Source: Scenedesmus sp. PABB004
Lineage: Eukaryota
NCBI GenBank assembly: GCA_014905635.1
Contig: CM026547.1
Coordinates: forward strand, 3,968,001-4,032,000
Length of the DNA stretch: 64,000 nt
Direction of reading: 5' to 3'
The notes below the pieces were generated by a model. The model searched no databases. It saw only the letters and a program-made list of their open reading frames with translations, and was not told where the DNA came from. Position 1 is the first letter of the stretch. Each line of letters opens with the position of its first letter. A program made the translations under genes and the position numbers. This document shows positions 1 to 64,000 of the stretch, piece after piece.

Positions 1-528
1 CGGCCGCACGCCCGGCGCGCCCGGCGGCGTCGCGGCGGGCGGCGCCGAGGCGGGGCTCATGCACGAGTGCAGCAGCCCGCCCGGCGGTGAGGAGGAGCTG
101 GAGGCGGAGCACGGCGAGCTCATGGAGAGCATTCTGGAGGACGAGGAGGAGATCATCGCGCTGCACCGGCAGCAGATCGAGGACGCGATGGAGATCGTGC
201 GCCGGTGCGACCGCGGCGCGCGGCGCGCGCGCCGCGGGGTGTGCGCGCGGCGCCGCCGCGCCGCCGCTCTGGGGGCGCGGCCGAGGGCGCGGCCGCCGCG
301 CGTGCGCGCGCGCGTGGCAGGGAGATGGCGATGCTGCAGGAGGTGGACCAGCCGGGCAGCTCGATCGACCAGTACGTCGACGCGCTGGAGGCGGTGCTCG
401 CGGCCAAGATGGAGGGCATCCGCCACCTCCAGGGCCGCCTCGAGCGCTTCAAGTCCAAGCTGCGCGCCGAGGACCTCATGAGCCGCACCGTGCAGAAGAA
501 GCAGGGCGGCCACGCGCCGCGCTGCTGA
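1..528 (+). CDS. Kinesin-13 family protein, C-terminal part (5'-truncated by window edge; intron 205-320)
   Basis: The spliced translation ..ILEDEEEIIALHRQQIEDAMEIVRR|EMAMLQEVDQPGSSIDQYVDALEAVLAAKMEGIRHLQGRLERFKSKL matches the conserved plant/algal kinesin-13 tail. GT..AG intron; TGA at 526-528. Confidence 0.8.
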
Positions 529-934
529 GAGCGCCGCGCCGCGCTGTACAGCTGTCGACCCGGCGGCGGCCGGCACGCGTGTGCGTGCGCGCGTGGCGTT
601 GCGGATGGCGGGCGGGGCGGGTAGGGTAGGCAGAGAGAGCTCTCGGTCACTGTGCAGTCACGGCGCTCGTGGCGCGCGCGGCGCGCACCTCGGCCCAGCG
701 GCGGCGCGCGCAGCGGCGGCGCGCAAAAACCGCGGCGGCGGTCCAGCGGCCAGGCCTGCCGCCGCTGGCAGCGCGCGCCGCCGCCGCCGCGCCCGCAGCC
801 CGGCCCCGCAGGCCGCCCGCCCACGCCGCCGCGGCTGCGCCTGCTCCGCCAGCGCTGCTGCCTCGCCAGCGGCGGGCTGCTGCGCCCCCCGCCTCGCTCG
901 CGGCGGCCAGCGGCTGCTGGGTGGGCGTCCCAGG

Positions 935-1625
935 ATGTGCAAGGGCCCGGCGGAGGACGCCTGCGTCCCGCGCCGGGACGACGGCGGGAGCTCCAGCGAT
1001 GAGGTGCGCCGCGGGCCTGCCACGCGCGCCCCCGGCCCGCCCCGCCCAGCCGGCGCGCCTCCCTCGCGCACCCGGGGCCCGGGTAGACCACCGCAGGCGG
1101 GCAGCACGCATGCTGCGAGCGGCGGCGGCAGCGGCGCCCGCTGCTCGCCGGTCGCTGCTGCCGCTGCCCTGGCCGGCGGCGCCGCTGCCTGCCCTCACCG
1201 GCGCCGCCGCTGCGCGCCCCCGCCCCCGCTCCAACCCCTGGCCGTCCGGCAGGAGGAGGCGGCGCTGGACCGGCGCATCGCGCAGGCGCTGGAGTGCCCG
1301 TGCGTCGACGACCTCAAAGCGGGGCCGTGCGGCGAGCTGTTTGTCAGCACGTTCACGTGCTACCACAAGAGCCGCGCCGAACCCAAGGGCTGCGACTGCC
1401 TGGACGTCAGCCTAGCCTTCGCGGTGCGCGGCGGCGGCGCTCGCGCCCGCGGCAGCCGCGCAGCGCCCCGCGCGGGAGGAGCGCGGCTGCGCCGCGCGGC
1501 GCCGCGCGCTCGGCGCGACGCCGCCGCGCTGCCGCCGCTGGCAGGACTGCCTGCGGAAGCACCCCGACGTGCTGGACGACCTGCACAGCGCCAAGAGCCT
1601 GGCACTGCCAAGTGCCGGCCGCTGA
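935..1625 (+). CDS. MIA40: Mitochondrial intermembrane-space oxidoreductase MIA40 (exons ~935-1003, 1253-1423, 1545-1625)
   Basis: ALECPCVDDLKAGPCGELFVSTFTCYHKSRAEPKGCDCLDVSLAFA|DCLRKHP contains the CPC active site followed by twin CX9C motifs. Start codon uncertain. Confidence 0.85.
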
Positions 1626-1853
1626 CGCGGCGGCGGCGGCGCCGCTCGCGCCGCCGTGTACGTGTACGCAGCTGCGGCCTGTACCAACAGTCGCCCACGG
1701 CGGCGGGGCTTTCTTGTGAGGGGCATTGGCGGGGCGGGCTCGCCGGCGCGCGCCTAGTAAGGCCGCCGGTGCCGGCGGCGCGCCGCGCTGCGCGAGCGTC
1801 GCCCGGGGTCGCGCCGTTGTCGGCGCGCTGGCCGCGGCCGCCGGGCGGCCGCG

Positions 1854-1858
1854 TGTAA
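1854..1858 (+). promoter_or_regulatory. TGTAA chlorophyte polyadenylation signal (MIA40 3' UTR)
   Basis: TGTAA lies ~230 nt after the MIA40 stop. The motif is rare in this GC-rich DNA and is the established chlorophyte poly(A) signal. Confidence 0.55.
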
Positions 1859-1884
1859 ACCAATGGGCGAGCGCAAGAGACAGA

Positions 1885-2710
1885 CACGCCGCGTTGCCGA
1901 TTGGGGGGGGGGGGGGGGCGCACGCGCGCCGTGCCGACCGCTCTGCGCGCTGGCGGCGCCGCAGGCGCAGCGCCGGGGCCGCGGCAGCTCGCTGCGCATG
2001 GCCGCAGCGGTTCAAACCGGCCCCAAACCCCGCTGCAGCCCAGCCCGCGCGCGCCCGGCGCCCCCACGCGCCGTGGCCGGTCGCCCACGCCAACAGGCGC
2101 CAGCGCGGGCGGCGCCCGCGCGCCCAGCGCCCGCACAGCCAGAGCGCGCCGCAGCAGCAGCCTGGCCGGGCGCACACACGCCCGGCCCCGCGTCTCCGCC
2201 GGCCCACGGGGCGCGCGCCCGCCTGCGGGTGGTGTCCGGGCTGCAGCCTGGTCGCCGGCCAGCAGCGCGGCGGCGACCGCCCCGGGCGCTGCGCAGCGGC
2301 CTCGGCTGCTGCTGGCGGAGCGCCGCGCCGCCGCGCGGCCAGAGCCGGCCAGGCAGGGCTCGCAGCCGGTACTGGTGCCATCGCCCACGCTGCCCGCACC
2401 GGCGGCGGCAGGCCGCAGAGCGCGAACGTCGGTCGGGGGCGCGGCGCCTCCCGCCGCTGCGCCCCGACCCCGTGCTGGCGGCACGCTGCCGCCAGGCCCC
2501 CCTGCCCGCCGCAGGCGGCGCGGCGTGTGCGGCGGCGCGCAGCGCGGCGGCGCCCCGGCCTGCCCTGCGCACGCCGGCCTGGACCTTGGGCTGTGTCTGG
2601 GCTCGGGGCCCGGCCGCGCGCGGCGGGGTGCGCGGGCGCCGCTCCACCTGCTGCTGCGCTGAGGGCGCCCGCCCCCGCGCGCGCCGCGCGGCAGGCGGCC
2701 AGCGCGCGGC
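1885..2710 (+). repeat. Long inverted repeat, left arm (~826 bp)
   Basis: Reverse complement of 4737-5553. The ORF translations of the two arms are identical over long stretches in several frames. Confidence 0.95.
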
Positions 2711-2941
2711 GGACGGGCGGCCAGGGCGTCCGGCGGCCGTCGGGACCGGCGCGGGGGCTTTTCGATGGCCCTGCGCGGCGTGCGCAGCCTCGGCGTCTTT
2801 GGGGTTCAGGGATCTGGACGCCAATCACCTCGGTCTCCCCGCACGCCAAGGCCCCCGCCCGGTGCCCGCCTGAAGCCCACCCGCCACGCCGGAGCCCGCC
2901 GCCCCGCCCCGAGCAGCCAGACGCCCGCAGTCGCAGACGCC

Positions 2942-4168
2942 ATGGCCCTCATGATGCAGCGCGCCCAGGGCGCCAGCGTGGCGCGGTCCGCCCGCAGCGT
3001 GGCGGCCCGGCCCGCGGCCGTGTCCCGCTCGACCCGGGCAGTGGTCGTGCGCGCCCAGGACGCAGCTGCGCCCGCCAAGGCGGAGGCTCCCAAGTGGACG
3101 GAGCCCACCCTCGACCCCGACACGCCCTCCCCCATCTTCGGCGGCAGCACCGGCGGCCTGCTGCGCAAGGCGCAGGTGGGGGCGGCGTCGGGGGGGCCGG
3201 GCGCCCACCGCTCGCGCGGCAGCGGGGGCCGCGGCATCGCCCGGCAGCTCGGCCCGATCCCGGGCGCCCCCGCGGCGCAGCGCGCGGCGTGGCGGCCTTG
3301 TCCGCGTGGCCGTGCCCCGGTCTCGGCGCTGGGACGCCTGCCTGAGCGGCGCGGGCGCGGGACGCTCGCAGGTGGAGGAGTTTTATGTGATCACCTGGGA
3401 GAGCACGAAGGAGCAGATCTTTGAGATGCCCACCGGCGGCGCGGCCATCATGCGCAAGGGCCCCAACCTGCTCAAGTTCGCGCGGAAGGAGCAGTGCCTC
3501 GCGCTGACGACCCAGCTGCGCAACAAGTTCAAGTTCACGCCTTGCTTCTACCGCGTCTACCCGAGCGGCGAGGTCGAGTACCTGCACCCCAAGGACGGCG
3601 TCTACCCCGAGAAGGTCAACGCCGGCCGCGCAGGCGTCAACCAGAACTTCCGCCGCATCGGCGAGAACGTCAACCCCATCAAGGCGCGCGACCGCGCGCG
3701 CGCACGCGCGCGCGCAGCAGCAGCAGCGGCGCCGCCGGCGCGCGCGCCGCGGCGCCAGCGCCAGCGCCAGCGCGAGCAGTGGTGTGGGGGCGTCGCGCTA
3801 TGCCCCGCAGCTGAGCAGCGGCGGCGGCGGGCGCGACGGCAGCGGCGGCGGCAGCAGCGGCAGCGGCAGCAGCGGCAGCGGCGGCAGCGGCGGCAGCGGC
3901 GGCAGCGCACCCGCAGCGGCAGGAGTGGCGGCAGCGGCGGTTGCAGCTGCGGCACAGCGGCAGCGGCAGCGCGCAGCGGCAGCACTGCCACGCAGCGGCA
4001 GCGCTCCCGGCAGCAGCGCCACACGGCGGGCGGCGGCGCCGCGGGGGGTCGCCCCGGCCGCGGCGCGCGCGCGCGCGCCGCGCACGCGCTCACCCGCCCG
4101 CGGCCGCCCGCGCCCGCTGCCGCCGCGCGCAGGTGAAGTTCACCGGCAAGGGCACCATGGAGATCTAA
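2942..4168 (+). CDS. psaD: Photosystem I reaction centre subunit II (exons 2942-3175, 3372-3683, 4133-4168)
   Basis: Transit peptide followed by [100 protein letters not shown]. Intron 2 has a GC donor. Confidence 0.98.
3810..4020. repeat. Degenerate (GGCAGC)/(GGC) microsatellite in psaD intron 2
   Basis: Visible tandem cggcagcggcagcagcggcagcgg.. tract. Confidence 0.75.
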
Positions 4169-4736
4169 AGCTCCGGAGCCGCCTGGGTGGGAGTCATTAG
4201 TTCAGCAGCGCACACGCCCCGCCGGAGCGCGCGCGGCGCGCCCGGCTGCAGCAGCAGCAGGGCGGCGCGTGCAGCTAGGCGGGGCGGGCAGTAGGCCCTC
4301 GCGCAGGCACAGCGCGCAGTGCGCGGCGCGCGGCAGCAGCAGCAACGAGCAGCGGCGGCAGCCTGTCGCAGTCGCCCCGAGGCGGCAGCCGCTGCGGCCG
4401 CCCCTCGCGCGGGGGGCGGCCGAGCAGCGAAAGCAGCAGCAGCAGCACGGACGGACATCGATTTGCTCCGAGGTGCTGCCGCGCGCACCCGGGGCGTGTA
4501 GGTTTCGATCTGCACACCCGTCCCGTCAAGGAGTTCCGGCGGTGGGAGTGTGCGCCCGTTTTCCGCGGGCAGGCGCGCGGCGCAACTGCGCGGCGGCACC
4601 CGCCGCTGCGCGTGCACGCCTTTTGGTTGCGGTAGGCACGCGTGCAGCGCCAGGCTGCCCCGGCAGCCAGCCGGCTGGCCGAGCGAGGTAATCACTCGCT
4701 CCCCTGTCGTTCGCGCCGACGGCTGCTGGCCAGTCA

Positions 4737-5553
4737 GCCGCGCGCTGGCCGCCTGCCGCGCGGCGCGCGCGGGGGCGGGCGCCCTCAGCGCAGCAGCAGG
4801 TGGAGCGGCGCCCGCGCACCCCGCCGCGCGCGGCCGGGCCCCGAGCCCAGACACAGCCCAAGGTCCAGGCCGGCGTGCGCAGGGCAGGCCGGGGCGCCGC
4901 CGCGCTGCGCGCCGCCGCACACGCCGCGCCGCCTGCGGCGGGCAGGGGGCCTGGCGGCAGCGTGCCGCCAGCACGGGGTCGGGGCGCAGCGGCGGGAGGC
5001 GCCGCGCCCCCGACCGACGTTCGCGCTCTGCGGCCTGCCGCCGCCGGTGCGGGCAGCGTGGGCGATGGCACCAGTACCGGCTGCGAGCCCTGCCTGGCCG
5101 GCTCTGGCCGCGCGGCGGCGCGGCGCTCCGCCAGCAGCAGCCGAGGCCGCTGCGCAGCGCCCGGGGCGGTCGCCGCCGCGCTGCTGGCCGGCGACCAGGC
5201 TGCAGCCCGGACACCACCCGCAGGCGGGCGCGCGCCCCGTGGGCCGGCGGAGACGCGGGGCCGGGCGTGTGTGCGCCCGGCCAGGCTGCTGCTGCGGCGC
5301 GCTCTGGCTGTGCGGGCGCTGGGCGCGCGGGCGCCGCCCGCGCTGGCGCCTGCTGGCGTGGGCGACCGGCCGCGGCGCGTGGGGGCGCCGGGCGCGCGCG
5401 GGCTGGGCTGCAGCGGGGTTTGGGGCCGGTTTGAACCGCTGCGGCCATGCACAGCGAGCTGCCGCGGCGCCGGCGCTGCGCCTGCGGCGCCGCCAGCGCG
5501 CAGAGCGGTCGGCACGGCGCGCGTGCGGCGCCCCCAATCGGCAACGCGGCGTG
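4737..5553 (-). repeat. Long inverted repeat, right arm (~817 bp)
   Basis: Reverse complement of 1885-2710. I see about 4 substitutions and 2 homopolymer-associated indels. Confidence 0.95.
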
Positions 5554-5956
5554 CCGGCCCCCCTGTGCTCCGCGGGCGCGCCCATCGCGCGGGTGGGGCG
5601 CGCCAGCACACCCGGGCGGGCAGGCGGCCCCCGGCTGGCGCACCCTGTGGGCCGGCGCGCCAACACACAAACGCTCCCCAGTTTGCGCCGGCGACGCGCA
5701 GCGCCTGAGGTGCGCAGCCTGCGCGCGCGCCGGGGGGGGGGGCCCAGCGGTCAGCGGCGCCCGGCCGGGGTGCCTGGGGTCTGTGGTGCGGCCGGGGAGT
5801 CGCAGCAAAGCGTCGCAGGCGGCGCCGGGCGGCGCGCACTTGGGCGCCGCGGTCGCTGCCGGCCGCGCGGGCGCCGGCCTGGGCCCCCTCGGCGGCCCCG
5901 CCGGCCTCCGATCGGCATGGTCTCGCGCCTTTCACATTGCCTGGCGCGGCGCGCGC

Positions 5957-5964
5957 TTTGGCGG
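5957..5964 (+). promoter_or_regulatory. Possible E2F-type site TTTGGCGG upstream of the SNF2 gene
   Basis: Matches TTTSSCGS ~300 nt upstream of the ATG. A single short motif that could be chance. Confidence 0.25.
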
Positions 5965-6206
5965 GCCGTGGGGCGCGCGGGGGGGGCGCTGGAGATTCGG
6001 TTGTGCTGCTCCCGCCCACCGCGGCGCGCGGGCGGGCGGGGCCCGCCTGATCCGGCGCCCTCGCCGCTCACACACGCTGCCGCCGCCCGCTCCCGCCCCC
6101 TCCTGGCCCCGCAGGGCAGCGCGCGCGCGCAGCGGCGGGCGGCAGCAGCGGCGCCCGCGGCAGCGCGGGGCGACGCGGGGCGGCGCCGGGCGCCCCACCA
6201 CCACCT

Positions 6207-6244
<38 letters not shown>

Positions 6245-6260
6245 CAGCGCGCGGCGCGGC

Positions 6261-9200
6261 ATGGAGGGCATCATCGACGACGAGCAGCCCGGGGACGTCC
6301 CCGTGACGCAGCTGCTCGCGACCGCGGCGGGCCAGGGCGGCGGCGACGGCGCGGGGCCGTTCACCGACCTCGTGTCGCAGTTCCAGCTCGGCCGCTCCAG
6401 CGCCGCCGCCGCCGGTAGCGGCGGCGGCGCGCTGCCCGGTGCGCCGGGCGGCGCCGCGCTGCAGCAGCCCGTCCTCGACTGGGGCGCCGACAACGGCGCA
6501 ACCGCGGCGGCGCTCGCGCACCTCGGCGCGCTCGGCGGCGGCGCGGGCGGCGGCAGCGACGGCGGCGGCGGCGGCTTCCGCGACATGAAGCGCGCGCGCA
6601 TGCACGACGGCGGCAGCTCCAACCAGCTCGCCGCGCTCGGCGGCGCCAACGCGACGGGATGGGCCGGCGCGGGCGGCCCGATCGAGGGGACTGACTTTTC
6701 GTCCGTCTACGAGCAGGCGCGCGCGACGCAGCAGCAGCAGCAGCTGCTCTCGGGGCAGGGCTACGGCGACGTGCCGATCAACAGCATGCAGCTGCAGCAG
6801 CAGCAGCAGGCGCTGCTGCTGCAGCAGCAGGCGTTTGGCGGCCTGCCGCAGGGCGGCGGCCGCTACGGCACGCGCTACGGCGGCGGCTACGGCCGCCCGC
6901 CGGCCTCGGCGGCCGCCAACCCCACGCGCCTCACGACGGGCCACAAGCACCAGGAGTACCTGGAGCAGCTGCGCAGCCGCCTCGGCAACCAGGCCGCCGG
7001 CACGCACATGCAGCTGCGCCAGAACGCGGGCCCGCAGCACGTCAACTACGCGCAGATGGCCGGCATGGGCCGCTACGGCGGCTTTGCCGGCTACGGCTAC
7101 GCCGCGCTGCCGGGCGCGGGCGGCGGGCGCGGCAGCTCGGGGTCGTTCAAGCAGGCCGACCCCGAGGCCGACGCCGACCAGGTGCTCAACAAGTGCGAGC
7201 AGGTGCGGCCCCGACGGCGCGCGCGGGCGCGGCACGCGCGGGCGCGTGCGCGCGGGGGCGGCGCCCGGCGCCGGGGCCGCCGCGCGCGCCGCCGACGCGC
7301 GCGCCGCGCCGCGCGCCGCGCCGCCAGATCTCTGCCAACCTGCGCAAGGCGCTGGGCGGCGAGGGCGACGAGGTCGTCGACGCGACGGGCCAGGAGGCGG
7401 ACGGCCTGGGCGGGTCGGGCGCGCTGAAGCTGGTCGAGCGCGGGCCGCGGCTCGAGGCGGCGACGAGCCCGCTGTCGGACCACCTCAAGCCCTACCAGAT
7501 CGTGGGCATCAACTTCCTGCTACTCCTCTACCGCCAGCAGGTCGGCGGCGCGATCCTGGCGGACGAGATGGGCCTCGGCAAGACCGCGCAGGCGATCTGC
7601 TTCCTGGGGCTGCTCTCAGAGTTTGAGAACGACAGGCGCGGCGGCGCAGCGGCGCGCGCGGCGCGCGGCGCAGCGCGGGACGACGCAGCGCGGCGCGGAG
7701 CGCGGGGCGGCGCGCGGCGGGGCGATGCCGGCGCGAGCGCGCCCGCCGACGCCGCCCGCGCCCGCCGCGCCCGCCGCGCTCCGCAGCGGCCCGCACCTGG
7801 TCGTCGCGCCGGCGTCGCTGCTGGAGAACTGGGAGCGCGAGCTCGCGCTCTGGTGCCCGCGGCTGCGCGTGGTGACGTACCACGGCGCGCACAAGGAGAT
7901 GGTGCGCAACCAGCTGGAGAAGTGGCGCTACGACGTGAGTGGGCCGCCGCGGCCGCGCGCGCGCAGGGCAGGGCGGCAGGGCAGGACGGCAGGGCAGGGC
8001 GGCGGGGCAGGGCGGCAGGGCAGGGCGGCCTGCGGCGGCGGCGCGGCGCGGCGCGCTGCGCGGCGCCCACGGCGCCCCGCGCGCCCCGCGCCCGCAGGTC
8101 GCTGCCGAGCTCGACAAGGGCAGCATCACGGAGCCGCCCCCCGGCTGGCTGCGGCCGGGCGAGTACGCCGACGGCGGCGAGGACAGCGGCTCCTCGGGTG
8201 CGCGGCGCGGCGGGCGCGTACACAGGGGCAGCGCGAGGCCCGCGCGGGCCGCCGCCCCTGCCGCGCGCCCGCGCCGACGCCCCGCGCGCGCGCGCCCGCG
8301 CCGACGCCCCGCGCGCGCGCGCCCGCGCCGACGCCCCGCGCCCGCGCCGCCGCGCCGCGCCCGCGCCGCGCCGCCGCGCGCAGAGGACGAGGACGACAAC
8401 CGCTACGCGCAGGAGGAGTTTGGGGAGCAGCCGTTCCACGACCACGGCTACGAGGACCTGGCCGACCCCAAGAGCGGGCGCGGCGCGTTTGACGTCATGC
8501 TCACCACCTACACCCTCTTTGAGCGCGTCGGCGCGAGCAACAGGTGCGCCCGCCCGCGGCGCCAGCGCGAGCCAGCCGCAGCGCCCGGCGGCGGCGGCGG
8601 CGCCCGGCGCGGCGGCGCCAGCGGCGCCGGGCGGCGGCCGACGCAGACCCTGCCGCGCCCGCCCGCGCCCGCGCGCGCCGCGCCGCGCAGCGCTGACCGC
8701 TCGTTCCTGCGCAAGTGGAAGTGGAGCCAGATGATGCTGGACGAGGCGCACGCGCTCAAGAACGCGGCGAGCCAGCGCAGCCGGCGCCTGCGCAAGCTCG
8801 CGGCGGGGTGCCGCGGGCGCGTGATGCTCACCGGCACGCCGCTGCAGAACGACCTCGGCGAGCTGCACAACCTGCTGACCTTCCTGCTGCCCAGCATCTT
8901 CAAGGAGGCTGAGGAGACGGGCGAGGGCAGCTTCGGTGCGCACAGCGCGCGCAGCGCGCAGCGCGCGGGCGCGGCGCGCGGCCCCGTGCCACGCCGCCCT
9001 GCCCCGCGCGCGCCGCCTCACCGTCGCCGCGCCGCGCGCCGCGCCGCGCGCGCGCGCAGACGAGGCGCTGCAGCGCGCGCAGAGCGACCCGGCGGCCGAG
9101 GACCGGCTCATCAAGCGCATGCGCGGCCTGCTGGGGCCCTTTGTGCTGCGCCGCCTCAAGAGCGAGCTCGCGGAGCAGATGGTCACCAAGGAGCACAAGA

Positions 9201-11420
9201 TGCACGAGGTGCGGCGGCGGGGCTGACGTGCGGCGGCGGCGGCAGGCGGGGGAGAGGGGCGGGGGGCCTGGCCACGCCCCGCCGTGCCGCGGGCTGCCGA
9301 CCGCGCCGCGGGCTGCCGACCGCGCGCCGCCGCCGCGGCCGCCGCGCGCAGGTGGCGATGTCGGCGGAGCAGGCGTCGCTGTACAAGGCGGCGGTGGCCA
9401 AGGTCCGCGACGAGGTCATGGCGGCGGTCGAGGCGGCGCAGGCGGGCGGCGGCGGCAGCAGCAGCGGGCGCAACGCGCGCGCGCGCAACCTCAACACCAA
9501 GTACTTCAACGAGGCCGGCGGCGGCGAGGGCATGGCGCCCATCCCGATCACCATCTCCAAGCGCAAGCGCGGCCGCGCGGCGCCGGGCAAGGAGGACGAC
9601 GAGGTGGGCATCATGGACGGCCTCGGCCTGGAGGGCCTGGGCATGTCGAGCGCGACCGCGAGCGAGGGCGGCGCGGGCGCGATGTCGACGCTCAGCGGCC
9701 AGCCCGGCAGCCGCGCGGGCAGCGAGGCGCCCACGCCCGGCGGCGGCGACGCGACCGACACCGCGGCCACGAGCGGCGGCGGTGCCGCCGGCGGCAGCGA
9801 CGGCGGTGCCGTCACGGGCGGCAGCGGCGTCGCGGCGGGCGCCGGCGGCGGCAGCGTCGTCAGCGGCTCGCGGCGCAGCGGCGGCGGCGGCGGCATCGCG
9901 AAGAACAAGGACGAGGCGGCGGCGATGGTGGCCAAGCTGGGCAGCCAGCGCATCAACAACATCTTCACGCACCTCCGCAAGATCTGCCAGCACCCGCTGC
10001 TCGTGCGGCACCACTTCACCGACGAGCTGGTCAAGGAGATCGCCAACGTCGCGAGCGCCAACAAGCTCTACGGCGGCAACTGCTCGCTGCCGCGCGTGCT
10101 GCAGGAGATCTCGGGTGCGCGCCGCGACGCCGCGTGGCCGCGGCGCGGGCGCCGCCCGCCGCCAGCGGCCAGCGACCAGCGGCGCCGCGCCTGCACGCGC
10201 GCCGCCCGCCTGCCTGTCAACCCCGCCCCGCCGCCCCGCGCCGCCGCCACCCGCCGTCCCGCCGTCCCGCGCCCCCGCCGCGACTGGGTCCAGGCTACAA
10301 CGACTTCCAGCTGCACAACTTCTGCCGCAACTACCCCGCCCTGCTGGGCCAGCACATCCTGCCGCCGAGCTGCCTCATGGCGAGCGGCAAGCTCGTCGCG
10401 CTCGACAAGCTGCTCACCGAGCTGCGCGAGAAGGGCAGCCGGCCGCTCATCTTCAGCCAGTGGACGACTGTGCTCGACATACTCGAGTGGTTCCTCCACG
10501 AGCGCGGCCTCACCTACGTCCGCCTCGACGGCAGCACCGCGGTGCGCGCCGCGCCGCGCCCGCACGCTGCGCCGCGCGCCGCCCGCACGCCGCGACGCGC
10601 GCCGCCCGCGTGCCGCCGCCCACGCGCCGCCGTCGCCCGCACGCGCGCCCATGCGTGCCGCGTCTGCGCCGCGCCGCAGGTGTCTGACCGCCTGAGCATC
10701 GTGGACAGCTTCAACGACCCCGCCGGCGGCGTGTTCACGTTCCTGCTCTCCACGCGCGCGGGCGGGCAGGGCCTCAACCTCACCGGCGCCGACACTGTCA
10801 TCCTGCACGACGTGGACTTCAACCCGCAGGCGCGCCCCTGCCGCCGCCGCCGCCGCCGCGGCGGCGGGCCTGCCGCGCCGCGCCGCGTCTGCCGCGCCTG
10901 CCGCGCCTGCCGCGCCTGCCGCGCCGCGCCGACGCCCCGCCCCCGCCGCGCGCGCACGCGCGCTCTTGCCCGCGCGCAGGTGGACCGCCAGGCGGAGGAC
11001 CGCTGCCACCGGCTCGGCCAGACGCGGCCCGTGACGGTGCACCGCATGGTGCTCGCCAACACGGTGGACAACAACATCTTCCAGATCGCGCAGCGCAAGC
11101 TCCGCCTCGACAAGGAGGTGCTGGAGGGCGTGACCGTGACCACCGAGGGCGGCGGCGGCGGCGGGCGCGGCCGCGGCCGCGGGCGCGGCCGCGGCCGCGG
11201 CGGCCGCGGCGACGGCCCCGCGGTCGGCGCGGGCGACAGCAAACACATGGGCGAGATCCTGGCTCAGCTGCTGGCGGGGCACGACGACGACGGCGACGGC
11301 GAGGACGAGGGGGAGGAGGAGGAGGAGGACACCAAGCAGGGCGTGAAGGTCGAGGGCGTCAAGGTCGAGGACGGCGGCGGCGGCGCCGCGGGCATGAAGG
11401 CCGAGGACGGCGCGCAGTAG
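6261..11420 (+). CDS. SNF2-family chromatin remodelling ATPase, SMARCAD1/Fun30/CHR19-like (11 exons)
   Basis: Motifs read across 10 introns: LKPYQIVGINFL, GAILADEMGLGKTAQAI, GPHLVVAPASLLENWEREL, LDEAHALKN, LTGTPLQN, PFVLRRLK, LIFSQWT, RLDGST, FLLSTRAGGQGLNLTGADTVILHDVDFNPQ|VDRQAEDRCHRLGQTRPV. HDVDFNP..DRQAEDRCHR is typical of the Fun30/SMARCAD1 group. Confidence 0.92.
7963..8028. repeat. Degenerate (GGCAG)n repeat in SNF2 intron 3
   Basis: cagggcagggcggcagggcaggacggcagggcaggg.. seen directly. Confidence 0.7.
8262..8341. repeat. 27-bp tandem repeat (~3 copies) in SNF2 intron 4
   Basis: Unit gcccgcgccgacgccccgcgcgcgcgc starts at 8267, 8294 and 8321. Confidence 0.85.
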
Positions 11421-11791
11421 CGCGCGGGCGCGCGCGCCGCGCAGCAGGGCGGGGCGGTTGGGAGGGAGTACTAGGGCGGGCGCGGGGCGAGTTGGCGCCG
11501 TGTGCTGCTCTGCGCGGCCGTGGCTCGGCAACCGAGTTGAGCAACGTCCGCCGCCGGCGGATCGGGCGGCGGCGGCCAGCGATCAGGCGCGGCCGCGCGG
11601 CCCTACACGAGCTCGACGCGACCCTGAGGCGCGCCTGGGCGCGCGGGCAGCCGGCCAGGGCGCGGCCTTGGCTGCGGCAGCGGCGCGCGCGGGCGGCCGA
11701 AAACCGTCTCGTCCCCCAGCTCGTGTCAGCTCGCGGAGACCTCGCAATCGCTTCCGCGCCGCGTCCTGAGCTATAGCGTGCGCGCCCGCAG

Positions 11792-12205
11792 CTGCACGCG
11801 GGGCGTGAGTTCTGGCTGCGCGTGGAGCCCACGCTGTCGGGCGAGGCCGGCTTCCGCGCCGCCGTCGAGGCGCTCACGGGCGCCGCGCTGGACGACGCGC
11901 CGGTCACATTCTACTGCCGGCTCGCCGCCAGCCCTGCCGCCGGCGACGTCTCCCCGCTCGTTGAGCTGCACGGTGCGCGCGCGCTGAGCGCGGCGCTGCA
12001 CTGCGCGGCGGCCACCGCGGCCGAGCGCACGCGGAGCGGCGGCGGCGACGGCAAGGGGGCTGCCGGCGACGCGGCGAGCGCGGCGGCCGCGGCGGCGCGG
12101 CCGGCAGGCGCGGGGGCGGGCGCGCGGGGCGCGGTGCGGGGCTGGCGCGCCGTGGTCGCGTGCCTGCTGCGGCTGGCGCCGGGCGCTCGCGGCACGCCCA
12201 GGTGA
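11792..12205 (+). CDS. Orphan coding-like segment, hypothetical protein; no ATG found
   Basis: LHAGREFWLRVEPTLSGEAGFRAAVEALTGAALDDAPVTFYCRL..LVELHGARALSAALHCAAATAAER has globular-like composition and GC3-biased codons. It follows an acceptor-like gcccgcag. Confidence 0.4.
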   Translation: MHAGREFWLRVEPTLSGEAGFRAAVEALTGAALDDAPVTFYCRLAASPAAGDVSPLVELHGARALSAALHCAAATAAERTRSGGGDGKGAAGDAASAAAAAARPAGAGAGARGAVRGWRAVVACLLRLAPGARGTPR

Positions 12206-12595
12206 CGCGGCCCCCGCCCCGGCCCCCGGCCCACCGCCGCGTTCGCGAGCCCCGCGCGCCGCTTGAGCGTCGCCCGCGCCACAACGCCGCTGCGCCCTGC
12301 GCCTGGCGGCGGCGAGCGCGCCACGGCCGGTGGCGACCAGCTGACCGCTCGTGACGCCGGCGCCCGACCCGGTCCCCGGCGGGCCGCGCAGCTCGCGGCC
12401 TGCTGCAGCGACCGCTGGCGCGCGGTCCTGCAAGCCGCTGGGCCCCTCAGGTCGAGCAGCACCGTCACGCCACACTCCCACGCGTGGCGGCGGGCCGGCC
12501 GGGCCGCGGGCTGGGCTGGGCGCCTGCCATCAGTAGCCGAACGCGCCGAGCGCCGCCGCTCCATGTAGCGCCGCCCAGCGCGGCTGGCACGCGCC

Positions 12596-15500
12596 ATGGA
12601 GGTGGCCATGGTGGCGAGCGATGAGGCGGACCAGCAGGTCGTGCTGGAGGAGGAGATTGACGAGAACTACGAGCCCACCGACTCGGGTGCGCTGCGCCGC
12701 AGGCGCGCGCGCGCCGCCGATCTGGCCCCGCCCCCCGCCGAGCCCGCGCCGCGCCGTGCGCAGAGATCCTGGAGTACGCCAAGTGGCTAGGCATGGACCT
12801 GGCGGGCGAGCGGGTGCGCGGCGGCGCCGGGCGAGGCGGCGCGGTGTCGTGCGCGCCGGCGGTGGCCCGCCCGCCCGCCCACGCCGCGCGCTCATCCGCG
12901 CCCGATCGCCCGCAGGAGCTGCTGTGGATAGCGAGGGAGGGCCTCAAGGCGCCCCTGCCGGACGCCTGGAAGCCCTGGTAAGCACCGCCGCGCCGCTCCG
13001 CTGCGCTGCTCCCGCGCTGCGCGCGGGCGCCCCACGCCGCCGCTGCCCTCGCGTGCGCCCCGCGCGCGCGTCGCAGCCAAGCGCCGTCCAAGGAGATCTA
13101 CTACTTCAATTTTGCGACCGGGGAGAGCATCTGGGACCACCCCTGCGACGAGCACTTCAGGTGCGGCGCGGCGCCGCGCGCGCGGCAGGCCGCGCGGGCC
13201 GCCACCACGGTCCGGGCACTGACCCACGCGCGCGCTGCGCCGCTCTCACTGCGAGCGCGCAGGGAGCTGTACCAGCAGGAGAAGTTGCGCCTGCTGGAGC
13301 GGCGGCGGCTGCAGGGCGAGGGCCAGGCGGCGCACCAGGGCCTGCTGGTGCAGCCGCCGCAGGCGCAGCAGCCAGCGCAGGCGCCGGGAGCGGGCGCGGC
13401 CGCGCAGCAGCCGCTGGCCACGTCGGCGTCTGCGGCCTCAGCGGTCTCGCACACGGCCATCGAGGTAGGGGCCGCGCGGCGTGCTCGGCGCGGCGGCGCC
13501 GCCCGCGCCGCGACCGCCCCCGAGCCCGCGCCCCCGCCGTCGCTCGCAGCCGCTGCAGCTGCCGCTGCCCTCGCCTTCGGGCACGCTGTCCACGCTGCCC
13601 AGCGCAATGACCGCCAGCAACATCGAGTCCCCAGTGGGAGGGCTGGCGCACGGCGGCGCCGCGCTCGGGAGCGAGGCGTCCAAGGTGCGCGCCGCGGGCA
13701 GCAACGTGTTGCGGCGCCCGCGCGCGGCGCGCGCGCCCGTGGCGCGCCACTCCTCGCCGCCGCCGCTGAGAGCGCGCCCGCGCAACCACAGGCGGCGGGC
13801 GGCGCGCCGCCCGCGCCCGCTCCGTCTGCCAACGGCGCGGCGCCCGCTGGCGGCGGCTGGCGCGGCGTGGCGGCGGACGCTGCGGAGCAGGAGCAGCGCC
13901 GGCTGTACGGCCAGCGGCTCGAGGAGGAGCGGCGGCTGTGGGAGGCGCAGCTCAAGCTGGACGCCGACTTCCAGCAGTCGCGCCTGCAGGACGAGCACCA
14001 GGGCCGCCTCTGGGCGCTGCAGCAGCAGCTGGGCGAGCAGGAGCGCGAGGCCGCGCGGCAGCTCAAGGCGCAGCACGACGCGCGCCTGCAGGCGCTGCGG
14101 TTGGAGCTCGAGGTGGGTGGCGGCCGCGGGCGGCGCGCGCGCGGTGGTGTCGCGGCCGCGGCGCGCCGCCGGCGGCGCGGCCGCGGCGCTGACGCCGCCG
14201 CCCGCCGCCCGCGCGCAGAGCACCGTGCAGCAGCAGGGCCGCGAGCTGGAGGACGCCAAGCAGCGCCACGCGGCGAGCATGGCGCAGCTGCACGCGGAGC
14301 AGGCCAGCGCCGAGGCGGGCGCGGCGGCGCTGCTGCAGCAGGCGCAGCGCCGGCTGTCCGCCTCGGCGCTGAGCGAGGGCGAGGTGGCGGTCGCGCGCGA
14401 GAAGGCCGCGGCGGCGGTGGAGGTCGAGGCCCTGGTCGGCGCGGCGGGCAGGAAGGCGGAGCTGCTCCAGGCGGCCCTGGTCAAGGTGGAGCAGGAGGTG
14501 CGCGGCACGCGCGCCGCCGTGCGGCGCTGGCGTGTGGCGGGCGCCAGCGAGCGGTCACCACCTCGCCGGTCACTCCCCCTCCCCCTCCGCGCTGCCCGCC
14601 GCCGCCGCGCCCAGGTGGCCGCCGAGGCGGCGGCCTATCGCGCCACGCGCCGCGCGGCGGCGCTGCGGGAGCTGGCGGGGCAGCTCGACGCCGAGACGGC
14701 CGCCGCCGCGGAGCAGCTCGAGCGCCAGGCCGCGGAGCTGCAGCGCCTCAACGCGGCCGTGGCGGACAAGGCCGCCGTGCTGCAGCGGCTCGCCGACGAG
14801 CTCGACGCGCGCGCGGCGCACGAGCAGGGCGGCGGCGGCGCCGCCGACGCGCTCGCTGCGCAGGCGGCGCGCTGCCGCGACCAGCTGTCCAGAGTGCAGC
14901 AGGAGCTGCAGACGGGCCAGAAGCAGCTGGACAGCGCCGATGCGGCGCTGGCGTCGCGGCGCGCCGCGGTCGCAGAGGCGGAGGAGCAGCTGGCCGCGGT
15001 CAAGCGCGACATCAGCGTGTGCGAGCCGCGCCTCGCGGGCCTGCGCCAGCAGCTGCAGGAGGCGGAGCGCGGCATCCGCGCGCGCGAGGCCGAGCACCAG
15101 GTGCGCCGCGCCGCCCGGGCGCGAGCGCGCGCAGCGCCGGCGCGCGGCGCCGGCCTGCCGCGCGGCCCGGGCCGCTGCGCCGCCCACCCGCGCGCGCGCG
15201 CCGCGCAGAGCCGCGCGGGCGACCTCGCGCTCGCGACGCGCCGCCTGGGCGAGCTGCGCGAGGAGGTGGCGCGGCGGCAGAGCCAGCTGGACGCCGTCGA
15301 CGCACTCTACGCGGAGCGCCAGGACTCGCTGCGCCACGCGGCGGCCGAGCTCGCGCGGCGGCGCGGCGAGCTCAGCACGCTGGAGAGCGGGCTCAGCGAC
15401 ACGCTGCGGCGCAAGGCGGACGCCGAGTACCAAGCCCTGGAGGAGCAGCTGCGGCGGTGCGGCGGCGGCGGCGGCGGTGGTGGTGGTGGGGGGTCTCAGC

Positions 15501-18042
15501 GGCGCGGCCGCCGTAGCGCCGCGCGCGCACGCCCGCTGCGCAGCGCGGCGGCCTGTCGGCGACAGCACGCGCTCGCCGCGCCCGCTGCCCCGCAGGACGC
15601 GCAAGGCCGCCGCGGAGGCCGCCGCGGAGCTGGCGGCGCGGCAGGTCGGGCTGTCGACCACCACCAGCCAGCTCGCCGCGAGCAGCGCGCAGCTGGAGAA
15701 CGTGGAGGCCTCGCTCGCTGCCAAGCGGCGCGAGCTGAGCGACGTGCTGGCGCAGCTGCAGGCCGCAGCAGCGCAGGAGTTCCAGGACGCCAGGCGCCTG
15801 CTGCTGGACGAGGGTGCGCCGCCGCCGCCCCGCCGCTGCCGGCAGCGGCAGCCAGCGGGCGCCGCCCACACACGCCGCGCCGTCCGCTGACGTGCCCGCC
15901 GCCGCCGCCGCCGCCGCCGCGCAGAGGCGCGGCTGCTGGAGCACGAGCGCCGCGCCATGCCGGCGCGCGTGCAGGATGTGCTGGAGGCGGAGCAGCGCGC
16001 CGCGCTCGCCGCGGGGCGCCGCCGCATCGAGCGTGAGGTGGCAGCGCAGCTGGCGGGCGAGCAGGCGTCGCTGCTGGCGCACCGCCAGGTGCGCACGGGG
16101 GCCACCGCCGCGCAGCTGCGGGGCCGCGTCGCCAACGTTTGCGCTGCGTGTGCCGCCGCCGACGCAGGAGCAGGTGCGGCCGTGGCTGGAGGTGGACGCT
16201 CCCGCAGGCCCCAGCGGCGACGCACCCGTGGCAGGCGCCGGTGTTGCTGCCATGGTCGTGGGCGCGCCGCCTGCGCAGCGGCCGCTGCAGCCGGCGCAGC
16301 AGCACGAGCAGGCGCAGGCCGAGCGCAGCCGCCCGGGCAGCACCAGGAGCGTGCCCGACCAGCTGCTCGGCCTGTCGCTGGACAGCACCGTGGACGCCGC
16401 GGCCGCCGCGGCCGCCGCGCAACGGCGCTCGCGCAGCCTCAGCCCGGGGGTCGGCAGGCGCTCCGAGCGTCGGTGCGCTCGGGCGTGGCGTCGTCGGCCG
16501 AGTGCTCGCCCGCCGCGGCGGTGGCGCCGGAGCAGCTGCTGCAGCAGCTCGGCCTGGGCGCCGGCGGCGCACAGGCCGGCGCCGAGGCCGTGGCCGCGGC
16601 GGTGCAGGGGCAGCTGCAGGCGCTGGCCGCCACGCGCTCGCTCGGTGAGCGGACGGCTGCGGACGCGGGCGCACGCCAGGGGCCGCGGGCCGCGCCAGCA
16701 GGGTCTCCTCTCACGCGCCGCGCCGGCGTCGCAGGCGGCGACGATGCGGGGCGCTGGGCGCGCGTGCTGTCAGAGGTCAACGCCCAGGCCGAGCCGCCGG
16801 CCGTCAACGGCTGGCAGCAGGCCGCCAAGGTGGGGGGGGGGTGTGGGGGCGGGGTGCGCGGGGCGGGTGTGCGGGTCGTGCGCGGGCCCCGCCCGCGGCC
16901 GGCGGCGGCGCGGCCCGAGCCCCTGCGCGCGCCCCACCCCGCAGGAGCCGCCCAGCCCGCAGCTTGCGGCCTTCAGCAGCCTGCTGCAGCACGCCAAGGC
17001 GTTTGTGCGCCAGCGCCGCCGCGAGATCCAGGCGCGCCAGGCCGCGGTGCTGGCGGCGCAGGCAGACTGGCGCGCGGCGCTCGCGGCAGTCGAGGCGCAG
17101 GCGGCGGAGCAGGGCGGCGGCGACGGCGACGCGGCGGCGGCGGTGCAGCAGCTGCGCGCGCTCAAGCAGGTGCTGCAGGACCAGATCCACCACCTCAACG
17201 ACGAGACGCGGCAGGTCAAGGCGCTCAAGGCGCAGGTGGCGCAGCTCGACGGCCACGTCGACGCCCTGCAGCGCCGCGACAGCGCGGCGTCCGACCCGCT
17301 GGCCGCGCTGCTGGGCGTGGCCCAGCAGCAGCCGCAGCAGCAGCAGCAGCACCAGCACCAGCACCACCCCGCGCCCGGCCAGCACGCCGCGCGGCGCGGC
17401 TCGGGCGTGGCCGTCACGCCGTCGCCGCCGCTGGCGCGCGGCGTGCAGCAGCTGCCGCCGCTGCTGGCGGCCGCGGCGGCTGCGCCGCCGCAGCGAGAGT
17501 CGTCGCTCGACCGCGTGGCCGCGGCGCTGCAGCAGGCGCTCGCCACGGCGAGCGCCGTGCCCGCCGCGCAGCCCGGCAGCCGGCGCGCCACCATCAGCAG
17601 CAGCGGCTCCTGGCGCGCCGGCGCCGCGCGCGCGCTCGGCGCGGAGCTCGCGGCGCCCGCCGCCGACGGCGGCTACGAGCGCGACGGCGCGGTGGGTGTG
17701 CCTCCTGGAGGGGGGGGGGGGCTGGCCAGCGCGGCCCGCCGCCCGCCGCCCGACTGACCCGCCTCCCGCCGACCCCGCCGCCGCCGCCGCCGCCGCTGTG
17801 CGCAGGCGGTGCTGGACCGGGCCCGCGGCCAGCGCGCCGCCGCGTCGGGCGTCATGGCGCAGCACTCAAACTGGCTCGCGAGCTTCCGCGAGCAGGTCGC
17901 CAGCGTCGCCGCGTGCTCCGGCGGCGCCGCGACGTCCTCGCCGCCCTCGAGCGCGGCGGCCGTGCGGCAGGGCGCGCCGCGCACGCTCGACCTGGGCGGC
18001 GGGCAGCAGCTCGTGATCTCGCTGGTGCAGAAGACGGCCTGA
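12596..18042 (+). CDS. CEP164: CEP164-like WW-domain coiled-coil centriolar protein (apparent 1-nt frameshift at 16446-16450)
   Basis: The N-terminus [28 protein letters not shown]..|[21 protein letters not shown]|..[30 protein letters not shown] is the CEP164 signature. Long E/Q/A/L/R coiled-coil exons follow. Confidence 0.85.
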
Positions 18043-19150
18043 GGGGTAATCGGGCGTGTGCTTTGCGCGCTTTGATTGTCTGTCTTTGAAGAGGGGGCGC
18101 GGCGCGCCGGGCGCGGTCCCCCCCCTGCGGGGCTCTGCGCGACCGCCCGGTGGCCGACCTGCACCCGCACCAGCTCCGCGGCGGCGGCGACGCCCAGCAG
18201 GGCCGCGCCGGGCACGTCGCGCGGCGGCGCGCTGCCGCGCCCCGGCTCGGCGGCGGGCGCGGCGCTCGCGGCGGCCGGCGCCGACGCGGCGCGCAAGGCC
18301 GCCGCCGCCGGCGCGTGCGGCGGGAGCAGCCTGCGGCTGCAGTCGCAGCCGCAGCCCGAGGGCGGCGGCCCTGCGACATGAGAAGAAGAGGGGCCGGGGT
18401 AAGCGGGCGCGTCGGTCGGTTGTCGCGGCGCGGCGGCGAAGGTTTTGCGGCGCGGCGCGCGAGCCAGGCCCCCCGCCGCGGCCGCTGGCAGCCAGAGCCG
18501 CAGCGAGCCTCCCCCGCACACGCCGTCGGGGGGCCCCGGGCGCGCCGAGCAGCAGGCCAACCCCCGGAGCCGTTGTGTGACCCGCGGCGTGGCGCGGGAT
18601 AGAGCCGTCACCTCGGTCGCTGCGCGGGACGCGGGAGCGGCCGGCGCCCCCGCGCCTTTTCGCGCGCGGCCTCCTCGCGGGTGCGCTGACCGACTGCCTG
18701 GCGCCGCAGCGCCCCGCCAGGACGCACCCTGGTGGTGGCGGGCAGGGCTGGGGATTGGCGGGCGGGCGCGGCGGGGGCGCAGCAGCTGCCAGGGCTGGCG
18801 GGCCGCGGTGTCGGGCCGCGCCTGCGCCGGGAACGGCGCCACCGGGCGGCCGCGCCGCGGGCCCAGTCGGCGGCGACGAGCCCCCGGCTGCGCGGCGCCG
18901 GCCCGCCGCGATTGGGGCCGCGCCGGCCCGCCCGCTGTTGCGCGGCGCGGGCGCCCGCCGTGCCGCCGCCGTGCCGCGGCCGGCGCGGCGCGGGCGGGCC
19001 GGCGTCCGGGCCAGAATTCGGGCCAGCCTCCGCCTGCGGCGCACGCCGCTCGCCGGCTGCCGCCGCCGCGCCGACGCCGCGCTGCGCTGCGCCGCCGCGC
19101 GCAGGCGCGGCAGCGACCGCCGCGGCCGGCGGCGAGGCGGCGCGCCCGCC

Positions 19151-21153
19151 ATGGGCAACGCGCTGTCGGCGCCGCCGGGCTGCGCCGGCGGCGGCGCCCG
19201 GGCGGGCGGGGACCCGGGCAAGGAGCTGCTGCGCTGCGCCGAGGTCGGCGACGCGGGGCTCGTTGCGTGCATCCTCGCCGGCGACGCCCAGTTTGTCGCG
19301 CACACGAGCGTGTTTGGCGGCAACACCGCGTGGCACAAGGCGGCCAAGGCGGGCCGGTGCCAGGTGCTCGAGGCGATGGAGGCGGTCGTGGCGGCGCAGT
19401 TTGCGCCCGCCGGCGGCGCCGCGGGCGCGCTGCGCGGCCGCGCGGCGCTGCTGCGCCGCCATGGCGCGAGCCCGGCCGAGGTGGTGCGGCGCCTGGTGAA
19501 CCGCGCCAACGTCAAGGGCGTCACGCCGCTCATGCTCGCGGCCGCGGGGCGGCACACCGCCTGCGTCGCGTGGCTGCTCAAGCACGGTGCGCGCGGGGCG
19601 CCGGCCGGGCGCGGCCCGAGGGGAGCCAGCAGCGCGCGCCTGCGCGCCCGGGCGCCGCGCCGCCGCGACGCCCGCCGCCGCCGTCGTACCGCGCAGGCGC
19701 CGACGTGTGGCGCCACGACCGGCTGCGGCGCCACACCGCGCTGCACTGCGCCGCCCAGGCGGGCGCGGCGGACGCGGTGCGCCTCATCCTGGCCGCCGCG
19801 GGCGCGGCGGTGCACCCGAGCAACGGCAAGACGTGAGCAGCGCGCCCGCGCGTGCCCGCCCCCCGGCCGCCGCGCGCGCCGCTGCCCGCGGCCGCCGACC
19901 GCCTGCGGCCGACCGCCGCGTGCGCGCGCGCGCGCGCGCAGGCTGCTGGAGCAGGGCAACCACGCGGGGCTGACGGCGCTGCACTACGCGGTGCACTGCG
20001 AGCAGCTCGACGTCATGCACCAGCTCCTCGCCGCCGACGCCGACGCGGCGGCGCAGGCCGAGTTCCCAGACCTCGACTGGGGCGCGGTCAACGCGGGCGA
20101 CACGCCCATGCACGTCGCCGCCGCCAAGGGCTGCATCGACGCCATCCACATCCTGCTCCGTGCATACGTGCGTGTGTGTGGGGGGGGGGGGGGGGGGGAG
20201 GGGGCTGCGCGCGGACGCGCGCGCAGAGCCCGCGCGGGGCCGCGCCGAGGCCGCGCCGACCCGCGCCGCCGCGCAGAACGAGCGCTCCGGCGCGCTGGTC
20301 CCGGGGTCGGCGCTGCCGCGGCGGCTGCGCGACCCGCGCGCGATGCGCAACGACTACGGCCGCCTGCCCTATCACCTGGCCATGCGCAAGGGCTTCACCT
20401 GGCTGGCAGACCTGCTCGACCCCAGCACGCCCGTCCGGTGCGGGCGGCGTACCCTGACGGCGCAGCGCCGCAGCCCGCCGGGCCGCCGCTGGCTCGTGGG
20501 CTCACGCCGCGCGCGCCCTGCGGCCGGCGCCGGCGCGCAGGTTCCTGCTGTCGGGGAGCAGCTGGACACGCACACCACGTGGGGCCCGCCGCGCCTGGCG
20601 ACGATCGCGGCCGCGGTGCTGCACCGCTCGCTGGTCGCCGACCTGGCGGCCATCAAGGAGCTGGAGGCGACGGCGGCGGTGCAGGTGACAGCGCCGGCGC
20701 CGCCCGGCGGCAAGGCGGCCGCGGACGCAGCAGCCCCCGCAGCAGCTCCAGCGGCCCCGGCGGCCCCGGCGGTGGCCGCCGAGGAGACGCCGGCGGAGCA
20801 GGAGGCTGCGGCAGCAGTGGAGCTCGCGCCGGAGCCCAGCGGTTCAGACAGCGTCGCGTCGCGGCGGGAGGAGGGCGACGACGGCGGCGGCGACGCCGCG
20901 GCCGCTGGCAGGCGCCGCTGGGCGCGCGGGGGCGGCCACAGGCGCAGCAACAGCGCCGGCTCGAGCGCGTGGGCCAGCGGGCGCGCGGCGGTCGCGGCGG
21001 CGGTCGCGGCGGCCGCGGCGGTGGCGGGCGAGCTGCCCAGCCGCCCGCCCAGCCGGCGCACGCCGCACAGCCGGCGCGGCAGCCGGGGCGCGGGCGAGCT
21101 CGGCGTGCCGCCCAGCCCGCTGTCGCCGCGGCAGCTGGTGTCGGCGATGCTGG

Positions 21154-21184
<31 letters not shown>

Positions 21185-21959
21185 GCAGCAGGAGCAGGCG
21201 GGCGCGTGTGCCGAGCAGCTGGGCGCGCTCGACGACGAGCTCTGCCCCGTCAGCCCCAAGCCCCTCGGCCTGGGCGAGGCGCCGCCGCCGCCCTCGCCGC
21301 ACGGCGAGCACGGGCGGGGCTGGGCGACGCCCCCGGCGCCGGCGTCGCCGCCGCTCGCGCCGGCGTCGGCGCCGCGCGACGCCGACAGCAGCGGCAGCTT
21401 CTGCAGCGCGCTGGAGACCGACGCGGGCTGGGAGGAGCCGCTGCTGCTGGAGTCGCTGCTGCCGCGCGCGGCGGCACGGCCCGCCGCCAGCCCCGGGCGC
21501 CCGACGCCAGCGGAGCAGCAGCAGCCCGAGCCGCTGCTGCGCCTGGGCAGCAGCGTCAGCGACGCGCAGCCCGGCGCCGCGGCGCCGGCGCCCGCGGAGG
21601 CGCCGCACGGCAGTCTGCTGGACGCCATGGTCGCGCAGGCGCGCTGGGGCGGCGGCGGCAGCGAGCTGCTGGGCGAGGATGAGCTGACCTGCGGCGTGTG
21701 CCTCGACGCGCTGCCCTCCGCGAGCATCACGCCCTGCGGCCACGTCATGTGCGGTGAGTCGCGCCAGCGGGGCGGGGCAGGGCCGTCTGCACCGCCGCGC
21801 CGCCGCGCCGCCGCGCCACGCGGCGCCGCCGCGCCCGCAGCCGACTGCGCTGGCGACATGTGCGAGCGCGCCTCGCTCGCGGCGGCGCTGTGCCCCTTCT
21901 GCCGCTGCGTGATCCGGGGCTTCGCGCCAACGCACGTGCGCCACCTGGCGCCACGCTGA
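19151..21959 (+). CDS. Ankyrin-repeat RING-HC E3 ubiquitin ligase (XBAT-like), probably N-myristoylated (apparent frameshift at 20553-20556)
   Basis: Starts MGNALS. Ankyrin repeats GNTAWHKAAKAG, GVTPLMLAAAG, TALHCAAQAG, GLTALHYAV, GDTPMHVAAAKG. C-terminal CGVCLD..PCGHVMC|ADC..CPFCR. Confidence 0.88.
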
Positions 21960-22893
21960 GCCCGGCGGGCAGCAGCACTTGCCTTGTACCGCACTGTTTG
22001 CGAGCGATTGTTTGGGCGTAGTCCTGGCGCCGCCGCACACGCAGCGGCACGCCATGCGGCCGCACCGCGTGGGGCGCGACACGGGCGTCGCGTGTGAATT
22101 GCCGGGGCGCGGGGCCGCCGGCGGGCCCGGGCGGCTGGGGGCGCTGTCCCCGCCCCGCCCCCGCCGTGCCGCCGCGCCCCCGGGATTGTGTGGGCGCAGC
22201 AGCAGCGCTGCGCCGCCCTCTCCGCTGCAGGCGCGCAGCTGCAGCGCGCGCCGGCACAGCGCGGCAAGCGGCGGCGGTCTGCGTGTGTCTGTGTGTGTAC
22301 ATCCCTCTCTCGTGTGCGCCGCGCGCGTGTGCGTGTGTGCGCGTGTGCGTCCCCAGCGGCCTTGTGTCGCTCTGTGTGCAGCCCTGCCACCCTCACATGT
22401 GCGTACGACCGAGCCCCACGCGCCACGGGCGTGCACGGCTCGCGGCCTGGCCCGGCCCCAGACCCAGTGGGGGCTGGCGCGCGCGCCCGGCGGCGGGCCC
22501 GGCCCGCCGCCGCTGGCGCGCCGCCCATTTCATCCGGCAGCCCGCGGCGACGTCGCCGCGGCTGAGCCCCTGCTCCCGGCCCCGGCGGCGCCCCCCAGCG
22601 AGCGCGGCCCGCCTGACAGCGTCCCGCCAGTGCAGGGCGCGGGCGGCGCGCGCTGCGAGGGGCGCGCGCGAGCACTGCGCAGGACGGCGCGCGCTGCACT
22701 CTCTGCAGGTGGAGGGGGAGAGGGGGCAGACACACCCAGGGAGGGGGAAGGGGGCTTTTTCGTGCCTGCAGGAGGGGGACCTGTCGCTGTCGCTGTCGGC
22801 GGAAAAATCTTGCCTGCCTGCGTGCTGTGCCTGCAGCAGCGTTGCGAGGGGGGCCGCCCGGTAATCGCAGCGGCGCCGTGCACGTCGCGCCGC

Positions 22894-22898
22894 TTACA
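22894..22898 (-). promoter_or_regulatory. TGTAA poly(A) signal for RPL13a
   Basis: TTACA on the + strand, ~120 nt past the RPL13a stop. Confidence 0.65.
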
Positions 22899-23020
22899 AG
22901 CCGCCCGCTGGCAGCGCCTGCTGCGCGCGCTGCCGCCGCTGCGCGGCCTCCTCCTTCTCCTCCCCCAGCCCGGCCCCGCCCCGCGCGGGCCGCGGCCGGC
23001 GTGCTTTGCAGCTCGCCGGC

Positions 23021-24294
23021 TCACGCCGTCTGCGCGGCGGCCTTGGCCTTGAGCACGAGGGTCTTCTTCTTGGCCGCGTAGTAGACGGCGGCCTTGGCCT
23101 TGCGCTTCTCCTCCAGCGCCGCCAGGGCGTCCTGGTGCTTCCAGCCGACCTGCGGCCGCGGCGGCGGCGGCGGCGGCGGCTCAGCGGGCGCGCGAGCCGC
23201 GGCCGTCGCCTCGCCGCCGGCGCCCCCCCCCCCCCCCCCCCCGCCCGCCTGGCCCCCGCCGGCCGCGCGGCGCCGCACCGACTGCGCCAGGTTGCCGAGC
23301 TTGCAGAAGCGGTGGCCGTGCTGGAGGCGCAGCACCTGCAGCGCGTCGGGCACCACGAGGCGCTTCACGCGGTCGTAGGGCGGCGGCACGCCCTCAAAGC
23401 ACTTGAGGCGCTCCAGGGCAGCGGCGCCGCGCGCGGTCTTGTGGGGCACCATGCTGCGGCGCGAGCGGGGGCGCGGGCGGGGGGCAGGGGGCGGTGAGCG
23501 CGCGCGCGCGCCGGCTTCCGTTGCTGCGCGCGCGGCCTCCCCGCCTGCCGCTGCTGCGCCTGCGCCCGCTGCGCCGCCGCGTGCGCTGTTCGCCAGCCCT
23601 CCCGCTCGCGCCAGGCCTGGCTGCAGCCGCCCGCCGCTCCAGCTCCTGCTGCTGCCACCGCGCTGCCGCCGCTGCCCTGCCGCCGCTGCCCGGCCGCCCG
23701 CCCGCTCGCCGCCCGGCCGCCGCCTCGCCGCCGCTGGCGCGGCGCGCTGGTGCTCACCCGCGCACGGTGCGCCAGAAGATGCGGGAGGGCGCGCGGAAGT
23801 GCCACGCGCCGGCGCGGTTGGGGTTGGTGTTGTGCTTCTTGCGCAGGAAGCGCTCGTACTTGGCCTTCTGGCGCACGAGGCCGCCGGAGATGCTGATCTC
23901 CTCGCAGCGCACCACCACCTGCGCGGGGGCGACGCGCGTCCGCCGCTCAGCCGCCGCGGGCGGCGCCGGCGCCGGCTGCTGCTGCCGCCGCCGGCGGGGG
24001 CGCCGCGCGCCGCCGCGGCGCCGCCGCGCCGCCGGCCGGGCAGCCCCCGCGCCCGGGGCCTCCGGTGCGCCCTCCCCCGCCGCCCGGGGCGGCCCGCGCG
24101 GGCCCTCACAATCTGGAAGCCCGACAGGATCTGCTTGGCCACCACGGACGCCAGGCGGCCCAGCATGTGGGCCCGCGCGTCGATGACGATTGTCTGCGGC
24201 GCCGCCGCGGCGCACGGGCGTGAGGCCCCGCGCCCGCCGGCCGCGCCCCCGCCCCCGCCCGCCGGCGGCTCGGTCCGGGCCGCACCTTCGGCAT
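23021..24294 (-). CDS. RPL13A: 60S ribosomal protein L13a (uL13), 5 exons
   Basis: [100 protein letters not shown]..|VGWKHQD. Confidence 0.97.
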
Positions 24295-24702
24295 CTTGGC
24301 TGCGCTCCCAGCGTCCACGGCAACGCCTGGGGAAAGAGGGAGGCGCAGGCGCGGCGCGAGCGCAAAAGCTGGGCGAGGCTCGCGCGGTTTAGCGCTGCTG
24401 CTGCTGCTTGAGGACAGCTGCCGCCCTGCGTGAGCGGTCAGTCACCTGCGGCCTGACGCGCTGCTGCGGGGGCGCCAGCGAGGCCCCCCGCGTGCGCTGC
24501 CGCTGCTGGCGGCCGGCGTGATGGTGCGGGTTGCGCGGCTCTCGCGCGCAGGGACGGATTCACAGCGCGCCCGGCGCCTGACACGACGCATGCCGCGCCG
24601 CGCACGCGCACGCGCCCAGTCGCCGCCGCCGCCAGCGCTTGCGCACGCCGCCCAGGTCACGCCCCCAGCAGAGCAGAGCACCCCCCTGGTCACGCCCAGC
24701 CC

Positions 24703-27613
24703 TCAGTCGTTGCGCAGGAAGGGGTCCAGCGGCTTGCCCAGCGCGTACCTGCGCGCGGCGCGGCGGGGTCGGTGGTCGGCGGTCAGCAGCGCGGCCCGGC
24801 AGACCCCCGCCCCCCGCCCTTGGCGCGCCGCCGCCGCCGCGCACGCACACGATGAACCCGAGGCCGCGCAGCGCGGCGTGGTCGAGCAGGTTGCGGCCGT
24901 CAAAGACAAACGCGGGCTTGAGCATGCGCGCGTAGATGCGGGCAAAGTCGAGGCCCTTGAACTCGTCCCACTCGGTCAGCACGCACAGCGCGTGCGCGCC
25001 GTCGGCGGCCTCGTACGGGTCGGACACGACGCTCACGCTCGAGAGCCGGCTCGCCGACGCGTACGGCGCCTTGGGGTGGTCCCAGCTGAACCTGCGCGGC
25101 CGACCGGCACGGGCGCGCGGCGCGCGGCGCGCGCGGGCGCGCTCGGGCGCCGCGCTGCTGCCAGGGCGCGCTCCGCGGCAGCCCTCCCCGCGTGCGGCCG
25201 CTGTCCCCGCGCCCGCACGCGCGCCGAGCCCCCGCTGCCCGCTCACTTGGCGGCGGAGAGCTCGTAGTGCACGTGCGCGGCGTCGACCTTTGGGTCGTAG
25301 ATGTGCAGCTTGGCTCCGTCGGCGATGAGGCCGCGGCAGACGTCGATTGCGGGCGTCTCACGCGTGTCGCCCGTGTCCTTCTTGAAGGCAAAGCCCAGCA
25401 CCTGGCGGGGCGCCGCGCGGCGGCGGTCCAGGTGGGCGCGGGGCCGCGAGCAGCGCTCGGCTGCCGGGGAACCGGCGGGGCGGGCCATAGCCCCCGACGG
25501 AGCAGCCAGCCCCGCCCTGCCGAGCCAGCCCCTGCGCGCGCGCGCGTGCGCACCGCGATCTTCTTGTTTGAGACCGTGTTGAACATGCCGCCGATCACGC
25601 GCTCCACGAAGCGGCTCTTCTGGTAGTCGTTGATCTCGATGACCATGCGCCAGTAGTCGGCGACCTTCTGCAGGCCCTGCATCTCGCAGATGTACACCTG
25701 CGCGCCGCGCCGCGCGGCGCGGCGGCGGCAGGCGCGCGGCGGCGCGCGGAGTGAGCCACGCGCGTGTGGCGGCGGCGGCGCGGGCACGTGGGCGCGCGGG
25801 CGCGGCGCGGCGGGTGTCACCAGGTTGAGGATGTCCTTCTGGAAGCACGAGCCTCCAAAGCCAACGCTGGCGTTGAGGAACTTGGCGCCGATGCGGCTGT
25901 CCATGCCGATCGACTTGGCCACCTGCGCAGCGGCGACGCGCTGAGCGGGCGCCGGTGCCGCCAGTGCCGCCGCCGCGCGGCGGCCCGCCCGGCCGCGCGC
26001 GCGCCCGGCCGTGCCTGCGACACGTCGGCGCCCGTCTCCTCGCAGAGCGCGGAGATGGAGTTGATGCTGGAGATGCGCTGCGCGAGCATGGCGTTGGCGG
26101 TGAGCTTGGCCAGCTCCGCGCTCCACAGGTTGGTGGTCAGGATGCGCTCGCGCGGCACCCTGGCGGCCGCGCGTGTGGGCGGGCGGGCTGAGCGCCGCCG
26201 CCGCAGGCGCCCGCGCGTGGGCGGGGCGCTGCGCCCCGCGCTGCGTGTGGTCGGGCGCGCACCAGTGCGCGTAGACGTCACAGAGCGCGTTGACCGCGCG
26301 CTGCCCGTCCTCGTCCTCCTTGCCGCCGATGAGCACCTGCGGCGCCGCGCCGCGGCGGGCGGGCGGGGCGCGAGGCAGCGTCGATGCGTGGCGCTGCTGC
26401 TGCACGCCGCCGCCGCCGCTGCCGCGCCGCGCCCAGCCTCGCCGGCCGCCTCGTCCTCCTCCCCCGCGCTGCGGGCGCCGGCACCCACCCTGTCCGGCGC
26501 CTGCAGGTCCTCCACGGCGGTGCCCTCGGCCAGGAACTCCGGGTTTGAGAGGATCTCAAAGTGCACGCTGGAGTCGCTGTTGGTGCGCAGCACCTGCGCG
26601 GCGCGGCGGCGCGCGCAGGCGTCGGCGGGGGCGCCCCCGGGGCGCGCCGCGCGGCGCCGCGCCTGCGTGCGCGCGGGCGCCGCCCCGTCGCGCGGCGCGG
26701 CGCCGCGCCTTGGCGATGGCCTCGGCCGTCTTGACCGGCACGGTCGACTTCTCGACCACAATCTTGAACGCGGGGCCCTTGCAGCAGCTCGCGATCACGC
26801 GCGCCGCGCTCTCCCAGTAGCTCAGGTCGGCCGCCTTGCCCGCGCCGATGCCAGAGGTCTTGGTCGGCGTGTTGACAGACACAAAGATGATGTCGGCTGT
26901 GCGGCGCGCGGCGCAAGGGGCGCGCGGGCTGGGCCCCCGCGGCGGGGCGGCCGCACGGGCGGCTGCACGGCACCCGCTCCGCGGCGGCGCGCTGGCCGGC
27001 TGTGTGCGCCCCGCGCGCGCGCGCGGGCGGTCCCCCGGCGGGCGGGGGCGGCGTGCGCACCCTCCGACACGTGCTTGACCACGTCTGTGCTGAAGAACAG
27101 GTTGCGCCCGCGCGCCTGCTGCACCACCTCGTCCAGCCCCGGCTCGTAGATGGGCAGGGCGGCGCTGTTCCAGGCGGCGATGCGGTCTGCGCGGCGGCGG
27201 CGCCGCGTGGGCGGCGGCCAGGGGCGGCGCGGGCGAGGCGCGGCGGAGGCGCGGCACCCCGCACCCCGCGCGGCGCGCCGGCGCACCTTCGTTGATGTCC
27301 AGCACCACCACCTCGATCTCGGGGCACTTCAGGGCGATCATGGCCATCGTCGGCTGCGGTCCGGCGGCGCGCGGGCCGGCGGCGCAGCAGCGGTTGGCGG
27401 CCGGGCGCGGCGGGCGCGCGCCGCGCCGCCGGGGCGCTGTCGCTGCTGGGCCGGGCGCCGGAGACTGATTGTGAGTCCCCGAGTCGCCCCGGGGGCCCAG
27501 CGGGGTCGCTGCGCTGCCCCGTGCGCGACAGGCCGGGGGTTGCCGCCAGCAGCGGGCAACTGCCTGCTCACCCCGCCCACGTAGCCCGCGCCGATGCACG
27601 CTATCTTGACCAT
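24703..27613 (-). CDS. UGD: UDP-glucose 6-dehydrogenase (12 exons)
   Basis: [113 protein letters not shown]. Confidence 0.97.
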
Positions 27614-27883
27614 GGCTGCGTCTAGCCCCCGCGGCCGCTGCGACGCTGATTGCCCGACCGCGCAGCAGGCCGGCGCTGCTTCGCGGGCACGGGCGAGGGC
27701 GTCGCGGGCGCGAGGCAGGCCCGGCGGCGGGGAAAGAACGAGCTACGTGTGGAGAGCTGCTGGCCGGGGCGGCGAGGCTGGGGCCCTGCGCGCGCTGCGA
27801 GGCGGCGCCAGGGCGCAGCGGCCTTGTGCCCTCCCGCGCTTCGGCCGCGAGCAGTTGTCCAGCAGTTGCCCAGCTGCCCGCCG

Positions 27884-30437
27884 TCAGCCCGTCAGCGCGA
27901 GCACGTCGCCCGCGTCAGCCAACGGCAGCGGCAGCGGCAGCACCGGCTGCGCCGCCGCCCACGCCTCGGCCTGCAAGCAGCGCGCGCGGTCGAGGCACGC
28001 CCAGACGTCCGCGCCGGCGCCGCGGCCGCCCTGGAAGAGGCGCAGCACGTCGTCGCCCTCGTAGCAGTGGTCCAGCACGGCGCGGCGCTGCCCCACGATC
28101 ACGGCGGCCACAAAGCAGGTGAAGAGGTCGGGCGGCGCGGCCGGCGCGGCCGGCAGCGCGCCGCGCGGGCTCGCGCCGCCGCCCGGGCCGCCGCCGCCGC
28201 CGCTGCCGCTGCCGTTACTGCTGCTGCTGTCGGCGACGAGCTGCATCGCCCCCAGCTCCTGCTTGCTGCCGTGCGCGGCGCCGCCGAGGCCGCCGACCGT
28301 GCCCCCGCCGCCGGGCGCCGCCGGCGCCGCCGCGAGCCGGCGCCGCCGCCAGGCGTCCGCCCACAGCACCTCCCACAGCGCCATCAGCTGCGCGGACGCG
28401 GCGGCGCGGCGCGCGGCGCGAGGGTGGCGCGCCGCGCACGGCCGCGGCGGCGCCGTGCGGGGCTGCCCCGGCCGGCGCGGCGCGGCGCGCTGGTGGTGCC
28501 CCACTCTCACCTTTGCCATGGGCAGGTCGCGGCGCATCATGACCACGACCATGCGGTACGCAAAGTGGCACTCCGCCGCGCCCAGCTGGTGCAGGCGGAA
28601 CATGAGCGGCCGGTCGGTTGCCTCCAGCACCTGCGCGCACGCACGCACACACACCCGCGGCCGCGGCGGCGCCGGCGGCGGCGCCGGCGGCGGCGGCGGC
28701 ATGAGGGCGTGAGGGTGTGAGGGTGTGACCGTGCGCGTGCGCCGCGCGGCCGCCGGCGCCGCCGCCGCCCCGCGTGCGCGCGCGCGTGCCTGCCCAAGCG
28801 CGCGCAGCTGGCCGAAGATGCCGCTCTCGTCGACAGCAAAGTTGGCGCGCGCGCCGTGGCGCTGCATGAGGCCGACAAAGCACCAGAACGCGAGCGCGTC
28901 GTCCTCCAGCAGCAGCACAAACGGCAGCAGCAGGTCAGACATGCTGCGGCGCGCCGCCGGCGCGCGCGGGCAGGCGGGCGGGCGGCGTGAGCGCCCCTGC
29001 CCCCGCCCCGCCCCGGCGGCGGCGCCGCGGTCGGCGCGGCCGCCGCCGCGGCCGCTCGCCGCTCCCGCCGCACGGCGCGCCGCCGCGCCGCACCCCTGGC
29101 AGTAGCCCGTGTCGGGGTCGTGCAGGGCATAGGCCGAGAGCATCGCCATCATGCGCGCGCTCTGGCGCTTGGCCTCGGCGCCCATGTGCGCGCAGCTGTC
29201 GAGCACCGCGGCGCCCGCCTCGGACACCCACAGCGCCTGCGCGTGGCCCCACGCCGCCGCCTGGCCGCCGAGCAGGTTGCCCAGCCAGTACTGCTGCAGG
29301 CTGCTCAGGCCCTGGCTGAGCCCCGTGCTGACCATGCTGGCCACCGCTGCCACGCCGCCGCCGCCGGCGCCGCCGCCGGGGCCGCCATCGAGGCTGCAGC
29401 GCCGGCTGCTGTCGGCGCTGGGGCGGGCGCTGCTGTCGGCGCTGCAGCCGCTGCCGCCGCCGCCGCCGGGGTCGAACAGCGACGCCACGGCGGCCGCGTG
29501 CTTTGCAAAGTCGGTGCGCACGGCGTCGATGACGATGACGCGGTGCGCCTCGCCAAACTGGCGCACCTGCTCCGGCAACTGCGCCTGCGGCAGCGGCGCC
29601 TGCTGCGCCGCCTGCTGCTGCTGCTGGCCGGCGCCGCCGCCCGACGCCGCCGGGCTGCTGCCGCCGGCCGCCGCCGGCGACGCCGGGCGCAGCGACTCCT
29701 TGAGCGCCGCCTCGTACGCCTGCGGCCGCGGCGGGCCCGCGGAGCAGCGCGCTCACGCGCGGGCGAGCGCCCGCCGGCCCGCGCGAGGCGGTCTGCGGCG
29801 CGGCGCGGCGCCCGCCGCCGCACCTGGCACTGCAGCAGGAGCTGCTGGTACTGTCGCACCATGACCTGGTGCTGCGCCTGGCGCTGCGCGTAGGTCGAGG
29901 CGGTGTCAAACACCTCAAGCAGGAAGGGCCACACGTCGGGCCGGATGCCTGCCTCGAGGCCCTGCGCGGCCGCCGGCGCGCGCACGTCTCAGTGGCGTCC
30001 GTGGCGGCGGCGCGGGCCGGCCGCCGCTGCCGCGGAGCTGCGCCGCCCGGCTGTCGTGCGCGCGCACGCGCGTGCGCGCGCGGCGCGGCGCGGCGTGGCA
30101 TGGCCAGCGCCGGCGCGGCGCGCACCCGGGCCGCCACCTCGTCGACGACGCCCTCAAAGCCAGCGATCGTGCCGACCTCGTCCAGCGCCGCCGCCCACTC
30201 CAGGCGCGAGTAGGGAGGCCTGCGCACGCGGGGGCGGCAGGGGCGAGCGGGCGCAGCTCGGGCGCGGCGCGCGCCAGCGCAGCAGCGGCGGTCGACGCCG
30301 CGTGCGCACCGCCGGCGCCGCTGCGACACCGCGTACGCCACTGCCGCCGCGGCCACCATCGCGGCAGCGCCCAGGGCTCCCAGCGAGAGCGCGTAAGTCC
30401 CGCCCTGCGCCCGCGTCGAGCGCAGGGCGCTGGGCAT
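27884..30437 (-). CDS. TBC-domain Rab GTPase-activating protein
   Basis: [15 protein letters not shown]; Arg finger IVIDAVRTD; Gln finger [51 protein letters not shown]. Confidence 0.92.
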
Positions 30438-30769
30438 GGCGCCACAACACCGTCCCTGGTGCTAGGCCATGCCGGCGCGCTGCGCAGCCAGACGGGCCGC
30501 GTAAGTGCGCGGGACGCGAGTGCGGTGCTTCTGGGGGTGGGCAGCAGCAGCTGCGTGGCACGGCCGGGCGGCAGCGGCGGCGAGAGCGCGTCTGCTGTCG
30601 CCGTGTGTGTGTGCGGCGCGTGCGGCGTGCTGGCGGCGAGGGGCAGGTGTGACTGGCTGCCTGGTCGGGCGAGCAGCAGCGCACGCCGCTCCGCTCCGGA
30701 CTCCGGCGAGGTTCAGGTCACGGGACCCGCACCCCGCTCTCACCCGACCCTCACTCCGCGCCGGCGCGC

Positions 30770-33700
30770 TCACTCGGCGGCGGCCGCGCGCTTGGCGGCG
30801 AGGCGGCGCTGCCCGGCGTCGAGGACCTGCTTGCGCAGGCGCACGACGGCGGGCGTGACCTCGATGAGCTCGTCCGGCGCGACGTAGCCGATCGCCTCTT
30901 CGAGCGTCATCGCCCGCGGCGGCGGCAGCGTGGTCTTCTCGTCCGCCTGCACGCTGCGCACGTTGGTCAGGTGCTTCTCGCGCGCTGTGGCACAAGCGCG
31001 GCGGGCGCAGTGGGCGCGGCGGACAACGGGCGGGCGGGCGCGGCACGCGGGCGTCAGCGCGCGGCCGGGCCGCGCTCCGCCGCCCCGCCCCAGCGCCCGC
31101 CCGCGGCCACCGCCGCTGCTATGAAGCGGCCGGCGCTCGCCCCGGGCGCCCACCGGGGTTGACGTCCATGTCTGGGTCGCGGTTGTGCTCGCCGATGACC
31201 ATGCCGGCGTAGACGTCGTCGCCCGGCGACACAAAGAACGACCCGCGCGGCAGCAGGTCAAACAGCGCGTACGCCGTCGCGCGGCCGTCGGCCATCGACA
31301 CGAGTACGCCCTTGCGGCTGCCGGCGAGCGCGCCGCGGTAGGGGCCGTACCTGCGGCGTGGCGCGATGGCGGCGTGGCGCGGCGGCGGCTTGGCGGTGTG
31401 GCGGCGCGGCCTGGCTGTGCGGCGGCTGCGCGCGGCGCGGTGCTGTCTAGGGGCGGCGCGCACCGCGAGAAGGCGCGCTGCATGAGGCCCTCGCCGCGCG
31501 TGATGCCGGCGAAGAGCATCTTGAAGCCGAGCATGCCCCGCGCCGGCACCTCAAACACCAGCCGCTGCCGCTCGCCGCCGCCGCCGCCGCCGCCGCTGCC
31601 GCTGCCGCTGCCGCTGCCGCTGCCGCTGCCGCTGCCGCCGCCGCCGCCGCTCGCGTCCGCGGCGTCCGCGGCGCCTGCGGGAGTCGCTGCCGACGCCCCG
31701 AAGCCGTGCTCAACGGGCGCGACCTCCAGCAGGTCGCCCTTGCGCGCGGTGAGCGCCTCGATCACCGCGCCCACCTGCGCGCCGCCCACCTCCAGGACCA
31801 CCTCCTCCAGCGGCTCGAGGCGAGCCCCGCCCTCCTCCCTGCGGAGCCGGGGCCGCCGCGCGGTCGGCGCCAGGCGGCGCGCGCGCGCGTGCACGCGCTG
31901 GCCGCGGCGGGCGGGCTCGGCCCTCCTCCAGGCGCGCCCACCTGAACAGGACCTGCGGCGGCGAGACCGCGAGCTCCATGCCCTCGCGGCGCAGGCCCTC
32001 AATCACCACAGCGAGCTGCATCTCCCCCCGCGCCTGCACCTCGTACCGCTCCGTAGCGCCTAGGCGCGGCGCGCGCGGCGCCGCGGCGGCCGGGGCAGGC
32101 GCGTCGGCGCAGCGACGGCGGCGGCGGCGGCGCGCGGGCATGCGGGCGCGCGTCGCCGCGACCCGCCGGCAAGCCGCGCGCCGCGCGTGCGCGCGCACCG
32201 GGCAGCGGCTTGACGCGCAGCGACACGCTCGCCTCGGCCTCCTGCGCGAGGCGCTGCCCGATCGTGCGGCCCGTGACCGCCTTGCCCGCGCGGCCGGCCA
32301 GGGGCGAGTCATTTGCTGAGAAGACCATGCTGCGGGGCGGCACGCGGGCAGCAGCGCAGGCGGCAGTGCAGGCAGCTTGGCTCTAAAAGACCACGTCCAA
32401 GGCCTGGCGGCTGCGCTGAGCAGCAGCGCCCAGGCCCCCGTGTGCGCACGCAGCAGTGTGCGGGCCGCCACCCCACCTGAGCGTGGGCGGGTCGATGGGC
32501 CCCGGGTCGAGCGCCGCGCACACGGCCGGCGCGGCGACGGTGTCGGCGATGCCCGCGGCGTCGCCGGGGCCGGCGATCGACACGACGTCGCCCGCGACCG
32601 CCGCGCCGAGCTGCACCTTGCCCAGGCCGACGCGCTTCTCAATGCGCGTGATCTTCAGCCCCTCCACCACGGCGCCGCCCTCGTGCTGCAGCACCTTGAC
32701 CCGGTCGCCCACGCGCACGCTGCCCGACGCGACGCGGCCTGCGGCACGGCGCGCGGCCCCAGCGGCGTCGCGCGGCGCGGCCGGGACCCCGGCGCGGGGC
32801 GCGCGCGCCCGCGGCGGGCGGGCCGGCGGGAGGGGGAGGCGCGGCGCGGGCGCACCCGTCGCGACGCGGCCGACGAACGGGTCGCGCTCAATCATGGCAA
32901 CGCACAACGCAAACGGTGCGTCCAGCGACACGCGCGGCGGCGGCACGTGGCGTAGCAGCACGTCCAGCAGCGGCGCCATGCCCTCCGGCGCGGGCCCGCC
33001 CGGCGGCGGCAGCGTGAGGCTGGCCCAGCCCTGCGGCGGTGCGGCGCGGCGGGCCGTGCTCGCCGCGCGCGCTCGCGCGCGCGCGGTGCGTGCGCCCGCT
33101 GCCGGCGGGCCTCCTGCGGTGCGCGCACCTGCTTCGCCGACGAGTAGAGGATTGGAAAGTCCAACTGCGCGTCGTCGGCGCCGAGGCTGGCAAAGAGGTC
33201 AAACAGCTGGCTCGCGACCGCGTCGCAGCGCGCCTGGCTCGCGGCGGGGCGGTCCACCTGCGGCGGCGGCGCCGGCGGCGGCGAGGGTCAGCGCTCGCGC
33301 GCCGGCCCGTCCGAGGCTGGCGCGCGGGGCGCTTGTTTGCTCGCGCCGGCCCGCGCGCCGCGCGGCGGGGCGGCCCAAGCCCCACAGACCTTGTTCAGCA
33401 CGACGACGGGGCGCAGGCCGCGGGAGAGCGCCTTGGCGAGCACAAACTTGGTCTGCGCAAGCGGCCCCTCCACCGCGTCGACCAGCAGCACCGCGCCGTC
33501 GACCATGCCCAGGATGCTGCACGGGCGCGCGGCACGGCGGGCGGGCAGCGGGCGCGGCACGGCCGTGTGCGTGTGTGCGGCGCGGCGCCGCGATTCGCGC
33601 GCCGCGCTGCGCGCCGCGCACCGCTCGACCTCGCCGCCAAAGTCGGCGTGGCCGGGCGTGTCGACGGCGTTGAACAGGTGGCCGGCGTGCACAAAGCTGG

Positions 33701-34201
33701 TGTACTTTGAGAGGATGGTGATGCCGCGCTCGCGCTCGAGGCTGCCGCTGTCGAGCGCGCGGTCGTGCGTGAGCGCCGTGCCGCACTGCGACAGCAGCCG
33801 GTCCATGAGCGTGGTCTTGCCGTGGTCGATGTGCGCTGCGGCGGGAGCGGCGCGGCGCGGGTCGCGGGCGCGGCGCGGTGCGCCCCCGGAGGGAGGGACG
33901 GGGCCGTGTGCGGCGGGCGCCCAGGCGGCGGGCGCCCGCGCGGCGGCGGGGGGCGGCGCTCACCGATGATGGCAAAGTCACGTATACGGCTGGGGTCGGT
34001 GACCTCGGCAAAGCCCGCCGCGCCGCCGCCGGCGGCGCCGCTCAGCCAGCGCGCCGGCCAGGCGCTGGCGGGGACGCTGGCGGTGCCGGCGCCCGGCGGC
34101 AGGCTGCCGCCGCCGGGCCGCGCGCTCCAGGCGGCGCGCTCTGCCCAGGCCGGCCCCGCGCGCCAGGCGCGGGCCGCCGCGGCCAGCAGCGGCCGCGCCA
34201 T
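30770..34201 (-). CDS. typA: TypA/BipA ribosome-associated GTPase, organelle-targeted (11 exons)
   Basis: Arg/Ala-rich presequence; [110 protein letters not shown]. Confidence 0.95.
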
Positions 34202-34865
34202 CGTGGCAGCGGCAGCAGTGCGGCCGCCGATCAGCACGCCGGCGCCATGCGCGCGGTCGTGCGGCCTGCGGGAAGGCTGGAGGGGCTGAAGCGACCAGCC
34301 GATTCGACGTGCGACGACGTGCGCCGCCGCACCGCGCGGGAGGCGGCGGCAGCGCCGGTCGGCGCGCGCTGCGGCGACGGCGCAGGTGGCAGCAGCGTTG
34401 CTGGGCGGGGAGAGTGCCACGTGTCTCCCGGGCGGCGTGGCGGTCTGGCACGGAGTGCGGCGCAGCCGGCGGCGCAGACGAGCGGCTGGCCAGGCGCGGC
34501 GGCGGCGTGGCGCGGCGGTTGTGTGTGGAGCAGAGCTCGCACGCCCTGGGCCGCTCGCCCTGCAGACGACGGTGCCCGTGGGAGCTCGTGGGCCACCGCA
34601 CCGCGCAGCGAGACCGGCGAGGCCCGCGCAGCAGCTGCTGCCCGCCTGAGCGCGTTCCGAACGGCGCGCGATCACTCAGGCACCTGGGCGCAGCGAGTCA
34701 CACCGCACAGCGAGCGCCGCGCGAGCGGGTGGCGCGGGAGCGCGCGGGTGGCGCGAGAGCTCGGGCAACCACCTCCTTGGGTGGACTGGCTCCCCGGGGC
34801 GGGGCGGGCGCACGGCTGATGCGGCGCTAGGGAGCGGGCCCGCCCAGCGGGGCGCGCCGGGCGCC

Positions 34866-36459
34866 ATGGAGGCGGCGGCGGGCCACGGCGCCGACAACAG
34901 CAGCGCCGCCGCCGCGCCCGCGCCCGACGCCCTCCTCGGCCTCCTCGCCGCCAACGACACGCACGCGGCCTACCTCTCCATCACCGACAACCAGGTCACA
35001 GACTCCCAGCTCACCACCTCGTGCGTCGCGGAGCCGGCGAGGGGGCGCGCGCCGCGGCGGCGCGGCGGGCGCGCGCTCGTTCAACAACCCTGCGCCACGC
35101 GCGCGCCCGCGCAGGCTGTGGCTCAATGTGCTGCTGGGCAGCATCTGCTTCGTGGCGTTCTGCATCCTGCAGCGCTCGGTGTTCCCGCGGCACTACCGCT
35201 ACCGCCTGGTGCGGCGGCTGCGGCGAGGCGGTTGCAGGAGCAGCCGCTGGCGCTGGCGCTGGCGGCGCGGCCGCTAGCAGCGCTGCGCGCTCTGCTGGGG
35301 CCGCGGCAGCTAGCACGGGCAGCGCTGGGTGCGGCTGAGTGGGGCACGCTGACGCCCCGCGCCGCGGCGCCGCCCTCGCAGCACTCTGCCTCTGTCACGG
35401 TCAAGCCGCGGCAGCTGGCTGAGAAGGGCCTCGTGTCGCTATGGTGCGGCCGAGGCGGCTGGCACAAGCAGGCAGCAGGCAGCGCTGGCGCGCGGCGCCC
35501 CGCAGCGGGCAGCCTGTGGGCTGGGGCCGGGCAGCGGGCAGCCGGGCGGCCGCCATCGGCGGTGCATCCCCGCGCACACACGCACGCACGCACGCCGCCG
35601 CAGGGACTGGCTGCGCAAGGCGCTGTTCACCACGGAGGCGGAGCTGCTGCGCGGCGTGGGGCTGGACGCCATGGTGCGCGCGGCGTGCCGCGCAGCCCGC
35701 CGCGCCAGCGGCCGTGCCGGCGGCCCCGCTCGAGCGCGCGCCGCGCACCGTGTGCTGCCCAGGTGATGATCAAGGCGCTGAGCATGGGCGTCATCATCTT
35801 CGCGCCCCTCGCGCTCATCGGCTGTGCCGTGCGTGAGTGCCGGCGCGGCGCGGCGGCGGCCCGCCCGCGCCGCGCCGCGCCCGCCTGCTGTCCGTCGCCA
35901 GCACCGGCCGACCGCGCCGCCCGCGTGCCGCCGCGCCGCCGCCGCAGTGCTGCCCATTCACTACCAGCACCGCTCGCTCGAGAACCATGACATCAACCGC
36001 AGCCAGCTCATGCAGCTGACGATCGCGGCGCTGCCGCGCGGCTCCAGCCTGATGTGGTGCGCTGGCGCGCCGCGGCGCGCCGCGGCCGCGACCCGGGCGC
36101 CGCCGGCCCACGCCGCCGCGCGTCGCCGCGCCGCCCGCCAGGGTTCACTTTGTGCTGATTGTGCTGTACAACTGCTGGGTCATGTTCATTCTGTACATCC
36201 GCTACCGCGAGTTTGTGACCGTGCGGCAGCACTACCTCGTGCGCGGTGCGGCGCGGCAGCGCCGGCTGCAGCGACAGCGGCTGCGGCGGCAGCGGCTGCG
36301 GGCGCTCACGCTCACGCCTCGCCGCGCGCCCGCAGGCGATGACCCCAACTACTGGATGGCGCTGACGCAGCAGGCCAACGCCGAGTACGTGGCCAAGAAG
36401 GTGCGCCGCATGCTCGCGGAGATTGAGACGACCGTCTCCAAGAACCAGGTGCGGCGGAC

Positions 36460-36494
<35 letters not shown>

Positions 36495-39400
36495 CGGCTG
36501 GGACACGGCGCGCGAGGGGCGCAAGCGGGTGAGCCGCCGCCGCCGCTGCCGCCGCCGGCGCGGCAGCACACGCAGGGCAAGGAGCCGCCGCCGCCGCCGG
36601 CGGCGGCGAGCACGTCGCCGCAGCCGACGGTGCGCGACTCGGGGCAGTCGACGGGCCTCGGGCGCTGGGCGGCGCTGGGCAAGGTATCCAAGGGCCTCAC
36701 CAGCAGCTGGAACGTCCTCAGCAGCTGGCGCGGCCTCGGCGGCGGCGGCGGGGGGCTGCTGGGCCACTTCCAGCGCAGCAGCTTTGAGTCGTACCGTCCG
36801 CACATGGACGACGGCACGCCTGCGGCCACGCCGCACGTCCTGAGCCCGCACGCGTCGTCGCTCGGCGGCGGCCCGCCGTCCGTCTGGGGCGCACCGCGCG
36901 CCCGCGGCGGCGGCGGCGGCGGCGGCGGCGGTGGCACGGTCGCGACCTCGGCCGCGGCAGCGGTCGCTGCGGCGGCGGCGGCGGGCGGCGCCGTCGGCAG
37001 CCCCGACGGCGTGGACTCGGGCGAGGGCAGCGACACGGTGGGCTCCACCCCCGTGCCGGGCAGCAGCTTCAACGGCGGCGCGCTCACTGCAGGCGCGCTG
37101 GACGCCAGCAGCGCCACGCTCGGCAGCAGCGCGAGCGGCAGCGGCAGCAGCCGGCGCGGGAGCAGCGGCGGCGCGAGCGACGCCGGCGGCGCCGCCGCGC
37201 GGGGGCCGAGGGCCTCGGCAGCGACTTCACGCGCCGCCTGCGCCTGGCCAAGCAGTCGGCCAAGCAGTCGGGCAAGCCCGGGCGCGCGCCGGCGTCGCCG
37301 GGCGGCGCGCCGCCCACACACCAGACCATCAGCGAGCTGCACAGCATGCCGCAGCAGGTGGGCCCGCGCCGCGCCGAGCGGCGGCGGCGGCGCGGCGCAG
37401 CCCTGCGGCGCCCTCGCGCAGCGGCCCTGCCGCGCCCTGCCCCCTCCTCCGCGGCCGCGCCTCGCATGCTCACCGCCGCCGCCGCAGGGCCCCGCCGAGG
37501 CGTCGAGCGAGCCGGCCTGGGGGCTCCACATGGTCCCGAAGCACATGCGGACCATCACGGAGGACAGCCTCGAGTATCGGCTGGACTCGTCGCAGGGCAA
37601 CACGAGCCGGCCCAGCAGCCGCGGCGGCGTCGTCGGCGGCGTCGGCCACCAGCGCGGCAGCTCCGGCGGCACCGGCGAGCTGTGCTCCGCCAGCCCGTCG
37701 TCCTTGGGGCACTGCCGCACGCCCACGTCGGCGCTGTCGACCTCGCTCGCGGCGCTCGGGGCGACGGCGGGTCGGCGCTCATCCACCGGCACAGCCACAG
37801 CCACAGCGGCGGCAGCGGCGGCGCGGCGGCGGCGCCCGGCGGCGGCGGCGCCGCGGCGGGCGCGGCGGCGATGTCGCCGCTGAGCCGCGGGAGCTCGGCG
37901 CAGCAGGCGGGCGCCGCGTCGCAGGCGCAGCACCCCGCGGGCGGCACGCCCCGCCAGAGCGGGGCGTCGGAGCTGACGGTGCGGCACAGCGCCGACATGG
38001 ACAGCCTGGGCCCGAGCAGCGTGTGCACGCGCATCACGCACAACTCGTCGTCCGGGCGCAGCACCCCCGAGGACGGGCTCAACAGCTACAGCTGCTGCCA
38101 CAGCGACGCCAGCAGCAGCCCCGCGCCGGGCGCGCGCAGCGGGCGCGGCAGCAGCCCTGACGGCGGCGGCGCCGGCGCCGGCTCGGCCGAGGCGAGCTTT
38201 GTCAGCGGCAGCAGCAGCGCCGCCGCGCGGGACATCTCGTTCGGCGGCATGGCCGCCGGCGCGGGCGCGCCCGCGGCGGCGGGCGCCGCCGATGCGGCGG
38301 GCATCGGGCCGGAGCAGGTGGAGCTGGGCGGGCTCGGCGCGCCGCCCCGCGCGGGCGCGCCCGCGGCGGCGCCCGAGGGCGCGCGCGGGCCGCACCACGG
38401 CTACGAGAGCTCAGTGGACTTCAGCGCCATGAACCTGGCCGACCTCAGCCGCCCCGACACGCCGCTCAGCCCCGAGGACGGCGGCGTGACCAGCCCCGAG
38501 CCCATCAGGCGGCGCCGCACGGCGACGGGGTCGGGCCGCTGGTCGCCGTTTGCGAGCTGCGAGCAGATCGCGTCGACGATCGCGGCCGGCGGCGTCGCGG
38601 GCGCGGCCGACCCCTGGAGCGGCGACGTGCGGCGCGTGCAGGGCGTGCACTCCAACCCCGCCACTGCCGGCGGCGCGGGCGGCCAGGCCGGGCCCGGCGC
38701 CGGCGCCGGCAACAAGGGCCGCTTTGTGCGCCCCGGGCCGGGCTGGGCGCCGCCGCCGTCTGCGGGCAGCAGCGTGCAGCCGCTCAACCCCGCGGGCTCC
38801 AGCGCCGGCAGCGGGCAGCCGCAGCAGCCGCTGCCGGCCGGCCCACACGCGCCCGGCGGTGGCTCGGCGGTCGCGGGCGCCGCAGTGGGCGCGGGCATCG
38901 CTGTCGCCAGCGCCGGCGGCGGCAGGTCCGGCGAGCCGTCGCCCGGCGCACCGCCCGGGCGCAGCGGCTCGGGCGGGCTCGGCGCGCGCAGCGCGCGGCC
39001 GCGCGTGCAGCCGCCGTGGACCAGCATCAGCTCCGCCAGCGCCGCGAGCGGGCCGTCGGGCCGCAACTCGTCGGAGCCCTCGCCCGGGCAGCAGGCCGCG
39101 GCGGGGAGCTGGCAGCAGGGCTCGGGCTGGGCGCAGCAGGGCTCGGCCCGCACCGGCACCGGCAGCAGCGCCGCGACCAGCAACAGCGGGCACAGCCGCC
39201 TCGTGTCACCGTTCACGAGCACCTTCGTCACGCCCCGCGAGAGCCAGGCGGTCGCCGGCGCCGCGGTGGGCGCGGGGCAGGGGCTCACCGCCGCGGCGGT
39301 CGCGGCGGCCGCCGCGGGCGGCACCGCCGCGGCCGCCGCGGGCGGGCCGCTTGCGGTCGCGGTGAACGAGCGCCTGGAGCAGTATGCAAAGGACAGCGGC

Positions 39401-42400
39401 GACGCGCGCGGCGGCGGCGGCGGCGGCGACGGCGATGGCGACGGCGCGGCGCGGCTGGACGACTCGCGGCGCGTGGCGTACCACTGGTGGAAGGAGCTGC
39501 CGGCAGACAGCATCGCGCGCAAGTGCGACAGCATCGCAGGCAGCGGCGACCAGCAGGGTGAGCCGCCGGCCGGCGCGCGGCGCGCGCCGCGTCTCTCGCG
39601 CGCCGCTCACCGGCGCCGCCCTGCGCGCACGCGCATGCTCGCGCGCCCCCGCAGGCGAGTGGGCGGTCGCGCCCGACAAGCCGCTGCTGGCCAAGCCGAG
39701 CGTGCGCTTCCGCAAGACCATCAACACCTTTGACTACAGCACCGGCCGCCTCACCGCGGTCAACGCGCAGCACTATGCCGTGCTCGTGACCGACGTGCAG
39801 CAGTGGCCCTACCCGGAGCTGCAGCGGTGGGCGCGCACCGCGGCCCGCACGGCGCCGCGCCTGCGCGCCCCATAGCCGCGTGCGCCGCCGCGCGCCCCTG
39901 ACGCGCGCCGCGCACCGCGCGCAGGGAGTATGAGGCCGCGCGGCGGCACACCGTGGCGCGCAAGGCGTGGTCGTGGGCGAGCCGCATGCTTGCCAAGATC
40001 CCCGGCGCGCTGTCGTGGGGCCTCGGCCCGGTGTCGGGCTGGGACACGCACGGCCACCACGCCGGCCACGAGCAGCAGCAGCTGCTGCAGGCGGGCATGG
40101 CGCTGTCGGACCGGCACTCGTTCGAGGTGCCGCCGCTGCCGCCGTGCGTGGCGGGGGCCGCGGCCGGCGCGGCGGCGCCCGTGCCCGGCGGCGGCGGCGG
40201 CGGCACCTCGGGCGGCGCGTCGCTGCCGAGCGTGCGCGCAAGCCGCAGCGCCGCGCCCGGCGGGGGCGCCGCCGGGCGCGGCCAGGTCAGCTCCTGCGCG
40301 ACCAGCTCCGAGGGCGTCGGCGGCGCGGGCGGCAACCCGCTCGCGCGCGCCAGCATCGCCAGCCACAGCAGCCTGCTCAGCGGCCTCCCGGAGCGGCTCG
40401 GCGACGGCGTGGACGTGGATGAGATCATCACGTCGGCGGAGCACCACCTCGAGGTCGCGCGCCAGCAGGTGCGCGCAGCACGAGCAGCACGCCGCCCAGC
40501 GTGCCGCGCGCCGCCGCACCGGCCGGCTGCCCACTGCCGCCGCCACGGCCTGCCGCGCGCGCAGGTCCTGCAAAGCATGGACGAGTCGAGCGGCGCCCCG
40601 CTGCGCAAGGAGGAGGTGGAGCGCAGCCTGCAGAAGATTGAGCACCTGCAGGCGACCATCGCGCGCCTCGCGCAGGAGCGCGAGCGCCACGCCGCGCTCT
40701 CGCGCGAGCACAGCTACCTGCACCTCGCCTCGGGCCGCGCCGGCGGGCACATCCGCCTCGGCGGCGCCCCCGCCGCCGCCGGCGTCGGCGCCGCGGGCGG
40801 CGGGCTCGCGGTCGCCAGCCGCGCGAGCAGCTTCCGCAGCTCGCGGCAGCTCCTGCGCGCGGAGCACGCGGTGGCGGGGGCGTCGGTCGGCATGCCAGAG
40901 TTCAGCCACAAGCCCACGCTCGGCGGCGGGGGCGGCACTGCGCAGGCCTCGCGCGCGCACACGCCCGCGTCGCTGCACGCCAGCAGCGACGCGGGCAGCC
41001 AGCCGCCGGGGTCGGCGCGCGAGCGCGAGCGCATCGACCCGGCGCTCGCGCTGCACGCGGCGCAGCACAGCGCGGCGCGCGTGGCGGCGCGGGCGCGCGC
41101 GCGCGTTGATAGCCCGCGCCTGCTCGAGGCTAGCGACGGCGACGTGCCGCTGCACATGTACGGCGCGGGCGGCGGCGGCGGCGACGCCACGGGCTCGCCG
41201 CTCGCGCCGCGCAGCGGGCGCTCGCCGCACGCGCCGGCGCTGGAGACGGTGCTGTCGGAGCCCGTGGCCGTGGCGGGCGGCGGGCCGCGGCTGCTGCAGC
41301 AGCAGCTGTCGTCCCCGTCGACGGCGGCGGAGCAGGGCGGCGGCGCGGCGATGGCGCCGCTGGCGCCGCTGTCGCCGCGCACGGCGGCGGGCGCGGCGGC
41401 CGCGGCGGCCGCCGCCGCGCGCGCCGGCAGCAGCGGCGGCCAGCACCCCCTGCTGGTGGGCGAGCTGTCGCTGGACCGCCCGCTGCCAGACGCAGGCGCC
41501 GCGCCGGGCGCGCCGGCGCTGCTCAGCAGCCAGGAGTCGGTCGGCTCGCGCGCGGCGGGCGGCGACGGCGGCGCCGCAGCTGGCGGCGGCGACGCGGCGG
41601 CGGCGGCAGGCGGCGCGGCCAGCGCGTTCTCGGTGCCGCAGCACCACCGACGCTATGTGTATCGCAGCACGGGGGCCAGCCCCGACGGCCCCGGCGGCGA
41701 CGACCTGGGCGGCACACCCTCGCCCGGCAGCGGCGTGGACAGCGCGGACCGCGGGCCCTGGAGCGGCGCGCCCACGCCGCGCGACGGCGCCGGCGACGCG
41801 GCGGGCGGCGGCGAGGGCGCAGCCGCGCGCGGCGGCGGCGACGGCGGCCCCGCCCGCGCCGGCAGCGGCAGCGCGGGCGGTGCCCCGGGCGTGACCGACT
41901 CGTACGACTCCAACGCCAGCAGCTACGCGGCGCGGCGGCAGGTCATCACCTTCCGCCCGCACCCGCCGGCGACGCCGGAGTCGCCGCGGAGCCCGCGCGC
42001 GTCGGCGGCGCTCGAGGCTGCCCGCGGCGGCGGCGCGCCGCGCGAGCTGGCGCTGGGCCGCGCGGCGGGGGCCTCGGCCGTGCCCGCGGCGCGGTTCAAG
42101 TCGTTCCAGGGCGTCGGCGGCGAGCAGCAGCAGCACCTCCCCGCCTCGCGCCTCGCCTCGTTCCCCGCGGTCGTCGCCGGCGCGGGCGCGTTCCTGGCGG
42201 CGGGGCGCAGCCGCTCCGCGCGCCTGAGCAGCAGCCAGGCGGACGCGCTGGGCCACGCGTACGCGCCGAGCCCCAGCCCCGTGGGCCTCGCGCACCCGGA
42301 GCACCTCTGCCTCATGATCCCGCCCCTGCAGCTGCCGCCGCTCAGCCGCGGCGGCACGCCGGTCGGCTCCGGCGGCGGCCTCGGCGGCAGCGGCGGCGGG

Positions 42401-44181
42401 CTCGGCCTGCCGGCGCCGCACCCGCCATGGGGCATGCCCAACGACGGCACGCTGAGCAGCAGCCTGCTCGGCAGCAGCACGGGCAGCCCCGGCGCGCTGG
42501 CGCTGGGCGGCGGGCCGGTCGCGGGCGCGTACGCCGCGCGCGCGCGCGGCGGGCAGCGCTGGAGCGGCCCCGGCGGCGCGGGCGCGGCGTTTGCCGCGCT
42601 GCGCGGCGGCGGCGCGGTCACGAGCCCGCTCGCGAGCGAGCTCGAGGGCGGCGGGTCGGGGCTCATCCCCGCGGTCGGCGGCTTCAGCCGCGCGCCGAGC
42701 ATGCGCAGCGCCGCGAGCGCCGCGAGCAGCGACCCCGGGCCAAAGGACCCCGCCGCGCTCGCGCTCGCCGGCGGGGACGCGTACTGCTTCGCCGGCGGCG
42801 CGCCGCGCAAGCTGCACGGCTGGGAGCTCGTGCGCCGCGCGTACCGCAGCGGGCGGCTGCGCCAGCTGCCGCTGCTGGAGAGCTACAGCATCGTGACGCA
42901 CACGTTCAAGCGCCTCTTCCCTGAAGACTTTGACACCGCAATCCCGGTCATCAACCACAAGAAGGTTGATATGCTGCTCATGGCCTGGGAGGCGGCGGTC
43001 GCGGAGCTCGAGCGCGCGGAGCTCAAGCGCGCGCGCACGGGGCGCGCGCCGACGCGCTTCCGCGGCCGCCTCGGCCCGCTGCTGAGCTGCTGCGCGAGCG
43101 CGGGCTGCGGCTGCGTCGGCTGCCGCGGCCGCGCCGCGCTGCTGGGGAGCTGCTGCGAGGAGCACGTGGTGGAGGTCATACCCGAGATTGAGGCACGCCG
43201 CGCACGGCGGCGCGGCGGCGGCGCGCTCTGTGCGCTGCGCGCGCGCGCAGCCGGGCTCACGGGCCGCCCCTCGCTCCCTCGCCCCGCCCCGCCCCGCCTC
43301 GCCCCGCCCCGTGGCGCGGCAGGACCGCATCCTGGAGCTGGAGGGCCGCATCGAGCGCGCGCGGCGCGAGGCGTTCACGTCGGCGTTCACGCCGTCCTGG
43401 TTTGTGCTGTTCAAGAGCCAGGCGGCCGCGACGATGGCGGCCAGCTCCCGCATCTACGCGGAGGACAGCACCAAGTTCCAGGCGCGCAAGGCGCCGCGCC
43501 GCGCCGCCGCGCTGGTCTTGCTGCGCAGGCACCGCCGCCGGCGGCGGCTCTCACAACACGCGCGCGGCCCGGCGCCGCGCAGGTGCACCCTGCGCCCGGG
43601 CCGGAGGAGGTCAACTGGCAGCACCTGTGGATGACGTGGCGCGAGCGCGACTGCCGCACGATCCTCACGTGGCCGCTGCTGCTCGCGGTCGTGCTGTTCC
43701 CCATCACCCTCATCACCAGCGCCGCGAGCCGGCTGGACTATGTGTTCTGCCCCCAGGTCGAGCTCGGGCAGCCCATGGTGCGGCGGCGGCGCTCGGGCAT
43801 GGCGGGGATGCGCGCTGCGGGGTGGCGGCAACGCGGCGGCGGACGCGCGTCCGCGCCAGCCCGCGGCGACGCGCCGACAGACGCGCGCCGCCGCCGCCGC
43901 CCGCCCGCCCGCCGCCGCCGCCGCCCGCCCGCGCGCCCGGGCCAGCCCGCGTTTGTGTGGGAGTGGTACTGCACGGGCAAGGAGACGGGCAGCAGCGTGC
44001 CGGTGTTCATGCGCGCGTTCATCACGGGCTGGCTGCCCGCGCTGCTGCTCAACCTCTGGCTCGTCATGGTCCTGCCGCGCGTCGTGTACCTGCTCGTGCA
44101 GGTGTGCGGGGCAGCGCCCTCGCCCCCGGCCCTCCTCGGCCCCAGGCGCCGCCCTGCGCCTCAGGCTGGCGCGCGACGCGC

Positions 44182-44217
<36 letters not shown>

Positions 44218-45603
44218 TCATCGCCGCGCGTCACGCCGCGCGCCGCCGCGCCGCGCAGAGCGAGGGGAGCTGCTTCAGCCTGAGCGCGCTCGAGCGGCGC
44301 ATCGGCGCGGTCTTCTTCTACTGGGACATCTTCAACGTGAGGACTGGCTCACGCCCGCCAGCACGCGCGCGCGCTTGCGTGCTGGCTCCCAGGCGGGCCG
44401 CCCGCCGCTGGCCCCTCTCTGGTCAACGCGCGCGCGCGCCAACGCGCCCCCCCCCCCCCCCCCGCGCGCGCCCGCCGCGCCCCAGGTGTTCCTGCAGGGC
44501 ACGGTGGGGAGCACGTTCTTCCAGCAGGTGCGGCACATCATCCAGAGCCCCGAGCAGCTGCCCAACATCCTCGGCGCGGCGCTGCCGGACAGCAGCAACT
44601 TCTTCATGCAGTTCATCGCCATGCGCGCCCTCTTCCTCATCTGGCTGCGCATGTGCGTGCCCCACGGCGGCGTGTGGCAAAACTGGTGCCACTACTGCCT
44701 CTGCCCCTCGTGCTGCTGCTCCTACTGCAACACGGGTGCTCGCCGCGGCGCTGCGACGCGACGCACGCCGCGCCGCCGGGTCGTCCTCTGCCGGCCCTCC
44801 CGCCGGCACTCACTCCCACACACTCCTACTACTCCCGCGCACTCACGCTCACACTCCACGCCCCCCCCCCCACCCACGCCCGCGCCCGCGCGCGCGCGCG
44901 CGGCCAGACCGCGACAAGAGCCTCACGTACGGCCCGCGCACGCCGCGGTACGGCTTTGAGATGGGGCACATCCTGCTCATGTACCTCATCGCCCTCGCGT
45001 TTGCGATCGTGTCGCCGCTGCTGCTGCCGTTCAGCGTCGTGTGGTTTGCCTTCGCCTGGCTCGCGTGGCGGCACAACCTCCAGTACGTGTACCAGCGCAA
45101 GTACGAGAGCGGGGGCATGATGTGGATCTTCCTCTTCTCCCGCATCGTCATGTGCCTCGTCATCGGCCAGCTCTTCACCTTTTGCGTCCTCGTCGTGCGC
45201 GGCGCGTACTGGCAGGCCTTCCTCATCATCGCCTTCATGCCCGCCCTCACGGCGCGGTACTACAAGTGAGGCGGGAGGGACGGGGGGGGGGGGCGGCAGA
45301 GGTGGCAGAGGCGGCGGCGGCAGAGGCGGCAGACGCAGAGGCAGAGGCAGAGGCAGGGGCAGAGGCAGAGGCGGCCCGCCGCTGAGCCGCGCGTGGCCGT
45401 CCCTCCCGCGCAGGTACTGCCAGGCCCGCTTCGCGCGCGGCGTGGAGTTTGGCGTCCCGCTGGACATGGCGACCAAGGCCGCGCGCGCGCGCGTGCCGCC
45501 GCTCGCCTACATCCCGCCGCCGCTGCAGGACCGCAGCTGGGGGTGGTACCCGGAGTGGCAGAAGGTCTGGGACGGCTGGGGCATGCCAGCATACAGCCTC
45601 TGA
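34866..45603 (+). CDS. OSCA/CSC1/TMEM63 (ERD4-like) osmosensitive channel with huge low-complexity cytosolic insertions (~20 exons; apparent frameshifts at 37201-37205 and 37758-37761)
   Basis: N-terminal transmembrane segments and TTEAELLRGVGLDA, VLPIHY, QLTIAAL..LMWVHFV, HYAVLVTDV, WFVLFKSQ, VHPAPGPEEVNWQHL, ITGWLP, LPDSSNFFMQFI, PRYG, FAIVSPLLLPF, RHNLQYVYQRKYESGG, YIPPPL. Confidence 0.92.
44184..44217. repeat. (GCAC)n microsatellite in an OSCA intron
   Basis: gcacgcacgcacgcac.. about 8 copies. Confidence 0.85.
45296..45372. repeat. Degenerate (GCAGAG)n repeat in the last OSCA intron
   Basis: gcagaggcagaggcagaggcag.. seen directly. Confidence 0.75.
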
Positions 45604-46228
45604 GCAGCGCGGGCGGGCGCGCGGCGGCGTCTGCAGCGCGGCACGGGCGGGCTCGGCGCCCCTGCGCGGGCGCGGCGGCGGCTCTCCACTGGTTGGCCCG
45701 CCGGACGGCGCGCCGCGGTTGCGCGCGCGCCTGCGTGAGGGCGAGCGCTCGCGTGAGAGAGCGCGCGCGCTCGCTGGGGCCGCCGGGACTTTCAACGCAG
45801 CGGCGGGCCTGTCGGGTCGGGCAGCGAGCGCTGCCGGGGGCTGGCTCGGGCGCGGTTCTGGGGAGGCTTGGGCGGCGGCTTGGGAGGGGCCCCGCGCGGC
45901 AGTGGTTGGGGTGCGAGGCATTGATTCCTCCTTGCACCCAGTGCACTGCGGCAGCGGGCGCGACTAGGCGCTAGGTCGGGCGGCCGGGCGAACGACTAGG
46001 CAGGGCTCGTGGTTCAACGTCGCGGCGTGGTAACACGCGGCTCGCGTGTGGCTGATGGTGCGGACTCGGCGTCGCCGCCTGCCTGTCACGACCGCGCAGG
46101 CCGCGGGGCAGAGCGATCGCACGATCGCAGGCCGCCGCCGCTGGTGCCGCCGCTGCTGCTGCTGCTGCTGCCGCGGCTGCCGGACCGCCCGATCGGCGCG
46201 GCCTGCGTCCCCGGGAGCCGCATTTGCG

Positions 46229-48421
46229 ATGTCCCAGCTGCCGCAGCACGGCGGCGAGCCGGCCGCGAAAGATGATGTCGAGCCGCTGGCCCTGCGCATC
46301 GAGCCGTCCGCGACCGGCCACAGACGCGTGGACAGCCTGGCGAGGCGCCGGTCGTCGCTGGGAGTGCCTCACGAGGGCCACAGTGCGTCGGAGGCACCAG
46401 CCGCCGCTGCGGCACGCGCCGCCGCCGCCGGTGCCGCTGCTTCTGCTGCCGCTGCCGGCGGCACCCGCTCACGCCGCCCACCGCTCACGCCGCCGCCGCC
46501 GCAGGCTCCTGGCTCACCGCGGCGGCGCACCTGGTCACGGTGATGGTCGGCGCCGGCGTTCTGGGCCTGCCGTCGGCGATGGCGTGGCTCGGGTGGGTCG
46601 GAGGGTTGATTTGCATGGTCAGCTTCTTCGCCATCTCGCTGGCCTGCTCCCTCGCGCTCATCGTCGCGTACAAGCTGCCCAACGGGCGCCGGAACCACAC
46701 CTAGTAGGTTTTCCAGCCATCGGCGCGCCGCCGCCGCCGGTGCCGCCGCCGCCGCGACCGGCCGTGCCGCCCCCGCCGCCGCCTCCGCCGCCAGCCGCGA
46801 CGCCGTGCACTTCATCCTCGGCACGCGCTCCTCGCTCTTCCTGCTCGTCTGCCAGCACGCCATCTTCTTCCTCGGCGCCATCGGGTGCGGCGCGGCGGCG
46901 GCGGCGGCGGCGCGGTGCCGACGGCATGCCTGCAGCGGCACGCACGCAGCGCCCCTTCTCCCGCGCCCCTCCGCGGCGCGCCGACGCCCCGCCGCCGCCG
47001 CCGGCGCCGCAGCTACTGCATCGCCGCCGCGGACTCGATGTCGTTCATTGCGCGCCAGGCCTGCGCCGGCGCGGGCACGCCGCCGTCGCGGTGCATGAGC
47101 CAGCAGTGGATCATGACGCTCATTTTTGCCGCCCTCCAGCTGGTGCTGAGCCAGCTCCCAAACCTGGAGAGCGTGTGGTGGGTCAGCATCATCGGCGCCG
47201 TGGTCTCGGTCGGCTACAGCGCGATGACGATCGGCCTCGGCGCCGCCAGCGCGTCCGCGCGGAAAGGGGACCTGTGGGGCCAGGCCGCGCCGCCGGCCAA
47301 GCGCGTGATCGGCATCTTCAACGCACTGGGCATGCAGGCCTTTGCCTACGGGTCGGCCATCGTGCAGGCGCGGCGACGACGCGGCCGGGCGCGGGGAGCG
47401 CGCCGCGCCATGGCAGGCCGGTGAGTGCCGGGTCGCCCACGTGCCGCCCCGCCGCCCGCGCGCCCCGCACTCCGCTTAGTTGGAGGTCCAGGACACTTTG
47501 AGGGAGCCGCCCGACAGCAACCGCAGCATGGCCAAGTCGGTCGTCACGGCGCTCTCACTTGCATTCAGCCTTTATCTGCTGGTGCGCGCCCGCAGCGCCG
47601 CGGCCGTGCCGCGGCTGCGCCCCCGCTCAGCGACGCCACCGCCGGTGTGCTGCGCCGCGCGCGCCCAGGTCGCGGTGCTGTGCTACGCCGCGCTCGGCTC
47701 GGCGGTCAAGGGGTCGGTGCTCCTCAACTTTGCCGACGCCGCGCCGTGGGCGACGACGCTCGGCAACGTGCTCGTCCTGGTTCACATGGTCGCCGCCGTG
47801 CAAGTCTTCTTCCAGCCCGTGTTTGCGACGCTCGAAAAGGCGCTCGTCGGCGCGCTGCCGCGCGTCGACGCGTGGGCGGGCGGCAACCCGCGCCGCGAGG
47901 CCGTGGTGCGGCTGGTGTATCGCTCCGTGTACGTGGCCATCGTCATCCTCGTCGCACGTGAGCGCGCACGCGCCGCCACGCCCGCCGCGCGCCCGCCGGC
48001 CGCATCACGCGCGCCCCGCGCCCCCGGCGGCGCAGTTCTCTTCCCCGCCTTTGGCGCCTTTGTTGGCCTCATCGGCGCGCTTGCCTTCTGGCCTATTTCT
48101 GTCCATATGCCGTTGGCGATGTTTGAAAAGCTCCGCGCGCCGCGCGGCGCCAAGCTCGCCGTCATGCGCGCCGTCGACGCGGTGGTGAGCACGCGCCGCG
48201 CCCCCGCGCCGCGCCGCACGCCGCCGAGCGCGCCGCCACGCGCGCCGCCGAGCCACGCGCGCCGCCGAGCTCGCCGCTGCCGCGGCCGCGACACTCAGCC
48301 CCGCGCGCGCGCCGGGCGCACCCGGCCGCAGGTGCTGCTCATCAGCCTCGCCGCGGCCGCGGGATCGGTGGCTGAGATTGTGGATTCCGCGGCGCACTTT
48401 CAGTTTGCGCGCTTCAACTGA
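46229..48421 (+). CDS. Amino acid/auxin permease (AAAP) family transporter, AAP/LHT-like (8 exons)
   Basis: GSWLTAAAHLVTVMVGAGVLGLPSAMAWLGWVGG, RNHTY|RDAV, QLVLSQLPNLESVWWVS, FNALGMQAFAY, EVQDTL, FPAFGAFVGLIGALAFWP. Confidence 0.93.
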
Positions 48422-48778
48422 GCGGCCAGCGCGCCGGCGCACTGATCGATGACCGGCACTGATGATGACCGGCCGCCGCGCCGCGGCCGTGAGCGCCCGG
48501 GTCCATTCATCATTGGTTGAGGCTTCGGGAATGCCGCGCTGCGCGCCGCGTGTTTCTGCGCGCCCCACACACACTACTGTGTTCTTGCACGCTGGTATTG
48601 GACGCTGCTGCTCGATCGCATGCAGTGCTGGTACCAGCACTGATGCTGGGCTGGGGCGCGTGTCGCAGCGCCATGACGCCGTTGGGCTGAGGCTGTGCTC
48701 GCTCTGTGATTGTGCTGCGAGTATGTTGCCGCGACGTTGACGGGTGTGTCGCGGGGGGCTGTCTTGCGAGTGTGTGTG

Positions 48779-48783
48779 TGTAA
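48779..48783 (+). promoter_or_regulatory. TGTAA poly(A) signal, probably for the AAAP transporter
   Basis: TGTAA lies ~360 nt past the stop in a convergent intergenic region. Confidence 0.5.
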
Positions 48784-48907
48784 ACGCGGTGTTGACGCGT
48801 GACGCGCGCTCAGCTGCAGAGAGCGGGCGGCGGGGCGGCAGCCGGCGCGTGATCCGTCACAGCCCGACGCGGCGGAGCCAACGCGCCCGCGGTCAGCCGG
48901 TCTGCGC

Positions 48908-51900
48908 CTACGTGCTGCCCCATCGCTGAGCCTCCTGCGCCTGCATGAGCGCCGCCGTGCGCTGCACCGACGCCTCGAGCAGCGCCAGGTCGTCGCGGAC
49001 GCGCTGCGCCGCGGCCACCGCCGCGCTGCGCTGAGGCCGGCCGAGCCCTGCCAGCGCCGCCGCCGTCGCGGCGGTGGCCGAGGGGCTGCCCGGCCGTGCG
49101 CGCTTGCTCGCAGCGGCGCCGCTGTGCCGCGCGCCGGCCGCAGCCGCCGGCCGCTTGCGGCCTGGCCCGGTGGCGCCGGCGCTGCCGCCACGGCTAGCCC
49201 TGGAGCTGCTCCCGCGCGGCGCGCCTCCGCTGGCCGCCGGCTGCGGCTCGCCTGGCCTGCCGCGCCGCCGCTCGCCGGCCGGGCCAGCCGCTGCTTCTGC
49301 TGCAGGCGCCACCGCTTCTTCAGCTGCTGCCCCTGGCTCTGGCTCCGGCTCCGACTCTGGCTCTGCTGACCCTGCCCCCGACCCTGCTGCTGCGCCTGCT
49401 GCCGCCCCGGCTGCCCCGGCTGCTGGCACGCCCAGGCCAGCAGCCTCCTGCTGCGCCGGCGCCGCTGCGCCGCCCGCCGCCTCCTCGTCGTCGCTGCTGG
49501 CGGCGTCGCTGCTGCCGGCGTCGCTGCTGCTGCGCGGCGGCGGGTTGGCCACGACCCAGGGCACCACGCCTTGCGCCGCGCACGCGGCCACCGCTGCGTC
49601 ATACTGCGCGTCCGCCACCGCGACCGTCGCGACCGCCACGGGCGCCGCGCCGGTCGCCGCGAGGCGCAGGCACCGCCCGAGCGCCGCCGCGAGGAGCGGC
49701 GAGACGGCGTTCCCGACCTGCGTGTACCGCGCGACCACGCCGAGCCGGCCGGGCCGCGCGCCGCGCCCCTCCGCGGCGAGGCCCACAAAGCAGTGATAGT
49801 CCGGGAAGCCCTGCGCCCCGCCGCGCGCGGGGTCGGCCCTCCGGCGGCGGCGCGGCCGCGCCGCGCGCGGCCTTCGTGCCTGCCACGCCCCGCCGGCGCG
49901 GCACGGCCCCGCCCCCGCCCGCACCTGCACGCGCGCCTCCTCGCGGACGGTCAGCGTGCGGTCCTGCTCGGGGTGCAGCGGCAGCGCGAGGCTGCGCGCC
50001 GGGGCGGCGGCGCCGGGCGGCGGCCGTGAGGCGGGCGGGCGGCGGGGCGGCGCGCGGCGCCGCGAGCCCGGCCGGCGGCGCGGCGGCGCGGCGGCGCGGC
50101 GGCTCGGGTGCCCCACCTCGTGACGGTGGTGTGGCGGTCGCCGAGGGCGATGCGGTTGAAGGTTTTGAGGCTGTTCAGGTTCTGCCCGTGCAGCTGGCCA
50201 TCCTGGCCGCTGATGCACCACCGCGGGCAGACCAGGTTGCCCGTCGGCAGCCAGAACGCGGCGCTCGGGCAGCCAGGCATCGCGCTGCCGCGCCAGTCGA
50301 GGAGGCCCGGGCCGCAGCGGTCCACCCGCATCGACTCCCTGCTGTGCGCGCCGCCGCCGCCCTGCGCGACCGTCCAGCCGCCGGGCAGGCGCGGCGGCAT
50401 GCCGCCGCCGGGGCAGGGCCGCAGCATCTCCACGCCCCGATAGAGGAAGTCCAGGCAGTCAACGCCCGCCTGCCGGGCCGGCCCGAGCGCGCGCCACGCC
50501 GCCAGGTTGGCCGCGACCTGGCGCCGGTGCCCCCACAGGGGAGCGGGGTACCGCGCCGCGTGCCACGCGCCGCTGCAGCACCGCCCTGCGCGCGCGCCGG
50601 GCGGCGGCGGCGCGCGTGGGCGGCCGGGCGGCGGCGGCGCGGGCGGGCACGCGCCAGCCAGCCGAGCGCCGCACCGTCCGCGTGTGTCACAACGCCGGGC
50701 ATGTGCCGGAAGCAGCCGCCCTTCACGTGAGGGACCACGCTCATGCGGCACAGGCAGTCCGCGTTGACCGGCAGCGGCAGGTGATCCCGCAGCGGCAGCG
50801 ACGCCGGCGCGGCCGCCGCCGCGCCGAGCGCGGCGAGGTGGCGCTGCGGGCGCGGGCGGGGCAGCGCGGCCTCGGCGCCCACGCGCGCCGCAGCCGGCGC
50901 GCTGCAGCCAGCCCAGCCAGGCCCGCGAGCGCACCTCGCCGAGCGCGTGCGCGGCGCTGATCATCTCTGCTTCGCGCAGCAGGTGCAGCAGCTCGTGGCG
51001 CTCTGGGTCGTCGCCGGCGACCGCGTCGACGTGCGCGTGCCAGCTCTGCGTGTCAAAGTGCTTGCTGCCGCCCGCGCGGCCGCGCGGCCCTGCGCCGCCC
51101 AGCACGCGGCGGCGGCAGCAGCGGCGAGTGAGTGGGTGGCCGAGGCCGACTGCCGGCCTCGGCACGGCGCGCGCTGCCGCCGCGCGCGCGGCGCGGCGCG
51201 CGCGCCCACCTGGTGCGCCGCCGCTGCTGCGCTCCTCCTCGCTGGCCTCCGCGCCCGCGCCCGAGTCGTCCCATTCCGCGCTCGTGCTGCCCGAGCCGTC
51301 CGAGTCGCTCGCGCAGTCCGATGAGCTCGCGGCGTCTGTCGGCTCGTCCGATGACTCCTTGGCAGGGCTCGGCCCTGCCGAGCCCGTCCCCGCGCCCTCC
51401 TCCTCCTCCTCCTCCTCCTCCTCCTCCTCCTCCTCGTCCTCCTCCTCCTCTGACACCTCTGACTCGCCGCCCTCGCGCGCGCCGCCGTTGCGGAGCGCCA
51501 TGCCGCGGTGGCGCAGCAGCTGGCACCCCAGCGCCAGCGCGGTGCACGGGCTGCGCTCCGCCAGCAGCCCCGGCGCGGCTCGCAAGAGCCCGCGGCACGG
51601 CGCCTGCGCCGCGTCGGCCCACAGCGCGCGCAGCTCCGCAGGCCGGCTGCCCGGAGGCGGCGGCCGGCGCACCAGGGCCTGGGCGGGCGTTTGGGGCGGG
51701 ACCGCGTAGCCGGCGCGCCCTCCCTGCCCGCCGCGCGCGGGCGCGGGAGCGGCGGGCGCGGCGCCGTTGGCGGGCGGCCGCGCCGTGGCCAGCCGCAGCG
51801 CACGTTGGCAGACCCGAGCCGCGCACCTCTTCCAAGCTGCTGCAGGGCGCCAGGTCGGTCAGCATGTCGCCGACGACCACGGGCGCGTGCAGGTCCGGCC

Positions 51901-51910
51901 GCGCCTGCGA

Positions 51911-51989
<79 letters not shown>

Positions 51990-54537
51990 TCGGCTGCAGG
52001 CGCCGCGGGCACGGGACCGGGCAGGCCGCGCGAGACCCGCTGGCGCGCAGGCGCGGCGGCGCCGCGCACGTTCGGGGCGTGCTCCACCATGCACCACTCG
52101 GCCGTGCCCTTGACGCGGGGCGGCTGCCCGTTGGCGTGCGTGGGGAGGGGCAGGGGCGGGAGCTGCTCGCGCCCCGACAGGGCGCCCACGAAGATTGCGC
52201 GGTTGCGATCCTGCGAACCACAGCGCGCAGCGCGTGCGCGGCGCCAGCGCAGCGTGGGCGCGGCGGCGTGGGCGCGCGGCGGGCGCGGCACCGGCAGCCG
52301 CCACGCCGCGCCCCGCCCGAGGCGTTGGCGGCGGCGGCGGCGCGCGCGCGCCTGGGGCGAGCCGTAGTCGGCGGCCACGCACGTGCCGACGCGCGCCTGG
52401 TAGCCCAGCCGCACCTGGCGCGCGCGCGAGTGCCGGACGGGGCGGTGAGCAGGCGGGCGGGCGCGCGCGCGCGCGCGGGCGGGCGCGGCACACTGGCAAG
52501 CCGTCCCTGCACACGTGCCCGCGCGGGCCAGTGCGCCCTGAACCACAAACACGCCCACCCACCATGGTCATCAGGGCGTAGCGTGCATAGATGCCAGCCT
52601 CCTTGGCAAAGACGGCCATCACCTGCGCAACGTGCCGCGCGCGCGGGCGGCAGGCACGAGGCTGGCGGCGCGGGCACGCCGCGGCGCGGAGGCGCGGGGC
52701 CGCGCGGGCCCCCCAGCGCCTGCGGCGCGCGTGCGTGACGGCGCGCGTGACTGCGTGAGAGGCATGGCTGCGCACCTGCTCCATGACCAGGAAGCGCGGC
52801 GCGTAGTGGCGGGTGAGGGCCATGAAGCTCGTCACCTGGGGCATAGGGGTTTAGGGGGTTGGACTCAGGGTTTGGGGTCAGCCAGGCCTTAAGCCTAACT
52901 CCAGACCCGCGCTCCCCCCCCCCGCTCACCAGGCGGTTGCGCGGGTCCGACAGCACGGCGTGCCACTTCGCGTGCCGGTTGAGGCCGCTGATGCCCTGAG
53001 GCGGGGGGCAGGCCGCGGGCGTCGTGAGGCGCGCCGCGGGCGTCGGCGGCGCTGGGCGCCGAGGGAGGGGAGGTCGCGGCGGCGCGGCCACCGCCTCGGC
53101 CCGGCGCGCGCGCGGACACCTGGCAGGGCGGCCCGCCGGTGAGGAGCTGGACGTCGCCCGGCAGCGGGATGGTCTTGTCGGCCAGCATCGTCAGCATGAA
53201 CCGCCGCAGCGCCGCCACCGCGTCCGCGCAGCCGAGCAGCATGCCGCCGTGCTCCCACGCCCAGCCGCCCGCGGCGGCGCCCGCCTCGCCGCCGCCGCCG
53301 CCGTCGCTGTCGCTGCCCTCGTCGTCGTCGTCGCTGCTGCTGCCGCCGTCCTCGTCGCTCCCGCCGTCGCCGTCGCCGCGGGTCGACGCGGCGCGCTGCG
53401 TGCCGCGGCCGGCCTGTGGCGCGCGGCGGACCTCGTACTCCAGCCACGCCTCCCAGCCCTGCAGCGCGCCGTGCACCTGGTGGCGCCCGCTGCCGCTCTG
53501 CACGCGCGCCGCGCAGTCGGCAACGCGCACGTCGCGCACGCCCAGCACCTGGCGGTGCGGCGTTGCGGGGCGGGGTCGGCCGCCGCGCCAGTGGCAGGCC
53601 CGCGCGGGCGCGCGCCCGCCCAGCAGCCGCCGCGCGCGCTGGCAGGCACGCCACCGCCGCCGCACCTTGCCCAGGCGGCGCGTGCGGATGCGCTCGAGGC
53701 ACTCAGTGATGCGGTGCTGCTGCTCTGCAATGGCACGCTCGAACACGCCCAGCCTGCTCGCCTGCTGCGCACCGCCCCGCCGCCTGCGCGGCTGCCGCGC
53801 CGCCTCGTCGCGCTCCTGCGCGGCCGCCGCCTCGTCACCGCTGTCATCAGACTGCTGCGCCGCGCCGCCGTCCGCGGCAGCGTCCGGGTCGCGCTCCGCG
53901 CCCGGCCGCTGGCGGCGCAGCCGCCGGAGGAAGCGCTCGCCGCTCTCGGCGGGCCCGCCGCCGCGCAGCAGGCCCGGCAGCGACTCCACCGGCGCCAGCG
54001 CCGCCGCGAGCCCCTCCCAGTCCCACCGCTGCTCCTGCTCCTGCTCCTGCTCCCCCGCGCCAGCGTCGCCAACGTCGCCGCCGGCGCCCCGCGCCGCCTG
54101 GCGCGCCGCGTGCTCCGCCAGCGCCGCGTCGCCGCGCGCCGCGGCCGCGATGAAGGCGTCCGCGGGCGAGTGGCTCGCCCCGACCGCCACGCTCACGCAG
54201 CCCACGCCGCGCGGCAGGTGCCGCCGGCTGTGCGCGTGGCTCGGGCCGCGCGCGGCGCACACGAGCGCGCCCGGGCCGCGCGCGAGGTGCGCGCGCCAGC
54301 CGGCGCCGAGGCAGGCGTCCAGGTCGTCGTGCCATTTGGTCGTCAGCTGCACAAACTCTTCGAGGCCCATGCAGAACACGTGGGCGTCCGCGTGGTTGCA
54401 CAGGTACGTGGCCGCGGCCGAGGGGTTGATGTCGAGCGCCCACGCCGCGCGGATCGCCGCGCCGCCGCCCTCGCCGCACACGAAGCTCAGCCCGCCCGCG
54501 CCGCAGAACGACTCGAGCGCGTGCAGCACGCGCACGC

Positions 54538-54568
<31 letters not shown>

Positions 54569-56092
54569 GCGGCGCAGCTGCCGGCCGCCCGCGCCGCGCG
54601 CGAGGCTGGCAAACCTCGGGTGCTCCGCCTTGAGCCGCCGCACGCCGGGCAGGCCCTCCGCAGCGAGCAGCGCCCGGTAGAGGCGGCTGAAGGGCGACCA
54701 GTCCTCGTAGCAGTCCTCAAACGTGAGGAACTCACGCACCTGTGTGCGGCGGCGCGCGCCCGCGCCGCGGCCGGCGCGTCGGCCGCCGCCGCGCTGCGCG
54801 TGCGAGCGCACGGCAGCGACCAGCCGAGACAGCCGAGCCGGGGCAGTCCCCGAGGAGGCTCGCAGCGTTGCTGAACTCATTATGCAGCTTCACCGTGAAC
54901 TCATGAACTCGTGAACTCGTGAACTCACCGTGAATTGGTTGTAGAAAAAGTCACGCTCCGCGTCCCACCGCCCCGCAAGCTCCGGGACCTGACCCGGGTC
55001 GGACACGCCCGGCGGGATGTGCCACACGCGCACCGGCCTGCGCGGGCGCGGCACGCGCAGCGCGGGCGGCGCGCCGGCGCTCGCGCCACCGCGCACGGCG
55101 CCGCGGGCGCGCCGGCCCGAGCGCCGCGGGGCCCACACACAGCTGGCGCCGGCGGCGGCCGCACCGGTCGATGGCCTCCAGCGGGTACACGTGCTCATAC
55201 CGCTCGTTGTCGGCGTCGCTCCCGCACAGCCACAGCCGGCGCGGGTGGCTCGCGTGCCCGTCGACGGGCAAGCGCCGCTGCCGCGCGAGCCGCGGCGGCG
55301 CGCCGCGGGCGCGCCGCGCCGCCGGGCCGCCGCCGCCGGCGCCGCCGCCGCCGCCACCGCCGCCGCCGGCGGCGGGCGCGGCGGCGGGCGCGGCGACGGG
55401 CGCGGCGACGGGCGTGTCGACGTCACGGTACATCCAGTGCAGCCGCACGAGGCGCGCGCCCTGGGTGCTCACAAAGCTCTCGGTCACGCGGCCCACGTAC
55501 TCCTCAACCGCCACGCCGCTGCCGCCGGCGCTGACCTCCTCCCGGATGACCACGCAGTCGCCCAGCCGCACCTGGGCGGGGCACGCGCCCGGGCGCGGTG
55601 TCGCGCGGGCGCGCGCGGCGGAGCACGCGCGCCGCCAGGCTGTAGCGCCGCGCCGCACCTCCCAGCGCTCGCCGGCGTCGTCGTCGGTCATCGACAGGCC
55701 CCCATAGTTGAACAGCGCCACGTGCGCGGCGCGCACGTGCGGCTGCGGCGGCGGCGGCGGCCCATCCGCCGCGGTGTCGCGCCCAGGACGAGGGCGGGCG
55801 CCTCGCCCGGCCGCGACCGCGCCGCGCGCACCTCGGCGGGCGCGGGCCTCTTGCGCGCGAGGCGAAGCGCCTTGGCGGAGGCCATGTTGCGCTGGAAGAA
55901 GCCTCGCTCGGACGGCCAGTGGGTCAGGACGTCCTCCCGCGGCAGCGGCGCGCCGAGGTGCGTCCAGCAGCCGTCGGCGCTCGGCGCCGCCGCCTCTGCC
56001 TCCAGCTGCACCAGCTCTGCCACAAGCTCGTCGTCCAGCTCTGCGTCCTGCGCCCACGCGCGCGGATCAAAGCCGGTGCCGCCTGGCGGCAT
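48908..56092 (-). CDS. Chromomethylase-like DNA (cytosine-5) methyltransferase: BAH domain plus C5-MTase with a degenerate embedded chromodomain
   Basis: CMT-type N-terminal motif LGAPLPREDVLTHWP. BAH domain VRLGDCVVI..YVGRVTE..LHWMYR..DFFY. Motif I ESFCGAGG; motif IV IPLPGDVQLLTGGPPCQ|GISGLNR; motif VI VMEQ|V; motif VIII AADYGSPQ|DRNRAI. Also LRDHLPL, KGGCFRHMPGV, LHPEQDRTLTVREEARVQ|GFPDY and motif X YTQVGNAV. Confidence 0.9.
51911..51989. repeat. (GGC)~26 trinucleotide tract just upstream of a splice acceptor of the methyltransferase gene
   Basis: Near-perfect cgg run with one GGT interruption. Confidence 0.9.
52844..52877 (+). repeat. Degenerate telomere-like (TTTAGGG) tract in an intron
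   Basis: taggggtttagggggttggactcagggtttgggg; one perfect TTTAGGG at 52850-52856. Confidence 0.45.
54872..54935. repeat. 8-bp tandem repeat (GTGAACTC/ATGAACTC) at an exon-intron junction
   Basis: caccgtgaactcatgaactcgtgaactcgtgaactcaccgtgaa, plus one more tgaactcat at 54872. Confidence 0.85.
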
Positions 56093-56398
56093 GGCGGCGC
56101 GCAAGCCGACGGCGCCGACAGCTGCGGTCCGGCCCCTGGTCTATGATGACCGCAGCGGCCGCGGAGAGTTCCAGATCGCGACGAAGGCCATCGTCGGCCG
56201 CCTGGCGCGCTGCTAAGCGCGCTGCTGGCGGGCGCGGCCGCTGCTGCTGGCTGCTGCTGCTGCCGGCGGCGTGTCGCGCAGTCCTGCTCCTGCCCGGGCG
56301 CTCCCAGAGCGTGGCTGCAGCTGCACGGGACCGGTTGGGCTCGAGGCGCGCCCTGAACAAGCACCCGTCGCGGGTCACAGAGCCGCCGTCGCGGGTCG

Positions 56399-59300
56399 TC
56401 ACCCGAGGTGCTCGTACCCGCCGCGCGGGCTGTCAAAGCCGCGGCCCTGCGCGACCGCGATGCACACGGCGGCCATCGCGAGCAGCGGGAGCGCGACGAG
56501 CCACTTGAGGAGCTTGTGGAAGTGCATGTGGAAGGAGACGACGAACTCGTCCTCAAAGTGCAGCCCGTGGCGCGTGGTGACGTCGAGGTGCACCGCCGCG
56601 GTCGTGCGCGTGCGCGGGCAGGGCACCGCCAGCACCGCCTTGCCCGGCGCGTCGAGGACGTCGCTCACGCCGATGACGGGCGTGTCGCCCGCGTTCATCT
56701 CCGCCACGCCGACGCCCTTGAGCACGACGCTCACGTTGTAGGGCCCCCGCGCCGGGTCGTCCACGCGCACGCCGTGCCGCACCACCGCGCGCTGGTCCCA
56801 CAGCTCCACCTGGACCTGCGCGGCGACGGCCCCCCGGCGGCGACGGGGCGCGTCCGCGGCAGCGCGCGCGGCGGCAGCGCGCGCGGCGGCGGCGCGCCCA
56901 GCGCTCGCGCGCGACCAGCCCCCCGGCGGCCCGCGCGCCGCGCCGCGCTGCGCCGCGCCTGCAGCGTCTGGCCCGCGACGTCGCGCAGCATGCGGCCCGA
57001 GGGCGTGGCTGTGAAGCCAAAGTAGCCCCAGCGCGCGACCATGCCGTTGATGCCCTGAACCTGCGCGCGCGCGGGGTTGTGGGCGCGGCGCCGGGCGGCT
57101 GGTCAGGGCGCGGCGGGGCGGCAGGGCCCCGCGCGCGCGGCGGCAGGGCCCCGCGGCCGCCCTGCGCCGGCTGACACAGGCACACACACTCAGGCACAGG
57201 CCCACACACACGCGCACGCAGCGCCCCGCGCCGCGCCGCGCGCTGCCCTCTCAACCCCGCCGCGGCGCGGCGCCGCGCCTGCGCGGTCCAGGTCTTTGCC
57301 GCGTGGTAGGGCGTGTTTGTGGCGAGGGCGTAGACGTTGCCGTTCATCGTCGCCACGAGCAGCGAGAGCGTGCCGTCGCCGACGAGGTCGTCGACCAGCA
57401 CCGCGGCGTACGAGGCCTCCCCGATGTCCACGCTGTGCGCGCAGGCCGAGGCGCCATCGATAAGGTAGAGGAAGCCATCAAAGCTCATGACCAGCACGTG
57501 CTGGTGCACCGCGCCGCCGCCGGCGAGCTGCGTGATCGTCGGCGGCGCCTGCGGCGCGGCGCGGGGGAGGGCGGGGCGGGGTGGGGCGGGGTCGGCGCCC
57601 AAAGCTGACGCGGCCGACGCCGACGCCGCGCCGCGGGTGCGCGCCGGCTGCGGCGCGGCGTGCCTGGATGCGGCCGCCCGTCTGGAAGGGGAAGCCTGGC
57701 AGCGGAGACCCGTCGGCGCCGCGCAGCGCGTGCAGGCGGCCGTCGGCGGTGCCAAACACAACCTCCAGCAGCCCGTCGCCGTCGATGTCGCCGCCCACGC
57801 CGCCCTGGTGCGCGCGCGGCGCGGCGCGGGCGGCGGCGCGCAGCGGAGGGTCGGTGTGGCGGCGAGCGCGGCAGGGCGGCGGCCGCAGCCGCGCGGCCAG
57901 CCCCGGCCGGCGCGGCGCCGCGCGCGCGCCTGTGTGATCATGGACGCGACGTGGCGCTCCCACACCTCCTTGCCGTGGATATCCAGCAGCACCGCGTTGC
58001 CCAGCGAGTCGCCTGCGGGCCGGCCGCGCAGCGTGCGGGCGGGGGGTGAGCGCGCCCCGGCGAGCGGCGGCGAGCGGCGGCCCGAGCAGGGGGCGCGGCG
58101 CGCGCGCGGCACCCGGCCGCGCGGCGCCGCCGGGCGCGGCGCGCGGCGTGCGGGCGCGCACCCACGAACAGCTCGAGCTCGCCGTCGGCGTTGAGGTCAG
58201 CCACGAGCACCTGGCCCTGCACCTCGCCCATCTGGATAGGCCACCCGGGCCGCGCGTTGCCCTGCGGCGCGGCGCGGGCGCGGGCGCGAGCGCCGGCCGG
58301 GCGGCGTCGCGGCTGCCCTCCCGCGCGCGCCAGCTGCGCGCCGAGCAGGGCCTGCCGCCCGCCGCCCGCCGCCCGCCGCCCGCCGCCCGCCGCCCGCCGC
58401 CCGCCGCCCGCCGCCCGCCGCCCGCCGCCCGCCGCCCGCCGCCCGCCGCCCGCCGCCCACCGCCCGCCGCCCGCCGCCCGCCGCCGCAGCGATCGCGCGC
58501 GCGCGCACCTTGTGGTCCAGCACGTACACAAAGCCCACGCTCGTGCCGACCACGATTTCGAGCCGCCCGTCGGCGTCGAGGTCGGCGACGGTGGGGCTGC
58601 TGAACATGTGGGCCGTAAACTTGGTGGTCGCGGTGGTGAGGTCGAGGTGCTGCTGCCACTTGACGACGCGGTGGCGCAGGTCAAAGACGACGACGCCGCC
58701 TGCCGGGGGGGGGGGGAGCGAGGCAGGGGCGAGGGAGGGAGGGGCGATGGCAGCGCGAGCGCGAGCGGCGTGGGCGGCAGGCAGCCGAGGGCGCGCGCGC
58801 GTGGCGGCGGCAGGGGGGCGCGCCCACGCGACGGTGCGACACGTGCACACAAACACGCGCACGCACGCATGCCGCGCCCGGCGCGCGGCTCAGTCTCATA
58901 GCAGCGGTTTGTGCATCACCGTGCGGGGGCCCGACACGCAAGCGGGCGCCCCTCAGAGCCCTTGCGCAAATGTGCTGCTCATCCCTGCCGCGGGGCACGG
59001 GCGGCGGCGGCACGCACACACAGCACAGCGCACACAGCACAGCGCACGCAGCACAGCGCAGCGCACAGCACAGCACGCGGCGTGGCTCAATGTGTCCTTC
59101 GAGGCTTGCGTCAGCATCCGGCGCCCCCACGCACTTTGGGGCGCCCTCTGCCAGCTGGCACGTTTCGGGCGTGCTGCAGCCGGTTCTCATCACCGCCACG
59201 CGCGCGCTCTCTCGCCCCCCGCGCACGCACAGCAGCCGCGGCGCCCCCAAACACACGCACGCGCGCGCGCGCCCGCGCGCCAGTGCCGCCCGCCGCGCGC

Positions 59301-61772
59301 GCGCGGCGTCCGCGCACCCGCGACAAACTTGTCCCGGTCGACGCCCGGCAGCTCCGACGCGCGGCCGGGGGCGTCGTAGTAGTCTTTGTCGAAAAAGTAG
59401 CTCACCGCGACCACCAGCTCCTCGCCGCCGTCGCCGTCGATGTCGGCGACCACGGGCGTGCAGAGGATGTGCGGGTCGACATACACAAACTCGCCCGCCG
59501 CGCGCGCGCCCGCCTGGGAGGGACGGGCGCGGGCGCGCGCGCGCGGGGCGCGGAGGCGCGGGCGCGGCGGCGGCGTGTGACTGGGCGCGGGCGCGCGGCG
59601 GCACGTGTGGCGGCGCGGCGGGCGCGCGCGGGGCGCACCTGCGCGAAGTCCTCGTCCTCCCACATGTTTTGCCAGCCGTCGCCGCCGCCGGCGGCGCCAG
59701 CGCCGGCGTCGCCCGGCGCCGCCTGCCCCGCCGCCGCGTCGCCAGGCTGGCCCTGCCCTGGCCCGGGCTTGCCCTCGCCCTGCTGTGGCCAGCGGTCGCC
59801 AAACTCGTCGTACTGCTCGCCGCCCTGCTGCTCGCCGCCGTCCACGGGGTAGGGATAGGGGAAGTCCGGCTCCGAGCCGTCAGCCAGGCCCGCCTGACGC
59901 GCGGCCGCCAGCTCAGCCGCGTCCTCGGGCTCGGCCGCGCCGCCGCCGCCCGCGGCGGCGGCCGCGGCCGCGGCCGCCGCCGCCTCGCGCGCGGCGTCGC
60001 CGCGGCCGTCCTCGAAGATCTGGAAACTCTCCAGCGCCTCCTGGCTCAGCGGTGCGTGCGCGGGGTCGGCCTCGACGCCGGCGCCGCCGCCGTCCGCGAG
60101 CAGGCGCCGCCGCGCCGCCGCGCCGCCGCCGCCGCCGGCCGCCTCGCCGCCGCCGAAGCTGCCCACGAGGCGCTCCATCTCCCGCTCCTTGGCGAGCAGC
60201 GCGCTCACGGCGTCGTACATGGGCCGGTTGGTGCCCCGCACCTTGGCCAGCATGTCGTCCGCGGCGTGCTGCGGCGCGGCGCGCGCGGGCGGCGCGCGGG
60301 GCGGTGGCGCGCGTCGCTGACGCGCGGCGAGCGGCGGCGCGCCGCGCCGGCGGCGGCGGGGCAGCGCACGGGGGCAGCGCGCGCGGCGGTGGCGGCGGCG
60401 GCGGCGCAGCCCCAAGGCGCGCCGTCGCACCTGGCCAAAGTCTTTGGCGTACTCCTTGAGCTGCTCCCGGAACTTCAGCACCGCCGCCTTGTCCGCCTCG
60501 GCCAGCGGCGCCGGCGGCGCGGCCGCCGGCTGCTGCACGACCTGCGCCGCCGGCTGCGCCGCCGGCTGCTGTGCAGGCTGCGCGGCCGGCTGCTGCGCGT
60601 GCGCCGCTGCCTGCTGCCCCGGCTGCGGCGGCGCGGGCCGCGTCGTCGGCGCCGCGGCCTGCTGCGGCGCCGCCTGCGCGGGCGCCGCCGGCGGCGGCGG
60701 CGGCCGGCCGCCGTGCAGCTGCGCCGCCGCCTTGCCGCCGTGCACCGCCTTCTCATACGGGTTGTCCGCGCCCATGCCCTTGCCCACGTCCGGGTGCGAG
60801 TGGTCCACCTCCGGGTTGAGGCCCACGTGCCAGTTCCGGCGCACGCGCAGGCGCGGCACCTGCAGCTTGTGCGGCAGCATCTCGCCCTGCGCCGCCCGCG
60901 GCGGGGGCAGGGCCGGGGCGGGGCGGGCGAGGCGGGGCGTCAGGCGCGCGCCTGCGGCCTGCCGCGCGGGCCGTCGGCGCCGGGGCGCGCTGCCGCCTGG
61001 GCGCCGCCGCCGCTGCACTGCGCTGCCGCTGCCGCCGCGGCCGCCGCCGCCCAGCCGCCGCCGCTGGCGCCGCGGGCGTCTGCCCCTCCCCCTCCTGCGA
61101 GCGCGGCGCGCACGTTGTCCCTGAAGAAGACCACCTCGCCGTCGTACGTCGCGACGAGCACGTCGCGCACGCCGTCCGAGTCGATGTCGTACAGCAGCGG
61201 GCTCGCGTGCACCGTGGACTTGTGGAACCCGGGCCAGCCGAGCGCCTTGGCGCCGTCGGGGCCCTCGAGCACGTCGGTGTAGTGCACAAAGCCGGGGACG
61301 ATGACGTCCTTGCGCCCGTCGGCGTATAGGTCGGTGATGAGCGGCGTCGCGTAGACGCTGCTCGCCGTCTCGGTCATCCAGCGCAGCTCGACGTCGAGCG
61401 GGCACGACGCGCCCGGCGGGAGGTCGTCGAAGCTGCGGAGGCGCAGCGGGGCGCGGCGCGGGCGGGCGGCCCGGCGCGGCGGTCGGGCGCGGCGGCGCGG
61501 CGCACGGCGCCGCTGCTGCCGGTGCTGCTGCAGGCGCTCGCGCGCTGCGGCGCCTGCCGCGCGCGCTGATCGGTCGCTCACGCGTGCTCATCGCCCTCCT
61601 TGTCGTTGTGGGCCTTGCGGGACAGGAACTTGTTGCCCGCCTGGGCCCAGTGGGAGTCGTGCGCGACCGGCTTGCTCAACGACTGGCAGTTGGCGGCCTC
61701 GCCCGCGAGCAGCACGGCCAGGAACCACCAGGCCGCCCGCCGGGCGGAACGGGCCCCGGGTAACCGAGCCAT
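56399..61772 (-). CDS. DEX1: DEFECTIVE IN EXINE FORMATION 1-like FG-GAP repeat membrane protein (12 exons)
   Basis: Signal peptide; [13 protein letters not shown]-like [95 protein letters not shown]-terminal [12 protein letters not shown] plus a transmembrane segment. Confidence 0.95.
58354..58484. repeat. (GCCGCCC)~18 heptamer tandem repeat in a DEX1 intron
   Basis: Near-perfect 7-mer array with one variant unit (accgccc). Confidence 0.9.
59011..59077. repeat. Degenerate (CACAG/CGCAG) repeat in the long DEX1 intron
   Basis: cacacagcacagcgcacacagcacagcgcacgcagcacagcgcagcgcacagcacagcac. Confidence 0.7.
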
Positions 61773-62136
61773 GGCGCTAGGCCGCCCTGGACATCGCCGC
61801 CGCGCCGGCGGCGGGGCGCGGCGTGATGGCGCCAACCGCTGCTGCTGCGCCGCGGCGCGATCGGCGGGGACGAGGCTGATCGCCAGCCTGGCTGCTCCGC
61901 ACGGCACCTCTGTGCCAGCGGAGCGGGGGGCAGCGCGCGAGCGCACGGCAGCGGCCGCAAACGCCGAAGAAGCACGAGGTCTCAGCGCGGCGCGGCGGCG
62001 GCGAGGTTTGCGCTGCCGTGCGCGGCTGCGCGACACCACCACCCCGCTCCAGCACACCGCCGCAGGGCTGCGCCGACCGCTGCCGCCCGCCGACCCGCCG
62101 CTGCCGCGAGCGCGCTGCTGCCGGCGGCCGCCGCCC

Positions 62137-64000
62137 ATGCTGGCGCGCCTGGGCCCCGCCCCGCTGCGCTCCCTGCGCTCCCTGCGCTCCCTTCGTGCTC
62201 TGCGAGTCCAGCGCGCCGCGCCCTGCCGCGCGGCGGCCGCGGGGCCGCCGCCGCGCAGCGCTGGCGCGCCGCGCCCAGCCTGGCAGCAGTCGCTACCGCA
62301 GCAGCCGCAGCCGCAGCACTGCCAGCACCGCCGTGCCGCCGCGCCTCGGCTGAGCTTCCACTCCTGCGCGCCGTCGCGCTTCGCGGCCCGGGGAGCGGCG
62401 GCGGCCGGCGAGAGCGGGAGCGGCGGCGACGCGCTCAGCGTCACCGCGGTGAAGCGCCAGGTGCGGCCCGCGCAGCGGGTGCGGTGCCGCTGCGGCGCGC
62501 GGCGCCTGGGCCCACCGCGGCGCGCGCCCGCCGCCGCAGTACGACGCCGCAGCGGCCCGCCTGGGCGCGGCGCTCGGCCTCGCCGACGTGCCGGCCACGC
62601 GCGCGCGCCTCGCGAGCCTGCAGCACGACGCCGGCGCGCCGGACGTGTGGGACGACCCCGCGCGCGCGCAGGCGCTGGTCACTGAGATCAGCGGGCTCAA
62701 GGACGAGCTCGCAGAGATTGAGCGGTGAGCTGAGCTGCGCGCCGCCGGGGCGACCCGAGCGGAGCCGCGCCGGGCCGCGCCGCGCTGCGCCGGGCCGCGC
62801 CGAGCCCAGCGGCGAGCCCCCGTCCGGGCGCCGCCGCGGCCACCGCCGCGCAGGTTCAACGGGCTGCTGGAGGATGCAGCCTTTGCGCTCGAGCTGGCAG
62901 AGCTGGAGGCCGGCGGCGGCGACCCGGCCGGGGCGGAGGACGGCGAGCTGGGCTCCCTGCTCGCGCAGGCGCGCGCGCCCCTGACGCAGCTCGCCGCGTC
63001 GCTGGAGCAGTGGGAGATGCGCGTGCTGCTGTCGGGGCCGTACGACCAGTCCGGCGCGCTGCTGACCATCACCGCCGGCGCAGGCGCGCACGGCGCCCGC
63101 TGCTGCTCTCCCGCGCCGCGCCGCCGCGGCTCCACGCCGCGCCGCGCCGCGCTGCCGTGCCGACCGCGCGCCGGCCGCGCGCGCCGCAGGCGGCGTCGAC
63201 GCGATGGACTGGGCGGAGATGCTGGAGCGCATGTACGTGCGCTGGGCGGCGGCGCGCGGCTACGGCTGCGCCGTGGCGGACCGCAACCCCGGGGAGGAGG
63301 CGGGCATCAAGGGCGTGGAGCTCACCATCACGGGGCGCTGGGCGTACGGCTACCTCCGCGGTGCGCGCCCGCGCCCGCCGCCGCAGCGTCCGCCGCCGCA
63401 GCGTCCGCCGCCGCTGCCGCGCGGGCGGGGGCGGCGTGTGGACCCGTCGGCGGGCGCGGGGCGAGCTAGCAGCGCGTCCGCGCGCGCAGGCGAGAAGGGC
63501 ACGCACCGCCTCGTGCGCTCGTCGCCGTTCAACGCCAAGGGCCTGCGGCAGACGAGCTTTGCGGGCGTGGAGGTGCTGCCGCTGCTGCCCGAGGGCCCCG
63601 CGGCGCTGGCCATCCCCGACCGCGACCTGGAGGTCAGCTTCATGCGCGCGGGCGGCAAGGGCGGGCAGAACGTGAACAAGGTCGAGACGGGTGAGCTCGA
63701 GGGCGCGGGGGGCGGGAGCAGCAGGGAGTGGCGGGAGTAGAGGGAGGCGAGCGGCGACAGTGGCGGGCGGGGCGCGGCGGCGCGCGCCGCGCGACGCTCG
63801 CCTGCGCCCGCCGCCGCCGCAGGCGTGCGCCTGCTGCACCTGCCGACGGGGCTCGCGGTCAAGTGCACCGAGCAGCGCACGCAGACGGCGAACCGCGCGA
63901 TCGCGCTGCAGCGCCTGACCGCGAAGCTGCTGGTCGTGATGCAGGAGCAGAGCGCCGCCGCGCTCGCCGACATCCGCGGCGACGCGGTCAAGGCGGAGTG
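62137..64000 (+). CDS. prfB: Peptide chain release factor 2, organellar (likely plastid); 3'-truncated by window edge
   Basis: Transit peptide; LLSGPYDQSGALLTITAGAG|GVDAMDWAEMLERMY, AYGYLRG|EKGTHRLVRSSPFNAKGLRQTSFAGVEV (SPF codon-recognition motif), RAGGKGGQNVNKVET (GGQ motif). Confidence 0.95.

Follow-up and report, generated by a model that had tools for sequence, protein, structure and literature searches.

Why does psaD, the gene for subunit II of photosystem I, stand alone between two long and nearly identical inverted repeats in a green alga? The arrangement lies in a 64-kb window (the whole stretch of DNA that was analysed), in which a left and a right arm enclose the gene. It could be a genetic switch around a photosynthesis gene, a mobile element with host DNA as its cargo, an error of assembly, or the trace of a rearrangement. 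The evidence presented here points to the last of these: a local rearrangement on a small scale most likely left this structure as its scar, a genetic switch being the less likely reading, and the structure presumably has no dedicated function.

The inverted repeat and its ends

A repeat search and a pairwise alignment identify the left arm (1885-2718, forward strand, 834 nt) and the right arm (4729-5553, reverse strand, 825 nt) as reverse complements of each other that bracket psaD. The repeat search divides the pair into two abutting inverted blocks, 1911-2501 with 4945-5535 (591 nt, 99%) and 2498-2718 with 4729-4949 (221 nt, 99%). In blastn, 1885-2718 aligns with 5553-4729 at 97.96% identity over 834 nt, and megablast reports 98.89% over 808 nt for the same arms. 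Across alignments, the length of the repeat is 826-834 nt. The first-pass annotation of this DNA had placed the reverse-complementary arms at 1885-2710 and 4737-5553, and these segments are the clean core. A chance origin of the similarity is excluded.

The homology ends abruptly. Past the arm ends, no similarity better than that of shuffled sequence was found (z -0.7 on the outer side, -1.0 on the inner side), and a possible 11-nt extension of the match at the inner edge (2711-2724) is no more than chance would give with this composition. The inverted duplication around psaD is thus real and discrete, with sharp ends, and the symmetric geometry described earlier holds.

In a self-comparison of the entire 64 kb at E<=1e-15, the arm pair is the sole match, and neither blastn nor the self-comparison detected another copy or fragment of the arm within the window. 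Since no other repeat reaches this threshold, the arm can be regarded as unique sequence, in surroundings that are dense in genes and poor in repeats.

psaD and its neighbours

The spacer between the arms (2719-4728, 2010 nt) is unique and contains psaD only. Exon 1 (2942-3175, forward strand, 78 codons) encodes a presequence rich in Ala and Arg, together with the first part of the PsaD domain; it matches positions 3-20 of the Pfam PsaD profile with E 7.1e-4, which taken alone is below the Pfam cut-off. Exon 2 (3372-3683, forward strand, 104 codons) encodes the domain core and matches profile positions 21-127 of 136 in PF02531 (E 1.7e-51, 173.8 bits vs a cut-off of 22.4). It also has strong codon periodicity, with a third-position GC of 0.95. 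Exon 3 (4133-4168, forward strand) adds 11 codons and the TAA stop, which closes a 193-codon open frame across exons 1-3.

Both splice junctions are touched by RNA contigs of run X4, which come from relatives. At the GT..AG junction between exons 1 and 2 (3175|3372), these contigs join 3170 to 3367 ("cut +5"). Intron 2 (3684-4132) has the boundaries GC..AG, and here the contigs have loose ends at 3684 and 4131, taken as reading across. psaD is an intact, intron-bearing and apparently functional gene. It has its own flanks inside the spacer, with 223 nt ahead of the ATG and 560 nt behind the stop codon, close to the approximately 230 and 570 nt of the first-pass annotation. Its whole transcription unit is presumably contained in the spacer. 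A periodicity scan flagged no second exon-like segment besides psaD between 1620 and 6241, as expected from the earlier statement that the gene is alone in its spacer. The GC3 of psaD is as extreme as that of the neighbour genes. The nuclear genome of the alga is compact, with ~79% G+C.

The previously proposed neighbours, MIA40 upstream and an SNF2-family helicase downstream, are confirmed by phmmer and Pfam, respectively. The last two coding exons of MIA40, recognised by translation, lie at 1253-1420 and 1515-1622 on the forward strand, with the stop at 1623-1625 (phmmer E 1.9e-10 to human MIA40, PDB 2k3j). The left arm begins 259 nt past this stop. On the other side, 707 nt separate the right arm from 6261, where the first periodic ORF begins. 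This ORF opens a coding region (6261-11012, forward strand) that is defined by periodicity and Pfam and is not necessarily one gene. An SNF2-related domain is located at ~7493-7633 (PF00176, E 1.8e-9) and a Helicase_C domain at ~10680-11012 (PF00271, E 1.6e-13). A TGTAA motif at 1854, situated 27 nt ahead of the left arm, was considered as a poly(A) signal that might mark the arm boundary. This idea was dropped, because TGTAA has only 3 occurrences in the window, both strands counted, and is therefore not the general poly(A) signal here.

Content of the arms

The arms have a G+C content of ~85% in the left copy, and their composition is that of non-coding DNA. Codon periodicity is absent from them (phase-GC spread of at most 0.22, vs 0.54-0.60 in psaD exon 2), and none of the 5 ORFs in the arms (3 in the left, 2 in the right) matched a Pfam family. 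In searches of the arms with Rfam, no family scored below E 0.7; the best hit, a CRISPR repeat model at E 0.76, is meaningless here. A tRNA search of the arms found none, and there was no excess RNA fold in them (fold z -0.43 for the left arm; the other z was +1.93). In view of these results, an RNA gene in the arms was rejected. The arms look non-coding, and the earlier remark that they encode nothing recognisable stands.

Hallmarks of mobile elements were sought in the arms and in their flanks. No target-site duplication of at least 5 nt borders either the complete unit or one of the arms taken singly. The longest direct repeat in the flanks is 4 nt when +/-8 nt of slack is allowed, which bears out the absence of a duplication noted before. 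The two ends of the arm are not inverted repeats of each other, so the arm contains no terminal repeat. A viral or mobile origin was also considered on account of an exact 21-mer of the arm in 2 viral contigs (40% G+C). The match stops by 22 nt, and is therefore attributed to chance. The transposon options, i.e. Foldback/Pack-type capture and double insertion of a repeat, are weakened by the missing hallmarks, by the lack of a second copy in the 64 kb and by a psaD that is intact and has its introns.

Differences between the arms

About 4 substitutions and 2 homopolymer indels had been counted between the arms, and the arm alignment shows this count to be right. The clean substitutions (n=4) are at 1977, 1995, 2074 and 2093, opposite 5469, 5451, 5372 and 5353 in the right arm. 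The left arm has 16 consecutive G at its outer end (1903-1918, forward strand); the corresponding run in the right arm is shorter and interrupted, and the two differ by an 8-nt indel and 2 mismatches. The C-run at 2497 differs by a 1-nt indel, and two further mismatches (2711 and 2715) are located at the inner edge. Three of the 4 clean substitutions are transitions, and 2 of these 3 are CpG/TpG changes. These substitutions look like genuine point mutations.

All four substitutions are confined to the outer 209 nt and are followed by 618 nt that are free of substitutions (P 0.006, simulation). Such an uneven spread is consistent with a later conversion tract, with the proviso that significance is lost (P 0.12) once the 1-nt indel in the C-run at 2497 enters the count.

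A 229-nt contig from a freshwater metagenome run (X2) is identical to 5271-5499, with 0 differences, and has the right-arm state at all 4 substitution sites. The contig is perhaps from the same sample as the window's assembly, so that its independence is not sure, and the left-arm version of the variable sites is without cover in this comparison. Together with the clean point mutations, the contig argues against an assembly duplicate.

Comparison with other loci, reads and literature

The available relatives are 80 metagenome loci that encode PsaD. They are distant, the best being 82-85% identical in PsaD exon 2. None of the 80 has an inverted repeat of at least 80 nt around psaD, and none has a match to the arm. 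Inverted repeats were present in three of these loci only (L025, L045 and L046), away from psaD and in loci of 31-32% G+C. MIA40 was not found near psaD in any of the 80 loci, and an SNF2-like piece (43% identical) was found in a single one (L003). The loci are too distant to have a say on synteny.

The read data consist of 4 metagenome runs that contain 0.06-0.07 of the sampled words; aligned at 90% likeness, they yielded mostly short GC-rich chance pieces. In these sparse runs, RNA depth over the arms is 0-2.7, no piece crosses a junction between arm and spacer, and X2 does not cover psaD exon 2; these gaps have no weight as evidence. Two joints, from 1785 to 5454 (side 24) and from 4783 to 5325 (side 25), were disregarded, as each depends on one low-depth, short-sided contig. 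The best 12 of 696 papers from a non-exhaustive literature search all deal with transgene tools or plastomes, and none of the 12 describes a psaD-bracketing inverted repeat in a green algal nuclear genome.

Origin of the structure

We tentatively favour an origin in which unique intergenic DNA was duplicated locally in inverted orientation, most simply in connection with a staggered-break micro-inversion of the psaD cassette, and the copies were then partly homogenised through gene conversion. This explanation has somewhat less than an even chance of being correct. A by-product of a staggered-break micro-inversion was absent from the four options of the first-pass annotation, and is ranked first here. 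In one local rearrangement, the psaD cassette of ~2.0-2.9 kb would have been inverted, with a staggered break at one of its breakpoints. Fill-in at both ends and rejoining would have left the ~830 bp from between the nicks as two copies in opposite orientation, one on each side of the inverted segment. Later, the inner ~620 bp were probably made uniform again by gene conversion from arm to arm. The cassette could possibly be flipped once more through homologous recombination between the arms. Such a flip would be nearly neutral, because psaD brings its own 223-nt and 560-nt flanks and meets the same arm sequence either way.

The closest precedent is provided by the inversions of the Drosophila melanogaster group. 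According to Ranz et al. (2007, PMC1885836), 17 of 29 inversions have inverted duplications of non-repetitive sequence at their breakpoints. As at psaD, inverted copies are described at both ends of the segment, and no transposon is involved. The Drosophila duplications are of ancestrally unique sequence; here, the arm is unique within the 64-kb window and absent from the 80 distantly related metagenome loci. The D. yakuba duplications have a median of 321 bp and a range from 46 bp to about 1.9 kb, in which the 826-834 nt of the present arms fall, and often one breakpoint alone is duplicated (12 cases), as proposed here (PMC1885836). There are also differences from these fly data (PMC1885836): the Drosophila inversions are cytologically defined, whereas the enclosed segment here is ~2 kb with one gene; the arms are 98-99% identical, compared to a mean of 88%; and the staggered-break model is documented in flies, but the host here is a green alga, in which we infer the inversion.

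With respect to their later history, the arms resemble the palindromes of the human Y and X chromosomes (PMC3723533, PMC8600007) and the long inverted repeats of C. elegans (PMC1803023), which likewise combine near-identical arms with a unique spacer. Arm-to-arm gene conversion is described for these human and C. elegans structures (PMC3723533, PMC8600007, PMC1803023), and the uneven arm differences at psaD are compatible with conversion tracts. The scale and content are different, since the arms in the same reports are kilobases to megabases long and usually gene-bearing, whereas here they are 0.83 kb and non-coding, and the gene is in the spacer.

What counts against the favoured micro-inversion is that an identical anatomy is also obtainable by templated inverted duplication without any inversion, so that the inversion itself is not read directly from the structure. 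In this alternative, the repair of a break that lay ~2 kb away from the source would have copied ~830 bp of neighbouring DNA in reverse orientation, either by a replication template switch or by synthesis-dependent repair, and psaD was never inverted. The unique, non-coding and sharply bounded arms and the missing target-site duplication are accounted for equally well, and the window gives no sign of a past inversion of the spacer. However, ~830 nt would be long for a templated insertion, since those at repaired breaks are usually far shorter, and this alternative has no positive evidence of its own. We regard templated duplication as unlikely, although credible.

Alternatively, a dispersed repeat or dead mobile element could have inserted twice, once on each side of psaD and with reversed orientation, after which gene conversion would have preserved the likeness of the copies; this would fit the uneven arm differences. 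There is no further copy or fragment in the 64 kb, however, and none in the 80 metagenome psaD loci, and the window is without any other repeat at E<=1e-15. Neither arm has a target-site duplication of its own or terminal inverted repeats within it, and no coding remnant is left (0/5 arm ORFs with a Pfam match, no periodicity). This origin appears rather improbable.

An assembly artefact, with one true arm and a second one from a mis-join or a fold-back read, is very unlikely. Two of the arm differences do concern homopolymer length, which is typical of sequencing error, but the arms also differ by 4 clean substitutions, CpG transitions included. Moreover, the arms are separated by a 2-kb unique spacer instead of forming a spacer-less palindrome, and the X2 contig is exact to the right-arm version over 229 nt.

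The structure might also be a functional element, either a flip-flop cassette that tunes psaD, or a source of read-through transcripts with an ~830-bp hairpin that give rise to small RNAs or methylation. Arms of 0.8 kb with 99% identity are a substrate for homologous recombination, and their full complementarity allows the hairpin geometry. Yeasts provide examples of nuclear flip-flops that depend on inverted repeats: the Ogataea polymorpha MAT region and a 24-kb region of Saccharomyces chromosome XIV are nuclear segments between inverted repeats that can invert by homologous recombination (PMC5720833, PMC9731477), an arrangement shared with psaD. In Ogataea, orientation matters because one end is under centromeric repression, whereas here both sides look equivalent within ~1 kb, and the psaD cassette has been seen in one orientation. 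Owing to the symmetric context, a flip would alter nothing within ~1 kb of psaD. Pfam and the periodicity scan found no adjoining recombinase or silencing landmark, and the arms overlap no coding sequence that small RNAs could target. A functional role is thus likewise very unlikely. Even less probable is a maintained recombination cassette, with psaD in both orientations across cells or strains, arms kept identical by selection, and expression of psaD, or of MIA40 or SNF2, modulated by the orientation or by an arm hairpin.

Least probable of all is a DNA transposon of the Foldback/Pack type that captured psaD between ~830-bp terminal inverted repeats: Foldback and Pack-MULE elements do enclose host DNA between long terminal inverted repeats, an outline that the locus matches, but here there is no target-site duplication of at least 5 nt (+/-8 nt slack) and no other copy in the 64-kb window, and the cargo is not a fragment but a complete, intron-bearing psaD with flanks that shares the extreme GC3 of its neighbours.

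Implications

An inverted repeat of 0.83 kb at 99% identity has a practical consequence, in that short-read assemblies will break at psaD. It also makes an orientation polymorphism possible at a gene whose flanks are popular expression elements in other algae, such as Chlamydomonas. The maintained cassette, if true, would represent the first case of a photosynthesis gene inside an invertible nuclear cassette, and the locus would gain much greater importance only if psaD occurred in both orientations and its expression differed between them. If the favoured reading of a micro-inversion is true, psaD offers a clean and very small example of a structure familiar chiefly from inversions in flies and from palindromes on sex chromosomes. 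The compact, ~79% G+C nuclear genome of a green alga would then also be shaped by micro-inversions at staggered breaks and by conversion between arms.

Results

The inverted repeat around psaD

The inverted repeat that the first-pass annotation had placed around the photosystem I gene psaD is confirmed and lies far beyond chance, being the sole match in a sensitive self-comparison of the 64-kb window (E<=1e-15). Pairwise alignment and blastn extend it to a single continuous arm pair, 1885-2718 (+) against 5553-4729 (-), of 834 nt and 97.96% identity; megablast returns 808 nt at 98.89%. In a repeat search of 1-9000, the pair appears as two inverted blocks of 99% identity, one of 591 nt (1911-2501 / 4945-5535) and an abutting one of 221 nt (2498-2718 / 4729-4949), with a gap of 2010 nt separating the arms. 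The remaining arm matches inside the window are GC-rich pieces of at most 99 nt and 72-93% identity.

In left-arm coordinates, the arms differ by four clean substitutions (1977, 1995, 2074 and 2093), by the length of a G-run (1903-1918; an 8-nt indel and two mismatches), by a 1-nt indel in a C-run (2497) and by two mismatches at the inner edge (2711 and 2715). At the outer end of the left arm this G-run counts 16 G; its right-arm counterpart is shorter and interrupted, and a run of 11 G lies about 180 nt past the right arm (5732-5742). Within the 826-nt arm core, the substitutions are confined to the outer 209 nt, with none across the inner 618 nt. By a simulated scan statistic, clustering has P 0.006 for five events (the four substitutions and the G-run change) and P 0.12 once the single C-run indel is added as the sixth. 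Arm-arm divergence is 0.5-0.7%. All but one of the four substitutions are transitions, two of these being CpG/TpG changes, and the differences thus resemble real mutations rather than consensus errors. This is moderate evidence that the two arms are genuine paralogues, and a weaker hint that a conversion tract re-homogenised their inner part.

psaD and its neighbours

As read from the sequence, psaD lies on the + strand, is split into three exons (2942-3175, 3372-3683 and 4133-4168) and ends in TAA. Exon 2 matches Pfam PsaD with E 1.7e-51, the first profile positions falling in exon 1, and has a GC content of 0.95 at third and 0.38 at second codon positions. Metatranscriptome RNA contigs from related organisms (90-99% likeness) join 3175 to 3372 and cross the junction of exons 2 and 3; these joins in relatives support both introns. 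Intron 2 (3684-4132) opens with GC instead of GT, and is full of GC dinucleotide runs, together with a (GCAGCG)n-type array (3815-3983). The spacer adds 223 nt before the ATG and 560 nt after the stop, and a codon-periodicity scan of 1620-6241 flagged no exon-like segments besides psaD.

The window has 79% G+C, and codon periodicity sets coding exons apart. Exon-like segments with third-position GC of at least 0.92 are packed across all of 1-64000, and the longest gaps in the exon signal are about 0.8-1.2 kb, excepting the two that contain the arms. The surroundings had also been described correctly, with psaD in the spacer, MIA40 upstream and SNF2-type coding downstream. The upstream two-exon piece, which closes with the stop codon 1623-1625, is MIA40 (PDB 2k3j, E 1.9e-10), which Pfam missed when the exons were searched singly. 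Downstream, periodic coding begins at 6261 and continues into an SNF2-related and a Helicase_C domain. Short tandem arrays occur in the SNF2 gene region at 7963-8053 and 8238-8376; they comprise five 13-nt units resembling GCAGGGCAGGGCG, and five overlapping units with a spacing of 8-27 nt. At 31-570, strongly periodic + strand exons belong to an upstream gene truncated by the window start; their translation has glutamate-rich stretches (e.g. EEELEAEHGELMESILEDEEEIIALHRQQIED), and the sole Pfam match, DUF1853 (E 0.032), is weak and below the curated cut-off.

TGTAA is the green-algal poly(A) signal. It occurs at 1854-1858, 229 nt past the MIA40 stop and 27 nt ahead of the left arm. Since both strands of the 64-kb window hold only 3 occurrences, about the base-composition expectation, this alga probably does not use it generally.

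Properties of the arms

Codon periodicity is absent from the arms (phase spread at most 0.22, mostly at most 0.12), none of the five long arm ORFs has a Pfam match at E<=0.01, the best Rfam match to the arms has E 0.76, and they contain no tRNA according to ARAGORN. Predicted folding of the arm is not stronger than that of shuffled controls on either strand (z -0.43 and +1.93). Similarity ends abruptly on both sides, the next ~240-285 nt each side aligning locally below the shuffled mean. The target-site duplication (TSD) of the transposon class was found neither for the arms nor for the whole unit: flank direct repeats, around the unit and around each arm alone, reach 4 nt at most (+/-8 nt slack). 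Within a single arm, the two termini do not form an inverted repeat. Two viral contigs share an exact 21-mer with the arm; the likeness spans only 22 nt, in 40% G+C DNA, and was set aside as chance.

Metagenome contigs

Four metagenome runs sharing 6-7% of sampled window words were compared. A 229-nt DNA contig from one of them, X2, equals 5271-5499 with zero differences and agrees with the right arm at each of the four substituted positions. The right-arm version is thus present in a read set, which counts only as weak support against an artefact because X2 may be the source sample of the window.

A scan of metagenome contigs for PsaD exon 2 gave 80 loci of 76-85% amino-acid identity, too distant to reveal the ancestral orientation. 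None of the 80 has an inverted repeat around psaD or sequence matching the arms, and MIA40 adjoins psaD in none of these distant loci. The psaD exon 2 most similar to that of the window (87% at the nucleotide level) is on contig L003 (59.5% G+C). There, psaD is directly preceded on its own strand by a piece 43% identical to the SNF2-gene ORF 11010-11279 (L003:109-456 and L003:1167-1463), which could be either a paralogue or an orthologue whose arrangement differs. Another contig, L049 (1339 nt), carries two psaD exon 2 copies in the same orientation about 700 nt apart (260-570 and 958-1259), possibly a tandem psaD duplication in another alga.

Discussion

The structure is probably a real, locally generated duplication without function, whether or not an inversion took part. 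For unique, non-coding, sharply bounded inverted copies without transposon marks, an inversion with one staggered breakpoint is the simplest single event, and we tentatively favour it. In the ancestor there would have been one arm only, with psaD on the other strand, and inversion of a short psaD segment, with one breakpoint staggered, would have left inverted copies at both ends. The arm could originally have lain beside the psaD 3' end or beside its promoter; the window fits both layouts. In Drosophila, Ranz et al. 2007 (PMC1885836) report inverted duplications of non-repetitive sequence at the breakpoints of 17 of 29 inversions, and explain them by staggered breaks, fill-in and end joining. 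The D. yakuba duplications measure between 46 bp and about 1.9 kb (median 321 bp), and in 12 cases a single breakpoint is duplicated. The psaD arms match those described there in form and size, and are the sole such pair within the 64-kb window. The structure behaves much as a tiny palindrome, or a duplication at an inversion breakpoint, would.

A templated inverted duplication without inversion would yield an identical end state, and is a possible, if rather unlikely, origin. It is unlikely that the arms are two dead copies of a repeat whose likeness conversion has preserved, as neither a family member (in the 64-kb window and the 80 loci) nor a TSD, terminal structure or coding remnant was found. 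An assembly artefact is very unlikely, given that the arms differ by clean substitutions and flank 2 kb of unique spacer, and that the X2 contig has the right-arm version.

Whatever their origin, arms 0.83 kb long and 99% identical offer homologous recombination a substrate, and the psaD cassette can thus presumably invert again. Such an inversion is expected to be almost neutral, because the cassette brings its own flanks and faces the same arm sequence either way. The geometry would allow a functional flip-flop or hairpin locus, and repeat-driven flip/flops are described in yeasts (PMC5720833, PMC9731477); however, the symmetric context takes away the obvious route for orientation to matter, and this reading is very unlikely. 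Foldback or Pack-type capture of psaD is the least credible, there being no TSD and the cargo being an intact, intron-bearing gene of native composition.

A green alga of about 79% G+C is an unusual host for such a structure, which a specialist would find tidy, not surprising. It would touch a long-standing question only if two orientations with different expression exist.
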